From assembly GCA_045863335.1 (NCBI GenBank), contig BTVY01000006.1, positions 32,001-96,000 of the forward strand: DNA of 64,000 nucleotides, written 5' to 3'. Shown here in pieces: positions 1 to 64,000 of this stretch. The notes below the pieces were generated by a model. It was not told where the DNA came from. It saw only the letters and a list, made by a program, of their open reading frames with translations, and searched no databases. This DNA comes from Candidatus Hydrogenedentota bacterium. Lineage in GTDB: Bacteria > Hydrogenedentota > Hydrogenedentia > Hydrogenedentales > SLHB01. Both the position numbers and the translations under genes were made by a program. Numbering within the stretch: position 1 is the first letter of the stretch; each line of letters begins with the position of its first letter.

Positions 1-462
1 ATTCTCGCAGGCTGCATCGGGCTCATGTGGCTCCGGGGGTACCGCCTGAGGCGCTCGTGGCGCAAGGGTATCGAGGCTCTGGAAGCCGGGGACATGCAAA
101 CCGCGGCAGCATGGCTACAGTCCTGCGTGAAGCAGTCGCCTTCTTGGGTGCCGGCCCGGCGATTGCTCGGACGGGCCTTGGTCGCGTCGGGCTGTTTCGA
201 GGAGGCAGAGAAACATCTGCGCTTGGCTGCGCAGTTTGAACCGCGCGACGCGGAGGGGTATCTGGAACTGGCGATGTTTCTGGCCAATTGTCCACCGGTG
301 CGGTTGGAAGAAGCCATCGATCAGCTTGCTAAGGCGATGGAATATGCCCCGCGATTGCGGCAAGAGGCGGACCGGATGCCGCAATTGGCGCCGTTGCGGG
401 ATCATCCACGTTGGGCAGAACTCGCCGGTGAAGTGGTGCCGAATCGCGCAAGTTCACAGTAG
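1..462 (+). CDS. Tetratricopeptide-repeat protein (possibly 5'-partial)
   Basis: Helical TPR-like pattern (ARRLLGRALVASGCFEEAEKHLRLAAQFEP; EEAIDQLAKAMEYAP). The frame is open from base 1, so the true start may lie upstream of ATG 25. Confidence 0.75.
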   Translation: MLAGCIGLMWLRGYRLRRSWRKGIEALEAGDMQTAAAWLQSCVKQSPSWVPARRLLGRALVASGCFEEAEKHLRLAAQFEPRDAEGYLELAMFLANCPPVRLEEAIDQLAKAMEYAPRLRQEADRMPQLAPLRDHPRWAELAGEVVPNRASSQ

Positions 463-472
463 GGCGTCGAGC

Positions 473-1768
473 CTACTGGAGGAATTCGAGCAAGACCTCG
501 ACCGGAATCCCCAACACGCCCGCAACCAGCACCGACGTAAGCGCTTTAAGGACCGTGGTCACACCTAAGTACGCCACGTAGTCGATGAATTCGAACTCGT
601 AGAGGGCGTGTAGAATAAAATAGGCCGTGATGAGTCCGATACACGGGCAACTAAACAAGACCGACACGCCGACGCCAACCAGACCCGCGCTCACGAAGTC
701 TTTTAGAAACTCCTCGTTCGGGAGTTTCTTCACAAGCAAGAGAGTCAGATACATGCCGGTTGCCGATTCGAGAAGAAGCAGTACAACGACAATGGCGAGT
801 TGAGCGATGGTGAACTGGGTAAAGTCGACCATCTCCTCGACCTTGAGGTCCAGGGGCTGAATCGCGTTGTAGAATTCCTGAGCACTGACATAGCCCGATT
901 GACGGTACACCTCGCCGGTCCAGGAGTCTTCGACGATGGTCGTTGGAACTTCGGTTACTTCATACCATGACGTGTTTTCGGGATCGGCTTCAATATCGAT
1001 CCGCACGCAGGTCCAGCCGTTGACCAAATGGGCGATGCTGGGTTCCTTCCAGGTGTCCTGCATCATTTGGGTCGCGGCTTCGCTCTCGGAGCTGTAGAAA
1101 AAGTACAGGGTAGGCGCGATCTTGTCGTAGGACGCGTTCATGGCGGTGTCATAAAAATTGAACCAATAGATTTCCTGCGGTGCAGCAGCGGGATCGCCCG
1201 CCGTTTGCGTTGCCGTCCCGCCTCCGCTGTCGGTCGATCCGCCGTCTTTACCGAAGAACAAAGGCAGCGCGATAAGCGCCAGGAGCAAGACCCCGCCGGC
1301 CACGCCGAGGCCGATGTAGAGCGGCTTGCGGTTCGGTTCCGCCAACGTCGGGGGAGGGGCCGCGTCCGGCTTCGGTGCGAAGAGATCTCCTAGACCCATG
1401 GGGTCTGCGCCGCCCGTTCCGATCGGGCCCATGCTCAGGTCCATCGGATTGAACGCGACGTCCTGACCGGGGGCGTTCGGGGTGAATACCGGCGGGGGCG
1501 GGACCGGGGATGTGGAAGCCGCGAGTTTCTGCAGGATCTTGTCCGCCCGAGGATCGTTATACATCGACTTGAGCTTCAGGCAGATTTCGTGGGCTTCCTT
1601 GGGACGCCCCAGTTTCATCAGACAAAGCGCCCGCGGATACATGACATTCTTCGCGTCGGGAAACGCCGTGTCGAGCTTATCGAGTACCGTTAACGCTTCG
1701 GTGTAACGCTTGTCGCGGAACAACTCATCCGCGAGCTTGAACTTTCGTTGAGCCTCGCTGGAGTCCAT
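473..1768 (-). CDS. Membrane protein: N-terminal TPR, Pro-rich linker, TM helix, thioredoxin-like domain without CxxC, C-terminal multi-TM domain
   Basis: TPR-like N-terminus; hydrophobic IGLGVAGGVLLLALIALPLFF; thioredoxin-fold-like 'PTLYFFYSSES...CVRIDIEAD...YEVTEVPTTIV'; hydrophobic C-terminus. Confidence 0.7.
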   Translation of the reverse strand: MDSSEAQRKFKLADELFRDKRYTEALTVLDKLDTAFPDAKNVMYPRALCLMKLGRPKEAHEICLKLKSMYNDPRADKILQKLAASTSPVPPPPVFTPNAPGQDVAFNPMDLSMGPIGTGGADPMGLGDLFAPKPDAAPPPTLAEPNRKPLYIGLGVAGGVLLLALIALPLFFGKDGGSTDSGGGTATQTAGDPAAAPQEIYWFNFYDTAMNASYDKIAPTLYFFYSSESEAATQMMQDTWKEPSIAHLVNGWTCVRIDIEADPENTSWYEVTEVPTTIVEDSWTGEVYRQSGYVSAQEFYNAIQPLDLKVEEMVDFTQFTIAQLAIVVVLLLLESATGMYLTLLLVKKLPNEEFLKDFVSAGLVGVGVSVLFSCPCIGLITAYFILHALYEFEFIDYVAYLGVTTVLKALTSVLVAGVLGIPVEVLLEFLQ

Positions 1769-1791
1769 ACAGGTATCCCCATAACCCCTTG

Positions 1792-1821
1792 CACTTGCCC
1801 GTTGATTCTAACGGACAAGTG
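1792..1821. promoter_or_regulatory. Imperfect palindrome between divergent genes (possible operator)
   Basis: cacttgcccgtt-gattct-aacggacaagtg: 12-bp arms with one mismatch. Confidence 0.3.
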
Positions 1822-1908
1822 TCGAAATGTCACTTTGCGCTAATTTCGTACCGAAACCGCAGGTTCCTGTGATACATTCAGTCCCGGAGCATCTGGATAC
1901 TGCCCGCT

Positions 1909-4395
1909 ATGAAGTTCCTCAGACGCCTCGCAAAATGGTTCGCGGTAACCGTGGTCCTGCTCGTCACGAGTGGGGCTGTCGCCGTCGTCTATCTCGCGAA
2001 CTCGCGCTTGCCCGAACTGGAGGGGACGGTGATCCACCCGTCCCTGCACGGGGAAGTTCGAGTTGTGCGCGATAGCGTTGGGGTCCCCCACATCGCTGCC
2101 GGGAACGAGCCGGATGCGTACTTCGCCCTTGGGTATTGCATGGCCCAGGACCGGTTGTTCCAGATGGAGTTGATGCGGCGGCTTGCGCGGGGCGAACTGG
2201 CGGAGGTGGCCGGACCGCCCGCGCTGCCGATCGACCGGGCCGTTCGCGCGTTTCGACTGCGGGCGAAAGCCGAAGCGTACTTTGCCGATTCGGGCGCGCA
2301 GCCGCCCGAGTTGACCGCGCTGATGGACGCCTATCTCGCGGGGGTGAACGCCTTCATCGCAGAAGGTCCGATACCATTCGAGTTGATCGTGCTCGGTGTA
2401 GACGTTCGGCCCTTTACGAAAGTCGATTGCCTGGCGGTGGCGGCCATCCTGCCGATAACCTTCGCGGACGGCATCCGCGGCGATCCGTTGGTTACGATGT
2501 TGAAAGCAAAACACCCGGACCTGGATATCGACGCGTTGTTCCCCGGGTACACGCTCGAAACGCCGGTCACCATCATGGAGACCCTCGAGGAAGCGGCCGC
2601 GTATCTGGAGTCCCACCGGGAGGAAGATAAGGCAGACGAGCCGATCCGCTACGAAGCATCGTTGTCCGTTGTGAACGAATGGTTGACGATATTCGGCGCG
2701 ATCTCGCAGCGGTTCGGTCCGGCCATGGGGAGTAATTCCTGGGTGCTGGCGCCGTCGCGTACGCAATCGGGCGAAGCGATTCTCGCCAACGATCCGCACA
2801 TTGCATTTTCCAACCCCAGCATTTTGTATGAAGCGCATCTCAAGTACGGCGACTTCGAGAACTACGGATTTCATTTGCCTCCCATTCCGATTCCCCTGAT
2901 GGGCCACAACCGGCAACGCGCCTGGGCGCTGACCATGACCGCGCAGGACGACACGGACTTCTACCTCGAACGGTTCCACCCCGACGACCCGGACAAGGTG
3001 ATGTACAAAGGCGAATGGGTGGATGTGGAAACGGCGACGGAAACGATTAAGGTTCGTTTCTCCGACAATGTGGAATGCCGGGTGCGGGTCACGCCGCATG
3101 GTCCCGTGCTCAACGATTTCCTCAAAGCGTACCACGGTTACGACGACGCGCCCGTGTCCTTGTCGTGGATCTGGCAACACCTGCCATATACCGACATTAC
3201 CGCGTTCTACCGTATGGGGCACGCGCAGAATTGCGAGAACTTCGGCGAGGCGGTCTCCCTGATCACCTCGCCCGGCATGAATATCAGTTTCGCCGATGCG
3301 GATGGCAACATCGCGTGGTGGGCGACGGGCAAGATTCCGATTCGTCCGGACGGTATGAACAGCAAACAGATTCTCGACGGCGCGTCGGGTAGAGACGAAA
3401 TCCTGGGCTACCTGCCTTTCGACCAGAATCCTCACTTGAAGAACCCCGACTGTGGATTCATCGCGTCGGCGAACAACAAGCCCACCGTCAAGCCGGTCGG
3501 TGCGGTGAAGGACATACAAGGCTATTGGCAACCTACCGATCGCGCGGGACGCATCGAGGAGTTGGTGAGCGCGCGCGCGGACTGGACGGTAGAAGCGCTC
3601 AAGGTCGTGCAGTTTGACGACACGAGCCGGGCAGGTCCGGAAGTGGTGACGCAACTTGTGGATGTCGTAGACGCGCAACGCGTGCTGTTGACGCCCTGGG
3701 AGCAAGACGTGCTCGACCGGTTGAAGGCGTGGGACTTCCGGCACGACGTGGATTCCGTGGGCGCCACGATCTACGAGCATCTCAACGCGGCAATCCTCAA
3801 ACGCGCGTTGACCGACGAGATGGGGGTCGATCTCTTCAAAGTCTACGCCACCCTCGCGGATCACTGGCACTTCTACAAGCACTTCATCGGCGACGAGGCG
3901 TCACCCTTCTGGGATGATGTGACCACGATAGAACGAGAGCAACGCCCCGAGATCGTGCTGGCGGCGTTCAAAGACATGACGCGCAGGCTGACGCGGCATC
4001 TCGGCGGGGACGTGTCGCGCTGGACCTGGGGCCGCGCGCACACGATGGAGTTCAAACACCCCTTCGGCTATCTGCCGGTGCTCGATCGGATCTTTAATGT
4101 GGGACCGTATCCCGCGTCAGGCGGCGCGCAGGTGCTGAATAACATGCTCTACGACTTCGCGCAGGATGAATTCACCGTCATCGCCGGCCCGGCCACGCGA
4201 CGGCTCATCGACTTCGCCTCACCGGAAGACGCACAGGTCATCCTGCCCACCGGCAACTCCGGCAACTTCATGAGCCCCCATTACGGCGACCAAGCCGAAC
4301 GCTTCATGAACGGCGAATACCGCCGCGCCTTGCTGGATGCCGAGGACATCGAGCTGGATAAGGCCCACGAGCTGCGTTTTGTGCCTGGGGAGTGA
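1909..4395 (+). CDS. Penicillin acylase family Ntn-hydrolase (peptidase S45)
   Basis: GVPHI and AQDRLFQM motifs; autoproteolysis nucleophile GSNSWV; LANDPHI; SANN; C-terminal GNSG..SPHYGDQ; N-terminal membrane anchor. Confidence 0.93.
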   Translation: MKFLRRLAKWFAVTVVLLVTSGAVAVVYLANSRLPELEGTVIHPSLHGEVRVVRDSVGVPHIAAGNEPDAYFALGYCMAQDRLFQMELMRRLARGELAEVAGPPALPIDRAVRAFRLRAKAEAYFADSGAQPPELTALMDAYLAGVNAFIAEGPIPFELIVLGVDVRPFTKVDCLAVAAILPITFADGIRGDPLVTMLKAKHPDLDIDALFPGYTLETPVTIMETLEEAAAYLESHREEDKADEPIRYEASLSVVNEWLTIFGAISQRFGPAMGSNSWVLAPSRTQSGEAILANDPHIAFSNPSILYEAHLKYGDFENYGFHLPPIPIPLMGHNRQRAWALTMTAQDDTDFYLERFHPDDPDKVMYKGEWVDVETATETIKVRFSDNVECRVRVTPHGPVLNDFLKAYHGYDDAPVSLSWIWQHLPYTDITAFYRMGHAQNCENFGEAVSLITSPGMNISFADADGNIAWWATGKIPIRPDGMNSKQILDGASGRDEILGYLPFDQNPHLKNPDCGFIASANNKPTVKPVGAVKDIQGYWQPTDRAGRIEELVSARADWTVEALKVVQFDDTSRAGPEVVTQLVDVVDAQRVLLTPWEQDVLDRLKAWDFRHDVDSVGATIYEHLNAAILKRALTDEMGVDLFKVYATLADHWHFYKHFIGDEASPFWDDVTTIEREQRPEIVLAAFKDMTRRLTRHLGGDVSRWTWGRAHTMEFKHPFGYLPVLDRIFNVGPYPASGGAQVLNNMLYDFAQDEFTVIAGPATRRLIDFASPEDAQVILPTGNSGNFMSPHYGDQAERFMNGEYRRALLDAEDIELDKAHELRFVPGE

Positions 4396-4401
4396 TTGAC
4401 G

Positions 4402-4478
4402 AATGTAGCGCAGGCGTCCTCGCCTGCATTCTGAAGGACGTTAACACAAGATGCAGGCGAGGACGCCTGCGCTACATT
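4402..4478. repeat. GTAG-type REP inverted-repeat doublet, also a likely bidirectional terminator
   Basis: aatgtagcgcaggcgtcctcgcctgcat (4402-4429) and its exact reverse complement (4451-4478) between convergent genes. Confidence 0.85.
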
Positions 4479-4500
4479 TCAACGTCGGTCCCTCATTCAC

Positions 4501-7500
4501 CTACGGATAGATCGATTCAGGCGGCGCGCCTTCGAATTTCAGCCAAGTGACGCAGTGGTTGCCGGTTTGGCCGGCGCTGGAGAGGTCGCAGACGCGGAGC
4601 GTCGTTCCGTCGGCCATGGGGATGGACATGAGACTCCAGGGCGCGATGGGGCCGTCCCACGTTTCGGGCGTAAAGACCAGCGCCTTCCAGTCCACGGGCG
4701 GCAGCGCCCCGGGGTCGACGTCGTTGTAGCGCGCGTCGTAGGCGTACAAGAGCGGACCGCGGTACACGGAGAGTTTGCCTTCGTAAGCTTCCGCGCCAAC
4801 CCAGTAGCGCGGCGTGAAGTCGAGGGACAATTCGATCCGGTCGCCGGTCTTCCATTCTCGGTTCAAGGCTAGATAGGTGCCCGGCTTGACCCCGCCGACC
4901 GCCTCGCCGTTTACCGTTACCTCTGTGTTTGTCGACCATCCCGGGATGCGCAGGCGCAGCGTGAAAGCTTCCGGCTTCTCCGTGACGACGGCGATCTGAA
5001 CGCGACCGTTGCGCGGATAGTCCGTGTCCTGCGTGAGCGTGATCGTGTTTCCGGAAGGCAGTGTCGCGGCGTAGGCGCCGGGTCCGTAAAAGTTCAGTGC
5101 GAGCCCTTCTGCATGCTGCATGAGCGCCCATTGGCCGATCATGCCGAGGGGCCGGTTCGCGTTCACTGCGCAGCAGTTGAGATCGGGTCCCGCCTTGGGC
5201 GCTTGCCAGGGCAGTTCGACCCCGAAGACGCGGGTGCCGTCCATGGGCACGTTGTAGGCGCAGGCGCGGCCGCTATAGGGAATCGCGCCGAGCGCGCTGT
5301 TCAGCGTGCTCCATTCGATCTCGTCGGCCACGGTGGAATCGCCCGTCATGCGGAGCATGTCGACGGACATGGCGATCCAGGCCACCGTGCAGCAGGTCTC
5401 GATCGCGCCCTGATGATACGGCGTGCCGGTGAAGCCTTCGCCAGAGGTGATGCCGCCGGTGTTGTGGCGGTCGCCCGCGAGGCAACTGTGCCAGATGTGT
5501 TCGAATGCTTTCCGGTACTGTTCGTCGCCGGTGAGCCAATACAACTCGGCGAGGGCCTGCCAATCGTGAATGGCCTCCCAACGGTGTTGCGGAAATTCGA
5601 TGACGGGACGGCCCGCGAGGGCGGATTCAAGGTAGCGCCCCGCACCGGGTTCGTTCCACGCGTCGTGGACGATGTACTTCGCGAGGTCGAGGTACCGCGG
5701 CACGCCGGTCTTCTTGTAGAGCAACACCAGCGCATGGCACACGGCCATGTTCATCTGGCCGCCCGCACCGTCGTTGGTCAAGGTGGGACCGCCTGGACCA
5801 AAGGTTTCGAACAGCAGATCGGCGGCCTTTTCGCAGGCATCTAGCGCGGGCTCGTAGGCGGTGTCTTCGTAATAGAGCATCAATCCGAGCATGCAATGGT
5901 AATGCCCCCACACGTCCCAGTTGCCGCCGATGAGCCGTGACGATTCGGGGAAGGGCCCGAGGTAGCCGTTATCCGCCTGGCACGCAATGAGGTCGGCGAC
6001 GAACGAGTCGATGCGTTCTTTCAGCGCCGGGTCCTGTGTCAGGCGCCACGTGAGCTGCGCGCAGGTCAGGTATTTGCCCGCGAACTCGCCCGCCCACGGC
6101 ACCAGCGGATCGCGCACCGGCGTTTTGTCGCGGTCACGGAAGACTTGCAGGATCGCGGGGCTCGACTCCGGAGTTTCGAGCAAGTACCGTTGAATGGCCT
6201 TGTCGATGCGCGTGCGGAGATACCCTTGCAGGTTGTACTGCGCGGCGGGGATTGAATTGAGCGCAGGCGCGACGGCATCCGCAGGGGGTGCTTGGGCGGG
6301 CGTGTCCCAATCGTAGAAAGTCAACGAACGGCGTACGCCCGCCGGCGCTTCTCCGACCGCGCTCGTCGCCGTAACGGTCCACCACAGGGCCGTGGGTGCG
6401 TCGCTACGGCTCAAGAACATGGAAGTCGCCGTGCCCGCGTCGATCGCGAGGGCAGGTTCGTTCGCGTCCGCGCTCGCGTACAACGCGACTTGATACGACT
6501 CCGCGGCCGCGGATGGCGACCATTGGAGCGTCACGCCGTCGCGGCTCCGCGTCTGGAATCCATCAGCGGGACCGAGCAGCCGGAAACCTCCGGGCGGCGG
6601 ATCGGGTTCGCCATGCGCCTGCGGCGGACCGAGCACCGTGAAGAGCCCGCGTTCGCCGAGGGTGCCGGTCTCCGCGCGAATCCACGCGTCCGAGCGGGCG
6701 GACGTGGCGATGCGGACTTCGTCGATCTCACCGTGGAATTGCCAGGGATCGAAATGCAGCAGACCCCTCCCAATGCGAATCTCGTCTACGTTCAACGCGC
6801 CCGGCAAGGCCGAATCGCGTTCCAGCACAACCCCGTCCACGGCGATGGTGCGTGTATGGTTGGCGGCATCGTAGACCACGGCGGCCGCGTGCCAGGATTC
6901 CGTGTCGATGCTCTCCACGTTGAGTTCCGGCGCGCGCTGGCCGTGGCTCGTCGCGTTGGTGTGGACCGTACCGGGAACTTTCAATCCGAAGTTGAACCAT
7001 TCCTCGGGGCCCTCTGAGCGGTTACCCGAGGCAAGCGTCTGCAAATCCGGGCCCTCCTGCACGCGGAACCGCATCGTGATAGTCACGGCGTCGCCGATTC
7101 CTTTGACGGCGTCAGCGTCGAGTCGGAGATATCCAGTTTCTTGCGAGAACTGCGCGTGGTCCGCAAAACCTACGGAACCCTCCAATTGAGCTTTGGTTGA
7201 GTTCTTGGTGGCGTCGGACTCATCGCCTGCGAGATGGAATACCGCCCGATACGCTTCGTCCCATACGAAACCGCCTCGTTGCGCGGCGGCATCAGCGTTT
7301 CCGTAGTAAAGGTAGAAGTACTGGCCAGGCGCTCGCGCCGCAATGCGCGGCACCCGGACGTGGATCTCCTGCATCGTCGCGTCCCAACGAACGGTCTCGT
7401 AGTCCAGTGCGTAGCCGCGCGGATCGATAATTCGCAAGTCCTTCCCGTTGTCGGCGGCGTGGTCGTGAATCCCGAGATCGGGACCCAGCCGGAGACTCAC

Positions 7501-7647
7501 TGGGAAATCGACGAGATCCGATTCCAGGATCGAGGCGTCGAGATCGACGCGAATGCGATGGCCCCATTGAGCGTCCCACCAATCGGTCGCCGCGGCGGCT
7601 GTCCCGCAGCAGAACGCAAGAACCAGGATCGAAACCGTTGTGCGCAT
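4501..7647 (-). CDS. Secreted GH127-like beta-L-arabinofuranosidase with N-terminal DUF2341 and LamG/ConA-like domains
   Basis: Signal peptide; DUF2341-like 'LVDFPV...GKDLR...YFYLYYGN'; LamG-like 'FHGEIDEVRI...RSDAWI'; GH127 motifs GEFAGKYL, ETCCTVAW, CCAVN, TDYP, LRLRIPGW, RGPLLY. ATG 7647 chosen for its GAGGGGAG SD. Confidence 0.85.
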   Translation of the reverse strand: MRTTVSILVLAFCCGTAAAATDWWDAQWGHRIRVDLDASILESDLVDFPVSLRLGPDLGIHDHAADNGKDLRIIDPRGYALDYETVRWDATMQEIHVRVPRIAARAPGQYFYLYYGNADAAAQRGGFVWDEAYRAVFHLAGDESDATKNSTKAQLEGSVGFADHAQFSQETGYLRLDADAVKGIGDAVTITMRFRVQEGPDLQTLASGNRSEGPEEWFNFGLKVPGTVHTNATSHGQRAPELNVESIDTESWHAAAVVYDAANHTRTIAVDGVVLERDSALPGALNVDEIRIGRGLLHFDPWQFHGEIDEVRIATSARSDAWIRAETGTLGERGLFTVLGPPQAHGEPDPPPGGFRLLGPADGFQTRSRDGVTLQWSPSAAAESYQVALYASADANEPALAIDAGTATSMFLSRSDAPTALWWTVTATSAVGEAPAGVRRSLTFYDWDTPAQAPPADAVAPALNSIPAAQYNLQGYLRTRIDKAIQRYLLETPESSPAILQVFRDRDKTPVRDPLVPWAGEFAGKYLTCAQLTWRLTQDPALKERIDSFVADLIACQADNGYLGPFPESSRLIGGNWDVWGHYHCMLGLMLYYEDTAYEPALDACEKAADLLFETFGPGGPTLTNDGAGGQMNMAVCHALVLLYKKTGVPRYLDLAKYIVHDAWNEPGAGRYLESALAGRPVIEFPQHRWEAIHDWQALAELYWLTGDEQYRKAFEHIWHSCLAGDRHNTGGITSGEGFTGTPYHQGAIETCCTVAWIAMSVDMLRMTGDSTVADEIEWSTLNSALGAIPYSGRACAYNVPMDGTRVFGVELPWQAPKAGPDLNCCAVNANRPLGMIGQWALMQHAEGLALNFYGPGAYAATLPSGNTITLTQDTDYPRNGRVQIAVVTEKPEAFTLRLRIPGWSTNTEVTVNGEAVGGVKPGTYLALNREWKTGDRIELSLDFTPRYWVGAEAYEGKLSVYRGPLLYAYDARYNDVDPGALPPVDWKALVFTPETWDGPIAPWSLMSIPMADGTTLRVCDLSSAGQTGNHCVTWLKFEGAPPESIYP

Positions 7648-7870
7648 GCTCGCTCCCCTCACCGTGATTGCCCCGAAGCGACCGAATGGGGCGGCCTGCT
7701 GCCCTACTGCCCGGTACCAACTATAGGCTCGGCCACGTGATGGCGCAAGGAGAACTCGCTTCCGTCACCCTCGCGAACGCGGGGGCCCATCTTCAGGTTA
7801 CCGTGGCGACTGCACGTGGACATGAATTCCTGCCTGCACATGGGAATGGCAGGTCGCGCCAAATCCCGGC

Positions 7871-7900
7871 CGGCGAAGCGGGTTGGAAAACCCGCTCTCC
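7871..7900. repeat. REP-like palindrome (GCGGGTTGGAAAACCCGCTCTCC family)
   Basis: The same motif recurs at about 40725-40750. Confidence 0.7.
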
Positions 7901-7966
7901 TATCAGTGCGCATAAACCGGGACACAATGGGTTAGACTGTGGGCAAACGACAGGATACGCTTATAC

Positions 7967-7992
7967 GTCATCCTGAGCGCAGCGAAGGATCT
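7967..7992. repeat. GTCATCCTGAGCGCAGCGAAGGATCT short palindromic element
   Basis: atcct...aggat stem of a type I recognise as a widespread intergenic REP-like element; single copy in this window. Confidence 0.5.
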
Positions 7993-8054
7993 CTGACGCG
8001 GTTGTCTGTGCAAAAACAGTCGCGAGTCAATATCGTTATGACTCTACCGTGCCC

Positions 8055-8150
8055 AAAATCGGTATCGCTATCGGAATCGCTATCGGAATCGGGATCGAAA
8101 ACATCTCACGCGTCCGATACCGGTAGCGATCCCGATAGCGATAGCGATTT
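8055..8150. repeat. Hexamer (ATCGnn) tandem repeats arranged as an imperfect inverted repeat
   Basis: atcggt-atcgct-atcgga-atcgct-atcgga-atcggg-atcgaa, followed by cgatac..cgatcc-cgatag-cgatag-cgattt. Confidence 0.8.
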
Positions 8151-8167
8151 CAATGAAAGGCAGTCGC

Positions 8168-9514
8168 ATGCAGACACCGCTTGAGATGGTACCGGGAAAG
8201 ATCATCCGCGATCTGGGGGACGGCTACGTCCTCCGCTGGAGCACGCGGGCCGATGCGGACGCCGTGGGCGAATTGTCGGCTATCGTGTTTCACATCCCCG
8301 ACAGCGACCAGCCGAATCCCCGCGTGCACCGTTGGGCGGCTGACCTTTGCGGACGGCCGCATCCCACCATGGTTGAGGGTTGCGTTACCGTCGTGGAAGA
8401 TACCCGCGCGAAGCGTCTGGTCTCGTCCATGTGCCTCGTGCCGCAGACCTGGTGTTGCGAAGACCTCGCCTTTCCCGTGAGCCGGCCCGAGATCGTGGTC
8501 ACGCGGGAAGACTGCCGGCGGCGTGGGTTCGTGCGCGCCCAGTTCGAGGCCTTCCACGCCTGGAGCAAAGGGCGCGGCGACCGCATGCAGGCCATCACCG
8601 GGATTCCCTGGTACTACCGCCAGTTCGGGTATGAACTCGCCCTCGACCTCGGCGGCGGACGCCGCACACCCGTCGGCCTAATCCCCGCGCCGGACGCGAA
8701 GGCGGAGCGCCCCTACCGCACGCGCCGCGCCATGGCGAAAGACCTGCCCGCTCTCCGCGCCATCTACGAACACAACACGCGCAACCTGCTCTACACGCTC
8801 CAGTACGAGGACGCCGTCTGGCGCTACGACATCGACGGGCGCAGTCCCGACACGGGCGTCGCCAGCAACGTCGTCGAAACGGCGGACGGCGAAGTCATCG
8901 GCTGGTTCGTTCACCCATTCTGGAAATGGGCGGGGCGCATGCACTGCTACACCTTCTGGCTGCTGCCGGGTCATTCGTACCGCGCCGTGGCGCCCTATGT
9001 CGCCGAGGCGCTGCGCCACTTCGGGGAACACGACGCGCAAGGCAACGACGAGCCGGTGAAAACGTTGTTCTGGGAGTTGGGCGAACGGCACCCGCTCTAT
9101 GACGCCTACCCCAGGGAAATGGCCGACACCGTGCCGCCCTTCGCGTGGTACATCCGCGTGCCCGACATCCCCGGCTTCGTCGATTTCCTGCGCCCCGTCC
9201 TCGACCGCCGCCTGGAACAGTCCCCTTTCGCCGGCCACACCGGCACGCTCACCATCAACGGCTTCACCTGGGGTATGCGCCTCACCATCGACCGCGGCCG
9301 CGTCAACGCCGTCGCGCCGCACCTGATCGACGTGAGCAAAGAAGCCGCCGACGCCGACTTCCCCAACCTCACCTTCCTCATGGCCCTCATGGGCCGCCGC
9401 ACCCTCGACGAAATCAAACCCATCTACCCCGACTGCAACGCCAAAGACGAAGCGTATGGATTAATCAGCGCGCTGTTCCCAAAGCGGCCGTCGCGGGTGA
9501 TCGGGGTGGCGTGA
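8168..9514 (+). CDS. GNAT acetyltransferase, Eis-like (tandem GNAT plus SCP2-like C-terminus)
   Basis: Acetyl-CoA motif 'VVTREDCRRRGFVR' and 'GIPWYYRQFGYE'; about 450 aa. Alternative start at 8153. Confidence 0.8.
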   Translation: MQTPLEMVPGKIIRDLGDGYVLRWSTRADADAVGELSAIVFHIPDSDQPNPRVHRWAADLCGRPHPTMVEGCVTVVEDTRAKRLVSSMCLVPQTWCCEDLAFPVSRPEIVVTREDCRRRGFVRAQFEAFHAWSKGRGDRMQAITGIPWYYRQFGYELALDLGGGRRTPVGLIPAPDAKAERPYRTRRAMAKDLPALRAIYEHNTRNLLYTLQYEDAVWRYDIDGRSPDTGVASNVVETADGEVIGWFVHPFWKWAGRMHCYTFWLLPGHSYRAVAPYVAEALRHFGEHDAQGNDEPVKTLFWELGERHPLYDAYPREMADTVPPFAWYIRVPDIPGFVDFLRPVLDRRLEQSPFAGHTGTLTINGFTWGMRLTIDRGRVNAVAPHLIDVSKEAADADFPNLTFLMALMGRRTLDEIKPIYPDCNAKDEAYGLISALFPKRPSRVIGVA

Positions 9515-9696
9515 AGGGGAAAGTCGAACTCACAACACTATTCCCCATTAAATCGAAAATTGAAACACATGTTTCAGGTACCCCAACTCGACAATGGAAA
9601 ATTTTACAGCTAGAATCCGTCACGCAGTTCATTGGTGAGTACGCAAGCTCTAACCATTACGTTCGAGGGTCCACGCTATTGGGCGTAACATTGCAT

Positions 9697-12600
9697 TCAT
9701 GCGACCTGAATACGGTCCAATAGGGCCAAGGCTGCTCTACGATTCAGGTGGCTAGCTGCGTACTGTCCGGAGAAGTCCAAAATGCAGTCTAAGCAAGCTT
9801 TTCGACAAAGCAAGTCGTGATCGGCATTGACATAAAGAATCTCACGGGCCAAGGCCACCCATTCATTCCCGGCGCTTAGCAGTTCACGGCAATGGCCGGC
9901 CCCTCCAGGTGTTACGTCGTATACCACGATGCCAAGACTGGTATTTTGGAGTGGAATGAGTTCTACACCAAGTTCGCGCTCGTCCAATTCGAGGAGCCGC
10001 GAACCTGCCATGGCTAATGCGCGGCCTAAGGAGTAGACGGCGTCGTATACACCAAAGAGTGCGCCCGGTATCTCTAGTAGGATCATGTCTGTGAGTTCTT
10101 TTGCGGCTAGTACGCGATTCCGCAGAACCGGCGGGTTTGGATCTGTTCTGTCCCAACAAAAGCTGCGTGGATTCGCAGAAAATATTGAGGCATGTCTTTC
10201 AAAGTCCGCGGGCAGGCGCATTCGCCCTTGACCGACTTCGATCTCGCTCATGGAAAAGCCACATCTCGTGCACACAGCAAAACCACAATGATTTCTGCCC
10301 GCGTTCCTAACGAGCAGCTCCGCATCTTCACGATAAGTGATGCGAACTCCCTGCATGCCAGCGAAGTCTTGAATTGCTTCTCCGTCACCGCGTTCTGCGA
10401 ACGCAGTCGGACATACGGATTGTTCACCCACTCGTTCAAGATTGGTGCCCAAAGGCTGATCTTCCCAGCCGGCGGTCGTATATCCGAAACGCGGGAACAC
10501 TAGATGTTCCCTAGCAACCGGCTGACTACCGCATCTTGGACACTCCGCATCTGGAGATTGCCGAAGGTAGACATGGTCCTCCGGGCACCTCAATGCGAAA
10601 TATTGCAATCCCAGCGCCTGGTCCAAATTACTGTCCGTCCAGTGTTTTCTTAGGCCACGAGAAGTGGCAACTCGTCCACCAACCAGTACTTGCGACTCAG
10701 GAACGTATTCCCGCAGCGCAAGCATGGAACTGCGCTCGAGTTTGTACCTTTCGTCAGCTGCCGATTCACGGCTGCCATCGGGAACGGGACGGCGCACACT
10801 AAGGCTCTGGAGATTTATGGGAAATCCATACCTTGGCAAGAACCTGTGATCAGCAAGCCACTCGATGACCGTAATATCGGTGAGTGTTCGTACCATGTAC
10901 CGAATGGAATTTGCCTTAGCCATCTGTCGACCAATTTGACTTGTAGGAGTGGCTGGAATCTCGGACCACGCGTCTCGCAAGTAGTTGACGTCCTGTCGCC
11001 ATTCCGATATCGCAGCCCCGAAGGCGATTCGAGCATTATCCAAGAATTCTCGCCAATTCCGAGGCTCCATCGACGTTGACAAGCCAGTTCCTTCAGCAAG
11101 CCGTTGAAATCGAAATTGGAGTCCTCTGTCGTCGTCCTTCAGCTGATTGAGGAATTCAGCAAACGCCAATGCCACATCGACACCATCGTGTGGCCAACTG
11201 GGCCGTGGATCGGTTCTTCGTTTCCAATATGAAGGGGCATTTACTCCACAGAATTGGCCCATACGACCAAATGCGTGCATTGCTCCGGTTCTATCTGGTT
11301 GTCGAGCGCGCAAATACTCTGCCAACAATACGGCGTGAATATGTCTGCGTATCACTTGATTTCGATCCAAGAATACCGTCGGCTTTCTTAACGGACGCTT
11401 AAGAAAATCGCCAAACCTTAGAAAGACTTCTCTGTCGTATTCTGAATCTCTGGCAAAGGTGACGACTAGGGCGGAACCATCTGAGCGCCGTCCAGCCCGG
11501 CCGGCACGTTGCTTATGATTCGCCGGGCCAGGAGGCACGTTGCTCAGCAGAACCCCGTTTAACCCTCCGATATCAATACCAAGTTCCATGGTCGTAGTCG
11601 AAGAAAGGACGTTGCGGATACCCGCCTTGAACAATTCCTGAAGGCGCTTCGTTTCCTGTGGCGATAACTGGGCCGAGTGCTCCTCTGCCCATAGTCCCAT
11701 GCTAAGTATTGTCGAGTTCTTGTATTCGCGCCGTGCACGACCCCACCTTGGATCATTGTCAAGAAATTCCACATCGACGGGCCGTAAGCCCCCTTGACAC
11801 CCCGCGATCGGAGCCCATCCCAATGCCGAACTTGTCCATACCGTACCGGTCGCTTCGCACCAGAAGAGGGAAGCCGGACTTCTTACACTCAGCCGGTCGG
11901 CGAGGATTTGAACTGCTCTATCTTCTTCGTTGGGGCCGGTCTGATGGTGTTCTTCGCGCTTGAGCCACGAGAAACCGGTTTGCTGCAAAACTCCAAATAG
12001 TTGATCAAAGGCTGCGACCAATCCACGCTCCGAGAGTTGGTTGGCATCCGCCTCGGAACAACCGGCGGCGAGCATGACATTCTTCATGAAAATGCGTCTC
12101 AGTTGACCTCCGGTCGCCCCAACAAAAGCCCTGGCACCCCAACCACCGTGATTTCGAGTCAGCCATCGTCCGAGTAGGAGGTACTGTTCCATCCATTTGC
12201 GACTTGGGTTCTCTTGAGACCAATAGAGACAACCATCCATACGCACGGTATCCAACAACAACGTGAGCATGCTTGGCCAAACAGCCCCCAAAGCCTGTCT
12301 CGCCGAAGAAGGCAATTCCTCTTCCAATCGTGGTGGAAGCTGGAGATTGGAAATACCGGGATACACTACTTCGACTAGACCGACCGATTCCGCCGAGGGC
12401 TGGCGCTTGAGAGGACGCTGCAATTCTTTTGCAACCAACGCCTCTGCCTGGGCGCGCACTGCGTCCCTGTTCCTATTCCAGTCAGACTGCGCATATGATC
12501 TCGCTTGGTGGGATTCAGCTTGGGAACGGTCCAAGAGCTCTGCCAACTCGTCACGGCGAGCTACAAGCGATGCGAAATCCACAAACGGAGTACCGGCCCG

Positions 12601-14901
12601 TGCGTGTTCGAGCTGTTCACGTTTCTGAGTCAGCTCACGCGCCAAGTGCTCCCGTAGACCTGGCTCAATCGCTGTGTTGCGAAGCTGGTCCGTAATCCTT
12701 TCGATGTCGCTCTCAAGATACTGAGAAGTTTCCGTACTAGTTAGTTCGCCAACGCATCGCGCAATGGCGGCTCGAACTACTTGAATTTCGTGCTGTTGCG
12801 TAAGCAGCGGACCAAGCCTGGCCGCTGAAGCGCGAGAATCGCTGAAGCAGAGCAGTCGTCGTCCTCCGCCAGGCTTCCAGTTGCTGGAAGGTCCAGGAAT
12901 TGGGGGAAGACCATGAAGCACGGTTTCCGCGGCTACCGAAAGAGCAAAAGGCCGTCCACCGACCAACGCCCTGCAAGTATGCCGCCATTCTGGTTCCAAG
13001 TCTTCGGCTTCCGGTATGGTCCACTCAGACCCGCAAGTAGGGCACAACTGGGGAGAATGGACGTCCTCTCGGTATGCTTTCCACAAACTGACGCCTTGTG
13101 ATCCATGTCCACGGACTTCTCCAAGATGCGGATCGACAACGACTTCCTCGAGCTCTGAACGTCCGCGGTTCGCCAGCAAGTAATACGTTCGATGGGTGGG
13201 TGAGTCGGCAAAATAGCCGGGCTGCAGAGTCGACGTATCCTGATTCTCATGTGCGGCAAGTGCCCACTCGCCGCAATTATCGCACCGGTGAATAGGCAGC
13301 AATAGATGCTCACAGTAGCGGCATACATCCGCGTATGGCTGAAGACATCCAATCGAATCAATGCGGGTACGTTGAGGTCCTGGGCAGCTAGGATTTAGGC
13401 AGACCGACAGTCCTTCTGGCGCTCGGACAAGTAAGTGGAGACGATGAGGCACCAATGGTAGGTCAGATGCCTGCTCGCGTGCAGCCGCGGAAAGACGAAG
13501 TAAAGCGATGGTGGCTCTTCGTTCCTCTATGCCGTCGTTTCCCTCAAAAAGCCTACGCGCCAGTTCTCCGAGGCTTAGAACATTGGCGTCTTCCTCGGAC
13601 AGTGTCTCGGCTAGCTTCCGAATAAGCGGGGACCGTTGAAGTGTTGCATGAAGGAAGCGTGCTGGACAGGCACTTTGAGACTCTAAGGCGGTTTCGATTA
13701 CAGACCGGGCTACTAGAAGAGATACGAGCCCTTTAAGCCTTTCAACGGAGTTTTCGTCATTCTCAACGAGTTGTTCATCCGAAGCAAGTGTCTCAAAATC
13801 GATGCCCGAGGATCGGGCCAATTGCGGAACGCCATTCGAAGTATCTGGCGGAGCTTCAGGCTCCTCGAAAAGTTGTCTGGCGTAGCGACCCTGAATTACG
13901 TGCGTTTGGCTATGGCTATCGGAGAGAATCTCAGACGCAAACTTCCTCAATTCGCCAACAGAACCGCCAAGTGTCGCCGACGTGGCGATTTGCAGGACAT
14001 CTTCGACTGAAACGCCACACCGCTCGCGCACCCTTCTCAACAGCATTGCGATCTCGGCAGCCAGGGAGCCGCTGTAGAGGTGGGCTTCGTCTAAGATGAC
14101 GCACCGAAGATCGGGCCCGAAGAATCGGCTGTCTTGTGGTCTACACAGCATGTACTCAAGCATTGAGTAGTTAGTTATCAGGATGTCAGGAACCCGACTA
14201 AACGGCGGCGAAGCTATGGGGCGGCCATCAGTGGTCTCATACCCGCGGGCCTGCTGTCGTGTCCGAAGTCGACAAGGCTCCCACTCGGGTTCTCCGCGTT
14301 TGTTGGCTAATCGAACGTCTTCGGGAGTTTCACTCGTGAAGTGAAATACGGTAACGTCGCTCTGGCCTCGTAACCACTGGTAGAGGCGATCGACTTGGTC
14401 GGCGACCAAAGCGTTCATTGGATAGAGAATAAGACAGCGTACGCCGCCTTCGGATTGGCGTTCTGGGGCGCTCCATAAGTCGCCAAGGATAGGAAGAAGA
14501 AAGGCTTCCGTCTTTCCTAAACCCGTTCCTGCAGTAATGACTACAGAAGGGCGAGAAACACTGTCCCTGGACGATAGACGGAGCGCTTCAGCTTGATGAC
14601 TGTAGAGCAACCGGTTGATGGGGAACACGTCGTGGGCTTCGATATGCTCGCATAACGACTTTGGGAAGTATCCGTCTTGAGTTAGGGATTCAAGCGTATC
14701 GGAGCCGACTTCCCCTGAGAAAGCCCCTTCAACCCAGAGTTCGCTTACCAATCCTCCCGATTCTCCGGGGCCGGACCAGACAGATTCAGCGGCATCTGCA
14801 ATTTGGGCATCTCGAAAATGGTTCTCCGCTACGGCAAGTTCGACTAAGCGCGTTCGTACGTCTTTGACCAGCTTTAGCGCATCGACATGACTCAAACCCA
14901 A
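9697..14901 (-). CDS. Large SF2 DEAD/DEAH helicase with Zn-binding motifs and C-terminal DUF1998 (Druantia DruE-like)
   Basis: Q motif LYSHQ; Walker A AGTGLGKTE; YPMNALVADQ; TNYSMLEYML; DEAH; SAT; CxxC pairs; FSDSR; TTTMELGIDIG; QRAGRAGR; DUF1998-type 'YDVTPGGAG...CRKACLDC'. TTG start is 14901 or 14895, the latter overlapping the upstream stop. Confidence 0.88.
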   Translation of the reverse strand: MGLSHVDALKLVKDVRTRLVELAVAENHFRDAQIADAAESVWSGPGESGGLVSELWVEGAFSGEVGSDTLESLTQDGYFPKSLCEHIEAHDVFPINRLLYSHQAEALRLSSRDSVSRPSVVITAGTGLGKTEAFLLPILGDLWSAPERQSEGGVRCLILYPMNALVADQVDRLYQWLRGQSDVTVFHFTSETPEDVRLANKRGEPEWEPCRLRTRQQARGYETTDGRPIASPPFSRVPDILITNYSMLEYMLCRPQDSRFFGPDLRCVILDEAHLYSGSLAAEIAMLLRRVRERCGVSVEDVLQIATSATLGGSVGELRKFASEILSDSHSQTHVIQGRYARQLFEEPEAPPDTSNGVPQLARSSGIDFETLASDEQLVENDENSVERLKGLVSLLVARSVIETALESQSACPARFLHATLQRSPLIRKLAETLSEEDANVLSLGELARRLFEGNDGIEERRATIALLRLSAAAREQASDLPLVPHRLHLLVRAPEGLSVCLNPSCPGPQRTRIDSIGCLQPYADVCRYCEHLLLPIHRCDNCGEWALAAHENQDTSTLQPGYFADSPTHRTYYLLANRGRSELEEVVVDPHLGEVRGHGSQGVSLWKAYREDVHSPQLCPTCGSEWTIPEAEDLEPEWRHTCRALVGGRPFALSVAAETVLHGLPPIPGPSSNWKPGGGRRLLCFSDSRASAARLGPLLTQQHEIQVVRAAIARCVGELTSTETSQYLESDIERITDQLRNTAIEPGLREHLARELTQKREQLEHARAGTPFVDFASLVARRDELAELLDRSQAESHQARSYAQSDWNRNRDAVRAQAEALVAKELQRPLKRQPSAESVGLVEVVYPGISNLQLPPRLEEELPSSARQALGAVWPSMLTLLLDTVRMDGCLYWSQENPSRKWMEQYLLLGRWLTRNHGGWGARAFVGATGGQLRRIFMKNVMLAAGCSEADANQLSERGLVAAFDQLFGVLQQTGFSWLKREEHHQTGPNEEDRAVQILADRLSVRSPASLFWCEATGTVWTSSALGWAPIAGCQGGLRPVDVEFLDNDPRWGRARREYKNSTILSMGLWAEEHSAQLSPQETKRLQELFKAGIRNVLSSTTTMELGIDIGGLNGVLLSNVPPGPANHKQRAGRAGRRSDGSALVVTFARDSEYDREVFLRFGDFLKRPLRKPTVFLDRNQVIRRHIHAVLLAEYLRARQPDRTGAMHAFGRMGQFCGVNAPSYWKRRTDPRPSWPHDGVDVALAFAEFLNQLKDDDRGLQFRFQRLAEGTGLSTSMEPRNWREFLDNARIAFGAAISEWRQDVNYLRDAWSEIPATPTSQIGRQMAKANSIRYMVRTLTDITVIEWLADHRFLPRYGFPINLQSLSVRRPVPDGSRESAADERYKLERSSMLALREYVPESQVLVGGRVATSRGLRKHWTDSNLDQALGLQYFALRCPEDHVYLRQSPDAECPRCGSQPVAREHLVFPRFGYTTAGWEDQPLGTNLERVGEQSVCPTAFAERGDGEAIQDFAGMQGVRITYREDAELLVRNAGRNHCGFAVCTRCGFSMSEIEVGQGRMRLPADFERHASIFSANPRSFCWDRTDPNPPVLRNRVLAAKELTDMILLEIPGALFGVYDAVYSLGRALAMAGSRLLELDERELGVELIPLQNTSLGIVVYDVTPGGAGHCRELLSAGNEWVALAREILYVNADHDLLCRKACLDCILDFSGQYAASHLNRRAALALLDRIQVA

Positions 14902-17849
14902 ATCCCCTCCTCTCCGCTTAGCGACAACCAGTAGCAGCAGATGCTCGTGGAAATATACTTCCTACCGGACGGAGATTCCCCAACTTTCGAGATGTCATCA
15001 CAATCTTCATCATTGGGCTTCCAAACTTGGTCGCGCATCGATACTGTCCAGGCGCCCACCAAGTCCGACAGATAGTCAGGTTCCAACTGTGCAAATTGTG
15101 CAGCCGCTTCCTCTAGGTATCCGAGTCGTCGTCTGATTTGTTGATTGCTACTGGTTTTGGCAAGCCCCAATCCTGTGCATACGAATGCACGCAGCAAATC
15201 AAGGGTCTTGGTCTTATCGCGTTTCAAAAAGTGCTCGAGACACTTCCACACCAATATGGGGGACACTTTAGAAAGAGTGTCCAATATTCCTATACATCGT
15301 TCCGGGTTGTGCATACTTCCGTCCCAGTTTGTCAGCGCACCAATCGCATCTCTAGCGTGCGCGGCAGGAAAAGTAGTCCAGAGATAGGTTCTGACAACGA
15401 GGTCGATCCCCGAGATATGCTCGTGCTCGTGAAGGCCGGCCGGAAGACTTGAGTTGACAAGCCACGCGCGAAGAAATCGGCACGGAGAGTGGATAACTTT
15501 TGGGGCAAGCATCTTTGCCAGAGTGGGGTGCAACACTGGGGCTCTCAACCATTTCAACATTGCGTGATCAGTCTCTGACAGATCCTGTCGACCCTCTATA
15601 TACTTTCCGATTCCCTCAAGATCCCACCACGCTCCTAGCCAATACCCTTTCCATGTCAATGCAACCGCCATCGGATAATCCGGAAGATCAAGCTTCCATA
15701 CGTGGTTTGTCGAGCTCTTCAGAATGCGGTCAGTTGGTAGCTTCTTTGGGCGCCCGTTGGCCCCGCCCTCAGCTGTCCAATACCACAAACTGTAGCCTTC
15801 ATCGCCCGCCTCGCCGTACTCCTTCGCGATTGATAAGTGCAGGCTAGCAGGACTACCCAACATGGAAGGCTGAAAGTTTGCGACGCACCCCCGGTCGACG
15901 GACCGCACGTCCAATTGATAGATTCTCTCATCCGAGTGCACACTTAATGACTCTCCGAATCCTGAAAGGTCAGAAAGCACCATGCGCCCGTGTCTTGCTC
16001 TTCCGGCGCGATGATGACCTTCGTGCACGTAGGGATTGGGTGTTGCGTCAGGGACCCACACTCGTAGAAGCGAAGTGCCCTCAGAGCGGTTTACCTCTGC
16101 TCCGGGCTTCAGAGGATGCAGTTTCAGATGGCTAGCGTCTTGCCGGTCGTCGGCGCGCAAGATCGCTGCGGCGGCTAGTTTGAATTCCAGCCTCGGCTTG
16201 AGAGCTCTTGAGCTTCCATTGCACATAGTCCTCACTCGAACTGCGCGTTGTCGGCTTGCTAACTCCGGCGTCAAGCTGATTTCGTTGGGCGTTTCCCACA
16301 TCCCGTCCCCAACTGCATGTAGGTCATACGCCTTGTTATGAATGAGGAGACGCACAGAATCCAGATCGGTAGATAGGCCAGAGACAAGTAGTCGCGTCCG
16401 GTCGTTCAAATTAAATGTGGAATTTCCCGGAGTGGAGAGAACCGGTGTAGCCGTCGTCGGCGCATCTTCAACTTGGCGCAAAGGCTGCCAGAGGATGAAT
16501 TCCTCGTAAATTACTGCAACACTATTTTCCAGTGGCGCTGGTAAGCGTATGGCCTTCCGCGCCACCCCTGCTCGCTCGAAAACTTCCAGCGGTTGGCAGC
16601 CTTCAATAACGCACTTTTTGTCACAGATGAGAGCGTAGTGGCGAGCCGGCTCTAACCTCTCCTCTCCGGCGCGCACCAGTGTCTTCTTGTCGAGATCAAA
16701 TACCAAAACTTCACTTGTCAGTCCCGAGTCTGTAAGGTCCCACTCTACGATGTGTTCACCCCTTTTCGACGAAAGCGCCAGCACACTTGGAGACAAGTTA
16801 GGCGTTCTCCCAGCTGACTGAGGTTCCGCGTAGATTTCTTCGTCACCCGTATAGCCGCCGTTCGATTGGCGGAGCCAACGAGCGACTTTTTTCGTGTCCA
16901 CGTACACATCGATCTCTGGAACATCTGTTTGCTCCTGGATGCGGGCTTTGTCGAGGCGAATCTGAATTCTCGGCTCCCCGCCAAGTGGCCAATGAAGCTC
17001 GATATCTGCAATTGGCGTAAACGCTTCGTCGGTATCGCACTCTCCTCCAGTGGTCGATTCGGCATCGCCATGCCAGTCACCGATGCCAAGCGTCTCAATG
17101 CGAGACTTGGCCTCAACCAATAGGGAGTCTATCCAGGACGGTTGGACCCAAGGACTCGATCGCAATACTTGTCGCGCTTCTTCATCTCCGATTAGGCCGC
17201 GCCTATACTGGATGAAGGCTCGCCACATGGACTTGAATGATTCTGAGGCGAGTTCTGGCAGGTCCATTTCGCCATTCAGGTACCGAACCGTGTGGGGTCT
17301 ACCAAGATTCACTAACCATTCTGCTAATCGATTTCTTGCGCCGTGGTACGTAAAGCCGTATTGCAGTTTGATAGTGATAAACCATTGCTGGGTGCCTTCG
17401 ACATCCATAACATGTCGAAGGTTCAATGCTCGAACCGCATCTTCAATCAAGATCTTGGTGGTGGAGGACGGTTGCCCGTTCGAGAGAAACAGTTCTCTCC
17501 TAAGCGCGTGCGAATCGGGTAAAATGCGGCGAACAGCAGGCCATACGGAATCTTCGTTACTCTCACGCCGACATGCTTCGGCACCGGCGCAGATTAGCAG
17601 TCCGCCGAACATCTGTCGGTAGCTTGCGTACGATTCTCCGGTAAACCGCGAAAAGACAACGGACTTTATCCAGTTCGCGGTACTGTCCGGAGTCAGATGC
17701 AGGAACCACTTGTGCAACCAATCAACCTCATGGTCCTCAAGCTGTAGTTCAGCCATAGACCATGGGCGGTTATACTTCATTCCCGCGTCATGCAATTGCC
17801 GAAAGACTTGCTCCAACGTTGCCAATTGGGGACAAAGATCTTGCCACAC
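14892..17849 (-). CDS. 985-aa hypothetical protein translationally coupled to the helicase (candidate Druantia partner, DruH/DruF-like position)
   Basis: Long ORF whose stop overlaps the helicase start; same atypical composition; no catalytic motif recognised. The partner assignment rests on size and gene order. Confidence 0.7.
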   Translation of the reverse strand: MWQDLCPQLATLEQVFRQLHDAGMKYNRPWSMAELQLEDHEVDWLHKWFLHLTPDSTANWIKSVVFSRFTGESYASYRQMFGGLLICAGAEACRRESNEDSVWPAVRRILPDSHALRRELFLSNGQPSSTTKILIEDAVRALNLRHVMDVEGTQQWFITIKLQYGFTYHGARNRLAEWLVNLGRPHTVRYLNGEMDLPELASESFKSMWRAFIQYRRGLIGDEEARQVLRSSPWVQPSWIDSLLVEAKSRIETLGIGDWHGDAESTTGGECDTDEAFTPIADIELHWPLGGEPRIQIRLDKARIQEQTDVPEIDVYVDTKKVARWLRQSNGGYTGDEEIYAEPQSAGRTPNLSPSVLALSSKRGEHIVEWDLTDSGLTSEVLVFDLDKKTLVRAGEERLEPARHYALICDKKCVIEGCQPLEVFERAGVARKAIRLPAPLENSVAVIYEEFILWQPLRQVEDAPTTATPVLSTPGNSTFNLNDRTRLLVSGLSTDLDSVRLLIHNKAYDLHAVGDGMWETPNEISLTPELASRQRAVRVRTMCNGSSRALKPRLEFKLAAAAILRADDRQDASHLKLHPLKPGAEVNRSEGTSLLRVWVPDATPNPYVHEGHHRAGRARHGRMVLSDLSGFGESLSVHSDERIYQLDVRSVDRGCVANFQPSMLGSPASLHLSIAKEYGEAGDEGYSLWYWTAEGGANGRPKKLPTDRILKSSTNHVWKLDLPDYPMAVALTWKGYWLGAWWDLEGIGKYIEGRQDLSETDHAMLKWLRAPVLHPTLAKMLAPKVIHSPCRFLRAWLVNSSLPAGLHEHEHISGIDLVVRTYLWTTFPAAHARDAIGALTNWDGSMHNPERCIGILDTLSKVSPILVWKCLEHFLKRDKTKTLDLLRAFVCTGLGLAKTSSNQQIRRRLGYLEEAAAQFAQLEPDYLSDLVGAWTVSMRDQVWKPNDEDCDDISKVGESPSGRKYISTSICCYWLSLSGEEGIWV

Positions 17850-18126
17850 GAGTACTTATCCCGCTAGTCGTTTAATTTCTCCGTCGCTGTATCTCTCTCA
17901 CCTAATCGGTGGACCTCGGCACAGCTCAGGGGAATCTGTACCGTAGTCGGCACGTCAATGGGTTCGTCAATCGACCTTCGCTCGTATCCGATACCGAAAA
18001 TTATCGTCTCCTGACGCGACTGTCCTCTTTTTTGCCATGTGCCTGAATCCTCGACACGTCTGGAGACTGCACATTGAACTCGCTCCCATAATGTCGGCTG
18101 TTCTCGAAGTCCGTTCTCCCACTAGG

Positions 18127-18155
18127 AGTCTATGAAAAGCGGATATATATGTCAA
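18127..18155 (-). promoter_or_regulatory. Sigma70-type promoter for the helicase operon
   Basis: Minus strand reads TTGACA-N17-TAGACT (-35 at 18155-18150, -10 at 18132-18127), just inside the right island border. Confidence 0.75.
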
Positions 18156-18181
18156 CGCTTGGAGAAACGCCGGCTGCGTCT

Positions 18182-20278
18182 TCACAACACCCCCTCCGCC
18201 TCCTTCGCGCCTCCCTTGTCTACGGTGAAGACCGCGAACTCCCCATCCTCGCCTTGGACGGCCACTCGCGTCTCCTCGCCGACGCGTAGGGAAAACCCCG
18301 GCAGCGACACGGTGGCGCCGGTGTCTTGGATTACGGCGTCGGTGGTTTTGGCGGGGGTGTCGTTTTCGAGGAGGTGGTAGGCGGTGATGAACCAGGCGTC
18401 GCGGCCTTGTTGGCGGCGGAGGAGCATGGGGAGGCGTTCGGGCATGTTGGGTCCGAAGCCTTCGCCGTAGAAGGCGGCGGACGCGTCGAGGAAGCGCAGG
18501 GCGATGCGCGAGTTGCCGCCGGTGTTTAGCGTGGCGGTGTCGAGCCGTTCGGGGTAGCGTTTCGTGTTCTTGAGCAGCGTGTAGGGGCCTTTGTCGCCGA
18601 TGGCGTCGACGGCTTCGCCTTCGGGCAGGCCGGTCAACGTGCCGCGGAAATGGAGGGGCAGATCGAAGGTGGCGTCCTCTTCGGAGGTGCAGTGGACCAC
18701 GTCGAGCAGGACGTTCCCGGCGAGGCAGAGGGCGCGGTCGATCGTGACGCCCTTGTAGGCGCCGTCGCAGGTGGCGCGGACGACGGCGAAATCCTCGGTG
18801 ACGCCGAAGGCCTGGAGTTTGCACGGCACTTTCTTCTGCGAGGTTTCGTTCACGACTACCGTGTTGTGGGCGAGGGTCTGGGTGAACCAGCCGCGGTGCA
18901 AGGGGTTGCCGTAGGGCAGGCGGCCGGGATCGACGAGGCGTTCGTCGCCGTGGGCGTAGAGGATGAGGCCGAGCTTCGCGGGATGGACGTGGCCCGAGGT
19001 GCCGGGACCGTAGTCGAAGAAGACGGCCGTCTGCCCCGACGCGTCGCGGAGCACGGCGAGCCCGTCGGAGGGATCGTTGGTCGAGCGCAGGCGCAGACGC
19101 GTAGGCCGATCCTCCGGCAGGGCATCGACGCCCCAAAGCAGGGCCTGTTCCGAATTGCGCGGACCGAGCAGCGGCAGGTAGGCCGGGTCCTCGAAGCGGC
19201 GGTAGGCGACCTCGTACTGATCGCGCTGTCCCGTGATGGACGAACGCCCGCTGTCGTTCAGCGCAGGATACGTGAGGTCGGGGAAAAGCTGGCGCAGGGG
19301 TCCGTCAAACATCTTCTTCACCGGCGGCAGCGCGTAGAGGTCCATGCCCGCGCGTGCGGCCGCTTCCAACAGGTAGAGGTGCGCCAACATCGCGTACCAG
19401 TGATAACTCGGCGCGGCTTCATACCACATGCCGCTGTCCGTCACGCTTTTCTCCATCTGGAAGACAAAGCCGCTCTTGCCGTTCACGGCCCAATCGGCCA
19501 ATTCCGCGTCACCCATGACGAAGGCCGCCGACGCGACGCCGGCGTTGTGCCAGGACTGCCAGTTCGAGATGCCGGCGTCGTTTCGGCGAATCGTGTCGAT
19601 CAGGGGCCGCAAGAAATGCGTCTCGATTCTCGCGTGATCCTCCGGCGTAAAGCAGGGCGCGTCGTGGACGAAATCGTATCCCCGTGCGATCCGGCACAAT
19701 CCGACCGACTCATCCAGCGTCTGCGCGAAGAGACGTCCGGCCGACTTCGCTTGCTTGCCGTCCTTGTCATGAAGCGGCAGCGATTCGTAGAAGGACGCAT
19801 ATTCGAGCAGGATCGCCTTCGCCCGCTCTGCGTATTCCGGTTGCGGATTCAGCACATACGCGATTCCGAGCGCGTCGAGTTGACTGAAATTGCGGTTGTG
19901 CTGGTAGGTGAATACCACGTCGTCGTACGGCCAGCCTGTGTAGAGCGTGCCGCAGGTCTTGCACACGTGTTCCGTCGGCGACTTCGCTTCCAGACCGCCG
20001 CCGTCCTTCTCGCAAGTGTACCAATGCGACCACTGCCCGCCCTGGTGCGGAATGTCGATGGGCTGCGCGAGCAAGGCGTCCGCCTGGGCGACGATTCGCC
20101 CCGCGACTTCCCTGGCCCAATCCAGATTCGCGGCGCGGTCGCGAACCTGCGCCACCTCCTCCTGGGTAAGAAACGCGCGGGGATGCGGGCCCGCCGCCAC
20201 CTGGGCCGGCACGGGCTCAAAGGGCGCTTGCGCGTGAAGCGTGGACAGGATGACTGCGAGCGATGCGACGAGGTGCAT
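18182..20278 (-). CDS. Secreted alginate lyase / heparinase II/III-like polysaccharide lyase (PL17-like)
   Basis: Signal peptide; 'GRLFAQTLDES', 'NWQSWHNAG', 'GMWYE..PSYHWY', 'PALNDS', 'GHVHPAKL', 'QTLAHNTVVVN'. ATG 20278 has a GGAG SD. Confidence 0.85.
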   Translation of the reverse strand: MHLVASLAVILSTLHAQAPFEPVPAQVAAGPHPRAFLTQEEVAQVRDRAANLDWAREVAGRIVAQADALLAQPIDIPHQGGQWSHWYTCEKDGGGLEAKSPTEHVCKTCGTLYTGWPYDDVVFTYQHNRNFSQLDALGIAYVLNPQPEYAERAKAILLEYASFYESLPLHDKDGKQAKSAGRLFAQTLDESVGLCRIARGYDFVHDAPCFTPEDHARIETHFLRPLIDTIRRNDAGISNWQSWHNAGVASAAFVMGDAELADWAVNGKSGFVFQMEKSVTDSGMWYEAAPSYHWYAMLAHLYLLEAAARAGMDLYALPPVKKMFDGPLRQLFPDLTYPALNDSGRSSITGQRDQYEVAYRRFEDPAYLPLLGPRNSEQALLWGVDALPEDRPTRLRLRSTNDPSDGLAVLRDASGQTAVFFDYGPGTSGHVHPAKLGLILYAHGDERLVDPGRLPYGNPLHRGWFTQTLAHNTVVVNETSQKKVPCKLQAFGVTEDFAVVRATCDGAYKGVTIDRALCLAGNVLLDVVHCTSEEDATFDLPLHFRGTLTGLPEGEAVDAIGDKGPYTLLKNTKRYPERLDTATLNTGGNSRIALRFLDASAAFYGEGFGPNMPERLPMLLRRQQGRDAWFITAYHLLENDTPAKTTDAVIQDTGATVSLPGFSLRVGEETRVAVQGEDGEFAVFTVDKGGAKEAEGVL

Positions 20279-20413
20279 GAGTAACTCCACGATAACGGTT
20301 GGTTCACGATCTCTTCGTGAAAGGTTCGCAGGGCGGGCCCTGCGGATTCAAGGAAAGACGGGAAATTGGATCCTTGTCGCGACGGGCTGCAAAACCCGCC
20401 CTCCTCGGAAAAT

Positions 20414-21355
20414 TCAGGGCGAAGTCAGCAGATACTGCGCGAGGGGACCGGCCACGTCTTGACCGGTTTTCTCTTCGAAGACGGCGAACATGGGCGAGGG
20501 ATTGCATTCGAGCACCACAAAGCCGGACGCAGTGCGGATGAGGTCGACGCCGGAGAATCGCATGGAGCAGGCACGGGCGGCGGCCACGGCGGCGCGCCGT
20601 TCGTGTGCCGTCAGCCGGGTCGAAAGGACCGCATCTTCGCCGCGACGGTAGTCGAGTTCCCGGGAATGGATCTCGCCCGCGGCGACGACTTTGTTGCCGA
20701 CCACGTAGACGCGAACGGAGGTTCCTTCGACGAGTTCCTGAAACAACACCGGCGCATAGGCGAGGGCGGCGAGGCGTTCGTCATCGAGATCGCTGGCTTC
20801 GACTTCCTGGACTGTCGCGCCGCCTGCCAGTGGTTTGTAGACGGCGCGTTTCGCGCGGCGAACGAAGGCGCGCACGGCCTTGGGATCGTTGCTGGCCAGA
20901 AACCGGGGCACGGGCAACCCCGCGTCGCGGAGCAGCCGCAACTGGTACGGCTTGCGTCCGTGTTGCGCGTTCACGTCCGGCGGATTGACAAGGCGCGCGC
21001 CGCGGGCTTCGAGCGCCACGACGGCGGACACCATGAGGGCGCCGCATTCGTCCAGCTGGGCCAGCAGACCGTGGGGGCGTTGTTTCAATTCCTTCGCGAG
21101 TTCGGGCACACGGTAGCTGGTCCCGAGCGAGCGGAGATAAACGGACCGCACCTCCGCAGGCAGAGTCTTGCCGTTGACGCGTATCCGGTCCTCGTCGACC
21201 GACACTCGAGCCGACTCAGGGAACGCGACGCTGTCGCACAGAAACGACCGGCCACCCCGGTGGGCGATCTCCGCTCGAACCCGGCGAATCTGCGGGTCGC
21301 CCTTGGCGCCAAAAAGGGCGACCCATGCGCTATGGGTACCCCGCGCCGCGCTCAG
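20414..21355 (-). CDS. ATP-grasp ligase, graspetide (omega-ester peptide) synthetase, PsnB-like
   Basis: RimK-like motifs 'RLVNPP...KPYQL..L...GLPVP', 'VYKPLAGGA', 'PVLFQELVEG..VRVYVVG', 'LDYR', 'FSGVDLI', 'LECNPSP'. The frame stays open upstream of the track's GTG 21205 up to CTG 21355, adding 'WVALFGAKGDPQIRRVRAEIAHRG'. Confidence 0.85.
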   Translation of the reverse strand: MSAARGTHSAWVALFGAKGDPQIRRVRAEIAHRGGRSFLCDSVAFPESARVSVDEDRIRVNGKTLPAEVRSVYLRSLGTSYRVPELAKELKQRPHGLLAQLDECGALMVSAVVALEARGARLVNPPDVNAQHGRKPYQLRLLRDAGLPVPRFLASNDPKAVRAFVRRAKRAVYKPLAGGATVQEVEASDLDDERLAALAYAPVLFQELVEGTSVRVYVVGNKVVAAGEIHSRELDYRRGEDAVLSTRLTAHERRAAVAAARACSMRFSGVDLIRTASGFVVLECNPSPMFAVFEEKTGQDVAGPLAQYLLTSP

Positions 21356-21513
21356 GCTTCCTCACCCAGCGCCAGGGTGGTCACGCCACCGCCTTTCCAC
21401 CAGGCTTCTTCGCCGACCGCCAGGGTCGTCGCTTTGCCTTTGGCCGCGGGCGCGGGAAGCTCGAGTTCACGGATGAACAGTCTTGGTTTGGTAACGTTTT
21501 TGGTCCGCTTCAC
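21352..21513 (-). CDS. Graspetide precursor peptide (plesiocin-like, group 2), two TTxxxxEE cores
   Basis: Hand translation from GTG 21513 (GGGAG SD): MKRTKNVTKPRLFIRELELPAPAAKGKATTLAVGEEAWWKGGGVTTLALGEEA*. Alternative ATG at 21528. Too short for the ORF track. Confidence 0.88.
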   Translation of the reverse strand: MKRTKNVTKPRLFIRELELPAPAAKGKATTLAVGEEAWWKGGGVTTLALGEEA

Positions 21514-21740
21514 GACATCTACTCCCATCGTGTTCCATATGCGATCTCAATTCGGGGATAGCTCCTCCAAACTTACCGGCGAAAGGGCTGGGCATTACAG
21601 AATCCGTCCGCCGACTATGCCATGCAAGTGACGGAATGCACGCGTGTTATTTGTTACGATGCACCCTTGGCGAAATGAGTCGTAACGTCTCAAGTCGGAA
21701 CAACGTCTCTCATTTCCACAGTTGTCGGAATTTGTCTCTC

Positions 21741-22577
21741 ATGAAATTGCGCTTCCAGAAACGGTATTTCCTCGCAGGTTGTCTTTCCGCGCTTCTCGGA
21801 ATCGCGGCATTGGCCGCGATCGCCTTTGCCATGGCCATGGGCGACGATGAAGGCATTCCGCGGGCGACAATTGCCGACACTCAGGGTCGTAGTATCAGCT
21901 ACCTACATGCGGGCGAGTCCGCCTCACAACGAATCATCTACGTGCACGGTTCGCCGGGGAATGCGCGCGCGTGGCTGGACTACCTCAAAAACCCAATTTC
22001 CGGATTTCAGTCCATCGCGCTTGATCGACCGGGGTTCGGTCAGACCCTGCCCGCGGGTCCCGCGCCAACACTGCAATCGCAAGCCGCGGCGATCGAGCCC
22101 TTCCTTGTCGAACGTGACGGCAAATGGCCGATCCTGGTGGGGCAATCGTTTGGCGGGACTGTCGTGTGCCAGGCTGCCGCAGACTTTCCGGACAGGGTCG
22201 GGGGGCTTGTGGTCCTTTCGGGCGCGTTAGACCCCGCGCTGGAGCGAAAGCGCTGGTATCAGCAGGTCGGAGAGTTCTGGTTTGTGCCAAACCTGCTGCC
22301 GCGCCCGCTTCGGAATTCCAATCGCGAGTTGATTCCGCTGAAAGGCGAGTTGGAGGAGTTGGCCCCGCGGCTTGCGACGATAACGAGCCCCGCAATCATC
22401 TTGCACGGCACGGAGGACGATCTGGTACCCGTCTCGAACGTGGACTTTCTCCAGAGCCATCTACCCTCGGAATCCATTCGGGAGATCCGGTTGTTCGAGG
22501 GGCGGAATCATCTGATCCCGTGGTCGGAATCAGAGGCCATCCGCGAGGCTATCCAGACGGTGGCGGTTGGTTCATGA
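21741..22577 (+). CDS. Alpha/beta hydrolase with N-terminal signal or anchor
   Basis: HGSPG; DRPGFG; GQSFGG nucleophile elbow; HGTEDDLV; RNHLIPW. Confidence 0.88.
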   Translation: MKLRFQKRYFLAGCLSALLGIAALAAIAFAMAMGDDEGIPRATIADTQGRSISYLHAGESASQRIIYVHGSPGNARAWLDYLKNPISGFQSIALDRPGFGQTLPAGPAPTLQSQAAAIEPFLVERDGKWPILVGQSFGGTVVCQAAADFPDRVGGLVVLSGALDPALERKRWYQQVGEFWFVPNLLPRPLRNSNRELIPLKGELEELAPRLATITSPAIILHGTEDDLVPVSNVDFLQSHLPSESIREIRLFEGRNHLIPWSESEAIREAIQTVAVGS

Positions 22578-22590
22578 GGAACGATTCAAG

Positions 22591-22628
22591 ACCGCCACCC
22601 CAGCCCTCCCCGTGAACGGGGAGGGAGC
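22591..22628. repeat. REP-like hairpin / possible terminator between convergent genes
   Basis: ccctccccg-tgaa-cggggaggg stem-loop. Confidence 0.6.
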
Positions 22629-22671
22629 AAGATCTCATTCCCGCGCCACCGATATCAACTCTATTTAGGCG

Positions 22672-23529
22672 CTATTCCAGACTTGCAAGACCATCGAGGA
22701 ACCATCGCTGGGCCGGAAATTGGCCCTCCCTCAGGAATACTACATGGCCGTCCAGGTAGAGCACGTTGATGCCGCCAGGGATGTGGTGCTCCAGGGAGCG
22801 GTCGAACATGATGGGAATCTGGTCGGCCCGAACGGGCAACCCCATGCCCGAGCTGTCCTTCAGCCGCACAAAGTGGTCCGTGCCGGCCGTACCGGCTCCC
22901 GCTGCTGCCACGAGATCGCCTTCGAATCCGCCGCCGCTTTGCTGTTGCTGACGGTAGGCGTCAATAAATGCGCGCGCTTCGGTCTCGTTCGTGACGGCAT
23001 AGCCGAGGTAGAAGTAGCTCTCGTCACCAATGGTCTCCGGTGTTTCCATCACCTGCGTCACATCGGAATCGCTGGGGCAATTGAAGATACTCGGGGTGGC
23101 CAGATACTCCGGGTAGATTGCGCTCGCCGAGGGCGCAAACTCGCCCGGCACATCCGACAGCGGCGGAAGCGCGTGGTCGTGCTCATTCGCCCACATCATG
23201 TAGACGAGGCCCATCTGCTTGAGGTTGTTCTGGCATGACGCCCTGCGCGCCGCCTCGCGCGCCCGCGCGAGAGCCGGGAGCAGGATTGCCGCCAGAATAC
23301 CAACGACGACAAATAACCCGACCACACCCACGGCGCCGAGAATTGCGGCGATCAGGCACCCGTTCTGATTGCCGGAAGTTTTTCTCGGCCTGCCGGGCAA
23401 GGGTGCGCCCACCCGAGGCGGCGGCTGATAGCGCTGGTCTCCGGGGGGAATCGGAGGCTTCGGTGGATTGCTATCCGCCAGAAGGGGAATCGTTCGCTGG
23501 TATCCGGCTTCGGGTGTGCTGTCGGTCAT
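22672..23529 (-). CDS. DUF1559 protein with Pro-rich N-terminus and TM helix (no prepilin cleavage site)
   Basis: '[30 protein letters not shown]', 'IFNCPSD' and the H-X9-DG motif '[16 protein letters not shown]'. Confidence 0.85.
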
Positions 23530-23678
23530 GCTGCTTCTCCCTCCATCCGCGACATGCCCCCACGTGTGCTCGTGCACCATGATACCAAATCACCGGGCCG
23601 CAGCGAAGAGGGAAGGGGCCGCCACCCGCGTTGGGCGACGACCCCGGGAAAAGGGCACTGCAGTTAGGCCGTTGAAGT

Positions 23679-24575
23679 TTAGAATCCGTCGAAGGGTCGG
23701 TTGAAGCGCCCGAAGGTGCGTGCGCTGTCCTCCGTCATGGGGAACTTCTCACTGGGATACCGTAAGAAATTCACGTGACCATCCAGATACAGCACGTTTC
23801 CACCTCCCGGTACGTGGGCGAAGTCCTTCGTAGCCGTCGAGATGTGGTCCCACACGATGGGAATTTCGCTGGATGCCTGGGCGCTGCCCGCGGGATTGTT
23901 GATGTCGGTGATCAGGAAACGTTCCACGCCTTGACGGAGCCGCAGGATAGTATCGCCACCGCCGACCTGAGTACCGGCGTACGTTGACGAGACTTCGAAA
24001 TCCTCGTCGCTGGCTTCACCATTTGTATCGAAATTCTCTTGGGCCAATTCACCCCAAGGAGTATTCATATACTCCGCTTCCGAGAACCGGCCGCCCACAT
24101 CGGAACCCACCGTGCCGACAAGGGGTCCGAGGATGTTGACGTCCTCGGTGATGAGCCAGCCGGTGTAGTCATAGGGCTCCTTGGTGAACTCGCAGGGCTG
24201 CACGATGCCGTCGTCATTTCCTTTCTCCGCGTCGTAGCGCGCAACTGGGTTCGCTTGGGCGCCCCAGGAAGGACACCAGACGACGTTCACGTCCGTAAGG
24301 TACTCCGGATACACGGCAGGCCCGCTGAAGATCATCTCGGGGCTGAGGGCTCCGCTGCAGGTGAAGGTCTGGCGCGGCGGCAGTTTCTGGCCTTTGCTCT
24401 CATTGGAGTACATGGTGAGCACAAGCCCGATCTGTTTCAGGTTGTTCTGGCAGCTCGCGCGACGCGCGGCTTCGCGTGCACGGGCCAGAGCCGGCAACAA
24501 AATCGCCGCCAGAATACCGATGATGGCAATGACGACGAGCAATTCAATGAGGGTAAACCCGAGAGAGCGTTTCAT
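23679..24575 (-). CDS. Prepilin-type N-terminal cleavage/methylation DUF1559 protein
   Basis: '[43 protein letters not shown]' and '[15 protein letters not shown]'. Confidence 0.92.
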
Positions 24576-24665
24576 GGCGCACAATCCTTTCAATTCAGTC
24601 AAGACGAAGACAACCCCACGTCGAGCAAGCGCACATAACGCATGTTTTGTATGCTGAACAAAAGG

Positions 24666-24695
24666 ATTATGCAATAAGGTTATGCTCTAAGTCAA
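24666..24695 (-). promoter_or_regulatory. Possible sigma70 promoter for the prepilin-like gene
   Basis: Minus strand TTGACT-N18-CATAAT in an AT-rich intergenic stretch with repeated GCATAA/TTATGC. Confidence 0.45.
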
Positions 24696-24806
24696 TATTA
24701 AAATTTTCCCTGCATGAGCATGCGGTCTGTCAACATGACCACTTAAATCAAGTTGTTACGTAACAGCACTTTAGAGGAATGTCCCGGAATGCGCCGAAGG
24801 CTCCGG

Positions 24807-25760
24807 TCAGGTGAAAAGAATTCCAAGCATACCCAGAAGGAATACTTCGAGAAACTTCTCGAATATCCCCGCCACGATGCTTGCCACCGGGAATCGGAAA
24901 AGATCGCCCCATTCGAACCCATAGATGGTGAAGACCAGGATGGCGACAAAGATCCCACCCATAATTGGAACGAACCACAGAAGCGCAGCCGCGACCGCGA
25001 CCGGGGTCAATGCGATGAGATTCAATACGAACGTGTCGTTTGGAAGGCGGTTGCTCCAGCTCAGGAAGAGGTAGAGACCCAGAAAGACGCCGAAAAACTG
25101 GGTGAACGCGTTGACGGCGTAGAATACGTAGCCGGCCACCGGTTGGACCGTGGGGGTATCCGCGGCGGGAGCCTCCCGGCTGGCTTCCGGCACGTCGAAT
25201 CCGGACGTCACGAAGACGAGCGCGGCAAGCACCACGACCGCGATCCCAGCGTAGAGTGCGACCTTTTGCATGGTCTCTTCGGAAGGCCAGTTCTTCTCCA
25301 GCCACGAACGATCGTCTTCTGCGGGTTCCATCGTTGGCGCGGGAAGAGGGTCTTCATTCTTTTCGAGACGCATCGTATCGATTGGCGCCACGAACCCGGA
25401 GGAAGGATCCTCCGGGTCGGCTTGCTGGACGAGATTCACGCAGATGTTGCAGAGAGTGCCGCTGCCCGTTTGGTGGCGATCCCAATCGCCGCGGAACTCG
25501 CGCCCGCAACGGTCGCAGTGGTGTTTGCCCGCGCGCGGCTTGTCGAGTTGGTTTTCACTGAACAGCGAAGCGTCGTGGCGCGCGGCCTCCTCCGAGACCG
25601 GGATGGACGTCGTGGGCGCTTCAGAGTCGAGGGATCGGCTGTTCTGCCACGAAACGCTGAGGGGCTTGCCGCAGACCGGGCAGGTGGTCTTCATGCCGAT
25701 GGCGAACTCGGACATGACCATTTCGTTACCGCAAGGACAACTCACGCGGATGTTTGTCAC
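24807..25760 (-). CDS. Membrane protein with two N-terminal zinc-ribbon-like motifs and a C-terminal multi-TM domain
   Basis: CPCG...CPVCG and CDRCG...CNIC; hydrophobic C-terminal half. Confidence 0.75.
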   Translation of the reverse strand: MTNIRVSCPCGNEMVMSEFAIGMKTTCPVCGKPLSVSWQNSRSLDSEAPTTSIPVSEEAARHDASLFSENQLDKPRAGKHHCDRCGREFRGDWDRHQTGSGTLCNICVNLVQQADPEDPSSGFVAPIDTMRLEKNEDPLPAPTMEPAEDDRSWLEKNWPSEETMQKVALYAGIAVVVLAALVFVTSGFDVPEASREAPAADTPTVQPVAGYVFYAVNAFTQFFGVFLGLYLFLSWSNRLPNDTFVLNLIALTPVAVAAALLWFVPIMGGIFVAILVFTIYGFEWGDLFRFPVASIVAGIFEKFLEVFLLGMLGILFT

Positions 25761-25937
25761 GTTAATACCTCGTTACGTTTCGTTTCGCGATCGGCCTGTC
25801 CATGGAAGTCGGGGATCCAAGTCCTTGAATTCTAGGAGGCCGTGGCGGCAGGTTCAAACGAGACATACGGATTTTTGACTTTCGTCCCCGTCCCGTTATC
25901 CAATTGTGAAATCGGTCAATGCAAGGCGGACCAACTC

Positions 25938-26720
25938 ATGACTTCTACGCATACTGAATGCACCCGCGACGTGTACGATCGCGAAGGTTACGTCGTCTTT
26001 CGCGACGTACTCGACCCCGGCCTCATTGCGGAAGCCGACGCCCATGTCGACTGGTTGCGCGCAAAACATCCGGACCTGCGCCCCGAGAATCTCGGGCACT
26101 GGCTCGTAAAGGAAGACCCGTTCTGGGTTCGGCTCGTCAGCGACGACCGTTTGCTCGACATCGCGGAACAATTCATCGGCCCCGACATCGCCCTCTTCGC
26201 CAGCCACTACATCTGCAAGCCGCCGAAAGACGGCATGCCCGTGCTCTGGCACCAGGACGGCAGCTACTGGCCGCTCGAGCCGATGGAAGTGGTCACGCTC
26301 TGGTTGTCCGTATCCGACTCGACGCCGGAGAACGGGTGCATGCGCGTCATTCCGCGCACGCAACACACCGACCTCCAGGAAATGAAGAAGCGCGAAGACA
26401 TCGCCAGCGTGCTCGGTTCCGGGATGGACGAGTCGCTGGTCGACGTGTCACAGGCGGTGGACATCGTCATGCAACCGGGCGATGTGTCGGTTCACCATCC
26501 GAACGTCATCCACGGCTCCGAGGGCAACACCTCCGGCCGCTGGCGCAAAGGCCTCACGATTCGCTATATCCCGACCACGACCCGCATCACCGACGTGAAG
26601 AAACACATCAGTGCGTTCCACCTCCGCGGCAAAGACGCGGGGCTGAACGAATACAACGAGTTCCCAAAGTACGTCGCAGGCGCGCACATGCCCTTCCGTG
26701 GATGCGAGACCTGGGCGTGA
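25938..26720 (+). CDS. Phytanoyl-CoA dioxygenase (PhyH) family Fe/2OG oxygenase
   Basis: 'KPP...WHQDGSYW', 'ENGCMRVIP', 'PGDVSVHHPNVIHGS..N.S..WR'. Confidence 0.92.
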   Translation: MTSTHTECTRDVYDREGYVVFRDVLDPGLIAEADAHVDWLRAKHPDLRPENLGHWLVKEDPFWVRLVSDDRLLDIAEQFIGPDIALFASHYICKPPKDGMPVLWHQDGSYWPLEPMEVVTLWLSVSDSTPENGCMRVIPRTQHTDLQEMKKREDIASVLGSGMDESLVDVSQAVDIVMQPGDVSVHHPNVIHGSEGNTSGRWRKGLTIRYIPTTTRITDVKKHISAFHLRGKDAGLNEYNEFPKYVAGAHMPFRGCETWA

Positions 26721-26728
26721 ATTCCAAT

Positions 26729-26767
26729 CAGACTGATCCGACCGATCGGACCGATCCGTCCGATCAA
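26729..26767. repeat. 9-bp periodic repeat (GACCGATCG-like)
   Basis: gactgatcc-gaccgatcg-gaccgatcc-gtccgatca; related array at 56046-56094. Confidence 0.7.
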
Positions 26768-26788
26768 CTAGAGGATAGGCTTTAACTC

Positions 26789-27583
26789 ATGGATCATCCC
26801 CACTTCAACCAATTCGCCGAACACGCTGTCGAACGGTACCGCAACGACGGATACTGCAAAACGCCGGTGATCGTGCCGCCAGACCTCGTCGCGCGCGCCG
26901 TGGAGCACATGGATCGCGTGGTGAACGGCGAATACGAGACCGGGCGCGAACCACATGCGCTGCACTTCTCGCCGGAAGACGCGCCGGAAAAGATCCGCAA
27001 GGTTGATCAACCGCATCTCTGCGACAACACGATTCAGGAACTCGTAAACCTCCCGGAGATTGGCCAATATGCGGCAGCCTTGACGGGCGCGAAGATGGTG
27101 CAGGCATTCGCCGTGCAACTCCTGATCAAACCGCCCGGCGGGAGCCGCGCCGGGCACGTCGGCTGGCATCAGGACAAGTTATATTGGCCCTACTGGAAAG
27201 GCACGGAGGGACTGCTGACCGCTTGGGTGGCCTTGAGCGACGTCACCCTGAACTCGGGACCTATCCGGTTCGTGCGCGGATCCCAACGCTGGGGGTTGTG
27301 CGAGGGGGGAGAATTCTTCGAACCCGATCACGAGAACCAGAAGCGCGCCATCAAAGTGCCGCCAGGGGAAGAGTGGGTCGAAGAGCCCTTGCCATTGTCA
27401 CCGGGCGAGGTGAGTTTTCACCATTGCCTCACCTTCCACGCGAGCGGTCCCAACCTGGAGTCCTATCCGCGCCGCAGTTTCGCCCTGCACCTGCGAACGG
27501 ATCAGACGGACGTGGCGCTCGACGAGTACTACACGCAGCACCTCGACGACCCCATTCATGCCCCGATCATCTATCGCGCCTGA
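26789..27583 (+). CDS. Phytanoyl-CoA dioxygenase (PhyH) family Fe/2OG oxygenase
   Basis: 'KPPGG...WHQDKLYW', 'NSGPIRFVRGS', 'GEVSFHHCLTFHASGPN...RRS'. Confidence 0.92.
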   Translation: MDHPHFNQFAEHAVERYRNDGYCKTPVIVPPDLVARAVEHMDRVVNGEYETGREPHALHFSPEDAPEKIRKVDQPHLCDNTIQELVNLPEIGQYAAALTGAKMVQAFAVQLLIKPPGGSRAGHVGWHQDKLYWPYWKGTEGLLTAWVALSDVTLNSGPIRFVRGSQRWGLCEGGEFFEPDHENQKRAIKVPPGEEWVEEPLPLSPGEVSFHHCLTFHASGPNLESYPRRSFALHLRTDQTDVALDEYYTQHLDDPIHAPIIYRA

Positions 27584-27653
27584 GCCTTCAGTATGTTTGG
27601 GCGTACATCAAATGGGGAACGCATGATTGTGCTACCGTCGCGGAGCAGAACCA

Positions 27654-27817
27654 AAGAACATCCCCCTGGATCGCCCTTCGAAGGGGGAATGCGCGTATCC
27701 ATTGCGCTCGAGGAAGTTGCGGGTACGTTTCCCAATCGACACATCGGACAGCTCATTCCGCACGCCAACGGTGTGCCAGAATTTCCCCTTCGAAGGGGGA
27801 TCAAGGGGGATGTTCTT
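27654..27817. repeat. REPIN-like inverted repeat pair (CCCCTTCGAAGGGGG family)
   Basis: aagaacatccccctggatcgcccttcgaagggggaat (27654-27690) against atttccccttcgaagggggatcaagggggatgttctt (27781-27817), with about 90 bp between them. Confidence 0.8.
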
Positions 27818-27829
27818 CATACAAAAAAC

Positions 27830-29482
27830 TCAACCCCGGTCGTTTTCCGAGTCGCCATCTGACGATGTGCCGTCGGGCAACGCCCTCGTTTCGTGGTCCT
27901 CGTCGACGGCGAGGGCAGGATGCGGCGGGTGGAGCCGGTGGATCACCTCGCTCAACGGCTCGCGCATGAGCTTGGATTCGCTACCGCTCACCTCCCGCAA
28001 CAGGGGCTGCAGGATTTCCTCTTCGCGCAGGGCCGACGGTTCGCGTCCGGATTCGCGCAAGGCGGCGATCACATGGCCAATCGTGATCTTGTCGATAGAT
28101 CGCGATGGTGCGAACCGCACGGGTTCGGTTGCGCAGCGCTGGACCAGATCCGCTTCATCCAGCTGATCGAGTGTCTCATTCAACAGGCGCGTGGGCACTT
28201 TCCACTCTTCCGCCGCCTCGGAGGGCGAGAGCCCCGGCATGCCCGCGTCGAAACGATGGGCGACTTCCACCATGGCGCGGAGCGCAACAGCTTCCCGGTA
28301 GGCCTGGCTCGCGCCCGCGGCGTGGCGTTCCATGACGAAGGTCTTCTCGTTCTGATACGCAAAGGTGAGTTCCGCGCCGAAAAGCAGAATGACCCAACTG
28401 AAGTAGATCCAGATGAGCAGAAATGGAAACAGGGCAAAAGACGAATAGACGACGCTGTTGCGCGCGAGTCCGTACTGCAGTCCGAAATATCCCATCGACA
28501 ACAGCAGCCAAAGCGTTCCCGCCACAAATCCGCCGAGGATGGCATAACGCCATTTCACTTTCGTGTTGGGAACGACCGCATAAAGCGTCGAGAACGCGAA
28601 CCAGATGACCAGGTATTGAATGCCGCGGACGGCCAGGGCGATATACCCGAGCCGATCTGTTACCACCGTACTGCCGAGCGCTGCGGTCAGGCCAATCACG
28701 CCCATGACTACGAAAGGCAACAACAACGTGATCATCATGTAATCGCTGAACATGCGGTACCATGACCTTGTGCTTCGCAATCCCCAGATTGAATTGAAGG
28801 AGGATTCGATGTTGCGCATGAGGCCGAACACCGCCGTCAGGATGAATCCCAGCCCCATCAGGCCAAGCGCCCGAGGGTTCGCGCTCTTGCTGGCCATGTC
28901 GAGGATTAAATCGACGGGATCGATGGGCTCCGCTCCTGCGGCAGGCGGCGGAGGCCCTTCCCGTTCAGGCAGTGCAGCGGAATCCGGCGGCGCCAACCCG
29001 CGCTCGGGCACGAGCGACGGCTCATCACCCGACCCCGAGACGCCGGAAGGGACGCGCTCGCTGCTCATGCTATCTGAAAGCCCCGGGATTACCAGGTTAA
29101 TCAATTCCTTGATCTGTTCGTTGGGATCTTCCGCTCCGCCGCCGTTGCGATTCGCACCGCCTTGAGCGGCGGGTTCACCGCCGGCGAACCCCGCGATCAA
29201 CGAGGTAATTTCCGTGGTCAAATTGAATTGGCTGATTACAAAATACAGAACGGCCACGAAGGGCACGAGCGAAAGCACGGTCGTATACGCCAGCGCCGCG
29301 GCCCGCAGAAGCAGCGCGTCCTGAATCATGTTCTGCACGAGCACAATCAGCACCCGTATCTGCTTCACCACGAAACCGTAAGGGACTTCTTCCCCTTCCC
29401 GGCCCAGGAACCAGATGTCGTGGGTGATGAAGCGTTGCCCGCGGGCAAGGGCGTCGAACAGGCGCTGCAAGTGTTCTCTCAT
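27830..29482 (-). CDS. YihY/BrkB family membrane protein with C-terminal Rrf2-like wHTH region
   Basis: 'RAAALAYTTVLSLVP', 'IESSFNSIWG', 'LYAVVPNTKV', 'WIYFSWVILLFGAEL'; C-terminal 'PTRLLNETLDQLDEADLV...ITIGHVI'. Confidence 0.88.
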   Translation of the reverse strand: MREHLQRLFDALARGQRFITHDIWFLGREGEEVPYGFVVKQIRVLIVLVQNMIQDALLLRAAALAYTTVLSLVPFVAVLYFVISQFNLTTEITSLIAGFAGGEPAAQGGANRNGGGAEDPNEQIKELINLVIPGLSDSMSSERVPSGVSGSGDEPSLVPERGLAPPDSAALPEREGPPPPAAGAEPIDPVDLILDMASKSANPRALGLMGLGFILTAVFGLMRNIESSFNSIWGLRSTRSWYRMFSDYMMITLLLPFVVMGVIGLTAALGSTVVTDRLGYIALAVRGIQYLVIWFAFSTLYAVVPNTKVKWRYAILGGFVAGTLWLLLSMGYFGLQYGLARNSVVYSSFALFPFLLIWIYFSWVILLFGAELTFAYQNEKTFVMERHAAGASQAYREAVALRAMVEVAHRFDAGMPGLSPSEAAEEWKVPTRLLNETLDQLDEADLVQRCATEPVRFAPSRSIDKITIGHVIAALRESGREPSALREEEILQPLLREVSGSESKLMREPLSEVIHRLHPPHPALAVDEDHETRALPDGTSSDGDSENDRG

Positions 29483-29543
29483 GGTTCTATGCTACACGCT
29501 AATGCCCCGGCTTGGGAAACTGGGTACGCGGCGGATGGCGATG

Positions 29544-30851
29544 CTATCGGCTCGACGCGATTCGCACCGTCGCCCCGATGGGGCAGAATCGAAACAGCTT
29601 CTCCGCGTCCGCGGGCCGCATGCGAATGCACCCCGCACCATGCGCCGCGCCGATGGACTCGGCTTCTTCGGTGGGATGAATGCCGTAGCTGAGCGGGGTG
29701 CCATTGGATGCGAAACCCATCCAACTCTCGCCAAGCGGGTTTCGGGGATGACCGTAGGGCACCGACTCGCCACGGTGGTACCAGTCCGGTCGCGCGATCT
29801 TATTGTGAATTGTGAACTCGCCGGAGGGCGTGGAGCCGTTCTTGCCGAGTCCAACGGGGAACTTCCACAACGAGCGCCCGCCAACGTATACCGTCATCTC
29901 GAACGTATCGCGATCGACTTCCAAATGTACTGGCGGCCCACCGTCTCCCGGAAACGCTTCAGGAGATCCATCTCCCGCGAAATCATTCGCAGTGATTCCG
30001 ATCCCGGGTGCCGTTGACCCGGTAGACGCGAAGGTGATGTCCCCCCTTCCGCTGCCGGGAGATTCCTTCCGTAGCGCGTCGGCGTGCGCCGCGCCGCCGG
30101 GATCGCCCCCCTCCGGGGTCTCGTCGAAGTCCACAAACTCGCCGGGGCCGCCCATGCCGGTCAACTCATCCAATTCTGCGAGCCCCGGCCGGCCACCACC
30201 GAATTCATCATCCCACGCGAGACCACCACGAGCCAGCGACATCGGGATGGTTTCAGGCGGCTTAGCCGAAGGATCGCGCTCTCCGGCCGATGGAGGCAAC
30301 GTTTCCGGCGCGGGCAAGCGGTCTTCCTTCGCAAGACGCTGGTTCGATTGATGGGACGTTGTCGCGCCGGATTCGTCCATGGGCCACCACAGCAGAAAGA
30401 GCAGGATGGCCGCGAGAACCGCGAGCCAGGGCGCGAGTCTCGAACCGCGCCGATCTGGATGCGGCTGCGGCAATTCCGGGACCGCAGCCCTCCGCACGGC
30501 ACGGATGCGGTGGGTTTCGGGCCTCGCCGTGAACGGCGTATGGACCCGGTATTGAATTCCGAGGGCAAACTCGTGCGACCCTGCGGGTTCGCAGCGGACC
30601 ACGTGACCGGAAACGCGAATTAACGAATCGCTCTCGCGATCCGCCCGCGGCGCAATCTCAATGTCGACCGCCGCGCCTTTCGGCAACATCGAATACGTGC
30701 GAATCCCCACGCCGTCACGGCTGATATCGAAGGCCGTGCCGGTGAATAACGGAGTTGCAGCATCCGCGCTGATCACAACCGCCGTCCGATTGGTGGCGGC
30801 ACGATTTGCAGCCCGGCGCTCTCCTCCCGATGGATTCGCAACCCTGACCAT
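29544..30851 (-). CDS. PilZ domain-TM-L,D-transpeptidase (YkuD) fusion
   Basis: PilZ RxxxR ('ERRAANR') and DxSxxG ('DISRDG'); 'GHVVRC'; TM 'LAPWLAVLAAILLFLLWWP'; YkuD motifs 'FPVGLG...TPSGEF...NPLG..W...YGIHPT...GCIRM'. Confidence 0.85.
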   Translation of the reverse strand: MVRVANPSGGERRAANRAATNRTAVVISADAATPLFTGTAFDISRDGVGIRTYSMLPKGAAVDIEIAPRADRESDSLIRVSGHVVRCEPAGSHEFALGIQYRVHTPFTARPETHRIRAVRRAAVPELPQPHPDRRGSRLAPWLAVLAAILLFLLWWPMDESGATTSHQSNQRLAKEDRLPAPETLPPSAGERDPSAKPPETIPMSLARGGLAWDDEFGGGRPGLAELDELTGMGGPGEFVDFDETPEGGDPGGAAHADALRKESPGSGRGDITFASTGSTAPGIGITANDFAGDGSPEAFPGDGGPPVHLEVDRDTFEMTVYVGGRSLWKFPVGLGKNGSTPSGEFTIHNKIARPDWYHRGESVPYGHPRNPLGESWMGFASNGTPLSYGIHPTEEAESIGAAHGAGCIRMRPADAEKLFRFCPIGATVRIASSR

Positions 30852-31183
30852 CGCAGTTCGCCTGCACCTTAACTTGTTGCGGACTCGCCAATCCGCAATC
30901 CCAAGGCCGCCAGTATAGCACGAAAAGCGGAGTATGCGGGGTGGATTTATGCGATACGGTTCTTCCTTCGAAACTGGAGCATTTGGCTTTGTTTCGGATT
31001 TCCGGGTGGGATGGGTCCTGGCGGTGGCGCGGGCCGGCATTCGCTCCGCAAAATAGGCCTTGACGCTTGTTTCACGGGCACTTACAATCACTACGCGTCG
31101 CAACGGGTCCACCCTACGGAACCTGCGGCCGGCGCGGGGCTGGCGGAAACTACGGTACCAACACTTGGGCTCGGAGGATGATC

Positions 31184-32698
31184 ATGGGTTCCGCAACCGA
31201 CAGTATTTTCGAGCGGCTGGAATCGGCTATCGCGGAGTGGAGCGCCGAAATCAAATCATCGTCCGCGGGCATGGCCGAGAAACTCGCCCGCGCCAAAGAC
31301 CGCTTGGGCGACACCCCGGAAGGCGCCGAATCCGTGGAAGCGCTCACCGCTTCGCTTGATTTCGCACGCGCCGAATTCGCCCGCCTGGAAGTCGCCTTGC
31401 GGGAATGCCTCAGCGCAGCCAAGTCCGCCAACGAACGAGCCGGCGCCGCAGCCGAGGCGACGGACTCCATCCGGGAACAGCAGTCCGCTCTCCGCGACGA
31501 GTTGTCTTCCTTGCGAAACCAGATCGACGAGAAACTCGCTGCATTGTCGGACGCATCGGCTGCGCCGCCGGCCCGTGATGAGGAATTGGCGGCGGATTTG
31601 GATGCCTTGAAAAACCAGCTTCAGGAAGTGCGTGAGCGCATGGAGACTTCCTCATCGGGCGATGCGGACGAGACCCTCGCGGATATCCGCGCAGAACTGG
31701 AGTTGTTGCGGTCCGCCGTGATGGAACTGCAAGACGCCGAACCGCCCGGCCCGGTCGAAGATGATCGCGTGGGCGCCTTCGCCTCCGAACTCAACGCGAT
31801 CAAGGCAGAAGTCGCTTCGTTGCGGGAACGGCAGGACTCGGAATCACCGGCCCTTGCGTCCGCGACAAGCGATGAACTCGTCGAACTGCGCGACGACCTC
31901 TCGCGCCTCCAGGGCGTCTTGGCCGGGTCTGGCGACACGGAACGTCGCATCGAGGAACTGGAAGGACTGCTGGCCGTGGAACGGGAACGGTCGGATCGGC
32001 TCGAGCAACGTATCGCGGAAGCCGCGCAGGTGGAACCACCCGCCGGCATGAGCAATGAAGTAGCCGTGGAACTGGACATGCTGCGCGAAGACCTGGCCGC
32101 GCTCCGGGCGGAACTCGCGGAGGTACGCGTCTCGCCGGCCTCCGCCGCTCCTGCCGAGGCCTATAGCGCGCCGCCGCCTGCGCCGGCGCCACCGCCACCC
32201 CGGCCGGACATGCACCGCGCAACGATCATGAACCTGGAACTGTCCGGCTTCGACAGCGACGGACGGCGCCGCCGCATGGGCGATATCCTCGTGGATGCAG
32301 GCGTGTTGACGCAGGAGCAATTGGAGCACGCGCTACAGGAACAACAGGAACATCCGCAACGTAGGCTGGGCGCGATCCTCGTCGATCTAGGACATACGGA
32401 AAGCGAGGTGGTCGCGCAGGTTCTCGCGTGTCAGTTGAAGCTTCCGTTTATCCATCTCGAAAGCGACGTGCCGGAAGAATCCGCCGTCCGCCTGGTCAAC
32501 GGACGCCTGTGCCGTCATCACCACTGTATCCCGGTGCGGATCGAGGATGAAACGGTGATCCTCGCCATGTCGAATCCATTGGATTTGATCGCCATCGAAG
32601 ATATCGAACTCGCCACCAGCCGTCGCGTCGACCCGGTCGTCGCCGCGGAACCCGATATCGCCAAGGCCATCGACTGGTTCTACGGCAGCGAAGGGTGA
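31184..32698 (+). CDS. Coiled-coil protein with C-terminal MshEN / T2SSE_N domain, no ATPase
   Basis: About 300 aa of heptad-rich sequence; Pro linker; tandem MshEN motifs RMGDILVDAGVLTQEQLEHALQEQ and RLGAILVDLG..; 'LAMSNPLDLIAIEDI'. GGAGG SD before ATG 31184. Confidence 0.85.
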   Translation: MGSATDSIFERLESAIAEWSAEIKSSSAGMAEKLARAKDRLGDTPEGAESVEALTASLDFARAEFARLEVALRECLSAAKSANERAGAAAEATDSIREQQSALRDELSSLRNQIDEKLAALSDASAAPPARDEELAADLDALKNQLQEVRERMETSSSGDADETLADIRAELELLRSAVMELQDAEPPGPVEDDRVGAFASELNAIKAEVASLRERQDSESPALASATSDELVELRDDLSRLQGVLAGSGDTERRIEELEGLLAVERERSDRLEQRIAEAAQVEPPAGMSNEVAVELDMLREDLAALRAELAEVRVSPASAAPAEAYSAPPPAPAPPPPRPDMHRATIMNLELSGFDSDGRRRRMGDILVDAGVLTQEQLEHALQEQQEHPQRRLGAILVDLGHTESEVVAQVLACQLKLPFIHLESDVPEESAVRLVNGRLCRHHHCIPVRIEDETVILAMSNPLDLIAIEDIELATSRRVDPVVAAEPDIAKAIDWFYGSEG

Positions 32699-32740
32699 GC
32701 GGGGCCCGCCGAGTATGATCGCATCACCTCTACAACTCCC

Positions 32741-32797
32741 CAAATCGGTATCGAAATCGCTATCGGGATCGGTATCGATGTCTGAATCGAAATCGAC
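32741..32797. repeat. Hexamer (ATCGnn) tandem repeats, same family as 8055-8150
   Basis: aaatcggt-atcgaa-atcgct-atcggg-atcggt-atcgat...aatcgaaatcgac. Confidence 0.75.
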
Positions 32798-32923
32798 AAG
32801 GGATAGACAAGACAATCTGGATTCCAATCGCCCGAGCCAGTTTTTAGTAGTTCATGAGCAAGCCAACCGGTTCAGTGAAAGAACCGATCTTGAAGTTCGC
32901 CAAAACCTGGGAGTATTTCTATC

Positions 32924-33859
32924 GTGAATCGCAGACAATTTCTTCAGTCCGGCGCCGCCGGAATCGCTGCCCTGGGTACGAGTGCCGCCGTCGCCGCGCC
33001 CGCCCCATCCCCGTTGTACCAGGATGGGCTAAGCCCCTGGCCCTTCGTGCTGAACGCCAGCACCATCCGCCCCACGCCGCTGGTCGACAAGATCCGCGTC
33101 GCCCACGAAACCGGATGGGACGGCATCGAGTTGTGGGTCCGCGAACTGGAAGAGTACGAACAGGCGGGTGGCAACCTGAAGGAACTCGGCCAGGACATCA
33201 CCGAACGGGGCATGTACGTGCCGAACGTCATCGGGTTGTGGGACTCCATCCCGGCCACGCAGGAAGAGTTTGACGCCATGCTGCCCACGTCGCGGGAACG
33301 CATGCGCATGTGCGCCGACGTGGGGTCGAAGCATGTCGCAGTGCTGCCGTTCCCGGACCGGGAAGATTACGATCACTATTGGGGCGCGGCCCGTTATGCG
33401 GACCTCCTCAAGATCAGCCGCGACGAGTATGGCGTCATCGGCGCCCTCGAATTCGTCGGATTCACGAAAGGGGTTAATCGGCTCGGCTTCGCCTCCGGCA
33501 TGGCCATCGACGCTAACGACAAGGATGCCTGCATCATCGCGGACACGTTCCACCTGTGGCGCGGCGGTTCCGGGTTCAACGGCATCCGCCACCTCAACGG
33601 GAAGTTCATCGCCGACTTCCATTGGAACGACGTCGGCCCCGAAGCCGATCCGAACACGGGCGGTGACGCCGACCGCATCTACCCCGGCGACGGTATCCTC
33701 CCGCTGGACGACGCGCTCCAACAACTCGCCGAGATCGGCTACACAGGACCGCTCTCCCTCGAACTGTTCAACCGCGCCCACTGGGAATCCGATCCCGTCG
33801 AAGTCGCCGCCAACGGCCTCGAAAAAATGCGCGCCAACGTCCGCTCCGCTATGGGCTAA
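32924..33859 (+). CDS. Tat-exported sugar phosphate isomerase/epimerase (AP endonuclease 2 TIM barrel)
   Basis: Tat signal 'NRRQFL'; 'GWDGIELW', 'ALEF', 'DTFH', 'HWND', 'PGDG', 'GYTGPLSLELF'. Confidence 0.9.
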   Translation: MNRRQFLQSGAAGIAALGTSAAVAAPAPSPLYQDGLSPWPFVLNASTIRPTPLVDKIRVAHETGWDGIELWVRELEEYEQAGGNLKELGQDITERGMYVPNVIGLWDSIPATQEEFDAMLPTSRERMRMCADVGSKHVAVLPFPDREDYDHYWGAARYADLLKISRDEYGVIGALEFVGFTKGVNRLGFASGMAIDANDKDACIIADTFHLWRGGSGFNGIRHLNGKFIADFHWNDVGPEADPNTGGDADRIYPGDGILPLDDALQQLAEIGYTGPLSLELFNRAHWESDPVEVAANGLEKMRANVRSAMG

Positions 33860-33881
33860 TCTAATCGAAAAGTATGAAAAG

Positions 33882-33936
33882 CCGGGGGAACCTTTTCTGA
33901 AGAAAAGGTTCCCCCGGACCCCCTCCAAAAGACTTT
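33882..33936. repeat. Long hairpin element (terminator or REP-like)
   Basis: ccgggggaaccttttct-ga-agaaaaggttcccccgg perfect 17-bp stem, followed by ccccctccaaaagacttt. Confidence 0.75.
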
Positions 33937-34006
33937 GATTTTGCTTCGCAATGCAAGTGGAGCACCAGCTCCGTGCCTTACTTCTCACTGCGAAGTTGGA
34001 TACTCA

Positions 34007-34393
34007 CCCCGGACGGGGCGGAAGACTGTAGCTCATCGCAGCATAGGCGCAGTCCAGTCCGAACGACTAATAAGATTTAACTCGGCTCAGGGCTATAACC
34101 CGTCACTTGAGCGCAGATGTCCAAGGCAGCCCCGGACGGGGCGACCCGATTGTAGCCCAGCGCAGCAAAGCCGCAATCAAATCCGAAATCCGAAGCACGA
34201 GATCCTAAACAAATTCCAATGCTCGAAATCCGAAAAACCAAAACTAAGGGAATGAGTTCGTGCGACTTCGCTGGACGTCTCTGGCGCAGCCCCGGACGGG
34301 GCGGAGGGCTGTAGCCCAGGGTGGAGCGAGGCACGAGCGGAACCCTGGGATCACGAACCCCACTACCATCGAGCCCCCGAATGGGGGCGACAG
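34007..34393. repeat. Cluster of CCCCGGACGGGGCG...TGTAGC REP-like units
   Basis: Copies near 34007, 34129 and 34289, plus a variant gcccccgaatgggggcgacag near 34373; an AAATCCG-rich heptamer tract at about 34175-34245. Confidence 0.75.
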
Positions 34394-34454
34394 AAACTAC
34401 ATCAATCCGTCATCGTCGACGCGCATTGCTACGCCGACTGAAAGCGCGCGCATT

Positions 34455-35237
34455 TCAGAGTTTTGCGGTCGCCGTCGTGCTTCCAGCGACCCGGCGCGCG
34501 GCCACCAGATAACCGATACAAAACAACGCCAACCCGATCGCTGCCAGGACATGCGGCATCCGCCAGTCAAAAAGCGGTGGAATCATCAAGGTGAACAGGA
34601 GCGGCTTCAGGAGTTCCCAAGCAATAGCGAGAACGACGATAGACGCTCCGATGACTTGAAGCCGAATCGACCAATGGCGGTCACTTCGATACCGCGTGAT
34701 GGCGCCAATTAGGGCGAACCCGCACGAGAACGCGGCGATTAAATAAATCACAATGTAGATTGCCATGGGGTTACCGCCGGTTTTCGGGTAGCGGTATGCG
34801 GGATCGTTTAGCTCCAACAAAGATCGCGGCTCATCGAGCCTCGCCCGATCCACTTTGCCGGACGTATCGAATTCGACAAAGATGGTCCTGTCATGCTCCT
34901 CGTCTACAAGTTCAGCGTCATGGCGGTGGAGGTAAAAGCCCCAGGAGGAGCCCAGAAATGCGTCCTCGTCTTTGCCGGCATATTCCTGGAATTCCGCGTC
35001 AGGATCGCCCAGGAGTTCTCTGACGCGTTCCTTATCCATTCCGATCTCAAGCTTTGGAAATGCTTCGACAATCCGCTCTTGCCTTGAAGCAGGTGCGTCA
35101 TACGGAAAACTCGGGATGCTGTCGATGAAGGACCCGAAACCGAACTCGGGACCGGTGACACTGACGGAGCCGCCCGAGTAACAACCCAGGGCAAGCGCGA
35201 TCAGAGTGATGGACCAGAATTGGGCCGTCACCTTCAT
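34455..35237 (-). CDS. Hypothetical lipoprotein-like protein with BamE/SmpA-like motif and C-terminal TM helices
   Basis: Lipobox-like LALGC; 'LEIGMDKERVRELLGDPD'; three hydrophobic helices after 'GGNPM'. GGAGG SD. Confidence 0.6.
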   Translation of the reverse strand: MKVTAQFWSITLIALALGCYSGGSVSVTGPEFGFGSFIDSIPSFPYDAPASRQERIVEAFPKLEIGMDKERVRELLGDPDAEFQEYAGKDEDAFLGSSWGFYLHRHDAELVDEEHDRTIFVEFDTSGKVDRARLDEPRSLLELNDPAYRYPKTGGNPMAIYIVIYLIAAFSCGFALIGAITRYRSDRHWSIRLQVIGASIVVLAIAWELLKPLLFTLMIPPLFDWRMPHVLAAIGLALFCIGYLVAARRVAGSTTATAKL

Positions 35238-35394
35238 GCTCTCATCCTCCAAGTAGCATTCCGAGCCTTTCGTGCCAACGCCACGACCTGTCGGCGTGGC
35301 TGGTGCCGTATCGCAAGGGTATCACGGAGCAGTAAATCCAGCAATGGCCCAGCAATGTCTCTGTAGGCCCGGATTCCACACCGGGCGAATGGCA

Positions 35395-38133
35395 CTACTC
35401 GGACTTACCCAATCTCGCGTACACCTCCGGTTCCATCGCCTGGAACAGGGTCCATACGCAGGAGTTGGAGTAGTAGTTGATCCCCCACTTGATGGCGCCG
35501 GTGTCGCGGTCGAGGCTCCAGGGGATGTTCCAGGGCGTCTTGTGGTTCAGCGCAACGTTGGCGTAGCTGCGGTCGAAGAGATCCATGGCGTCTTCGGCGC
35601 GGCCGGCGAAGGCGGCCATGGCGCAGAAGTTCCAGACTTCGCCGATGGTGATGACGGCGGAGTGATCGTGGAAGGACGTGTCGACGCTGCCGTCGGGCTT
35701 GACGCCGTTGACCGCGCCGTAGGGTGTCGCTTGCGCGTTGAGCCGCAACACGGAATCGATGACGGAATCGATCCGTTCGTGCGGCACCAACTCGCCCAGG
35801 CCGCTCGCATAAGCGAACCATTGTCCGCAGAGCGCGTTGGTCAACGAGGTGTCGCTGGCGGGGCGGTCACCGGTGCCGCTGTAGAGTCGGTAGTACTCGC
35901 CGGTCCACAGCTTGTCGTTGTACGCCGCCACGCCGCGGTCAAACCAATCCTGCAACTCCGCCGTGAAGGCCGCATCGTCCTGCCGCTCGGCCATCGCGAT
36001 CCCCGCTTTCAACGCGCCGAGCCAAATGCTCGCGGTGTACGCGCTGGTGCCCCACCAGGGCCAGATGTCGTAGTACTGGTTCGCGGGGAAGCCCGTTTCG
36101 CTCCCGGGGGCTTCGTTGATGAGCCCGTCGCCGTCCGTGTCGAGGGTCATGCAGAAGCGCAGCGCGTCCTTCACCGACGAGTACGCATTATCGAGGTACG
36201 CTTCGTTCTGCCATAACTGGTAATTGCGCCACGCGAGCAACACGTACTCCGACGATACGATGGGGATCTGCAGGTGCATCATGGGCGTCTGCGTGCCGGC
36301 GGGCGTGCCGAAGCCGAAAGCGATCTGCCCGTTCTCACCCTGCCACTTTGCGAACTCGCGCATGGTCGCCTTCTCGCATTCCGGGAAGAGCAGCGCCAGC
36401 GGAAAGGACCCGTTGAAACGGCAGACCAGCGTCTCCGTGATGGGACATCCTGTAAACGATTCGCTCTGGAAAAACCGGCCATCGTCCAGCCACCACGAGT
36501 TGCGCGGCAGGATGTAGAGACTGTTGATGACGGCATCGTTGAGCGCTGGCGACGCATCGCTCGCGTAGACTTGGGACTGCCACTGGACAACGTGATGGTC
36601 GACCATCGCATGCTGCGGCAACGCATACTCCAGCACCTCGTACGCGCTATCAAAACGCTTCGCATACCGGTGACGCAACGCTTCGCCGTCGCTCGATTCC
36701 CAGGTGGGGAAATACCACGCCAGCGCGAAGGTGACTTCCGCGATCTCGCCGGGTTGCAGCGTGCGTGCGGCGGTCGCGCGCAAGACCTCGCCGAACTTGT
36801 TTTCGAATTGCCAACCGTTACCTGACGCGCCGAGCGCGTAACTCCCGCCGCGGACGGTGAAGACGTCGGCACCGTAGCGGACAATTTCTGGCGGCGCGCC
36901 CGATCCATCGACCGCGACCAGTTGCCGCCGGTCCATGGCGATATGCGCGTTGGGCCAGGTGCTCACGATGTACTCGTCCGGTTCCCCCATCAGCGCGACC
37001 GCGACACTCGCACCAGCGGATTCGACGACCACGCGCTTGCCGTTCGCGACCCACGCTGCGCGATCGTCTCCTTCCTTGCCGGGACCGCCGATGTCGACGT
37101 TGGCTGCAAATGCGAACCGCAGATCCGGAATGGCTTCGTCAGTGCGATTCGTGATCGCGTAGTCCAACGCAATCGTGTTGTGACCCGCCCGCCGCACGGT
37201 CACCGTTACCGCGATCCGATCGTCGGCGGTGATCAGCACTCCATCGCGCGGCGCAATCGAGAACGGCACATTAGGACCGCGCCCGGCCTTCTGTTCGTCG
37301 TACTCGATCTGCCAGAGCAGTTGGCCGATGGTTGGCGCTCCCGCAAATACCGCGGACTCCTCTTTGTGCGCGTCCCAGACGAATCCGCCGTACGGATCCA
37401 GATAGAAACTCGTCACGTCATCGAAAGCGAACGCCAGACCCTGCGGCACCGATTCGCCTTCGAGCGATTGTGGTTCTCCGGAGACGCTATCGGGCAGATC
37501 ATTTGCTTCCGTCGCGAACGCGAGCACCGGCGTCACGTGCCAGGTCTCGCCGGGAGCCAGCGATTCGCGCCGCCAAGCAAGGGCGGCCTCCACGTTGCCT
37601 TCGGCCTTGTTCGCCCGCGGGGGATTGAGGTCCCATTGCAGGCCAAGCTCGACCGGGATCGGCTCGCTGCCCGTGTTGTTTACGCGGTACCGGAAGAAGG
37701 CGACAGGTAACTCAGACAAACTGTAATCATGCGGAACGAGCGGCGCGTAGGCCCGAAGCGAGACTTCGACCGGGTCGAGCACATCTTCCAGCGTCACATC
37801 CGCCGCGGGTACGTGCCCCCAGAATCGTACTCCGTCGATTGGCGCGGACTCCGCCAGGAACTCGGCGCGCTTCTCGCCGGCCTGGACATACCATCCGCTC
37901 TGCGATCCCACCGGGGCGGGCCGCAGGTAGTTGTTTTCCACGGTGGACTCGCCGAAGCGTCCATCCGAACGAAGGTCGATATACCCCGTGCCCAGCGCCC
38001 CCAGGGGCAGCGCGCTCTGCGCTTCGCCGTTCTCAAACCAGACCCCGCTGACCGGCACGTCGTAGCCGGGCGCGTCGAAGGTCTGAAATTCGGCGGCCGC
38101 GCAAACGATGGACGCAATAAGAAGGTGCAACAT
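35395..38133 (-). CDS. GH116 family (non-lysosomal glucosylceramidase-like) glycoside hydrolase
   Basis: N-terminal 'LPLGALGTG', 'SELPVAFF'; 'FALAWYFP'; catalytic-domain 'DTDGDGLI...NQYYDIW...SAYTASIW..AL', 'KLWTGEYY', 'LCGQWFA'. Confidence 0.85.
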   Translation of the reverse strand: MLHLLIASIVCAAAEFQTFDAPGYDVPVSGVWFENGEAQSALPLGALGTGYIDLRSDGRFGESTVENNYLRPAPVGSQSGWYVQAGEKRAEFLAESAPIDGVRFWGHVPAADVTLEDVLDPVEVSLRAYAPLVPHDYSLSELPVAFFRYRVNNTGSEPIPVELGLQWDLNPPRANKAEGNVEAALAWRRESLAPGETWHVTPVLAFATEANDLPDSVSGEPQSLEGESVPQGLAFAFDDVTSFYLDPYGGFVWDAHKEESAVFAGAPTIGQLLWQIEYDEQKAGRGPNVPFSIAPRDGVLITADDRIAVTVTVRRAGHNTIALDYAITNRTDEAIPDLRFAFAANVDIGGPGKEGDDRAAWVANGKRVVVESAGASVAVALMGEPDEYIVSTWPNAHIAMDRRQLVAVDGSGAPPEIVRYGADVFTVRGGSYALGASGNGWQFENKFGEVLRATAARTLQPGEIAEVTFALAWYFPTWESSDGEALRHRYAKRFDSAYEVLEYALPQHAMVDHHVVQWQSQVYASDASPALNDAVINSLYILPRNSWWLDDGRFFQSESFTGCPITETLVCRFNGSFPLALLFPECEKATMREFAKWQGENGQIAFGFGTPAGTQTPMMHLQIPIVSSEYVLLAWRNYQLWQNEAYLDNAYSSVKDALRFCMTLDTDGDGLINEAPGSETGFPANQYYDIWPWWGTSAYTASIWLGALKAGIAMAERQDDAAFTAELQDWFDRGVAAYNDKLWTGEYYRLYSGTGDRPASDTSLTNALCGQWFAYASGLGELVPHERIDSVIDSVLRLNAQATPYGAVNGVKPDGSVDTSFHDHSAVITIGEVWNFCAMAAFAGRAEDAMDLFDRSYANVALNHKTPWNIPWSLDRDTGAIKWGINYYSNSCVWTLFQAMEPEVYARLGKSE

Positions 38134-38204
38134 GGCGAGGACTCCCCCAATGATTCCATAGCCCGTTTACGACCATAGCACAAATGAATGTAGCTGCGGT
38201 CCCG

Positions 38205-38645
38205 CTAAAGCTGCGTTCCGTCTCGTTCGCCTTGTGAACCTGGTCCCTTTTGGTGCTGCACGTTACGCCGCATCATCCCTGTCGACGGTCGCATGCCCAG
38301 TCGCGTGTAGAAGGGTTGCATGTTCGGATGACACACGAAATCGACCATATACAGATCGCCAATCTCGTCAAGAATCCGCCGCACCAACTCTTCCCCCACA
38401 CCGTGCCCGCGGTATTCGGGCAACACTTCCAGAAAGGGAATCGATGCGCTCAGCACGTGATCGCACATGGCGGTGACAAACCCGGCTACGCGGTCTTTCT
38501 CGTCATCAATGGCGAGAACGACGTGGCTACTGTTTTCCAGCAGTTTCATATGGGTCTCGGGCCAGGGCGGATTCTGCCACCCTACGAAAAACCCTTTCAG
38601 CTTGTCCGGCGAAATCCCTTCCAGGGATGTTGTGTATGTGATCAT
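38205..38645 (-). CDS. GNAT N-acetyltransferase
   Basis: 'LEVLPEYRGHGVG' and 'PFYTRLG'. Confidence 0.9.
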   Translation of the reverse strand: MITYTTSLEGISPDKLKGFFVGWQNPPWPETHMKLLENSSHVVLAIDDEKDRVAGFVTAMCDHVLSASIPFLEVLPEYRGHGVGEELVRRILDEIGDLYMVDFVCHPNMQPFYTRLGMRPSTGMMRRNVQHQKGPGSQGERDGTQL

Positions 38646-38733
38646 GCAAACTACTCCTCAAGGGGGATTTTGGCTTTTGGGATGAACGAACAGTATGGCA
38701 AAAACGGGGCTCTTATGGCCAATCGAGTTCGAC

Positions 38734-40440
38734 TCAATGCGACGGAAGAAGTTCCCGCGCGCGGTCCAGAGCGAGATCGATATTCCCTAACACGTTGCCT
38801 GCCAACGTGTCACCGAACAGACCGCTCCGCTCCAGGGCCTCCCGAACATGGGGGTTCACGCCCGACAACAGCAGTACCGTTCCCTGCCGGGCGCATTTGT
38901 CGTGAAACTCATCCAGGGCGTGCATTCCCGTGGCATCGATGGCGGGCACTTTCCGCATGCGCAAGATGAAGATCCGCGGCGGCGGTTCGACTTGACGCAA
39001 CACGTCTTTCAATCGATCCGCCACGCCGAAGAAGAAGGGCCCCGTGATTTCGTAGACCTCCACCCCGTGCGGCACCACCTTCTTGGCCACGGCATCGGGA
39101 TCATCCGGTTCATCCCAGCCGCCATTCCCATCTTCGAGTTCCCGCGCGATGTCGACGATATTCGACACCTCCGTCATACGTTTCATGAAAAGGATGGACG
39201 CCAATACGACGCCGACGCCAACCGCCACGGTGAGGTCCATAAACACCGTGAGCCCGAAGGTCGTCAACAAAACCGCAATGTCGCTCCCCGGAGCGCGCAG
39301 AATGGACCGGAAATGATCGATCTCGCTCATGTTCCACGCGACCATCATCAATACCGCGGCGAGCGTAGCCAATGGGATCGTGGAAGCGAGGGGTGCGAGC
39401 GCGGCCATGATGACAAGCAGGATTGCCGCGTGAACGATGCCGGCCAGGGGTGTGCGCCCCCCGGTCTTGATGTTGGCGACAGTGCGGGCGATCGCGCCCG
39501 TGGCTGGAATCCCTCCAAAGACCACGGATGCCAGGTTCGCCGAGCCTTGGGCGACGAGTTCGCAGTCCGCCTTGTGGCGGCCGCCGATCATGCCGTCCGC
39601 CACCACTGCAGAAAGGAGCGATTCAATGGCCGCGAGCAGCGCGATGGTGGTCGCTTCCGGTACGAGTTCACGCACGAGTTCAAAGCTGAACGCAGGTAGA
39701 TGGGGCGCCGGCAAAGTCCGCGGAATTTCCCCGAACCGGGATCCGATGGTGTCTACCGGGAGTCCCAGAAACCACACGAGAACCGAAGCGAGGACGACCG
39801 CGACGATTGCTCCGGGTATGCGTGGCGCAAACCGGCGCAGCACGATCATGATAGCCAAGGAACCTGCGCCGACCACGAGCGGCGCCGCCTGCCAGGTGGC
39901 GGCATGCTCGGCATAGACTCGCCATTTCTCGACAAACTCCGCGGGAACGGGCCCCATGGCAAGACCGAAGAAATCCTTGATCTGCGAGGAGAAGATGATC
40001 ACCGCGATTCCCGACGTGAATCCCGTCGTTACCGGGTACGGAATGAACTTGATCATGGCGCCGAATCGCGCCAAGCCCATGATGATCATGATGACCCCGG
40101 CCATCATGGTGGCCGTCGCCAGTCCGGCAAACCCGTGTCGCGCAGCGATGTCGTAAACGATGACGATAAAGGCCCCCGTCGGCCCGGCGATCTGGACCCG
40201 GCTTCCGCCGAACACCGAAACCAGAAACCCGGCTACAACGGCGGTGTACAGGCCTACCGCCGGCGGCGAGACCCCGTCAGCAGCCGCGACCGATTCCGGA
40301 ATGGATGCGATTCCAAACGCCATGGCCAGGGGGAGCGCGATTATCCCCACCGTCAGCCCGGCAAGGAGATCGGATACCAGACGTCCGCGGTTGTACCCCT
40401 CGCGGACGCACACAACAGATTTCGGCAGGAAACGGGGCAT
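38734..40440 (-). CDS. SulP family anion transporter with STAS domain (DauA/YchM-like)
   Basis: 'DLLAGLTVGIIALPLAMAF', 'GPTGAF', 'ESLLSAVVADGM', 'PATGAIART', STAS 'GPFFFG...IDATG'. Confidence 0.95.
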   Translation of the reverse strand: MPRFLPKSVVCVREGYNRGRLVSDLLAGLTVGIIALPLAMAFGIASIPESVAAADGVSPPAVGLYTAVVAGFLVSVFGGSRVQIAGPTGAFIVIVYDIAARHGFAGLATATMMAGVIMIIMGLARFGAMIKFIPYPVTTGFTSGIAVIIFSSQIKDFFGLAMGPVPAEFVEKWRVYAEHAATWQAAPLVVGAGSLAIMIVLRRFAPRIPGAIVAVVLASVLVWFLGLPVDTIGSRFGEIPRTLPAPHLPAFSFELVRELVPEATTIALLAAIESLLSAVVADGMIGGRHKADCELVAQGSANLASVVFGGIPATGAIARTVANIKTGGRTPLAGIVHAAILLVIMAALAPLASTIPLATLAAVLMMVAWNMSEIDHFRSILRAPGSDIAVLLTTFGLTVFMDLTVAVGVGVVLASILFMKRMTEVSNIVDIARELEDGNGGWDEPDDPDAVAKKVVPHGVEVYEITGPFFFGVADRLKDVLRQVEPPPRIFILRMRKVPAIDATGMHALDEFHDKCARQGTVLLLSGVNPHVREALERSGLFGDTLAGNVLGNIDLALDRARELLPSH

Positions 40441-40595
40441 CTTCGTTCAATCGCTCCCCAATCACTGCAACTCGGTAAATGCAGTGATCTTGTGTATTGT
40501 TATTGGATTTCTACGTGACAAAGGAAAAAGGGGGCGCAGTGTAGATCGGCCTCGGTACCCGTTTCAAAAATGCGATCTGAGTTCGCTAGCGAACC

Positions 40596-40750
40596 GGAGG
40601 GCGGGTCTTCCAACCCGCCCAGCCGAGGGATTTTTAACTTGGTCCACCAATGCGCTCATCTCTCTGTGCCCAGGATAGCCTTCCCCAATCGCCGGCCCCC
40701 GGGTCGACCTGAAGGCCCGGGCGGAGCGGGTTGGAAAACCCGCTCTCCGT
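40596..40750. repeat. REPIN-like inverted pair (GGAG-GCGGGTnTTCCAACCCGC family)
   Basis: ggagggcgggtcttccaacccgccc ... gcggagcgggttggaaaacccgctctccg; same family as 7871-7900. Confidence 0.75.
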
Positions 40751-40878
40751 TGGCAAAGCGCCCATCCCGTGTTAGAATGAATACGACGGAGTTGGTCAGG
40801 AACGATGCGCCATGTAGTTCCAACGGCCCGACGCGGTTCGGCCGGGCACTCGCATTCCGAGAGTACGGGAGACTGTTG

Positions 40879-41073
40879 ATGCCTACCTTCGAGTACCACG
40901 CCATTCGGGCCGAAGGCGACGAAGAGAAGTCATTTGTGGGGGGAGTCGTCGTTGCGAAGTCGCGCCACGAAGCCAAGGAGAAGCTCCGTGAATTGGGCTT
41001 GAAGGCGACCATGTTAAAAAAGGCCCGGGGGGTCATGGCCCTCCTGAAGTGGCTGGACGCCGACATCCGTTAA
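40879..41073 (+). CDS. Small protein resembling the N-terminal cytoplasmic segment of GspF/PilC
   Basis: MPTFEYHA...GVVVAKSRHEAKEKLRELGL matches the pattern MxxFxYxA...G.ixA.S..EA...Lr..gl. GGGAG SD. Confidence 0.65.
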   Translation: MPTFEYHAIRAEGDEEKSFVGGVVVAKSRHEAKEKLRELGLKATMLKKARGVMALLKWLDADIR

Positions 41074-41106
41074 CCAACGCATGGCTCGCTGGGAAGGACT
41101 AGCTGC

Positions 41107-43773
41107 GTGAGGGGATTCTTGTTTACGGCCGGATATTGTTTGCTCGTCTTTGTTTCGACAGCCGCTGCACAACCGCCCCCCCTTCCCGTAGGCCCCGATG
41201 GCCGGCTCTTCGCGGGTCCGGATGTGGATACATTGCTGGCCCGCCCCTACGTTCAGCACGTTCCCATGACGCCGTCCGGTGCCTGCCTCTGGGCGCAGCA
41301 TCCGGGCGGCTGGGGTTTTCCCGCCGGCTCCATCCACTATTACCTGATTACGAACGATGGCATTGGATTCGACGTCTCCCTTAAAGCAGGCCCCCAACTC
41401 GTCATCCCGGCGGCAGGCGTCAGCTACCCCACCCGCGTCGAGCAGGCCGGCAGCGGCAGAAACGTGTCCGTAACCGGCACGAAATGGATCACCGGCGACG
41501 ACCTCATGGCCTGCCGGCTCCTTATCTCGAACGCGGGCGCCGAACCGGAAGAACTCGCCGTAACCATTTCCATCCCGTCTCCCAACGCGAAGCTCGATGG
41601 CAACCGGATTCAGTGGGTAACGGAAGCCCACGGTCTCGTGATCCATTCTGTGGGACATCTACCCGGCTTCACCGCGGTGCCGGGTCCGGCAGTCGCGAAG
41701 AACGTCCTGTCCCTCGAAGGTGAAGCGCCCGCGCAACAAGTTGGCAGCACCGGCGAGGACCGGAAAGCCGGCGCCAGCGGTGGACGCGTGCTCGGCAGCA
41801 ACTTCGGGGGCAACGCCGGCCACTTCGCGATCTACGGTTTTGATATCGCCGAAGACCTGAAGGACATGAGCCTCACGATTCGCTACGCGCGGGGCAAGCC
41901 CAACATCGCGGACTTCCTGCTCGAACGGCCCGATCAACGGCGTCATCCGCGTTTGGCCCTGCAGCCTACGGGAGGATGGGGGGAGAACCCCTCCGACTTC
42001 GCGTTGACAACGTATCCGCTCGGCGATATCGCGGCGGGACCCTTGCAGGTAAAGCTTCTCGCCATCTCCGCTGGAAGCAACGTGAATATAGACGCCCTCT
42101 ACATTCATCCCCGCGACACGGTGATCGAAGGCGTCCATCGCACGCCCATGCAGTTGGAACGGACGCTTACAGTAGCGGCTGGCGAGGAAACATCCCTTGA
42201 TCTCTTTGTCGCGTCGAGCACCCGTTCGACCAACGCGGAAGCGGCGCTGCAACGCGCGGTCGACGCGCCGGACGCGCTCGCGGCGCACCGGGAACAATAC
42301 GAGTACTGGCTCACGGCAAACGTCCCCGCCTTCACGGGACGGGAAGAGATCCAGAAACAGTACTGGCACCGCGCCACCAGCATCGTCAAGAAAAACCTGT
42401 TCCGTGTGGGCGAAGGCCGGCTCTCGGACTGGGCCATGGCGGAAGGCCGATGGACCTCGACCTGGTTTCCCAACGTGATTTCTTACGGGGCGGGACATCA
42501 GGTCCGGGAGTTGCGCTGGCTCCGCGATCCACAGTACGTGCGCGGCTTCATCAATACATGGTGCAACAACCTCAAGCCCGACGGCATTTTCCCCAACTAC
42601 ATCCGGCCCACGGAAATCGGTACGGGCCAGTACACGGACTGGATCGCATCCACCGTGTGGGACGCCCATTGCGTACAGCCCGACACGGACGCGCTGACCC
42701 GCTGGGCGGACGCCTTGAAGCAGAATGTCGATGGCTGGCTTGCCGTTTACGACGCGGACAACGACGGCCTGCTCACCGTCGACAGCCACTGGTGGACCGG
42801 CATGGAGTGGCAGCCTTCCTTTTTCTATTTCAAAGGATTCGACGCGGAAAAGCAGGACCAGCATCTCGAACGCGTCGATCTCACGGCGTACGTCTACGGC
42901 AATGCCCGCAACCTCGCGCACGCGCTCGCTGCGCTGGGAGATGAGGCTGGGGCAGCGCATTACCACAGCATCGCCGATACCATCCGGGACGCGACCGCAT
43001 CGGTGCTGTGGGACTCGGCAAACCAGTTCTTCTATTCCGTCGAACCCAACACACACGAGAAAGCCATGGTCAAAGAAGTGATCGGCGTGTATCCCTTCTA
43101 CTTCTCCATGTTCGACGGCGCAGACGCCGCACCGTATCTCAGCGCCTGGCGATCCATCCTCGATCCCGAACAATTCTGGACGCCTTGGCCGGTTGCGTCT
43201 GCCTCAAAGCAATGCCCTGCCTATTCGCAGGACGAAATATTCTACGGACGGCGCATCGGCGGTTGCATGTGGAATGGCCCGACTTGGCCCCACGCCAACA
43301 GCATTGTCCTTTCCGCCATGGCTGCCACGTTGCGCGAGCACCCCAAAAGCCCGTTGCGTACCGCGGACCTGTTCGGCCTGTTTCGTTCGTACACCGAGGC
43401 CCAATATTACAAGCAAGACCAGCAGTTCCCCTGGACCGGCGAATACTACAATGGGCTCAACGCCGAGTGGCGCACGGAGCAACGCGACTACAATCACTCC
43501 ACTTACATCGATCTGCTGATCGCGGACATTGCCGGACTCCGTCCACGCACGGACAACATCCTCGAACTCCACCCCCTCATCAACCCGTCCATGGGACCGT
43601 TCATCATCGACGGTATCCGCTACCACGATCGCGACATCACCATCGCCTGGGCGCCTGTCACCAGCACGGAGCAAACGCCCGACGGCCTCAAAGGCTTCCG
43701 CGTGTACGTGAACGGCGCCCTCGTCCACCATGATCCTCTTTGCGCCTTCCGGGTAGAAGTTCCCCTGCTGTAG
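41107..43773 (+). CDS. Secreted GH63/MGH1-like (alpha/alpha)6 glycoside hydrolase with internal CBM6/35-like module
   Basis: Signal peptide; CBM-like 'LEGE...TIRYARG...TGGW...VNIDALYI'; 'DNDGLL..DSHWWTGME', 'WNGPTWPHANS', 'GEYYN...YNHSTY'. Confidence 0.75.
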   Translation: MRGFLFTAGYCLLVFVSTAAAQPPPLPVGPDGRLFAGPDVDTLLARPYVQHVPMTPSGACLWAQHPGGWGFPAGSIHYYLITNDGIGFDVSLKAGPQLVIPAAGVSYPTRVEQAGSGRNVSVTGTKWITGDDLMACRLLISNAGAEPEELAVTISIPSPNAKLDGNRIQWVTEAHGLVIHSVGHLPGFTAVPGPAVAKNVLSLEGEAPAQQVGSTGEDRKAGASGGRVLGSNFGGNAGHFAIYGFDIAEDLKDMSLTIRYARGKPNIADFLLERPDQRRHPRLALQPTGGWGENPSDFALTTYPLGDIAAGPLQVKLLAISAGSNVNIDALYIHPRDTVIEGVHRTPMQLERTLTVAAGEETSLDLFVASSTRSTNAEAALQRAVDAPDALAAHREQYEYWLTANVPAFTGREEIQKQYWHRATSIVKKNLFRVGEGRLSDWAMAEGRWTSTWFPNVISYGAGHQVRELRWLRDPQYVRGFINTWCNNLKPDGIFPNYIRPTEIGTGQYTDWIASTVWDAHCVQPDTDALTRWADALKQNVDGWLAVYDADNDGLLTVDSHWWTGMEWQPSFFYFKGFDAEKQDQHLERVDLTAYVYGNARNLAHALAALGDEAGAAHYHSIADTIRDATASVLWDSANQFFYSVEPNTHEKAMVKEVIGVYPFYFSMFDGADAAPYLSAWRSILDPEQFWTPWPVASASKQCPAYSQDEIFYGRRIGGCMWNGPTWPHANSIVLSAMAATLREHPKSPLRTADLFGLFRSYTEAQYYKQDQQFPWTGEYYNGLNAEWRTEQRDYNHSTYIDLLIADIAGLRPRTDNILELHPLINPSMGPFIIDGIRYHDRDITIAWAPVTSTEQTPDGLKGFRVYVNGALVHHDPLCAFRVEVPLL

Positions 43774-43853
43774 AGGCGTTCCATCTACGCACTTTTACTC
43801 TCAACTCTTTTCCGGTAGGGTGGAGGAGGCAATCACGACTGCAAGGAGACGAC

Positions 43854-44639
43854 ATGATTCGATCTCACATTGGGCGATTGGGAATCTGCATTGCCGCTCT
43901 TGCAATCAGCGTCGCACACGCGCAGGAGCGCACCATCAACCTCGACCCGCCGGGCGAGTTTGACTTCATCCTCGATCGGGCTGGACTCATCTCCGAACAG
44001 GACAAGGAAACGGTCCGGAATACTTGCGCCACCTTGCTCCAGGAACAGGCCATCCCCATCGTCGTGGTCACGATCGAGTCCATGGCCCAGTACGGACCGC
44101 CCGGCATTCGCATCGAAACCTTCGCCACCCTGCTCTTCGATCAGTGGGGCATCGGTTACAAGGAAGTCGGAGGCCAGTCGTGGAACCGCGGCATTCTACT
44201 GCTCGTGTCCGCGCAGGACCGCAAAGCGCGCATCGAACTCGGCGCGGACTGGGGCCGCGAGTTCGACCCGGTCTGCCAGAAAATCATGGATGAACAGATC
44301 ATCTTCCATTTCAAGCAGGGGAACTACTCACAGGGCATCGTTGCGGGCGTGGAAAGTCTCGACCACATGGCCCGGGGCATCGCCCTGCCGACGCGTCCGC
44401 GCCCCTGGTGGCATTACGCCGTGGTCGCGGGCGCCATCGGGCTCGCCATCTTTACCGTCGTCTCCTTGATCCGGCGTGGCGCGAGCGGCTGGGCGTGGAT
44501 CTTCTGGGGCGCGGTCTTCGCGCTGTTGGGATTCATCCTTTACCAGGCCCTCGCCGGTAGCCGGAGTTCGGGCGGTTTCTCCGGTGGTTCCTTTGGAGGA
44601 GGATTCTCGGGTGGCGGCGGCGCCACCGGATCGTGGTAG
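43854..44639 (+). CDS. TPM-domain protein (YgcG-like) with Gly-rich C-terminus
   Basis: 'ILDRAGLIS', 'IVVVTI', 'LFDQWGIG', 'GILLLVS..DRKARIELG', C-terminal 'GGGFSGGGGATGSW'. Confidence 0.9.
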   Translation: MIRSHIGRLGICIAALAISVAHAQERTINLDPPGEFDFILDRAGLISEQDKETVRNTCATLLQEQAIPIVVVTIESMAQYGPPGIRIETFATLLFDQWGIGYKEVGGQSWNRGILLLVSAQDRKARIELGADWGREFDPVCQKIMDEQIIFHFKQGNYSQGIVAGVESLDHMARGIALPTRPRPWWHYAVVAGAIGLAIFTVVSLIRRGASGWAWIFWGAVFALLGFILYQALAGSRSSGGFSGGSFGGGFSGGGGATGSW

Positions 44640-44664
44640 CAAACTGAACGGGGAGCAACGGCCC

Positions 44665-45345
44665 ATGCCGAACGCGACAACGTACTTTACGGATGAACAA
44701 CGAAAGGCCGTCGAAAAAGCAGTAGCCGCAGCGGAATCCAAAACCTCCGCCGAAATCGTCCCCGTCGTGGCGGCCGCGTCGGGCCGCTACGACCGCCCCG
44801 AAGACATCGTGGGACTGTTTCTGGGAATCGTGCTCATGGCGATGGCGTGGGCCGTACTACCGGGTTACGCTCCCGACCGCACAGGCTCTTGGGAAGGATT
44901 CGCGTTACCCTTTCATCTCCCGGCCCTAATCTTCGCGATGATCTTGGGTTTTGTGCTCGGCTCATTCGCCGCGTCCCGCGTCGAATGGTTGCGTATGCTT
45001 TTCACGCCGGCCGCCCAAATGCGTGACGAAGTCAACGCCCGTGCGCGCCAGGTCTTCTTCGACGATCGCGTGCATCACACGGCCGGGGCAACGGGGCTGC
45101 TCTTCTTCGTCTCTCTCTACGAACGCACCGCCGTCATTCTCGCGGACGCGGCCGTTACGGAGAAACTGGGGCAGCACGCCGTTGACGCGTTGTGCCGCGA
45201 ATTGGTGGAGGACATCAAGAAAGTCGACGTCGCATCGGCCCTCGCCCGCAGTATTGAGAAAGCCGGTGAACAGCTCGAACTTGTCCTTCCCAGGGAAACG
45301 GGCGACGTGAACGAACTCGCCGATACCCTCGTGCTGCTGGACTGA
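44665..45345 (+). CDS. TPM-domain membrane protein
   Basis: 'AESKTSAEIVPVVA..SGRY', 'ARQVF...VHHT...TGLLFFVSLYER...LAD', 'DVNELAD'. Confidence 0.88.
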   Translation: MPNATTYFTDEQRKAVEKAVAAAESKTSAEIVPVVAAASGRYDRPEDIVGLFLGIVLMAMAWAVLPGYAPDRTGSWEGFALPFHLPALIFAMILGFVLGSFAASRVEWLRMLFTPAAQMRDEVNARARQVFFDDRVHHTAGATGLLFFVSLYERTAVILADAAVTEKLGQHAVDALCRELVEDIKKVDVASALARSIEKAGEQLELVLPRETGDVNELADTLVLLD

Positions 45346-45399
45346 TATCCCGGATCGGGCCCGACGCCTTCGTAGTCTCCGATTGCGCATCTCCTCAGT

Positions 45400-48300
45400 C
45401 TACTCGATAGACAGCCACTGCACGGCGTCGCCCACGACGTATCCGTCCGTATCGTTCACGCCGACTTCGACCACGCCATCTCCGGAACCGCTGAACGCGA
45501 AAACGCCAAGGGATATAAACGGCGACAGGTCACCCTGGTTCTTGCGTTCATTGACGGCTATTGTCACCGGCCCATCCGCCGTGTATATGGTAACCGGCAC
45601 GTTGGTCGCCCGGTTGGGATTCGGCGAGTAAGAGAACCGCACTTCGTACTTCCCCGGCTTCGGCAGCTTCGGTACATAGCGCAACTTCGCATCCGGCTGA
45701 TCGACCTCGACCACCTCGTGGATGTAGTCGTACCCGACATAGGGACCCGCCGACGTGCTCCGCCGCCACTGCCCAATGATTTCGACATCGGGATTGTCGA
45801 TCACAATGCCATCCAATTCTGAGACCTTTACGTACGGCGCTTCGACATCCTCGGGGCCCAGGATCTGCTCTTGCTCCATCAGTTTGGCCTGCAACTCGTC
45901 GATAGGCACATCCTGCACGGGCACGCCGTCGCGAATCGCCAACGCCGCCGCCACGCCGCTGGCATGGCCCATGATCATGTACTGCGGCTCCATGCGGATC
46001 GACGAGTACGCCACGTGCGAGGCGGAGCAGCACACCGGCACGAGCAGGTTCGTCGCCTGGTCGCGCTTGGGCACGAGCGCGCGATACGAGATCTCGTAGG
46101 GTTGCACGGGCACCTGCATGTCGCCTTCGTTGATGGCCGAAGGTTCGTCGCCGTCAAAATCGCCCGGCCCGGCAACGATGCGTTGCACGTGATGCGAGTC
46201 GGAGTTGTAAGACCCCATGCCGATGGAGTCGCCCTTCTCCCGGTCGGTCTGAAGATCGTTCTGGTGCATCACGTATTCGCCCACCATACGCCGCGCTTCG
46301 CGGATGTACATCTGGTGCGGCCAGTGATCCGTATCCTGGAACTCGTCCGCGGAGGGACCCCACTGATTCACTTCCTGTTGCAGCGCCTCGGGCACGCTGG
46401 GATCGTTTGCGAGGAAGTACAGGAACCCCTGGATGTAGCGGAGCGTCTCGTCCCAGATCTCCGCCCGCCGCTCGTAGGTCCCTTCCGGATAGTCCCAACT
46501 CCCGCCGATGTAATCCGTGGAGAATGCGCCGTTATTGTTCACATCCGTCTTGGCTTCCGGCATCGGACTCGGATTCATCACTTTCCCCATGGGCAGTTCC
46601 GGGTTTGCCGCGAGGTACCGCTTCAGCAATTCGTACTTGGCCGGGTCGTACCCCTCCGGTTTCGGATAGGGCAATCGATTGCTTTCGCGATCCGTCAGAC
46701 ACAACCGGAAGTTGTAAGCCTGGACTTTGCGGTCGCCCTGACCTGGCGCGCCCGCCGGACCGCGATAGATGTACGGCAGCAAGTCGCCGTTCTCGTCGTA
46801 CGGATTGACCGGCCCCGGGAACTGGTGCTTCGGACTCCGCTCGATGCGGCCCGCGAGGGATTCGCCGTACACCTCCTGACTCTCGCGGCCCCAGGTGAAC
46901 AACACGCCCGCGCGATGCATCAGGTCGCCTTCGTAGGAACAGTCGGCAAACACTTTGGCCCGGTACACGGTACCGTCGTTCATCACCATGGCGCTTACGT
47001 CGGTGCCGCGCTTGTCCACGGAATCGATGCGCTTCCCGAACACGACCTCAACGCCTGCCTCTCCGAGCCACTCCCGGAACTCGGCCTCGGCAATGTGCGG
47101 TTCGAAGAACCAGGAGATGTCTTCGCCATAGTGCTCGCCGAGCCGTTCAAAGAAGTGCCGTGACATGCCGCCGATGACGGCTTGATTACCAAAGTCCGTC
47201 CGGCCCAGTCCTCCGGACACCATCCCCCCGATATGTGTGCCGGGCTCAACGAGCATAACACTCAAGCCTTCGTTCGCGGCGGCAATAGCCGTGATGGCGC
47301 CGCCCGCGGTGCCGCCGTATACGACCACGTCGTAGGCCTCACCCTCCGGCTCCGAACCGCTCACGCCTGCGCGCCAATTGCCGACGGCTTCCGATGTCCG
47401 CAGGTAGCGGTCGTAGATGCGCAAGGATTCGATTGCCACACCCGAGAGTTCGCCGAACCGAATCGACGTCGAGCCGTTGCAGTCCACCAACGCGGGATCG
47501 ACGCGATACCAGCCCTGCGGCTTCGCCTCGCCGCCATCGCACAACGTGCCATCCACCACAAAAGTTACGATGCGCGGACCCCCGTCGGCGGTGATTGCGA
47601 CATGATGCAAGCCGGAATCACTCAATACGCCGGGATCGCTCGTGTAGGTTTGGGTCGTCGTGCCATCCGATGCCGTGAACTGAACGCTACCGTCCGCCGC
47701 GAGTGCGACGGCAATACCCGCACCCGTGTCATTCGTCGTGGAGAAAAGCGTCTGATCTGTGGGTGCATTTTCGACATTCAACCAAAGCCCAACCGTGAAT
47801 CCTCCGCCCGGTTCCAGTTTCGGCAACTGAGCCATGGCAATCTCGCTGCCTGGTTTCGCATCCTCCCCCGTGGCGTGCAACACAAGACCGTCTTCCGCAA
47901 TCGTCTTGTTGCGGTGCTGGTTCCACATGCCTTCGAGCAGAGCCCGATCAAGCTTGTGCACGCGCGCCACGCTTTTCTGCGTCTCCGTCGCAAAGAACTC
48001 GCCGTCCAGTTCGATGAAGTCCGGGTAGCTCATCCGCACCGAGGGCGTGTCGTCGTACAACACGATCTCCGGTTGGGACCAGTGGATGTACCCGTCCTTC
48101 TCCACCCCGCCGCACATCCACACCGGATTCCGCCCTTCATAGGATTGCCCGCCGTGGTTGTGGAACCAGTAAAGGTACTTGCCGTTGCTGAACCGCCGCA
48201 CAAAATTCGCGGCCCGCGGATGTTTCATTTGCCTGCCGCCCGGCGTGTAGGTCATGTACTCCGGCCCGGTCCACGTCCACCCGCCGTCCCGGCTGTAGGC

Positions 48301-49113
48301 ATGGCACGGGTGTCCGTCGATGGTGCGGTACGTGCAATAGAGCGAGCCATCGCTCAAGGGTGTGAGGTTGTGCTCCTCCGCAATGGGCCCCTGCGGCGCG
48401 CGCAGCCCCACATCGCCTTCCGGCAGCGTTTCCCACCGGATCCTCTCGGGGTCCCATTCCGTGAGGATGTTGTCGCTCCGCAGGAAGATCCCTTCGGATC
48501 GTTCGATAAACCCCTCACCGAAGTTCCCCACCTTGGACACGCCGATGTACGCAGCGCCGTCGTGAATGATGGGTTTGCCCACGCCCCAGAAGAACTGTAC
48601 GTCGCCGCCATACACGTTCTCGCGATCGATATCGAAAGTGCGGATCGGAATGCGGTAGCGTTGCTCCGACCAGGAGTACCCGCCGTCATCGGAATATTTG
48701 AAGACATAGTGGCCCAGGGTATCGACGCGTTTTCTCTTGCTCCCATCGGACAGTATTACTTCGCGCTGGTTCTCCGCGTTGTAATCGTAAAACGCATAAA
48801 TCCGCCCGCCCACCTTCAACGGCATCACCCACGACGCCTCTGGCGGCCCCTCCGGCTCGATGTCGATTAGCGGTCCCCAGGTCTTGCCCTTGTCCGCGCT
48901 GATCGTCGCAACGACATGTTGCTTCTCGTTGCCTTCCTCCCCCGGCCCGGTCGTCAACGTGCAAACCCATTCGCCGAGATCGTTCATCACGGTATAGGGC
49001 TGGTCGCAGTAACCCTGACTGGGGATTTCGTTTCCGTGAATGATATTGCGTGCGTCCATCGCCGCACCGTTCGCGGCCAACAGAATCGCAATGAGAAAGG
49101 CTGAAGACGTCAT
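45400..49113 (-). CDS. Multidomain secreted protein: BNR/sialidase-like propeller, LamG-like domain, FAD-dependent oxidoreductase, golvesin/CBM-like C-terminus
   Basis: Asp-boxes SADKGKTW, SDDGGYSW and SRDGGWTW; LamG-like 'FTVGLW...HHVAIT'; 'YDVVVYGGTAGG...AA', 'DCSYEGDL', 'YIREARR', 'SASHVAYSSIRMEP'; C-terminal 'GKYEV...NRATNVPVTI...VVGDAV'. Confidence 0.82.
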   Translation of the reverse strand: MTSSAFLIAILLAANGAAMDARNIIHGNEIPSQGYCDQPYTVMNDLGEWVCTLTTGPGEEGNEKQHVVATISADKGKTWGPLIDIEPEGPPEASWVMPLKVGGRIYAFYDYNAENQREVILSDGSKRKRVDTLGHYVFKYSDDGGYSWSEQRYRIPIRTFDIDRENVYGGDVQFFWGVGKPIIHDGAAYIGVSKVGNFGEGFIERSEGIFLRSDNILTEWDPERIRWETLPEGDVGLRAPQGPIAEEHNLTPLSDGSLYCTYRTIDGHPCHAYSRDGGWTWTGPEYMTYTPGGRQMKHPRAANFVRRFSNGKYLYWFHNHGGQSYEGRNPVWMCGGVEKDGYIHWSQPEIVLYDDTPSVRMSYPDFIELDGEFFATETQKSVARVHKLDRALLEGMWNQHRNKTIAEDGLVLHATGEDAKPGSEIAMAQLPKLEPGGGFTVGLWLNVENAPTDQTLFSTTNDTGAGIAVALAADGSVQFTASDGTTTQTYTSDPGVLSDSGLHHVAITADGGPRIVTFVVDGTLCDGGEAKPQGWYRVDPALVDCNGSTSIRFGELSGVAIESLRIYDRYLRTSEAVGNWRAGVSGSEPEGEAYDVVVYGGTAGGAITAIAAANEGLSVMLVEPGTHIGGMVSGGLGRTDFGNQAVIGGMSRHFFERLGEHYGEDISWFFEPHIAEAEFREWLGEAGVEVVFGKRIDSVDKRGTDVSAMVMNDGTVYRAKVFADCSYEGDLMHRAGVLFTWGRESQEVYGESLAGRIERSPKHQFPGPVNPYDENGDLLPYIYRGPAGAPGQGDRKVQAYNFRLCLTDRESNRLPYPKPEGYDPAKYELLKRYLAANPELPMGKVMNPSPMPEAKTDVNNNGAFSTDYIGGSWDYPEGTYERRAEIWDETLRYIQGFLYFLANDPSVPEALQQEVNQWGPSADEFQDTDHWPHQMYIREARRMVGEYVMHQNDLQTDREKGDSIGMGSYNSDSHHVQRIVAGPGDFDGDEPSAINEGDMQVPVQPYEISYRALVPKRDQATNLLVPVCCSASHVAYSSIRMEPQYMIMGHASGVAAALAIRDGVPVQDVPIDELQAKLMEQEQILGPEDVEAPYVKVSELDGIVIDNPDVEIIGQWRRSTSAGPYVGYDYIHEVVEVDQPDAKLRYVPKLPKPGKYEVRFSYSPNPNRATNVPVTIYTADGPVTIAVNERKNQGDLSPFISLGVFAFSGSGDGVVEVGVNDTDGYVVGDAVQWLSIE

Positions 49114-49289
49114 GATGCCGTTGCTCCTCAATTTTTTCATGCCCGTATCTGAAGGATACCAATCCCACACCCGAGCGCGCGACCTCTGTAGAAATGCATG
49201 GCGTCGGAGGAATCAGTAGTCTGCGCGGTGACAGGGGAAGCGGGACTTCGAAACCCGTGCTATGATGAGCGGCAACTGGAGGACGACCC

Positions 49290-50660
49290 ATGCGCACGAT
49301 GAACCGGAGGTCCTTTCTTCAAATGGCCACCAGCAGCGCAGCGTTGGCCGCGGCGGGTTGCTTTGGTGGGTCGACCCCTGCACCGCGCGCTGCGAAACGG
49401 CCCAACATCATTCTTGCCATGACGGACGATCAGGGTTGGGGCGACACCGGCTACAACGGCCATCCCGTGGTCGAGACGCCGGCGCTGGACGCCATGGCGG
49501 AAACGGGCCTGCGCTTCGAGCGCTTCTACAGCGGCGCGCCGGTATGTTCTCCCACGCGGGGAAGCTGTCTTACCGGACGGCATCCCTACCGCTACGGCAT
49601 CTTCGGGGCGAACAGCGGCGACGGCGAAGACCCATCGCGCTATCCCTTGCCGCCGCAGGAAATCACGCTCGCGGAGATTCTCGCCGCGGAAGGATACGCC
49701 ACGGGTCATTTCGGGAAATGGCATCTCGGCGATTTCAGCGGTCCCATGCGGTCGTCGCCCGCAGACAACGGATTCCAGGAGTCCTTCTCGACCGTGCGCA
49801 AAGTCGCAACGCTTGATCCCGCGGGCTATTTCCTCAACGGCGAACCCTATACGGACCCGCTGGAAGGCGACGACTCCGCCATCATCATGGATCGCGCGCT
49901 TCCCTTCATTCGCAACGCCGCTGCGAATGACCAGCCGTTCTTCACGGTCATCTGGTTTCATTCGCCCCACAATCCCGTCATCGCCGCGCCGGAATACCGT
50001 TCACGTTATGCGGCCCACCCGGAAGCGCAACAGCATTTCTGGGGCACCATCACCGCTGCGGATGCGCAACTCGGGCGTTTGCGGGACGCGTTACGATCCC
50101 TCAACGTCGAGAATGACACCATGCTCTGGTTTTGCAGCGACAACGGGCCCGCCGCGAATGCCCCCTTCGCCGCCGGCACGACCAAGGGCCTGCGCGGCCA
50201 CAAGGGCAATCTCTACGAAGGCGGTGTGCGCGTTCCGGGACTGCTTGAATGGCCGTCGCGCGTGGCGCAACCGCGCACGATCGGAATGCCCTGCTCGACG
50301 TCGGATTACCTTCCGACAATACTCGACGCGCTGAATATCGCGCATCCCAACGCGCGTCCGCTGGACGGCGTCAGTCTGCTCGACACGATTGATGGCGCGA
50401 ATCGCGATCGCGCTCATCCCATCGGCTTTGAGCATGGCGACACCGCGACCTGGGTCGACGATCGCTACAAACTCGTCGCGCGGATTGAGACCGACCAGCC
50501 GTCGTCGCTGGAGCTGTACGATCTCTTAATCGACCCGAACGAAACGGCGAATCTCGCAACGTCGGAAGCGGGACTGGTCGCCGGCAACCTCGAACAGCTA
50601 CAGGCGTGGCGGGCCTCTTGCGCGCGCAGCCGATCCGGCAGCGATTACCCGGTAACATAG
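49290..50660 (+). CDS. Tat-exported formylglycine-dependent sulfatase
   Basis: 'NRRSFL' Tat motif; 'PNIILAMTDDQG'; CSPTR signature; 'GKWHLG'; 'SDNG'; 'KGNLYEGGVRVP'. Confidence 0.95.
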   Translation: MRTMNRRSFLQMATSSAALAAAGCFGGSTPAPRAAKRPNIILAMTDDQGWGDTGYNGHPVVETPALDAMAETGLRFERFYSGAPVCSPTRGSCLTGRHPYRYGIFGANSGDGEDPSRYPLPPQEITLAEILAAEGYATGHFGKWHLGDFSGPMRSSPADNGFQESFSTVRKVATLDPAGYFLNGEPYTDPLEGDDSAIIMDRALPFIRNAAANDQPFFTVIWFHSPHNPVIAAPEYRSRYAAHPEAQQHFWGTITAADAQLGRLRDALRSLNVENDTMLWFCSDNGPAANAPFAAGTTKGLRGHKGNLYEGGVRVPGLLEWPSRVAQPRTIGMPCSTSDYLPTILDALNIAHPNARPLDGVSLLDTIDGANRDRAHPIGFEHGDTATWVDDRYKLVARIETDQPSSLELYDLLIDPNETANLATSEAGLVAGNLEQLQAWRASCARSRSGSDYPVT

Positions 50661-50994
50661 GCCCGGATCGGGCGGAATATTGCAAGATCGTGGCGTTGTT
50701 GCCCTTGTGGAGTCGCCCGAATTAGAGTTTTTCGAGTTTTGTTTGTGGACGCGCAACACGGAAAAGGAGTACAATTAAAAAGAGCGTGCGCGTTGACGCG
50801 TGTGTCGCATATTGCATCAAGCCGGGCGCTTGGTGCCTAGTTTTTGATTCGACAGCGATTTCTGGACGATGATTGCGACCGTGCGGCGGCATGCCCCGCC
50901 GGTCCGAGCGCGTGTGATCTGCCAATTTGATGACGAGGAGTACCCGCGCGTCGCGTCCAGGCGATGTAACTGCGGCAACGGAAAGGAACCAGGA

Positions 50995-52470
50995 ATGGAC
51001 AAGGATCTTTCGCGGCGGAATTTCATGAAAGCAACGGGCGCTACGGCGGGCATTGCCATCGCGGCGGGATGGTCCCCTCTTTCCTACGCGCAGAATGAAC
51101 GCGTACGGGTCGCCATGATCGGCACCGGAAGCCAGAACTGCATTCATCTCGAAGACGGCCTGGCGGGCGCGCAGGAGATCGACGTGGTCGCCATCGCCGA
51201 CTGCCTGAAGCCGAACCTCGCCAAGGGGTGGCACACGGCCGGCGGCAGCGAGGAGTTGAAGAAACACCTCTACCTCGACTACCGCGAGATGCTGGACAAG
51301 GAAAAGGACAACATCGACGCGGTCATCATCGCCACGCCGTTCAAGACCCACTACCCCATCGTTATGGACTGTCTCGACGCAGGCAAGTATGTTTTCTGCG
51401 AAAAGACCATGGCCCACACGTATGAGTTCGCGCGCAACATCGTGCAGAAGTGCCACGAGACCGGCCTCTTCGTCCAAAACGGCCACCAGCGCCGTTACAA
51501 CCTCGAGTACAACCACGCCGCCACCGACATGATCGAGAACGGCCGTCTGGGCCGCGTGGGCTTCATCGAAGCCCAGTGGCATCGAAACGGCGACTGGCGC
51601 CGTCCCCTGCCGCGTCTCAAGAACGGAGACGTTTATCAGCTCAGCGACGCCGAAAAGCAGTTCATCCAGGATTACGAGAAGCACGTCAATTGGCGGATCT
51701 ACGAAGAGTTTTCCGCGGGCCTCATGAGCGAGCTGGCCACGCATCACATGGAAGTCACGAACTTCCTGCTGGGCACGATGCCAAAGCGCGTCTGGGGCAC
51801 CGGCGGCATCGATTACTGGCGCGACGGCCGAACGACCTTCGACAATCTCGCCGTCACGTATGAATACGAAATGCGGCAGTCCACCTGCCATGGGTTCGGC
51901 CAGATCGACGCCCGCAACGATGAGCAGCGCGAGCGCATGCGCGAACAGAATCGTCCTTACACCTGCCGCGTCACGTGGTCGGGGTCGCTGCAGAGCGCCC
52001 ACAAGGGCGGCAGCATGCTGGTCATGGGGCACAAAGGGGCGTTCAAACTGCGCGAACGTTCCTCGGCGGATCAGGAAGGCTGCGTTTTCTATGGCGAGCC
52101 GCAACTCATCTGGCTGGATCCCGCGACGGGGCAACCGACCGAGGACAAGACCATCATCGAGGGCATCCGCGCCCGCGGCGAATCGCAGAAGTACACGCAG
52201 ATCGTCGACCAGGAGCCCATTCCGTTCGAGAACGAACTGGATGGCAGCATCTTCGACAAGACGCCGGACGTACGCCAGTTCGAGGCCTTCGCCAAACACA
52301 TCAAGGAAGGCGGCAAGCCGCGCACGAATGAGATGGTCGGTCTCATGGCCTCCATCTGCGACATCGCCGGACACGAAGCGGTCGCGACGGGCGAAGTCGT
52401 CGAGATAGACCCAGCCTTGTACGCCTTCGACTTCGAGACCCCGAACCCCTTCGAGTACGAGCAGGTATAA
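50995..52470 (+). CDS. Tat-exported Gfo/Idh/MocA oxidoreductase
   Basis: 'SRRNFMK' Tat motif; 'VAMIGTG'; 'DAVIIATP..TH'; 'VFCEK'; 'NWR.Y...SAGLMSELATH'. Confidence 0.92.
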   Translation: MDKDLSRRNFMKATGATAGIAIAAGWSPLSYAQNERVRVAMIGTGSQNCIHLEDGLAGAQEIDVVAIADCLKPNLAKGWHTAGGSEELKKHLYLDYREMLDKEKDNIDAVIIATPFKTHYPIVMDCLDAGKYVFCEKTMAHTYEFARNIVQKCHETGLFVQNGHQRRYNLEYNHAATDMIENGRLGRVGFIEAQWHRNGDWRRPLPRLKNGDVYQLSDAEKQFIQDYEKHVNWRIYEEFSAGLMSELATHHMEVTNFLLGTMPKRVWGTGGIDYWRDGRTTFDNLAVTYEYEMRQSTCHGFGQIDARNDEQRERMREQNRPYTCRVTWSGSLQSAHKGGSMLVMGHKGAFKLRERSSADQEGCVFYGEPQLIWLDPATGQPTEDKTIIEGIRARGESQKYTQIVDQEPIPFENELDGSIFDKTPDVRQFEAFAKHIKEGGKPRTNEMVGLMASICDIAGHEAVATGEVVEIDPALYAFDFETPNPFEYEQV

Positions 52471-52482
52471 GCAACATAACCG

Positions 52483-52523
52483 AGAAGCCCCGGCGCGGCA
52501 TGAACTGCGCCGGGGCTTCTTTT
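52483..52523 (+). terminator. Rho-independent terminator
   Basis: agaagccccggcgc...gcgccggggcttct followed by a T tract, directly after the stop at 52470. Confidence 0.85.
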
Positions 52524-52580
52524 CCTTGTGCCGGCCCGTTCGGTGGATCGGCGTTTACAGTAATGGCGAATCACACCTTG

Positions 52581-52696
52581 GAGGTGCCACGAACTTCCCA
52601 CTCGTGATTCGAGGTGCCTCGGGCTTCCAGCCCGAGACTTGAGGTGTCATGGGCTTCCAGCCCATGACCCACACGGGCGGCACGCCCGTGGACTCT
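52581..52696. repeat. Three tandem 30-bp hairpin units plus one inverted copy (REP-like)
   Basis: GAGGTGYC starts at 52581, 52611 and 52641, each followed by a stem-CTTCC-stem; inverted cacgggcggcacgcccgtggactc near 52672. Confidence 0.75.
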
Positions 52697-52771
52697 TGAT
52701 CGCATTCAGCCTCGCGACGCGCTTTAACCGAAAAGCTCGGTCCAGCCTCATCCCGCACCGTTCCTGTCCCG

Positions 52772-53527
52772 TCATTCCGAAAACGGCGCTTGCCGGATTA
52801 GCCTCCCGAATCCCAGACGCCGGTGCAGGTAACAGATCCTCCCTCCGGGCCGTTCCTCCATCTCCGCACGCAGGCGTTCGCCAAAAGCCTTCTTGAAATC
52901 TTCCCGCGGGTATTGCTGCACGACCGCCCCGCGCGTCGCTTCGCCAATCGTCTCCGCATCCATCCCCACCACGTCCATCGCCGCGCCGGCGTGCAGCAGG
53001 TGCGCTTCCGCGCCGCACCGAAGAGGTACGACGATGTTCAGGTGCATCACGATGGCTTCGGCCAACGTATCCTGACGTTCCCGCGACCATGCCACCTGCC
53101 GCGCGAGCGCCCCGGCGCCCTGCACGCTGTCCAGGGAGAAACACTCCGCGTGCTCGGCACACCCCGCGTACGCCTTCGTCAAACCGAGGTCGTGCAACAA
53201 TGCGGCCACAAATAGGAGTTCGTTGTCGAACGATATGGACCGTACCTTCGCAAAAACATGTCCCCAGAGATACGTTCGATAACAGTGATTCAGCAAATAC
53301 GGCGGCGAGACTTCCTGGCACAGCAGTGCAGCTTGCCTCGCGGCCTGCGTATCGGGCGCCGTCACCGCTTCGAGATCGATGTCGATAGGAATGTCTGCCG
53401 CTCGAAAACGCCGCAACAAACGACGCGCCTGCACGCGCAATCCTTGGCCCATCAACGCGAACCGATCGGCGGCTGTTAACCGGCCCATCGTGCGCAAGGC
53501 CCATACTTGTGATCCCACACCCTTCAC
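52772..53527 (-). CDS. HD-domain metal-dependent hydrolase
   Basis: 'NHCYRTY', 'AALLHDLGL', 'EAIVMH', 'GAAMDVVG', 'YPREDFK'. GTG 53527 has a GGAG SD; the track's longer extension overlaps the MFS gene. Confidence 0.82.
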   Translation of the reverse strand: MKGVGSQVWALRTMGRLTAADRFALMGQGLRVQARRLLRRFRAADIPIDIDLEAVTAPDTQAARQAALLCQEVSPPYLLNHCYRTYLWGHVFAKVRSISFDNELLFVAALLHDLGLTKAYAGCAEHAECFSLDSVQGAGALARQVAWSRERQDTLAEAIVMHLNIVVPLRCGAEAHLLHAGAAMDVVGMDAETIGEATRGAVVQQYPREDFKKAFGERLRAEMEERPGGRICYLHRRLGFGRLIRQAPFSE

Positions 53528-53556
53528 GAAACGATCTCCCACGACCCGGCCAATCG

Positions 53557-54786
53557 CTAACCGGCCTTCGCACCGTGTGCGTTCCGCAGTGACCGCGCGG
53601 AAACGCCGAGCACCACCATCCCCGCGATGCCCGCGATTGTGCACGATCCCATGAACAGCCGTAGTCGCTCCGGATCCGCCTCCGCCGCGCCCCCGGTGCC
53701 CACCGACATTACAAGCAGTACTGCCGCGAAGGAAAGCCGCCCCGCCAGGCTTTGCATGGACAAGTAAGTCGCCCGCTGCGCCTGCGGCACGCGGGGCGCA
53801 ATCGCGGCATTGAGAGGGGCGGTCATCAATGCGCGCGGACAGCTCCGCAAGAGAATGAGCAGCACGATGGCTGGATGGATCACGAGCGCCATCGCCGCCA
53901 TGATGACCAGTTGCAGCGCAGTACTCGATAACAATGCAGCCGCGAGACCCCACCGGTCCCGGAGTTTCACGCTGCCTGACGCCGCCCATGAGGCGGCCAT
54001 CATCGATAGGGCCGTGACGACTCCGGAAACGAGGGGTGTACTCGAAATCGTGACTTCCCACTTGCGCAGCAGGAGATCAAGATAGGGCTGGTAGAAGATG
54101 TACGGCATGTGGTTCAGCACGGTCATGAGAACGTAAAAAGCGAATAGCCACAGCAGCGCCGGTTCACGCAGATACGACGCGCAGGCGCGCAATTGCCGCG
54201 TAATGCCTTCGCCCAGCGAAGCCCGCTTCTCCAGCACGGTCGGCTCCACGAAGCTCAGCACGATGCCGATACCTGTCAACGCAGCGAGAAAGGCGAGTGC
54301 ATAGGCATACCGGAGTTCGACCATCGCAATCGCGCCACCACACACCGCCGCGAACGCGCCGCCCAGGAAGGCCCGGTTCACGGCGCGTGCTTCCCAGTCC
54401 GCAAATTCCTCCTCGCAATCGAGTCCGACCAGCGTGTCGTACAGGAAGGAGGTATCCGTTCCGGAATTGAAAGCCAGTCCTATCGCGAGACAGACTTGGG
54501 CGAGCGCAAAGACGATGAATTGATCCCCGAAAAAGAACAACCCGTGCGCGGCCGCAATGGCGATGGTCGCGATGAGCAAGGTGGGACGTCGCCCCATGCT
54601 GTCTGATACGTAGCCAGACGGCACTTCGAGTATAACGACGGCGATGTAGTATATAGCCTCCAGCCGCAACACGTCCGCCAGCGAAAACCGCGAGGAAAAG
54701 TAGAGAAAAAACACCGGCAACCAGAAGTGTGCGCTGAACACCGCCCGAAACCAGGGGTACATGCGCGCATTGCGTTCCAGTGACAT
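53557..54786 (-). CDS. MFS transporter
   Basis: About 12 hydrophobic helices; 'LEVPSGYVSDSMGRR' (motif A); 'SGTDTSFLYDTL'; 'RATYLS'. Confidence 0.92.
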   Translation of the reverse strand: MSLERNARMYPWFRAVFSAHFWLPVFFLYFSSRFSLADVLRLEAIYYIAVVILEVPSGYVSDSMGRRPTLLIATIAIAAAHGLFFFGDQFIVFALAQVCLAIGLAFNSGTDTSFLYDTLVGLDCEEEFADWEARAVNRAFLGGAFAAVCGGAIAMVELRYAYALAFLAALTGIGIVLSFVEPTVLEKRASLGEGITRQLRACASYLREPALLWLFAFYVLMTVLNHMPYIFYQPYLDLLLRKWEVTISSTPLVSGVVTALSMMAASWAASGSVKLRDRWGLAAALLSSTALQLVIMAAMALVIHPAIVLLILLRSCPRALMTAPLNAAIAPRVPQAQRATYLSMQSLAGRLSFAAVLLVMSVGTGGAAEADPERLRLFMGSCTIAGIAGMVVLGVSARSLRNAHGAKAG

Positions 54787-54874
54787 GCATCTCCTTCCCG
54801 TGACTCGATCCGCCGCCGCATGATAGCATGGGTGTTTCGGTAAGGTCTTGGTGTCCTGAGGAGGGATTTTTCAA

Positions 54875-56029
54875 ATGCGCGAAGCCTATATCGTCGAAGC
54901 CGTTCGCACCCCCGTCGGCCGTGGCCGGGAAGACGGCGCGCTCCATGGTGTCCATCCCGTCGATCTGCTGGCCACGACGCTCAGCGAGTGTGTGAAGCGC
55001 GCTGGCATTGAGAAACGTGATGTGGAAGACATCATTGCGGGCTGCGTCTCGCCCATGGACAAACAGGGGGCCAACATCCCGCGGCTGGCCTTGCTCAAGG
55101 CGGGCTTTCCAGTGGAAGTACCGGGCGTGCAGATCAACCGCATGTGTGGTTCGAGCCAACAGGCCGTTCATTTCGCAAGCCAGGCCGTCGCGGCCGGCGA
55201 CATGGATCTCGTCATCGGTGCCGGCATTGAGATGATGGGCGTCGTGCCCATGGGCAGCGATTGGGGCGTGTTGGAAAAGGAGTTTTTGTCGAGCTTTCCC
55301 TATCCGCTCGAATCGATGGGCATCTGCGCGGAGAAGATCGCGGCGAAATGGAATCTCTCCCGGCGCGAACTCGACGAGTTCTCGGCGGAAAGCCACAACC
55401 GCGCCGCGAACGCGATTGAGAAAGGCTACTTCAAATCGCAGATCGTGCCCATCGAAGTGCGCACGAACGGCACGACACGCGTGGTCGATACGGACGAGGG
55501 GGTGCGTCCCAACCCGAGTATCGAGAAGATGATGTCGTTGAAAACGGTGTTCAAAGAAGACGGCGTCATCACCGCGGCGAACGCAAGCCAAATCTCCGAC
55601 GGCTCGGGCGCGATCCTGATCGCGTCGGGCGAAAAGGCGGACGCCATGGGCTTGAAGAAGCGTGCGCGGGTGGTGGCTCGGGTTGTCGTTGGCAGCGATC
55701 CCGAACTGACGTTGACGGGTCCGATTCCCGCGACGCAAAAGGTTCTCGCACGGGCCGGACTCACCATCGGCGACATGGATGCGATTGAGATCAACGAGGC
55801 CTTTGCGAGCGTCGTGCTCGCGTGGGCGCGCGAGTTGAAGCCGGACATGGCCAAGGTAAACCCCAATGGCGGCGCCATCGCGCTCGGACATCCCCTCGGC
55901 GCGACCGGGTCCATCCTCATGACCAAGCTGCTCCACGAACTCGAGCGTACCGGCGGCCGCTACGGATTGCAGACCATGTGCATCGGCCACGGCATGGCGA
56001 CCGCGACGATCATCGAACGGGCTGGGTAA
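54875..56029 (+). CDS. Thiolase (acetyl-CoA C-acyltransferase)
   Basis: 'RTPVG', 'INRMCGSS', 'NASQISDG', 'EINEAFA', 'GGAIALGHPLGATG', 'MCIGHG'. Confidence 0.96.
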   Translation: MREAYIVEAVRTPVGRGREDGALHGVHPVDLLATTLSECVKRAGIEKRDVEDIIAGCVSPMDKQGANIPRLALLKAGFPVEVPGVQINRMCGSSQQAVHFASQAVAAGDMDLVIGAGIEMMGVVPMGSDWGVLEKEFLSSFPYPLESMGICAEKIAAKWNLSRRELDEFSAESHNRAANAIEKGYFKSQIVPIEVRTNGTTRVVDTDEGVRPNPSIEKMMSLKTVFKEDGVITAANASQISDGSGAILIASGEKADAMGLKKRARVVARVVVGSDPELTLTGPIPATQKVLARAGLTIGDMDAIEINEAFASVVLAWARELKPDMAKVNPNGGAIALGHPLGATGSILMTKLLHELERTGGRYGLQTMCIGHGMATATIIERAG

Positions 56030-56045
56030 TGTATATGCTCACCCG

Positions 56046-56094
56046 CAGATGGGACACATCGGACAGATCGGACGGATCAGTCCGATCCGTCCGG
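56046..56094. repeat. 9-bp periodic repeat, same family as 26729-26767
   Basis: cagatggga-cacatcgga-cagatcgga-cggatcagt-ccgatccgt. Confidence 0.65.
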
Positions 56095-56127
56095 TTAACG
56101 CGAAACTACAGTGGGAACTGAACCACG

Positions 56128-57018
56128 ATGTACATCTCCATACGCGACGATATGCTGGTCCAGGCCGGCTTCACTAATGTGGCCGAAGGCGCGAAACGGA
56201 TAGGCGTCAATGCCATCGAAGTCGAGCTGGATCAGGACTTCATGGTTTACTGTTTGGATTCGACGGATTCGACACTACGCGCGGACCTGGAGACCGACGA
56301 AGGCGTCGCGTTGTACAAGAAGCATCTCGAAGCCCTCGGTGTTACGGCCTGCGCATTCCTTACTGCGCGCGATTTCAGCATGGGCGACCTGGAGTCCAAC
56401 ACGCGCTGGGTTGCGCGCGCCTTGGAGATCGCGGAGCAAATGGGCATGGCGTCCATCCGCATCGATTCCGCCATGAAGCGCGAGCGCGAACTCGATTTCA
56501 CCACGCGCGTCGATCTCTTTGCCAAAGGTCTCGGCGGCGCACTGGAGCGCACCGCCGGCATGAAGGTCGCCATGGGCATCGAGAACCACGGCTTCCAGGG
56601 AAACAACCTCGCCTTTCTCTTGAACGTGTTTCGGATCGTAGGCTCGGACCGTCTCGGCTCCACGATGGACACCGGCAACTTTTACTGGCGCGGGTACCCC
56701 CTTTCGGAAGTCTACGGCATTCTCCAACTCCTGGCGCCGTACACCAAGCACACTCATCTCAAGAACATTCGCTACCCCAAGGACAAGCGGGAGACCATCC
56801 GCGAAGCGGGCTGGGAGTATGGCGCTTACGTCTGCCCCCTCTACGACGGTGACATCGACCACGGACGCGTGTTGCAGATTCTGGCCGACGCTGGCTATTC
56901 CGGAAACATCTGCATCGAGAACGAATCGCTCGGCAAATGCGCCAACGACGAAGAGCGGCAGTCGGTGCTCAAACGCGAGGTGGAACACCTCCGGGAAAAG
57001 TTGGCGACCCTTGGCTGA
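56128..57018 (+). CDS. Sugar phosphate isomerase/epimerase (TIM barrel)
   Basis: 'GIENHG', 'DTGNF', 'HTHLKN', 'GDID', 'GYSGNICIENE'. Confidence 0.9.
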   Translation: MYISIRDDMLVQAGFTNVAEGAKRIGVNAIEVELDQDFMVYCLDSTDSTLRADLETDEGVALYKKHLEALGVTACAFLTARDFSMGDLESNTRWVARALEIAEQMGMASIRIDSAMKRERELDFTTRVDLFAKGLGGALERTAGMKVAMGIENHGFQGNNLAFLLNVFRIVGSDRLGSTMDTGNFYWRGYPLSEVYGILQLLAPYTKHTHLKNIRYPKDKRETIREAGWEYGAYVCPLYDGDIDHGRVLQILADAGYSGNICIENESLGKCANDEERQSVLKREVEHLREKLATLG

Positions 57019-57028
57019 TCCAAACCCC

Positions 57029-57475
57029 ATGCAAGCGTTCCCGCAATGGAAACTTCTCGGGCTCATGCTCGCGGGTATCGCGCTGGTAGGATGCTCCGTC
57101 TACTTCGCACAGCGGTGGAACGTGATCCAGCGGCTCTCGCTCGATTTCCGCGGCGAACGCGCGGAGGGATCGGCCGAGCGCGTTGACGAGACTTCCTACC
57201 GGCTGCGCCTCGACATGGGGGACCGCATCCTAAGCCGGACCTACGACGGCGGCTTCGGCGTTCAACCCACCGGAGATCGCGTCTTTGACGTCACCATGGC
57301 CTACGACCCCGCCGATCCCACCGACTTCCAGCCCGCGACAATTTCGTACCTCCCGGGAATCGTTGTCGGCCTGCTGTTCGCCTTCGGCATGAGTTCCATC
57401 CTGTACGCGCGCCGCATCGTACAGCGGGTACGCCGGGCGCAGAATTCTTCCTTAAGATCAGGAAAGAACACGTGA
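57029..57475 (+). CDS. Small two-TM membrane protein (DUF3592-like topology)
   Basis: TM, beta-rich segment, 'YDPADP', second TM. Alternative TTG start at 57011. Confidence 0.6.
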   Translation: MQAFPQWKLLGLMLAGIALVGCSVYFAQRWNVIQRLSLDFRGERAEGSAERVDETSYRLRLDMGDRILSRTYDGGFGVQPTGDRVFDVTMAYDPADPTDFQPATISYLPGIVVGLLFAFGMSSILYARRIVQRVRRAQNSSLRSGKNT

Positions 57476-57658
57476 TAGCCATGTCTTGCGCATAACTCGT
57501 TTGGCTTATCAAGCGAAACCAAAAACTGGTTTCTGAGTCCGCCGCCAAGGGTCAAATGGACAGCACGGACCCGTTTTCACTATACTCTCACCTATTTGGC
57601 GCATACGACTAACTTCGCAGACGTCGCCATTCACCCACGCGGGAAAGGTTTTCGTTTC

Positions 57659-60196
57659 ATGGCTAAGAAACTCATGGTGGTCCCGGCGGAAGTACGGAAG
57701 AGTTCCGTGCTGGAACTGGGGTCCATTCCGGTAAATGTCTACAACAAGTCGCTCGCGGAGGAACTGGAAGGCAATCCCGACGTGACGCCCGCGCGCTGCA
57801 TGCGCGCCTACCGCGACATGGCACTCATCCGCGAGTTCGAGACCATGCTTGACGAAATCAAAAAGCTGGGCTCCTATCAGGGACTCGAGTACAAGCACGC
57901 TGGTCCGGCTCATCTCTCTATCGGTCAGGAAGCCTCGGCGGTGGGCGAGTGCTATCACCTTTCCATCGATGACCATATTTTCGGTAGCCACCGGAGTCAC
58001 GGCGAGATCATCGCCAAAGGGCTCGCCGCGGTACACGAGGCCAAAGGCGCCAGCCTCGAAAAGATCATGCGCGAGTACTTTGACGGCGTCATCCTCGGCA
58101 TCGTCGAAGGCGACGGCGAGAAACCGGCGGCGCTGAACGTGCCCAGCGGCAATGGGAAGACCCTGCTCAAAGGCGACGACGAAGAAGAGCTCGGCATCGA
58201 CTTTTTGCTGTACGGCCTCCTCGCCGAGATCTTCGGACGTGAGACGGGCTTTAACAAGGGCATGGGTGGTTCCATGCATGCCTTCTTCATCCCCTTCGGC
58301 GTGTACCCCAACAACGCCATCGTGGGCGGCAGCGCGGACATCGCCACCGGCTCGGCCCTCTACAAAAAAATCATGCGCAAGCCCGGCATTACGGTCGCCA
58401 ACATTGGCGACGCCTCCATCGGCTGCGGCCCAGTTTGGGAAGCCATGGGCTTCGCCGCCATGGGCCAGTACACAAACCTCTGGGAACCGGAATTCAAAGG
58501 CGGCCTTCCCATCATCTTCAACTTCATGAATAACTTCTACGGCATGGGCGGCCAGCCCATCGGCGAGACCATGGGCTTTGAACGCCTCGCGCGCGCGGGC
58601 GCGGCCATCAACCGCGAGAACATGCTGGCCGAGTGCGTGGACGGCAACAACCCGCTCAGCCTGGCGGATGCGTACAAGCGCAAGATTGCCGCCATCCGCG
58701 AGGGACGCGGGCCCGCGCTGCTGGAAGTCGTGTGTTACCGCCAGTCAGGGCACTCGCCAAGTGACCAGTCCTCGTACCGCGAGCGCGAAGAGATCGAAAT
58801 GTGGCGTCAGGTAGATCCGCTTCTGGAGTTTGGCCAGAAGCTCATCGATGCGGGCGTCGCTTCGGAAGACGATCTCAAAGCCGTAGGCGAGTACGCTACG
58901 CGAAAGGTTGTCAAAGCGCTACGCCTCGCCGCCGATATCAAAACCTCGCCGCGCATGACCCTCGGACCCGGCATCGGCCTCGATGTGTTGACGTTCTCCA
59001 ATGAAATGATGGAAACCCTTCCCGGTCTGGACCGGAAGGACGACGTATCCATGCCGCTCGAAGAGAATCCCCGGGTCCAGCAGATTGCGAAGAAATCCCG
59101 CAGCGGCATCGGTCCCAAAGGCGAGATTCTCAAGGAAGGCAAGGCGGTCAGCTTCCGCGACGGATTGTTCGAAGCGATCGCGCACCACTTCTACAACGAT
59201 TCGCGCGTCGTGGCCTACGGCGAAGAAAACCGCGATTGGGGTGGCGCCTTCGCCGTGTACCGCGGCCTCACGGAAGCATTGCCCTATCATCGTCTTTTCA
59301 ATTCTCCCATCTCGGAAGGCGCCATCATCGGCACCGCCGTCGGCTACGCCCTCGAAGGCGGCCGGCCCCTCGTGGAACTCATGTACTGCGACTTCATGGG
59401 CCGCAGCGGCGACGAGATCTTTAACCAGCTTCCCAAATGGCAGGCTATGTCCGGCGGGTTCTGCAAGATGCCCGTCGTGGTGCGCGTCTCCGTGGGCAGC
59501 AAGTATGGCGCACAACACTCGCAGGACTGGACCGCCCTCTGCGCCCACGTGCCGGGATTGAAAGTCGTTTTCCCGGCGACGCCATACAGCGCAAAGGGCC
59601 TCATGGCGTCCGCCTTGAGCGGCAGCGATCCCGTCGTCTTCTTCGAGAGCCAGCGTATCTACGACATCACGGAACAGTTCCATCCGCAAGGCGTGCCCTC
59701 CGAATACTATCGTGTGCCGATCGGAGTGCCCGAAGTGCTCAAGGAAGGCAACGACCTGACCATTCTGACCTTCGGCGCGACGTTGTACCGGGCAGCCGAA
59801 GCCGCCAAGCGGTTTGAAGAGGAGTTCGGCATCTCCGTCGAACTCATCGACGGCCAGACTCTCGTCCCCTTCGATTACGAGGTTCTAGTCAATTCTGTGA
59901 AGAAGACCGGCAAACTCATCCTGGGAAGCGACGCGTGCGAACGCGGCAGCTACCTCCACACGATTGCGGGCGAGATCACGCAGATGGCATTCGATCACCT
60001 CGACGCGCCCGTGTGCGTCGTCGGCGCGGAGAATTGGATCGTACCGCCAGCCGAATTGGAGGAAGCCTACTACCCGCAGGCGTCCTGGTTCCTGGACGCG
60101 TATCACGCCCAGATCAAGCCGCTGGCGGGGTATGCACCCACGTCTGAACGCGGCGGTAACGCGAAATTGCGCCGGTCTACGTATGGAGTAGTTTAG
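57659..60196 (+). CDS. Fused alpha/beta E1 component of a ThDP-dependent 2-oxoacid (pyruvate/acetoin-type) dehydrogenase
   Basis: Alpha: 'HLSIGQEA', 'SHRSHG', 'KGMGGSMH', 'GDA...NNFYGM', 'YRQSGHS'. Beta: 'NSPISE', 'ELMYCDF', 'GAQHSQ', 'PGLKVV', 'DPVVFFE'. Confidence 0.92.
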   Translation: MAKKLMVVPAEVRKSSVLELGSIPVNVYNKSLAEELEGNPDVTPARCMRAYRDMALIREFETMLDEIKKLGSYQGLEYKHAGPAHLSIGQEASAVGECYHLSIDDHIFGSHRSHGEIIAKGLAAVHEAKGASLEKIMREYFDGVILGIVEGDGEKPAALNVPSGNGKTLLKGDDEEELGIDFLLYGLLAEIFGRETGFNKGMGGSMHAFFIPFGVYPNNAIVGGSADIATGSALYKKIMRKPGITVANIGDASIGCGPVWEAMGFAAMGQYTNLWEPEFKGGLPIIFNFMNNFYGMGGQPIGETMGFERLARAGAAINRENMLAECVDGNNPLSLADAYKRKIAAIREGRGPALLEVVCYRQSGHSPSDQSSYREREEIEMWRQVDPLLEFGQKLIDAGVASEDDLKAVGEYATRKVVKALRLAADIKTSPRMTLGPGIGLDVLTFSNEMMETLPGLDRKDDVSMPLEENPRVQQIAKKSRSGIGPKGEILKEGKAVSFRDGLFEAIAHHFYNDSRVVAYGEENRDWGGAFAVYRGLTEALPYHRLFNSPISEGAIIGTAVGYALEGGRPLVELMYCDFMGRSGDEIFNQLPKWQAMSGGFCKMPVVVRVSVGSKYGAQHSQDWTALCAHVPGLKVVFPATPYSAKGLMASALSGSDPVVFFESQRIYDITEQFHPQGVPSEYYRVPIGVPEVLKEGNDLTILTFGATLYRAAEAAKRFEEEFGISVELIDGQTLVPFDYEVLVNSVKKTGKLILGSDACERGSYLHTIAGEITQMAFDHLDAPVCVVGAENWIVPPAELEEAYYPQASWFLDAYHAQIKPLAGYAPTSERGGNAKLRRSTYGVV

Positions 60197-60214
60197 AGGG
60201 AGAAGTTGCCCCGA

Positions 60215-62161
60215 TTACTCAGCATGGAATGGTAGTGATGGGGCCTCGAGTTCGACCTCGATTTCTTCGTCCCCTTCGACAAGGACTTCGACGAGGGATA
60301 TCCCATCGTCCGTCGTTGCACCGTCGGGAAGATTTCGTTCGCGCATCCCGGTGAATTGGTTTGACCGTATCCGGTTACGTCGTCGGTCCACAATTCGCGA
60401 CTGACGTTGATCCGTGCCATGCGGGTCCAGCACGGCTTCCACTTGATACGTTCCCGGCGTAAGCCCGCTCACGACAAACGTCCCGTCGTCCGCCACGTCA
60501 ATCCGGTCGGGACGATGAACTGGATCTGCCGCGGGATCGGGCCACTGGAAATGGATCCACACATCCATGTCGTGTTCAAGTGCTTCGATCCCCTTCACGG
60601 TACCGCGGATCGTACCGCCCCGAGCTAAATCGAAGTCCTGCTGCAAGTACTCGTCTTCCGGCACCGTTACGGAGAAATAGCGTCGCACCGAATCGTAGCG
60701 CACCGAGAGATTCCCGTCGGAATCGCGAAACTCCCGAATCGTTTCAGGTACTGCCGCCTCCACGCTGACAAGGTATCGTCCCGCCGGCATTCCGTTTAGT
60801 TGATACCAGCCACCATCGTCGGTTTCCGTCCGAAGCACATACTGGTCGCCATCCACGTACGCCATCGCGACAATCGCCATTGCTGCAACATCCCCGAAGC
60901 GTACGAACCCCTCAATGAGGGCCGGCGTGAGCGTGAACCGGAAATCCTCGGTGGCTTCATCAGCCTCCCTCGAGGCAATCCGCTCCCGGATTGCGGTGCG
61001 CTGTGGCGCGTCATGGGGAATCGCCTGGACCTCGCCAGGGCGAAGTTGTGCCGTCAGTTGATAGGGCCCAAACGGAACGTGCGCAATGCGAAACGACCCG
61101 TCTAGATCCGTATCCATAGACACGTTAAACTCGTACAGATCGTTCGACAAGGCGACGTGGGCTCCGGCGATTGCTTCCCCATCCAATGTGACAGTCCCAG
61201 TTACCTCTACCCCGCGTTCCATGACCGCGCTGACAGGCACTTCCTCACCGGCATTGCCTTCCGGCACGGCGATTCGAACCGGCGCATAGTCCGAATGGTA
61301 AGCGAGCACGGAACCCGGCGGTCCGGCCAAATCATCGATACGGAAACTCCCGTCCCCGTCCGTTTCCACGGGGAGCGCATCAACCCGGACATTTCGATCC
61401 TCGGGGACGATTTGTACCCCCCCAATCGGCGCGCCTCCCGCATCCGTAATCCGGCCGGCAACGATGTACGCGCGTTGAAGCGCACACTCCAGAAATGCGT
61501 TGTTCGCCCGCAGTCCATTCTGAAATACCAATTTCTGCGAGGCAAACCCCTCCGCTTGAACGATCACCCCCCAGGCATCGCGAATACCTTCGACTTCGAA
61601 GGTCCCATCTTCGCTTTCCAGTTCCACAAACGAGCCACGCCACTTGGAAGCAAACCAGGAGGAATCCCCCAGGAAGCGCAGCTCGAATTTGGAAATCGGC
61701 GAACCAGTCTCTGCGGCGATAACCCTTCCACCCACTTGGCTCTGCCCGTCCAGCAGCACAACGATAGACTGCCCCCTCCCGGCCAGCGGCACCACGCCCC
61801 GGTTCGGCGGATACCGTTCGTGATTCACAGAAATCGCCACGTCACCGGATAGGGATGCGTCAAACTGAGAAATACCATCCTCATTCGTGGTGGATTCTTC
61901 ATTTCGACGGTTGCCGATTAACTCGACCCGCGCCCCCGCAATGGGTTTGCGGCCTGCGGACGACTCCTGCACCACCACAACCAGTCCACTCTCGGGTGTT
62001 TGGGGCAACGCTTCGGCTTCCTGCGGCGCCAGCATCCGGACCTCGCCGTCCAGATCGATAGCCAAAGGTTCGTTGGTCGCCATGCCTTGGCCGCAGCCCG
62101 CCAGCATCACGATCAACGTGAAAAGCAACCCACACGTCAGACTTGGCTTGAAATCGTTCAT
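60215..62161 (-). CDS. Lipoprotein with repeated carboxypeptidase-regulatory-like (CarboxypepD_reg) beta domains
   Basis: Lipobox LAGC; repeated 'G.V....G.PI.GA.V' and 'TD.DG.F.I..L..G.Y' units. Confidence 0.8.
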   Translation of the reverse strand: MNDFKPSLTCGLLFTLIVMLAGCGQGMATNEPLAIDLDGEVRMLAPQEAEALPQTPESGLVVVVQESSAGRKPIAGARVELIGNRRNEESTTNEDGISQFDASLSGDVAISVNHERYPPNRGVVPLAGRGQSIVVLLDGQSQVGGRVIAAETGSPISKFELRFLGDSSWFASKWRGSFVELESEDGTFEVEGIRDAWGVIVQAEGFASQKLVFQNGLRANNAFLECALQRAYIVAGRITDAGGAPIGGVQIVPEDRNVRVDALPVETDGDGSFRIDDLAGPPGSVLAYHSDYAPVRIAVPEGNAGEEVPVSAVMERGVEVTGTVTLDGEAIAGAHVALSNDLYEFNVSMDTDLDGSFRIAHVPFGPYQLTAQLRPGEVQAIPHDAPQRTAIRERIASREADEATEDFRFTLTPALIEGFVRFGDVAAMAIVAMAYVDGDQYVLRTETDDGGWYQLNGMPAGRYLVSVEAAVPETIREFRDSDGNLSVRYDSVRRYFSVTVPEDEYLQQDFDLARGGTIRGTVKGIEALEHDMDVWIHFQWPDPAADPVHRPDRIDVADDGTFVVSGLTPGTYQVEAVLDPHGTDQRQSRIVDRRRNRIRSNQFTGMRERNLPDGATTDDGISLVEVLVEGDEEIEVELEAPSLPFHAE

Positions 62162-62241
62162 GCCGTTACGGCTATCGTGTTGACTCATCCCCGGCATCCT
62201 CAGCCATTACCTCTCATCCGATGTGCGACGGACGCCCCTCC

Positions 62242-63132
62242 CTACAATCGCTCGTCAAACCAATCTGCCATGACGGCGACTTCTTCGTGAATCGTCGGCC
62301 ACGGATGCGCCCCGTCCGGTTTGACAATCAATTCCGCATCTCCCCCCTGCGCCTTCACGGCTTCCACGAAAACCTCGGACTGTTGCAAGGGCACCATCGG
62401 ATCGGCATCCCCGTGGATTAATAAGTAAGGAGGCAGTTCGCCCTCTCCGATACGGTGCAAGGGCGAGAGAGCCCGCGCCTGCCCTTCGATTTCCTCGTCG
62501 CTCCGGCCTTCGACACCGCCGGCGAATAGGAGTTGCCCGATGGCCCCCTCGAAGTTCGGTTTAGCGCCTCCCCAGTCCAGAAAATCCGTGGGCGGAAAAA
62601 ACACCGCAATCGCTTTGACCCGTGTGTCGTGCCTCTTCAATGAATCTTTCGCCTCGGTGTCCCCATCCTCAGCAGTCACCGAAGCCAGTAACGTCAAATG
62701 CCCGCCCGCAGACGCACCCATCATGCCAAGCCGCTCAGGGTCGACATTGTAGTCGTTCGATACCGACTTTACGTAGCGTATCGCGGTCTTGACATTCTCC
62801 AGCAATTCGTCGCCGGCATACTTCGAAACTGAACCGGGCCGCATGGCGAACACCGTGTAGCCTCGGCTGCAGAATGTCGTGTACACCTGGGCCAGCATGT
62901 GGTCGTGGAGCTTTCCTCGATCGGAATGCCACGCGCCGCTGACCAAGTCGATGAGTCCCAAGCCATTGGGCGAATCCTTAGGAACAAAAATGTCGCAAAT
63001 GAGACCGGTTCCGTGAATCTCCGAATAAACGATACTCTCTTGGTGCGTGTACGGCAGCGAGTCTTCCTGAGCGCGGACACCTTGCGCCACGAATCCCAGA
63101 AGAATGGCCAATGAAGCAATGGAACGAATCAT
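62242..63132 (-). CDS. Secreted alpha/beta hydrolase (esterase, BD-FAE-like)
   Basis: Signal peptide; 'SGAW'; 'GASAGGHL'; 'LIHGDADPMVP..QS'; 'GAH'. Confidence 0.9.
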   Translation of the reverse strand: MIRSIASLAILLGFVAQGVRAQEDSLPYTHQESIVYSEIHGTGLICDIFVPKDSPNGLGLIDLVSGAWHSDRGKLHDHMLAQVYTTFCSRGYTVFAMRPGSVSKYAGDELLENVKTAIRYVKSVSNDYNVDPERLGMMGASAGGHLTLLASVTAEDGDTEAKDSLKRHDTRVKAIAVFFPPTDFLDWGGAKPNFEGAIGQLLFAGGVEGRSDEEIEGQARALSPLHRIGEGELPPYLLIHGDADPMVPLQQSEVFVEAVKAQGGDAELIVKPDGAHPWPTIHEEVAVMADWFDERL

Positions 63133-63250
63133 GAAACCCCTCCGCCTAAAGGTGTAACGGATGCAAACGCAGCAGTTTACAGAACGTTATTCAGCAATCT
63201 GAACCGATATCGAGTCTCGGCCGTATTCTTTCATACCCCTAATTGATCCG

Positions 63251-64000
63251 TCAACGCGCCGTTTCCAAGTCAGCGGGAAACCGGTCGCCGTAGCGTAGCG
63301 GCTCGCCCTCGGCCCAAGGCCGATATTCGTTGCAGAACGCCACGCGATCAGCAATCGGCGGGTGGCTGGCTCGCAGGACCGTCATCAGCCACCCCGGATC
63401 AGGATAGCCAAGATTCTCCGTGCTGAGCTTCACAAAGGCTTCGGCCGCCGCCTGGTTGTCCCGCGTGAGTTCGAGTGCAAACCGATCAGATTCCCGTTCG
63501 ATGTGACGGGAGTAGGCCAGCCCCACGGGTTCCAATACCAGCATGGCCACGTTGAGCGCGATCAACATCAATGGTACCGAGGCAACATCGGAGATTTGGT
63601 CAAACCCAAACCGGGCCGAGAAGCGCCGGAGGAGGCTCCACGCGATCCGGTGGGCAAAGTAAAGACCCACGAGTATCAACGCCGAGAAGAAGAAAATCCC
63701 TTGCACCACGTGTCCCAGGACGTAATGCCCCATCTCGTGTGCCATAACAAACAGCAACTCGTCGGTGGCGAGCTTAGCAATGATCGTGTCCCACAGCACA
63801 ATACGCTTCGTATCGTGGAAACCGGTCACGTATGCGTTGATGGCTTTCGTATCGACGCTCTTTTCCACCTCGTACACGCGGCTGCCCTCGATCCCGGCCG
63901 ACTCTGCCAGCGCGAGAATCCGTCGCTCAAGAGCCTTGTCTTTCATGGGCCCGAAATCGTTGTACAAGGGATCGATCCAGACCGGCATGACAAACATCAT
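63251..64000 (-). CDS. M48 family (Ste24-like) zinc metallopeptidase, 5'-partial
   Basis: 'NAYVTG...KRIVLWDT', HEMGH, 'SRHIERESDRFA', 'SHPPIADRV'; runs off the window edge. Confidence 0.92.
   Translation of the reverse strand: MMFVMPVWIDPLYNDFGPMKDKALERRILALAESAGIEGSRVYEVEKSVDTKAINAYVTGFHDTKRIVLWDTIIAKLATDELLFVMAHEMGHYVLGHVVQGIFFFSALILVGLYFAHRIAWSLLRRFSARFGFDQISDVASVPLMLIALNVAMLVLEPVGLAYSRHIERESDRFALELTRDNQAAAEAFVKLSTENLGYPDPGWLMTVLRASHPPIADRVAFCNEYRPWAEGEPLRYGDRFPADLETAR

Follow-up and report, generated by a model that had tools for sequence, protein, structure and literature searches.

The type III Druantia systems are the closest described relatives of the locus reported here. In the type III-A pairs of Escherichia coli and Pseudomonas aeruginosa (PDB 9tu7), the large helicase DruE is accompanied by DruH. 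The cited preprints are at odds over whether the DruE PLD or DruH does the DNA cutting. Loeff et al. (10.64898/2026.05.13.724313) describe DruH as a 3'-to-5' exonuclease and also report that PLD active-site mutants abolish defense in P. aeruginosa, whereas the PLDs are reported to be dispensable in E. coli by Himpich et al. (10.64898/2026.05.13.724758) and Hu et al. (10.64898/2026.05.12.722862). Wu et al. (10.64898/2026.05.12.724681) report a DruH nuclease activity that is enhanced by dimerization. More compact systems have been described as well. Subtype III-B of Bell et al. (10.1101/2025.09.15.676423) is a separate type III-like branch whose members mostly lack a nuclease, and in the definition of Himpich et al. 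(10.64898/2026.05.13.724758), III-B combines DruH with a PLD-less DruE. In M. smegmatis, DruH and a 1,667-aa DruE with helicase and DUF1998 domains only (MSMEG_1253/1254) are reported to protect against phage, and the interaction of the two proteins has been demonstrated (PMC13316683). With the exception of this last study, the Druantia sources cited here are preprints.

The window (the whole stretch of DNA that we analyzed, 64,000 nucleotides [nt]) contains two overlapping ORFs on the minus strand, both open, at positions 9697 to 14901 (helicase) and 14892 to 17849 (partner), as the initial annotation of this DNA had described. Its length for the partner (985 amino acids [aa]) stands, and the GTG start of this gene agrees with the start sites of relatives. 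The 1,734 aa given for the helicase correspond to a start at TTG 14901 and need correction. The true start is most likely TTG 14895, two codons downstream, because relatives align from that residue and because a database entry of 1,732 aa (P0290) shows no differences in the 621 residues scored. From this start, on which all helicase residue numbers below are based, the gene overlaps the partner stop by 4 nt.

Both genes lie on a segment with a GC content of 0.535, compared to 0.612 in the rest of the window. None of 75 other 8.65-kb windows had a GC content below 0.595 (range, 0.595 to 0.617), and GC3 was 0.52 and 0.56 in the two genes versus 0.74 to 0.85 in the four nearest long genes. These values bear out the foreign composition that had been claimed for the segment, and its horizontal acquisition is likely, as part of the explanation that we favor. 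The segment is flanked by a GNAT acetyltransferase gene and a heparinase/alginate-lyase-like gene, and we found no tRNA, Rfam RNA, long flanking repeat, integrase, or terminator at it. The promoter candidate upstream of the partner was identified by its consensus match (one found, versus 0.2 expected in shuffled sequences). An upstream ORF of 40 codons has no counterpart in related loci. The remaining genes of the window are metabolic or envelope genes. No other defense genes were found in the window; PADLOC gave one weak match among 37 ORFs, probably spurious. The features of the locus are listed in Table 1.

Table 1. Features of the two-gene locus (positions in the window; a dot marks a feature without strand)
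Feature	Position	Strand	Basis or remark
Low-GC inserted segment	9500..18190	.	GC and GC3; edges approximate; two genes and probable promoter only
DruE helicase gene, type III-like, without PLD domains	9697..14895	-	1,732 aa from probable start
MZB/DUF1998 domain	9781..10020	-	Pfam PF09369; H1693, C1697, C1701, C1704 in 80/80
Two OB-region zinc-binding motifs (C1437, H1441, C1452, C1455; C1542, C1545, H1568, C1580)	10156..10587	-	Conserved in 79-80/80; putative grouping
RecA2 motifs V-VI; R1133, R1136 match E. coli R1135, R1138	11485..11685	-	Motif and alignment
Protruding helical insert, residues 721-765	12601..12735	-	Aligns with P680-Q758 (PD/dimerization subdomain) in E. coli DruE
Double zinc-binding module (C499, C504, C525, C528; C538, C541, C618, C621)	13033..13401	-	8 Cys invariant in 80/80 aligned sequences; putative site grouping
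RecA1 domain with Walker A (K128) and DEAH (269-272)	13876..14607	-	Motif and alignment
Partner gene, 985 aa, probable remote DruH	14892..17849	-	Partner evidence, see text
Partner C-terminal helical domain, residues 744-977	14919..15620	-	AF2 secondary structure
Tandem beta-sandwich (Ig-like) region, residues 280-742	15624..17012	-	Strand grouping; probably about five units
Partner N-terminal helical domain, residues 1-255	17085..17849	-	AF2 secondary structure
Conserved surface, residues 85-167 (E91, R94, R95, W103, R145, T159, I160, Q163, G165)	17349..17597	-	hhalign to essential surface 63-137 of E. coli DruH
Sigma-70-like promoter candidate	18127..18155	-	10/12 consensus, 17-nt spacer, 278 nt upstream of partner

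The SF2 motifs of the helicase are intact (Walker A at residue 123, DEAH at 269, SAT at 306, and motif VI at 1129), six CxxC motifs are present, and the Pfam domains DEAD, Helicase_C, and MZB (DUF1998) all scored above the cutoff, which agrees with the initial description of SF2 motifs, CxxC clusters, and a terminal DUF1998. The top PADLOC model was DruE3 (E = 5.7e-202; 672 bits, compared to 489 bits for DruE1). ARMADA-like helicases also rank DruE3 best, so the PADLOC rank alone is insufficient for an assignment to type III. The best solved relative was the 2,108-aa helicase of PDB 9tu7 (E = 8.5e-78), in which residues 14 to 1720 align with residues 10 to 1732 here and about 390 chain residues are left unmatched. 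Walker A, DEAH, and the motif VI arginines coincide with E. coli DruE residues reported to be necessary for defense. Five putative zinc sites, as many as reported for E. coli DruE, are made up of 20 Cys/His residues that are conserved in 79 to 80 of the 80 sequences in the alignment. In the MZB site, His1693 stands where type III-A DruEs carry the first of four Cys. The insert at residues 721 to 765, helical and amphipathic, was equated by alignment, not by structure, with the E. coli PD subdomain, which Hu et al. (10.64898/2026.05.12.722862) report to be type III specific and essential.

An appended nuclease, in the form of two C-terminal PLD-like domains, is absent from the helicase, as the first reading of the sequence had it. 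In an alignment with nine PLD-length type III DruEs, the tail beyond the final CxxC measured 32 residues here versus 391 to 418 in those proteins. Of the relatives in the database, the closest 120 include 105 that end 33 to 50 aa past this motif and 15, mostly partial, that have no match to it; none of the 120 is longer than 1,753 aa. In phylogenies, the helicase clade was sister to the DruEs that are paired with a recognized DruH, with a support of 99 in both FastTree (29 sequences) and IQ-TREE (22 of these 29, with 7 dropped). This support is of the SH type; outgroup sampling was thin, outgroup labels were inferred from neighbor genes, and long branches were flagged. The PADLOC rank, the alignment with 9tu7, and the trees together identify the helicase as a type III DruE. 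Druantia types I, II, and IV, ARMADA, and DISARM DrmAB share a YprA-family helicase with MZB/DUF1998. They are multigene systems (DruA-D, methylases, and second helicases), and none of these additional genes is in the window; their PADLOC scores were lower, and they form separate branches. Types I, II, and IV and ARMADA were rejected on the lack of accessory genes in the window and the separate branches.

The partner could not be named from its sequence, as had been stated at the outset. It had no meaningful match in Pfam, NCBIfam, PADLOC, or the sequences of PDB. The PADLOC DruH models matched neither the partner nor any of 48 relatives (48/48) and four further ones (4/4), and they did match recognized control DruHs. 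A match to a curated DruH profile is the detection rule, which the partner fails, and automated callers would therefore not list the system. YjiT domains were found in none of 87 close relatives in precomputed Pfam annotation, and the Pfam copy that we scanned may predate the YjiT models. The partner family is large: 578 representatives clustered at 50% identity are related to the partner, 174 of them with an E value of 1e-30 or better. A tblastn search of the partner against plasmids gave no match; the partner encoded on a Roseomonas plasmid is a homolog by profile comparison (99.9%).

An AlphaFold2 (AF2) model of the partner, built with 88 sequences (pLDDT, 92.7; pTM, 0.91), consists of helices to residue 254, beta strands from 280 to 742, and helices from 744 to 977. 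A recognized DruH modeled by the same procedure has helices to residue 243, strands from 254 to 793, and helices from 806 to 1086, and cryo-EM of DruH is reported to show a helical or globular N-terminal domain (NTD), then six Ig-like domains, and then a C-terminal domain. The "beta-rich repeats" of the initial annotation are thus tandem beta-sandwich domains and not repeats in sequence. The NTD holds 17 of the 26 conserved polar positions of the partner family and is duplicated in some members. The Foldseek search that had been proposed for the predicted partner returned, as did VIA-align, generic Ig-like arrays only from PDB (best Z, 6.6). The model of the recognized DruH gave the same generic hits, so a DruH structure is unlikely to be present in that PDB copy.

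We consider it likely that the pair is a compact, PLD-less type III Druantia operon (III-B-like) that acts against phage and was horizontally acquired. The type III trait is present: only one other gene, a large one, lies directly upstream of DruE. The locus resembles III-B in having two genes only, a compact PLD-less DruE on a branch next to III-A, and a large DruH-like partner upstream. This likeness is one of description and is conditional on the partner being a DruH. No difference from III-B was established, and neither the PADLOC DruH3 models nor the scanned Pfam copy picks up the partner family. The M. smegmatis pair, compared by description and not by sequence, is likewise made up of two overlapping genes with a DruE of helicase and DUF1998 only; its DruH is longer (1,132 aa).

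With type III-A, the locus shares the gene order, the overlap, the SF2 core, the five zinc motifs, the PD insert, and the MZB domain. Unlike in III-A, DruE here lacks PLD1 and PLD2, carries His rather than Cys at the first of the four MZB positions, and is about 370 aa shorter than an E. coli DruE, to which it is 24% identical (363/1,511). The partner has 985 aa versus about 1,100 aa in DruH and probably about five Ig-like units versus six. The initial proposal of a divergent two-component Druantia is therefore supported, as a type III DruE with a probable remote DruH. Its alternative, a related new system, is not: PLD-less DruE with DruH is already described as III-B, and the M. smegmatis pair already defends. 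The initial annotation had also stated that strong hits to DruE and DruH/DruF profiles would remove the novelty, and the PADLOC run gave such a hit for DruE3 and none for DruH. The type of system is already known and not a new defense; the partner lineage is what the DruH profiles have missed. It is possible, if doubtful, that the 578 partner clusters at 50% identity represent a large unrecognized sister lineage of III-A that is separate from the published III-B and in which the partner NTD is the sole nuclease. If the NTD were the only nuclease, the lineage would provide a clean natural test of DruH versus the DruE PLD as the DNA cutter.

The partner is probably a remote DruH, a likely but unproven identity. 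Among the ESM Atlas feature neighbors of the partner, YjiT domains (score, 0.92) occur on 18 to 85% of the members in the top three clusters, and the NTD alone yielded the name STY4851/ECs_5259 (score, 0.87), a lead only; some shuffled proteins also attain scores of 0.87 to 0.92. DruH is assigned to YjiT by Wu et al. (10.64898/2026.05.12.724681), and an STY4851 protein matches PADLOC DruH3 at 1e-60. When the partner NTD was aligned by hhalign to a profile of 29 recognized DruHs, the E value was 0.0021 (0.00045 when swapped), and none of 40 block shuffles or 33 real-profile decoys scored this high, at a low hhalign probability (13 to 33%). The Ig and C-terminal regions gave no signal against DruH (4/40 and 21/40 shuffles scored equally high), and no similarity was detectable beyond partner residue 243. 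Whole-length profile comparison was weak (E = 0.006 and 0.033), as was single-sequence comparison, and HMMER cross-searches between the partner and DruH family profiles were negative (best E, 0.023).

The stronger point, as judged from the alignment, is not its E value but the residues on which it falls. Wu et al. (10.64898/2026.05.12.724681) report that E75, R78, R79, W88, T131, L132, and G137 of E. coli DruH are essential for defense. In the hhalign alignment, these pair with partner residues E91, R94, R95, W103, T159, I160, and G165, respectively, with posteriors of 0.98 to 1.0 for E/R/R, 0.8 to 0.9 for T/I/G, and 0.5 to 0.6 for W. The E. coli plasmid DruH in our data set (L027) carries the residues of the mutant list of Wu et al. 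at identical numbers. Within the partner family (n = 88), E91 is conserved in 84 members, R94 in 88, R95 in 57, W103 in 87, and G165 in 86. The partner thus shares with type III-A DruH both its layout and an N-terminal E-x-x-R-R...W...G surface. Some other essential DruH residues are not conserved here (W115 aligns to L142, H85 to S101, and G136 to Y164). DruH R29 and R35, which by their spacing are probably R22 and K28 of P. aeruginosa, pair with partner W30 and Q36. The ssDNA/ATP pocket of E. coli DruH (R1031, H1062, R1064, and K1067) was dropped as a criterion of membership, as it is not conserved among the 29 recognized DruHs.

The partner could instead be an unrelated helical/Ig/helical replacement, in which case the pair would form a separate two-gene Druantia-like system. 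We regard this as improbable, although the lack of an HMM link in either direction, the confinement of the signal to the NTD, and a length about 120 aa below that of DruH would all fit. There is also a precedent of sorts in L038, a second PLD-less two-gene pair elsewhere in the tree, whose partner matches neither profile. An unrelated protein would, however, have to account for an NTD alignment that beats 73 of 73 controls and falls on residues essential in DruH, for the identical domain order in two AF2 models, and for the identical gene order. The helicases are moreover in sister position, and according to Wu et al. (10.64898/2026.05.12.724681), DruH diverges more quickly than DruE.

A single GTDB scan yielded 22 loci out of 27 pattern matches. 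The closest genome matches to the partner were in Candidatus Hydrogenedentota, and most family members that we found belong to uncultured Hydrogenedentota, Acidobacteriota, Omnitrophota, and related groups, with a patchy presence over at least six phyla. A DruE homolog follows the partner in 18 of the 22 loci. Three of the other four end at a contig edge, and one is a fragment beside a transposase. Nine loci have a full single-ORF DruE (1,722 to 1,773 aa), and no third conserved gene was seen beside the pair in related loci. Split or truncated relatives are common (L001, L003, L008, L009, L010, L014, L015, L018, L019, and L021), and the copy studied here might likewise be impaired despite being in frame, for example, through decay of a putative catalytic site of the partner. 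It has W30 and Q36 at positions where 30/88 and 39/88 family members, respectively, carry R or K and DruH mostly R. We think such impairment quite improbable: W is the commonest residue at position 30 (44/88) and Q the second commonest at 36 (13/88), this copy keeps E91, R94, R145, Q163, R216, and every helicase motif, it has a promoter candidate, and the split relatives may be assembly errors.

The defense-island association that had been proposed as a check on homologs was seen in part. Other defense genes lie near the pair in 8 of the 22 loci, namely, type III RM (L002), PDC-S01 (L003), PD-Lambda-3 (L005), PsyrTA/ShosTA-like (L009), PD-T7-1 (L012), Lamassu LmuA with Dsr1 (L014), RT-nitrilase (L017), and CRISPR I-E (L020). 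The other 14, several of them short contigs, had no defense neighbor, like the window itself; these counts are without a matched background and come from a scan of 118 of the 184 neighbor ORFs called, those within 5 kb, and some further ones. In 10 of 12 loci, the pair was less GC rich than the adjacent DNA. Three loci (L011, L005, and L014) sit in conjugative or integrative elements, and a distant version of the pair lies among IS elements on the Roseomonas plasmid. It is very improbable that the pair targets plasmids or other mobile DNA, or serves DNA repair like MrfA/YprA, rather than acting on phage: the repair helicases among its YprA/MrfA relatives, the loci without defense neighbors, and those in mobile elements fit such a role, but repair YprAs have about 750 aa, the helicase groups with the defense branch and bears its zinc modules and PD insert, the patchy presence and low GC suggest mobile defense cargo, and the type III pairs whose testing the cited studies describe all protect against phage.

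Characterized relatives suggest how the proposed type III pair could work. DruE would dimerize via its PD insert and then wait until phage replication or recombination lays bare single-stranded or forked DNA. The partner may engage that DNA, or a phage cue, via its N-terminal E91/R94/R95 surface, while its C-terminal part would dock on the DruE stalk. DruE could then load at the junction, unwind 3' to 5', and block phage replication or circularization. Because DruE lacks a nuclease here, DNA cutting, if it occurs, would be left to the partner NTD or to host nucleases; we prefer the NTD, with the chances about evenly balanced. The docking step has a parallel in P. aeruginosa, where the DruH C-terminal region is reported to bind the DruE stalk on forked DNA (10.64898/2026.05.13.724313). 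A complex prediction with partner residues 560 to 985 and DruE residues 650 to 1180 lends weak support (score, 0.58, versus 0.00 for the best control) without specifying an interface, and likeness to a solved complex may explain the score. Of 157 solved pairs, 116 attained the mark of 0.58, and 18 of the 157 did so at 0.60 or below; of 215 mismatched pairs, 2 attained it, both at 0.60 or below. The runs share at least 85% of contacts, with a partner pLDDT of at least 84.

The DruH models of PADLOC v2.0.0 miss the whole partner family, and counts of type III Druantia built on them would therefore omit it. A profile made from the partner-family alignment (A1) would repair this omission. As the lineage is uniformly without PLDs yet retains the essential N-terminal residues of DruH, it suggests that this surface is the conserved core.

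The MZB zinc site of the window's DruE helicase has the form H-x3-C-x3-C-x2-C in all 80 of the 80 members of its own clade, which lacks the PLD, and the same arrangement occurs in distant DruE copies from Roseomonas and Dehalococcoidia. In type III-A DruEs, which bear a PLD and accompany a recognized DruH, the first residue of the site is cysteine rather than histidine. The histidine-first site is a marker of the clade of the window's DruE.

DruE-like helicases without a PLD were also seen in other pairs. An Azotobacter plasmid (L034:8896-17415) pairs a canonical DruH with a 1,705-aa DruE that stops 36 aa past the MZB motif yet is nested within type III-A; this is an independent loss of the PLD, or a truncation. 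A second two-gene pair (L038:2540-10425) consists of a 1,069-aa protein and a 1,559-aa helicase that falls outside the type III branch of the helicase tree. Its 1,069-aa partner matched neither the partner-family nor the DruH profile, and no match was found in PADLOC or Pfam.

The relatives of the window's partner protein varied at their N termini. The N-terminal helical domain is duplicated in tandem in 4 of 150 (P0058, P0072, P0074, and P0103), and P0070 bears a sigma-70 region 4 helix-turn-helix at its N-terminal end. The Roseomonas partner (L023:5764-9975) has approximately 480 additional N-terminal residues, with no match in Pfam. In one related locus (L009), the first 232 aa of the partner run straight into the last 107 aa of DruE, a remnant (L009:10001-11019) that looks as if about 7 kb had been deleted; it adjoins a PsyrTA/ShosTA-like pair. 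In another (L017), a 1,470-aa reverse transcriptase-nitrilase (DRT1/UG5-UG6-like; L017:4564-8976) lies immediately upstream of the pair.

Within the window, the 40-codon ORF had no counterpart in related loci and is probably due to chance. One antisense promoter-like site was found, against 0.4 expected by chance. The remainder of the window encodes many glycoside hydrolases, a sulfatase, and dioxygenases.

Minor features in the window
Feature	Position	Strand	Remark
Promoter-like site	9588-9616	+	Antisense, directed into 3' end of helicase gene
DruE MZB zinc site	9781-10020	-	
40-codon ORF	17967-18089	-	Between promoter candidate and partner gene
Two DUF1559 prepilin-type genes	22672-24674	-	Side by side

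Follow-up and report, generated by a model that had tools for sequence, protein, structure and literature searches.

A precursor peptide gene and an ATP-grasp ligase gene, adjacent on the minus strand, were found to form what is very probably a complete two-gene system for making a group 2 (plesiocin-type) graspetide. The pair lies in the window, which is the whole stretch of 64,000 nucleotides that was analysed, and the host is an uncultured Hydrogenedentota bacterium of wastewater or bioreactor communities. A minimal two-gene group 2 graspetide locus had been proposed here in an earlier note, and the testable parts of that proposal (PsnB-like ligase, TTxxxxEE cores and leader) were upheld. 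The probably uncultured lineage that it had suggested was likewise borne out, as the relatives were all found to be MAGs, mostly named Candidatus Hydrogenedentota. The features of the pair are given below in the positions of the window.

20414..21355, minus strand: PsnB-like ATP-grasp macrocyclase, about 313 aa if the putative start CTG 21355-21353 is used
20645..20653, minus strand: D235-Y236-R237 (codons GAC TAC CGT), the D(F/W)R loop, PsnB DFR233-235, invariant in the alignment of 20 ligases
20711..20713, minus strand: Arg215, equivalent to PsnB Arg213 (which holds the ring-forming Glu), invariant in the alignment of 20 ligases
21294..21324, minus strand: 11-bp hairpin within the first codons of the ligase, predicted in the MFE and centroid structures, part of the gene
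21352..21513, minus strand: precursor peptide gene, 53 aa from GTG 21513, stop TGA 21354-21352
21358..21381, minus strand: core 2, TTLALGEE, residues 45-52, followed by Ala53 and the stop
21406..21429, minus strand: core 1, TTLAVGEE, residues 29-36, with T29, T30, E35 and E36 invariant in the alignment of 23 precursors
21460..21480, minus strand: leader recognition motif LFIRELE, precursor residues 12-18, matching LFIEDL of PsnA2
21522..21526, minus strand: Shine-Dalgarno-like GGGAG, 8 nt upstream of the precursor GTG, with a presumed role

The precursor was overlooked by annotation and is absent from the ORF list. The 53-aa minus-strand ORF claimed earlier was found to be present with the sequence as quoted, immediately upstream of the ATP-grasp gene as had been stated, and its GTG-based length was favoured by homology. 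An in-frame ATG at 21528 would give a 58-aa alternative precursor (21352..21528). The GTG at 21513 was preferred because the homologues start with MKRTKE, two same-genus loci contain GTG as the sole start and the GGGAG precedes it; GGGAG was also found ahead of the precursor GTG in the same-genus locus L061. The precursor was found as a single copy in the genome (profile search, E 1.9e-26).

The leader was found to contain L12-F13-I14-R15-E16-L17-E18, in which L12, I14, L17 and E18 were invariant among the 23 aligned precursors and position 13 was occupied by either F or Y; one relative (L059) contained exactly LFIEDLE. The TTxxxxEE core and the LFIEDL leader of PsnA2 define the motifs used here, according to the part of the source consulted (bioRxiv 10.1101/2021.03.09.434688). 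Two copies of the group 2 core motif were found, together with an LFIEDL-like leader that contains the Phe on which binding depends in this motif. The variant leader, the two TTLA[VL]GEE cores and the Trp-Trp linker that had been described were thus all recovered. The alignment contained 11 invariant columns, and the second core was present in 18 of the 23 precursors. Core position 3 was occupied by L, M, Y, F, A or Q among the relatives, the linkers contained Trp, Cys and Lys, and Cys or Trp adjoins the cores in relatives.

Ligase homologues were found in 19 of 41 related genomes and, across the phylum Hydrogenedentota, in 35 of 135 genomes (G000 included in both counts). The search for small ORFs beside these homologues, which had been suggested earlier, showed that the ligase is immediately preceded by a precursor-like small ORF at 15 of 18 loci of relatives; in a second set, which shares some loci with the first, this held for 24 of 33. 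The precursor ORF was compared with that of a 95%-identical relative and was found to contain 12 synonymous and 1 nonsynonymous changes (dN/dS 0.024); the same comparison in the two other frames gave dN/dS 3.9-4.3. Strong purifying selection acts on the precursor. The small ORF was taken to be beyond chance because of this dN/dS and of the like ORFs upstream of the ligase in both sets of loci.

The ligase was placed by ranked PDB sequence scores and fold scores, and PsnB was found to lead by sequence, by profile and by fold. The PDB sequence search with the 263-aa ORF gave PsnB (7DRM) at E 3.5e-46 and 160.8 bits, followed by 9bou (67.5 bits) and RimK (52-56 bits). With the family profile built from the 20 ligases, PsnB came first at 278.5 bits, matching profile positions 2-302, followed by PruB (84.3), RimK (79.4) and MdnB/C (60-64 bits). 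In the Foldseek search of the ligase model, ranks 1-10 were all occupied by PsnB chains (TM 0.79-0.86, 35-37% identity), the best three at TM 0.86, and RimK first appeared at rank 29. The adjacent gene is thus a single ATP-grasp ligase with PsnB as its nearest characterised relative. The two paralogous ligases of the MdnB/MdnC type that mark microviridin (group 1) loci were not found in the genome, which contains one ligase; its sole other match is 27% identical and lies on a different contig.

An alternative reading is that the ATP-grasp gene encodes a housekeeping ligase of the RimK/LysX type, next to a small ORF that is open by chance in GC-rich DNA. The only Pfam name for the ligase is indeed the RimK-like ATP-grasp domain, the NCBIfam rimK_fam model gave 87 bits and the region is rich in spurious long ORFs. 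The rimK_fam score was however below its cut-off of 143.4, and LysX gave 54 bits against a cut-off of 275.6, so the gene does not belong to either family by these models. The best NCBIfam model was TIGR04187 (ATP-grasp ribosomal peptide maturase) with 107.6 bits against a cut-off of 350, and the models for MvdC (62 bits, cut-off 425) and MvdD (57 bits, cut-off 475) also fell short. Curated HMMs therefore part a graspetide maturase from RimK weakly, as TIGR04187 and the RimK family are separated only by 107.6 and 87 bits. The housekeeping reading was refuted by the dN/dS of the small ORF, which is conserved beside the ligase across genera, by the profile scores and by the fold match; with the sole other ligase match of the genome lying elsewhere, its probability is close to nil. 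The earlier assignment as a graspetide synthetase and not RimK/LysX therefore stands.

The residues of the ligase were mapped through the PsnB alignment and named after the PsnB paper, as far as that source was available. The ligase was found to contain R75 and K174, equivalent to PsnB R72 and K172 and invariant in the alignment of 20 ligases. Arg72 and Arg213 of PsnB are therefore both matched, as is the D(F/W)R loop, in which Tyr replaces Phe/Trp; this loop is the LDYR (DxR) motif noted earlier. The leader-Phe pocket of PsnB (Y171, I193, L196, V201, F203 and R192) is matched by Y173, L195, L198, V203, F205 and R194, and Y173, R194, L198, V203 and F205 were invariant. The position of PsnB Arg101, a mark of group 2a, was occupied by Asp (AQLDECG); two positions after it, many relatives contain Arg or Lys, and Cys is found here. 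According to the part of the source consulted (bioRxiv 10.1101/2021.03.09.434688), PsnB Arg101 binds the second ring-forming Glu, is conserved in group 2a enzymes only and is largely dispensable (R101A). The position of PsnB Arg181, which is described in the same part of that source as pairing with leader Asp18, was occupied by Gln.

The model of the precursor-ligase complex was found to place leader residues 10-17 on ligase residues 173-175, 179-181 and 194-203, with Phe13 touching residues 173, 194, 195, 197, 198, 200, 201 and 203. Its score was 0.80 and the best of three controls gave 0.00; at the mark applied, 116 of 157 solved complexes pass, as do 2 of 215 mismatched pairs. The runs shared at least 24% of contacts and the partner pLDDT was at least 43. 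The model is to be read as a likeness to the solved PsnB-leader complex and not as binding, and its pass may lean on that solved complex.

The chemistry, ring pattern and protease target are proposed by analogy with plesiocin. The 53-aa precursor would be translated from GTG 21513, and the ligase of about 313 aa would bind its leader with Phe13 in the hydrophobic pocket of Tyr173, Leu195, Leu198, Val203 and Phe205, together with Arg194. Arg215 would hold the core Glu, followed by ATP-driven phosphorylation of the Glu side chains and attack by Thr29/Thr30 and Thr45/Thr46. Each TTLAxGEE core would become a ring-within-a-ring hairpin with two Thr-Glu omega-esters, which would give four esters in all (-72 Da). 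The product would most likely be a tight-binding serine-protease inhibitor, with the Leu at core position 3 as the specificity residue. It is read in this way because of the analogy with plesiocin, for which Ki values of 16 nM (elastase) and 7.5 nM (chymotrypsin) are given in the consulted part of PMC10125368.

Less probable, though worth some weight, is a product made by the proposed chemistry that acts as a signal, a metal or surface binder or an intracellular regulator and not as a protease inhibitor. The neighbourhood is compatible with such a role. Neither in the window nor in the flanks of 12 relatives was a peptidase or exporter found next to the pair, which agrees with what had been reported for the locus, and a Pfam search of 56 ORFs from the flanks revealed no peptidase or exporter common to them. 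No signal peptide was found, and the C39 peptidase domains of the genome were confined to three giant ORFs on other contigs. The variable core position 3 and the Trp, Cys and Lys of the linkers point in the same direction. Against this, both cores fit the TTxxxxEE motif of plesiocin, all characterised graspetides were reported as protease inhibitors as of 2022 (PMC8939145, in the part consulted), and plesiocin itself was produced with PsnA2 and PsnB alone (PMC10125368, likewise in part). A protease inhibitor therefore remains the preferred product.

The precursor and the ligase are the only unit conserved across the Hydrogenedentota relatives, and the genes flanking the pair were not conserved between genera. 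An alpha/beta hydrolase (21636-22577) was rejected as a conserved accessory gene since it was present in two same-genus flanks only, and a heparinase-like gene was found in 0 of 12 flanks. A small ferredoxin was found downstream of the pair in three relatives only.

The extent of the ligase gene was found to differ from that assumed earlier. The program-listed ORF covers 20414..21205 only (263 aa from GTG) and is about 50 residues short, and the earlier boundaries were wrong, as the gene encodes about 313 aa and not 263; the stretch 20414..21528 given in the earlier note still spans the full-length ligase. Upstream of this ORF the frame runs on without a stop as far as 21361, and this part codes for the N-terminal strand-helix-strand that is conserved in the family. 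The AlphaFold model of the ligase (pLDDT 92.4, pTM 0.89) contained residues 11-41 as strand-helix-strand with pLDDT 95-97. Codons 1-50 were found to contain 11.5 synonymous and 5.5 nonsynonymous changes (dN/dS 0.146; other frames 2.6-3.1), and the remainder of the gene gave dN/dS 0.058. No in-frame ATG, GTG or TTG was found between the upstream stop and GTG 21205. Expression of the ligase is therefore taken to depend on a putative CTG start, as there is no canonical start before the conserved N-terminus, and this candidate CTG overlaps the TGA of the precursor (CTGA).

A canonical ligase start was absent from all five loci of the genus, in which the ligases diverge down to 67% identity and are still open, and three more loci outside the genus contained the same start-less layout. 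Thus 8 of the 30 loci surveyed were without a canonical start: six with CTG over a TGA stop, one with ATA over a TAG stop and one with CTG where relatives have ATG. A metagenome scan gave only four further loci (52-62% identity), which all contained a canonical start and included no close relative bearing on the Ala-codon/start idea. In a quick tree of the 30 ligases the start-less trait needs four changes, and well-supported branches force only one.

The same missing start could mean that the module is decaying, so that no ligase is made, or only a 263-aa stump from GTG 21205 without the first strand-helix-strand, and the precursor stays unmodified. Gene callers yield 263-aa and 267-aa products in this genome and its closest relative, and the ligase is split over two frames in the same-genus genome G004. 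The 50 codons upstream of GTG 21205 nevertheless evolve as coding sequence, the start-less state is common to all loci of the genus despite their divergence, it recurs at the three loci outside it, and the start region is without an indel in the contigs of three independent studies. Decay is on this evidence improbable, and a functional module is preferred. The same contigs led to the rejection of a misassembly or a 1-nt indel where the ligase begins (out-of-frame ATG 21326-21324), and this ATG is missing from other same-genus loci. A programmed -1 frameshift to a precursor-ligase fusion was also rejected, since a ligase-frame TGA lies three codons before the CTG and the remaining bases contain no slippery heptamer.

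Our tentative proposal, held at a little under even confidence, is that the macrocyclase of this genus is translated only by ribosomes that finish the precursor and restart at the near-cognate CTG over its stop, with the Gly-Glu-Glu codons of the last core doubling as a Shine-Dalgarno-like element. If true, a low enzyme-to-substrate ratio would be hard-wired and enzyme synthesis would depend strictly on translation of the precursor. The pair would then be a natural RiPP operon in which stop-start coupling at a near-cognate codon fixes the stoichiometry of enzyme to substrate. The translational-coupling literature examined contained no mention of CUG or near-cognate starts.

At the RNA level, the 11-bp hairpin was kept in the 95% relative and was not conserved in L061 or L035, and the folded segment as a whole had a z-score of only -0.36. 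An intrinsic terminator or attenuator between the genes was considered at a weak site (21337-21321) and rejected; no terminator is claimed because chance alone would yield 1.5 such sites against the three found, the fold z-score is the same -0.36 and an RNA-library contig crosses the site. RNA-library contigs cover the locus, and such contigs are not proof of transcription. A promoter search of 20200-21900 gave no sigma-70-like site.

Among the known systems, microviridin (MdnA with MdnB/MdnC; group 1) shares a leader-guided ATP-grasp macrocyclase, Thr/Ser-Glu/Asp esters and protease inhibition, whereas it differs in its two ligases, its lactam plus esters and its cage topology; MdnB/MdnC are 20-22% identical to this ligase, at 60-64 bits against the 278.5 of PsnB. 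RcpA/RcpB of Rheinheimera, in the part of PMC11626197 consulted, was found to contain likewise a group 2 precursor, a TTxxxxEE motif and a single ATP-grasp ligase, and water losses and methanolysis were demonstrated for it (PNAS 2024). Its peptidase-containing exporter RcpC, GG cleavage site and mixed cores (TTxxxED, VTxxxxED) were not seen here.

PsnA2/PsnB of Plesiocystis pacifica (group 2; PDB 7DRM-7DRP) shares the TTxxxxEE core, the LFI-x-[ED]-L leader with its key Phe and the single ATP-grasp ligase (313 aa here, 334 residues in the PsnB chain, in which the numbering is 20 above the residue numbers of the paper). The two ligases have 36-37% structure-based identity at TM 0.86, and R72, R213, the D-aromatic-R loop and the leader-Phe pocket are kept. 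The present pair differs in containing two cores instead of four, LFIRELE in the leader, DYR instead of DFR in the loop, Asp for Arg101 and Gln for Arg181, as well as in its phylum and in a ligase without a canonical start.

No text combining 'graspetide' and 'Hydrogenedentes' was found in the literature searched, and the supplements of Makarova 2022 contained no Hydrogenedentes. A set of predicted Group 2 graspetides of Hydrogenedentota, the RODEO set of PMC13097080 (ACS Chem Biol 2026), contains the same precursor family, with MKRTKxxTKxRLFIxELERPA... followed by one or two TTLA[VI]GEE cores. Among the matches listed from its supplementary file 2, the Group 2 label was given to 18 of 19 rows named Hydrogenedent-, and two rows were a peptide from the same genus that carries the WWKG linker and is 77% identical to the present precursor; L036, L053 and L059, among other loci, are the same records as rows there. 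The own peptide of this genome was not among these matches, and the parts of the text consulted contain no discussion of the Hydrogenedentota entries or of the ligase start. As a practical matter, the pair is a compact two-core, two-gene candidate for producing a small bicyclic protease-inhibitor scaffold in a heterologous host, from a phylum without cultured producers, and a warning for annotation pipelines, as the precursor was missed and the ligase called 50 residues short. The family, including the same-genus Trp-Trp-linker peptides, is already published as Group 2, and the present pair is a further uncharacterised orthologue of it.

The precursor ORF of the window was found as an open frame containing a plesiocin-type leader motif followed by two cores.

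21352..21528, minus strand: precursor ORF, 58 aa counted from its ATG
8 nt upstream of GTG 21513, minus strand: Shine-Dalgarno-like GGGAG
Precursor residues 12-18: leader motif LFIRELE
Precursor residues 29-36: core 1, TTLAVGEE, followed by the linker AWWKGGGV
Precursor residues 45-52: core 2, TTLALGEE, followed by Ala and the stop

The precursor peptides of relatives were found to begin with MKRTKE and two loci of the same genus kept the GTG without the ATG; these observations favour GTG 21513 as the start, and its product of 53 aa, the peptide quoted in the earlier note, is preferred over the 58-aa call. Exactly one copy was found in the window's genome (6.75 Mb, 99.4% complete) with a profile of 23 such peptides (E 1.9e-26). 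Compared with a 95%-identical relative (G005), the ORF contained 12 synonymous differences and 1 nonsynonymous difference (dN/dS 0.024), and the other two frames of the same DNA gave dN/dS values of 3.9-4.3. Small ORFs beside the ligase homologues, a check proposed in the earlier note, were present: in 15 of 18 loci of relatives a similar ORF immediately preceded the ligase (misses: L009 at a contig edge, L019 and L020), as it did in 24 of 33 loci of a partly overlapping, species-representative collection (misses: L039, L042, L051, L057, L060 and the four distant loci L062-L065; fragment L067 excluded). Judged from these comparisons, the precursor ORF is a real gene. A Lys was found at most 7 residues after core 1 in 17 of the 23 precursors, often also before core 1, and might, at a guess, mark cleavage.

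In the ligase, Pfam was found to match a RimK-like ATP-grasp domain only, and the top NCBIfam model, 'ATP-grasp ribosomal peptide maturase', reached 107.6 bits, far under its cut-off, followed by rimK_fam not far behind at 87 bits. Its PsnB-like identity was decided by solved structures and not by Pfam or NCBIfam. A single-sequence search against solved structures retrieved PsnB, the plesiocin ligase of Plesiocystis pacifica (7DRM), at E 3.5e-46, followed by a runner-up at 67.5 bits and RimK at 52-56 bits. The profile of 20 family sequences matched PsnB over the whole length (278.5 bits), followed by PruB (84.3), RimK (79.4), MdnB/C (60-64) and LysX (44-48 bits). With the AlphaFold model (pLDDT 92.4, pTM 0.89), Foldseek ranks 1-10 were occupied by PsnB chains (TM 0.79-0.86, the best three 0.86; identity 35-37%), and RimK was found at rank 29 at the earliest. 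The ligase thus sided with PsnB, and not with RimK or LysX, in structure-based sequence, profile and fold searches, as the graspetide reading had proposed.

The PDB chain of PsnB was found to be numbered 20 above the residues of the PsnB preprint (bioRxiv 10.1101/2021.03.09.434688), an offset verified on twelve residue names in the preprint sections consulted.

Residues of PsnB and their counterparts in the window's ligase
Arg72: R75, invariant in the family
Lys172: K174, invariant in the family
Arg213: R215, invariant in the family
DFR233-235: D235-Y236-R237, invariant in the family
Leader-Phe pocket Y171, R192, L196, V201, F203: Y173, R194, L198, V203, F205, invariant in the family
Ile193: Leu195, a conservative change

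Two residues of PsnB were not kept. Arg101, whose conservation is limited to group 2a enzymes and which is largely dispensable according to the same preprint sections, was replaced by Asp, and Arg181, which is described there as pairing with leader Asp18, was replaced by Gln, many relatives containing Arg. When the ligase was modelled together with the precursor and ATP, the complex reached a score of 0.80, and none of three controls exceeded 0.00; of 157 solved complexes 116 attained this mark, as did 2 of 215 mismatched pairs. Between runs at least 24% of contacts agreed, the partner pLDDT was at least 43, and leader residues 10-17 were placed on ligase residues 173-175, 179-181 and 194-203. 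Since a PsnB-leader complex is already solved, this score may simply echo the known structure, and the predicted complex is taken to show likeness and not binding.

The listed ligase ORF (20414..21205, 263 aa from GTG) was found to be too short, the frame being open up to 21361. The 50 codons upstream encode ...WVALFGAKGDPQIRRVRAEIAHRGG..., the N-terminus conserved in all relatives; residues 11-41 form a strand-helix-strand in the AlphaFold model (pLDDT 95-97), and the N-terminal region aligns with PsnB from chain residue 27 on. In these codons synonymous changes (11.5) outnumbered nonsynonymous ones (5.5), with a dN/dS of 0.146 (other frames 2.6-3.1), and they evolve as coding sequence. No in-frame ATG, GTG or TTG was found in the upstream part of the frame, which contained a sole near-cognate codon.

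21355-21353, minus strand: CTG overlapping the precursor's TGA (CTGA)

The ligase counted from this CTG contains 313 aa, nearly the length of PsnB, and just upstream sits the purine-rich GGTGAGGAA from the codons of the last Gly-Glu-Glu. The start-less layout was common to all 5 loci of the window's genus, and no indels were found in the start region in contigs of three independent studies. Among 30 loci surveyed from -18 to -7 codons relative to the DPQ motif, the canonical start was absent in 8 (the window, L034, L035, L036, L041, L053, L056 and L061). Six of these contained CTG over a TGA stop and L053 contained ATA over a TAG stop, so that seven overlap the precursor's stop; L056 contained CTG at the exact position of the ATG of its relatives L043 and L044. 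All four further metagenome loci contained a canonical start, one as TGATG. The trait required 4 changes on a quick tree, of which well-supported branches force only 1, so an independent origin is suggested and not shown. From this arrangement we infer that the ligase may be translated by termination-reinitiation at the near-cognate codon; the portion of the translational-coupling literature covered by a narrow search made no mention of near-cognate starts. Gene callers annotate these ligases about 40-50 residues short because ATG, GTG or TTG is missing at the expected place.

An 11-bp GC-rich hairpin (21294-21324, minus strand) was found in the codons for WVALFGAKGDP, overlapping a weak terminator-like site (21337-21321); it was common to the 95% relative only, with a fold z-score that was not significant. 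The ligase of another same-genus genome, G004 (L013/L021/L061, contig C10 ~373678-374588), was matched by two separate segments, each in its own frame (query residues 7-210 and 220-309), beside an intact precursor, and represents either a frameshifted gene or a long-contig assembly error. A wastewater strain in sequencing runs X3 (DNA) and X5 (RNA library) contained three substitutions, at 21339, 21342 and 21432, two of which alter the fifth and sixth residues of the ligase's proposed N-tail and create no start codon. The X3 contig contained a 16-nt intergenic insertion behind 21624, upstream of the precursor, and the X5 contigs end short of this position.

The neighbourhood of the pair and the C39 domains of the genome were found as follows.

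21636-22577, plus strand: alpha/beta hydrolase, S33 aminopeptidase-like Pfam hits, hydrophobic N-terminus
18182-20290, minus strand: protein of 702 aa resembling heparinase II/III and alginate lyase, located downstream of the ligase at a distance of 124 nt
22672-23580 and 23679-24674, minus strand: two paralogues whose N-termini are of the prepilin type, the first with a DUF1559 (PF07596) match
14892-17849 (985 aa) and 9997-14901 (1634 aa), minus strand: very large ORFs, end-to-start overlap
C4 71795-72133, C88 4827-5195, C61 16712-17050 (other contigs): C39 domains in open frames of 1618-2243 aa

The alpha/beta hydrolase, divergent and separated by 107 nt from the upstream ATG of the precursor, accompanied the pair in no more than two of 12 flanks, both from the genus (G005 and G004), and is therefore probably not part of the graspetide module. 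The heparinase-like gene was found beside the ligase in none of the 12 relatives' flanks. Pfam on 56 flank ORFs of relatives found no common peptidase or exporter, and C39 peptidase domains occurred in the window's genome only in the three giant ORFs, not in ordinary ABC exporters, and unlinked to the pair; the absence of an adjacent peptidase or exporter was thus borne out. As flanking genes, peptidase and exporter were not conserved across relatives, the conserved unit consists of precursor and ligase. A small convergent ferredoxin (4Fe-4S dicluster and DUF3470; L022 9160-9537, L023 9112-9579, L025 7595-7930) was found just downstream of the ligase in G005, G004 and the relative G012, and is absent from the window. 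The 985-aa protein matched no Pfam family at E <= 0.01.

Ligase homologues were found in 19 of 41 related genomes (E <= 1e-20) and, at E <= 1e-40, in 35 of 135 genomes and 25 of 66 genera of the phylum, the window's genome being counted in each, and in 25 of 53 genomes of its own family with that genome left out. Each genome contained one copy, except G004 with its two pieces. The named records were almost all Candidatus Hydrogenedentota MAGs, some being labelled Nitrospiraceae; distant relatives were found in Planctomycetota, Obscuribacterales and one archaeal MAG. The records of L034, L038, L041, L044, L050 and L057 are titled 'uncultured Nitrospiraceae bacterium', one 'FCB group'; these titles are likely mislabels, since the loci group with Hydrogenedentota both in the ligase tree and by genome relatedness. 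Sequencing runs from bioreactors, wastewater and sludge contained near-identical DNA, and the locus was covered by contigs of two RNA libraries, a coverage that is not proof of transcription.

By homology with PsnA2/PsnB, the ligase would take hold of the leader Phe, Arg215 would present a core Glu to ATP, and Thr would attack the acyl phosphate, followed by the formation of two nested esters per core, four in total. Nanomolar Ki values are documented for plesiocin against elastase and chymotrypsin (PMC10125368, in part), with potency increasing with the number of cores (PMC13097080, in part); by this analogy, the two-core Leu-bearing product most likely inhibits proteases of the chymotrypsin or elastase type.

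Group 2 graspetides are already well described in the relevant sections of the PsnB preprint and PMC11626197, and 21,584 predicted graspetides are given in the consulted part of the 2026 RODEO survey (PMC13097080). At least 19 Hydrogenedent* rows were found in the part of its supplementary table covered, 18 of the 19 being Group 2 with the window's precursor family and at least 2 of these a same-genus peptide with the WWKG linker; the window's own peptide was not found among the rows listed and may still be in the table. The graspetide pair proposed in the earlier note is real and was correctly read, and is an ordinary addition to the known group 2 graspetides, the sole lead beyond that type being the near-cognate start proposed for the ligase, overlapping the precursor's stop.
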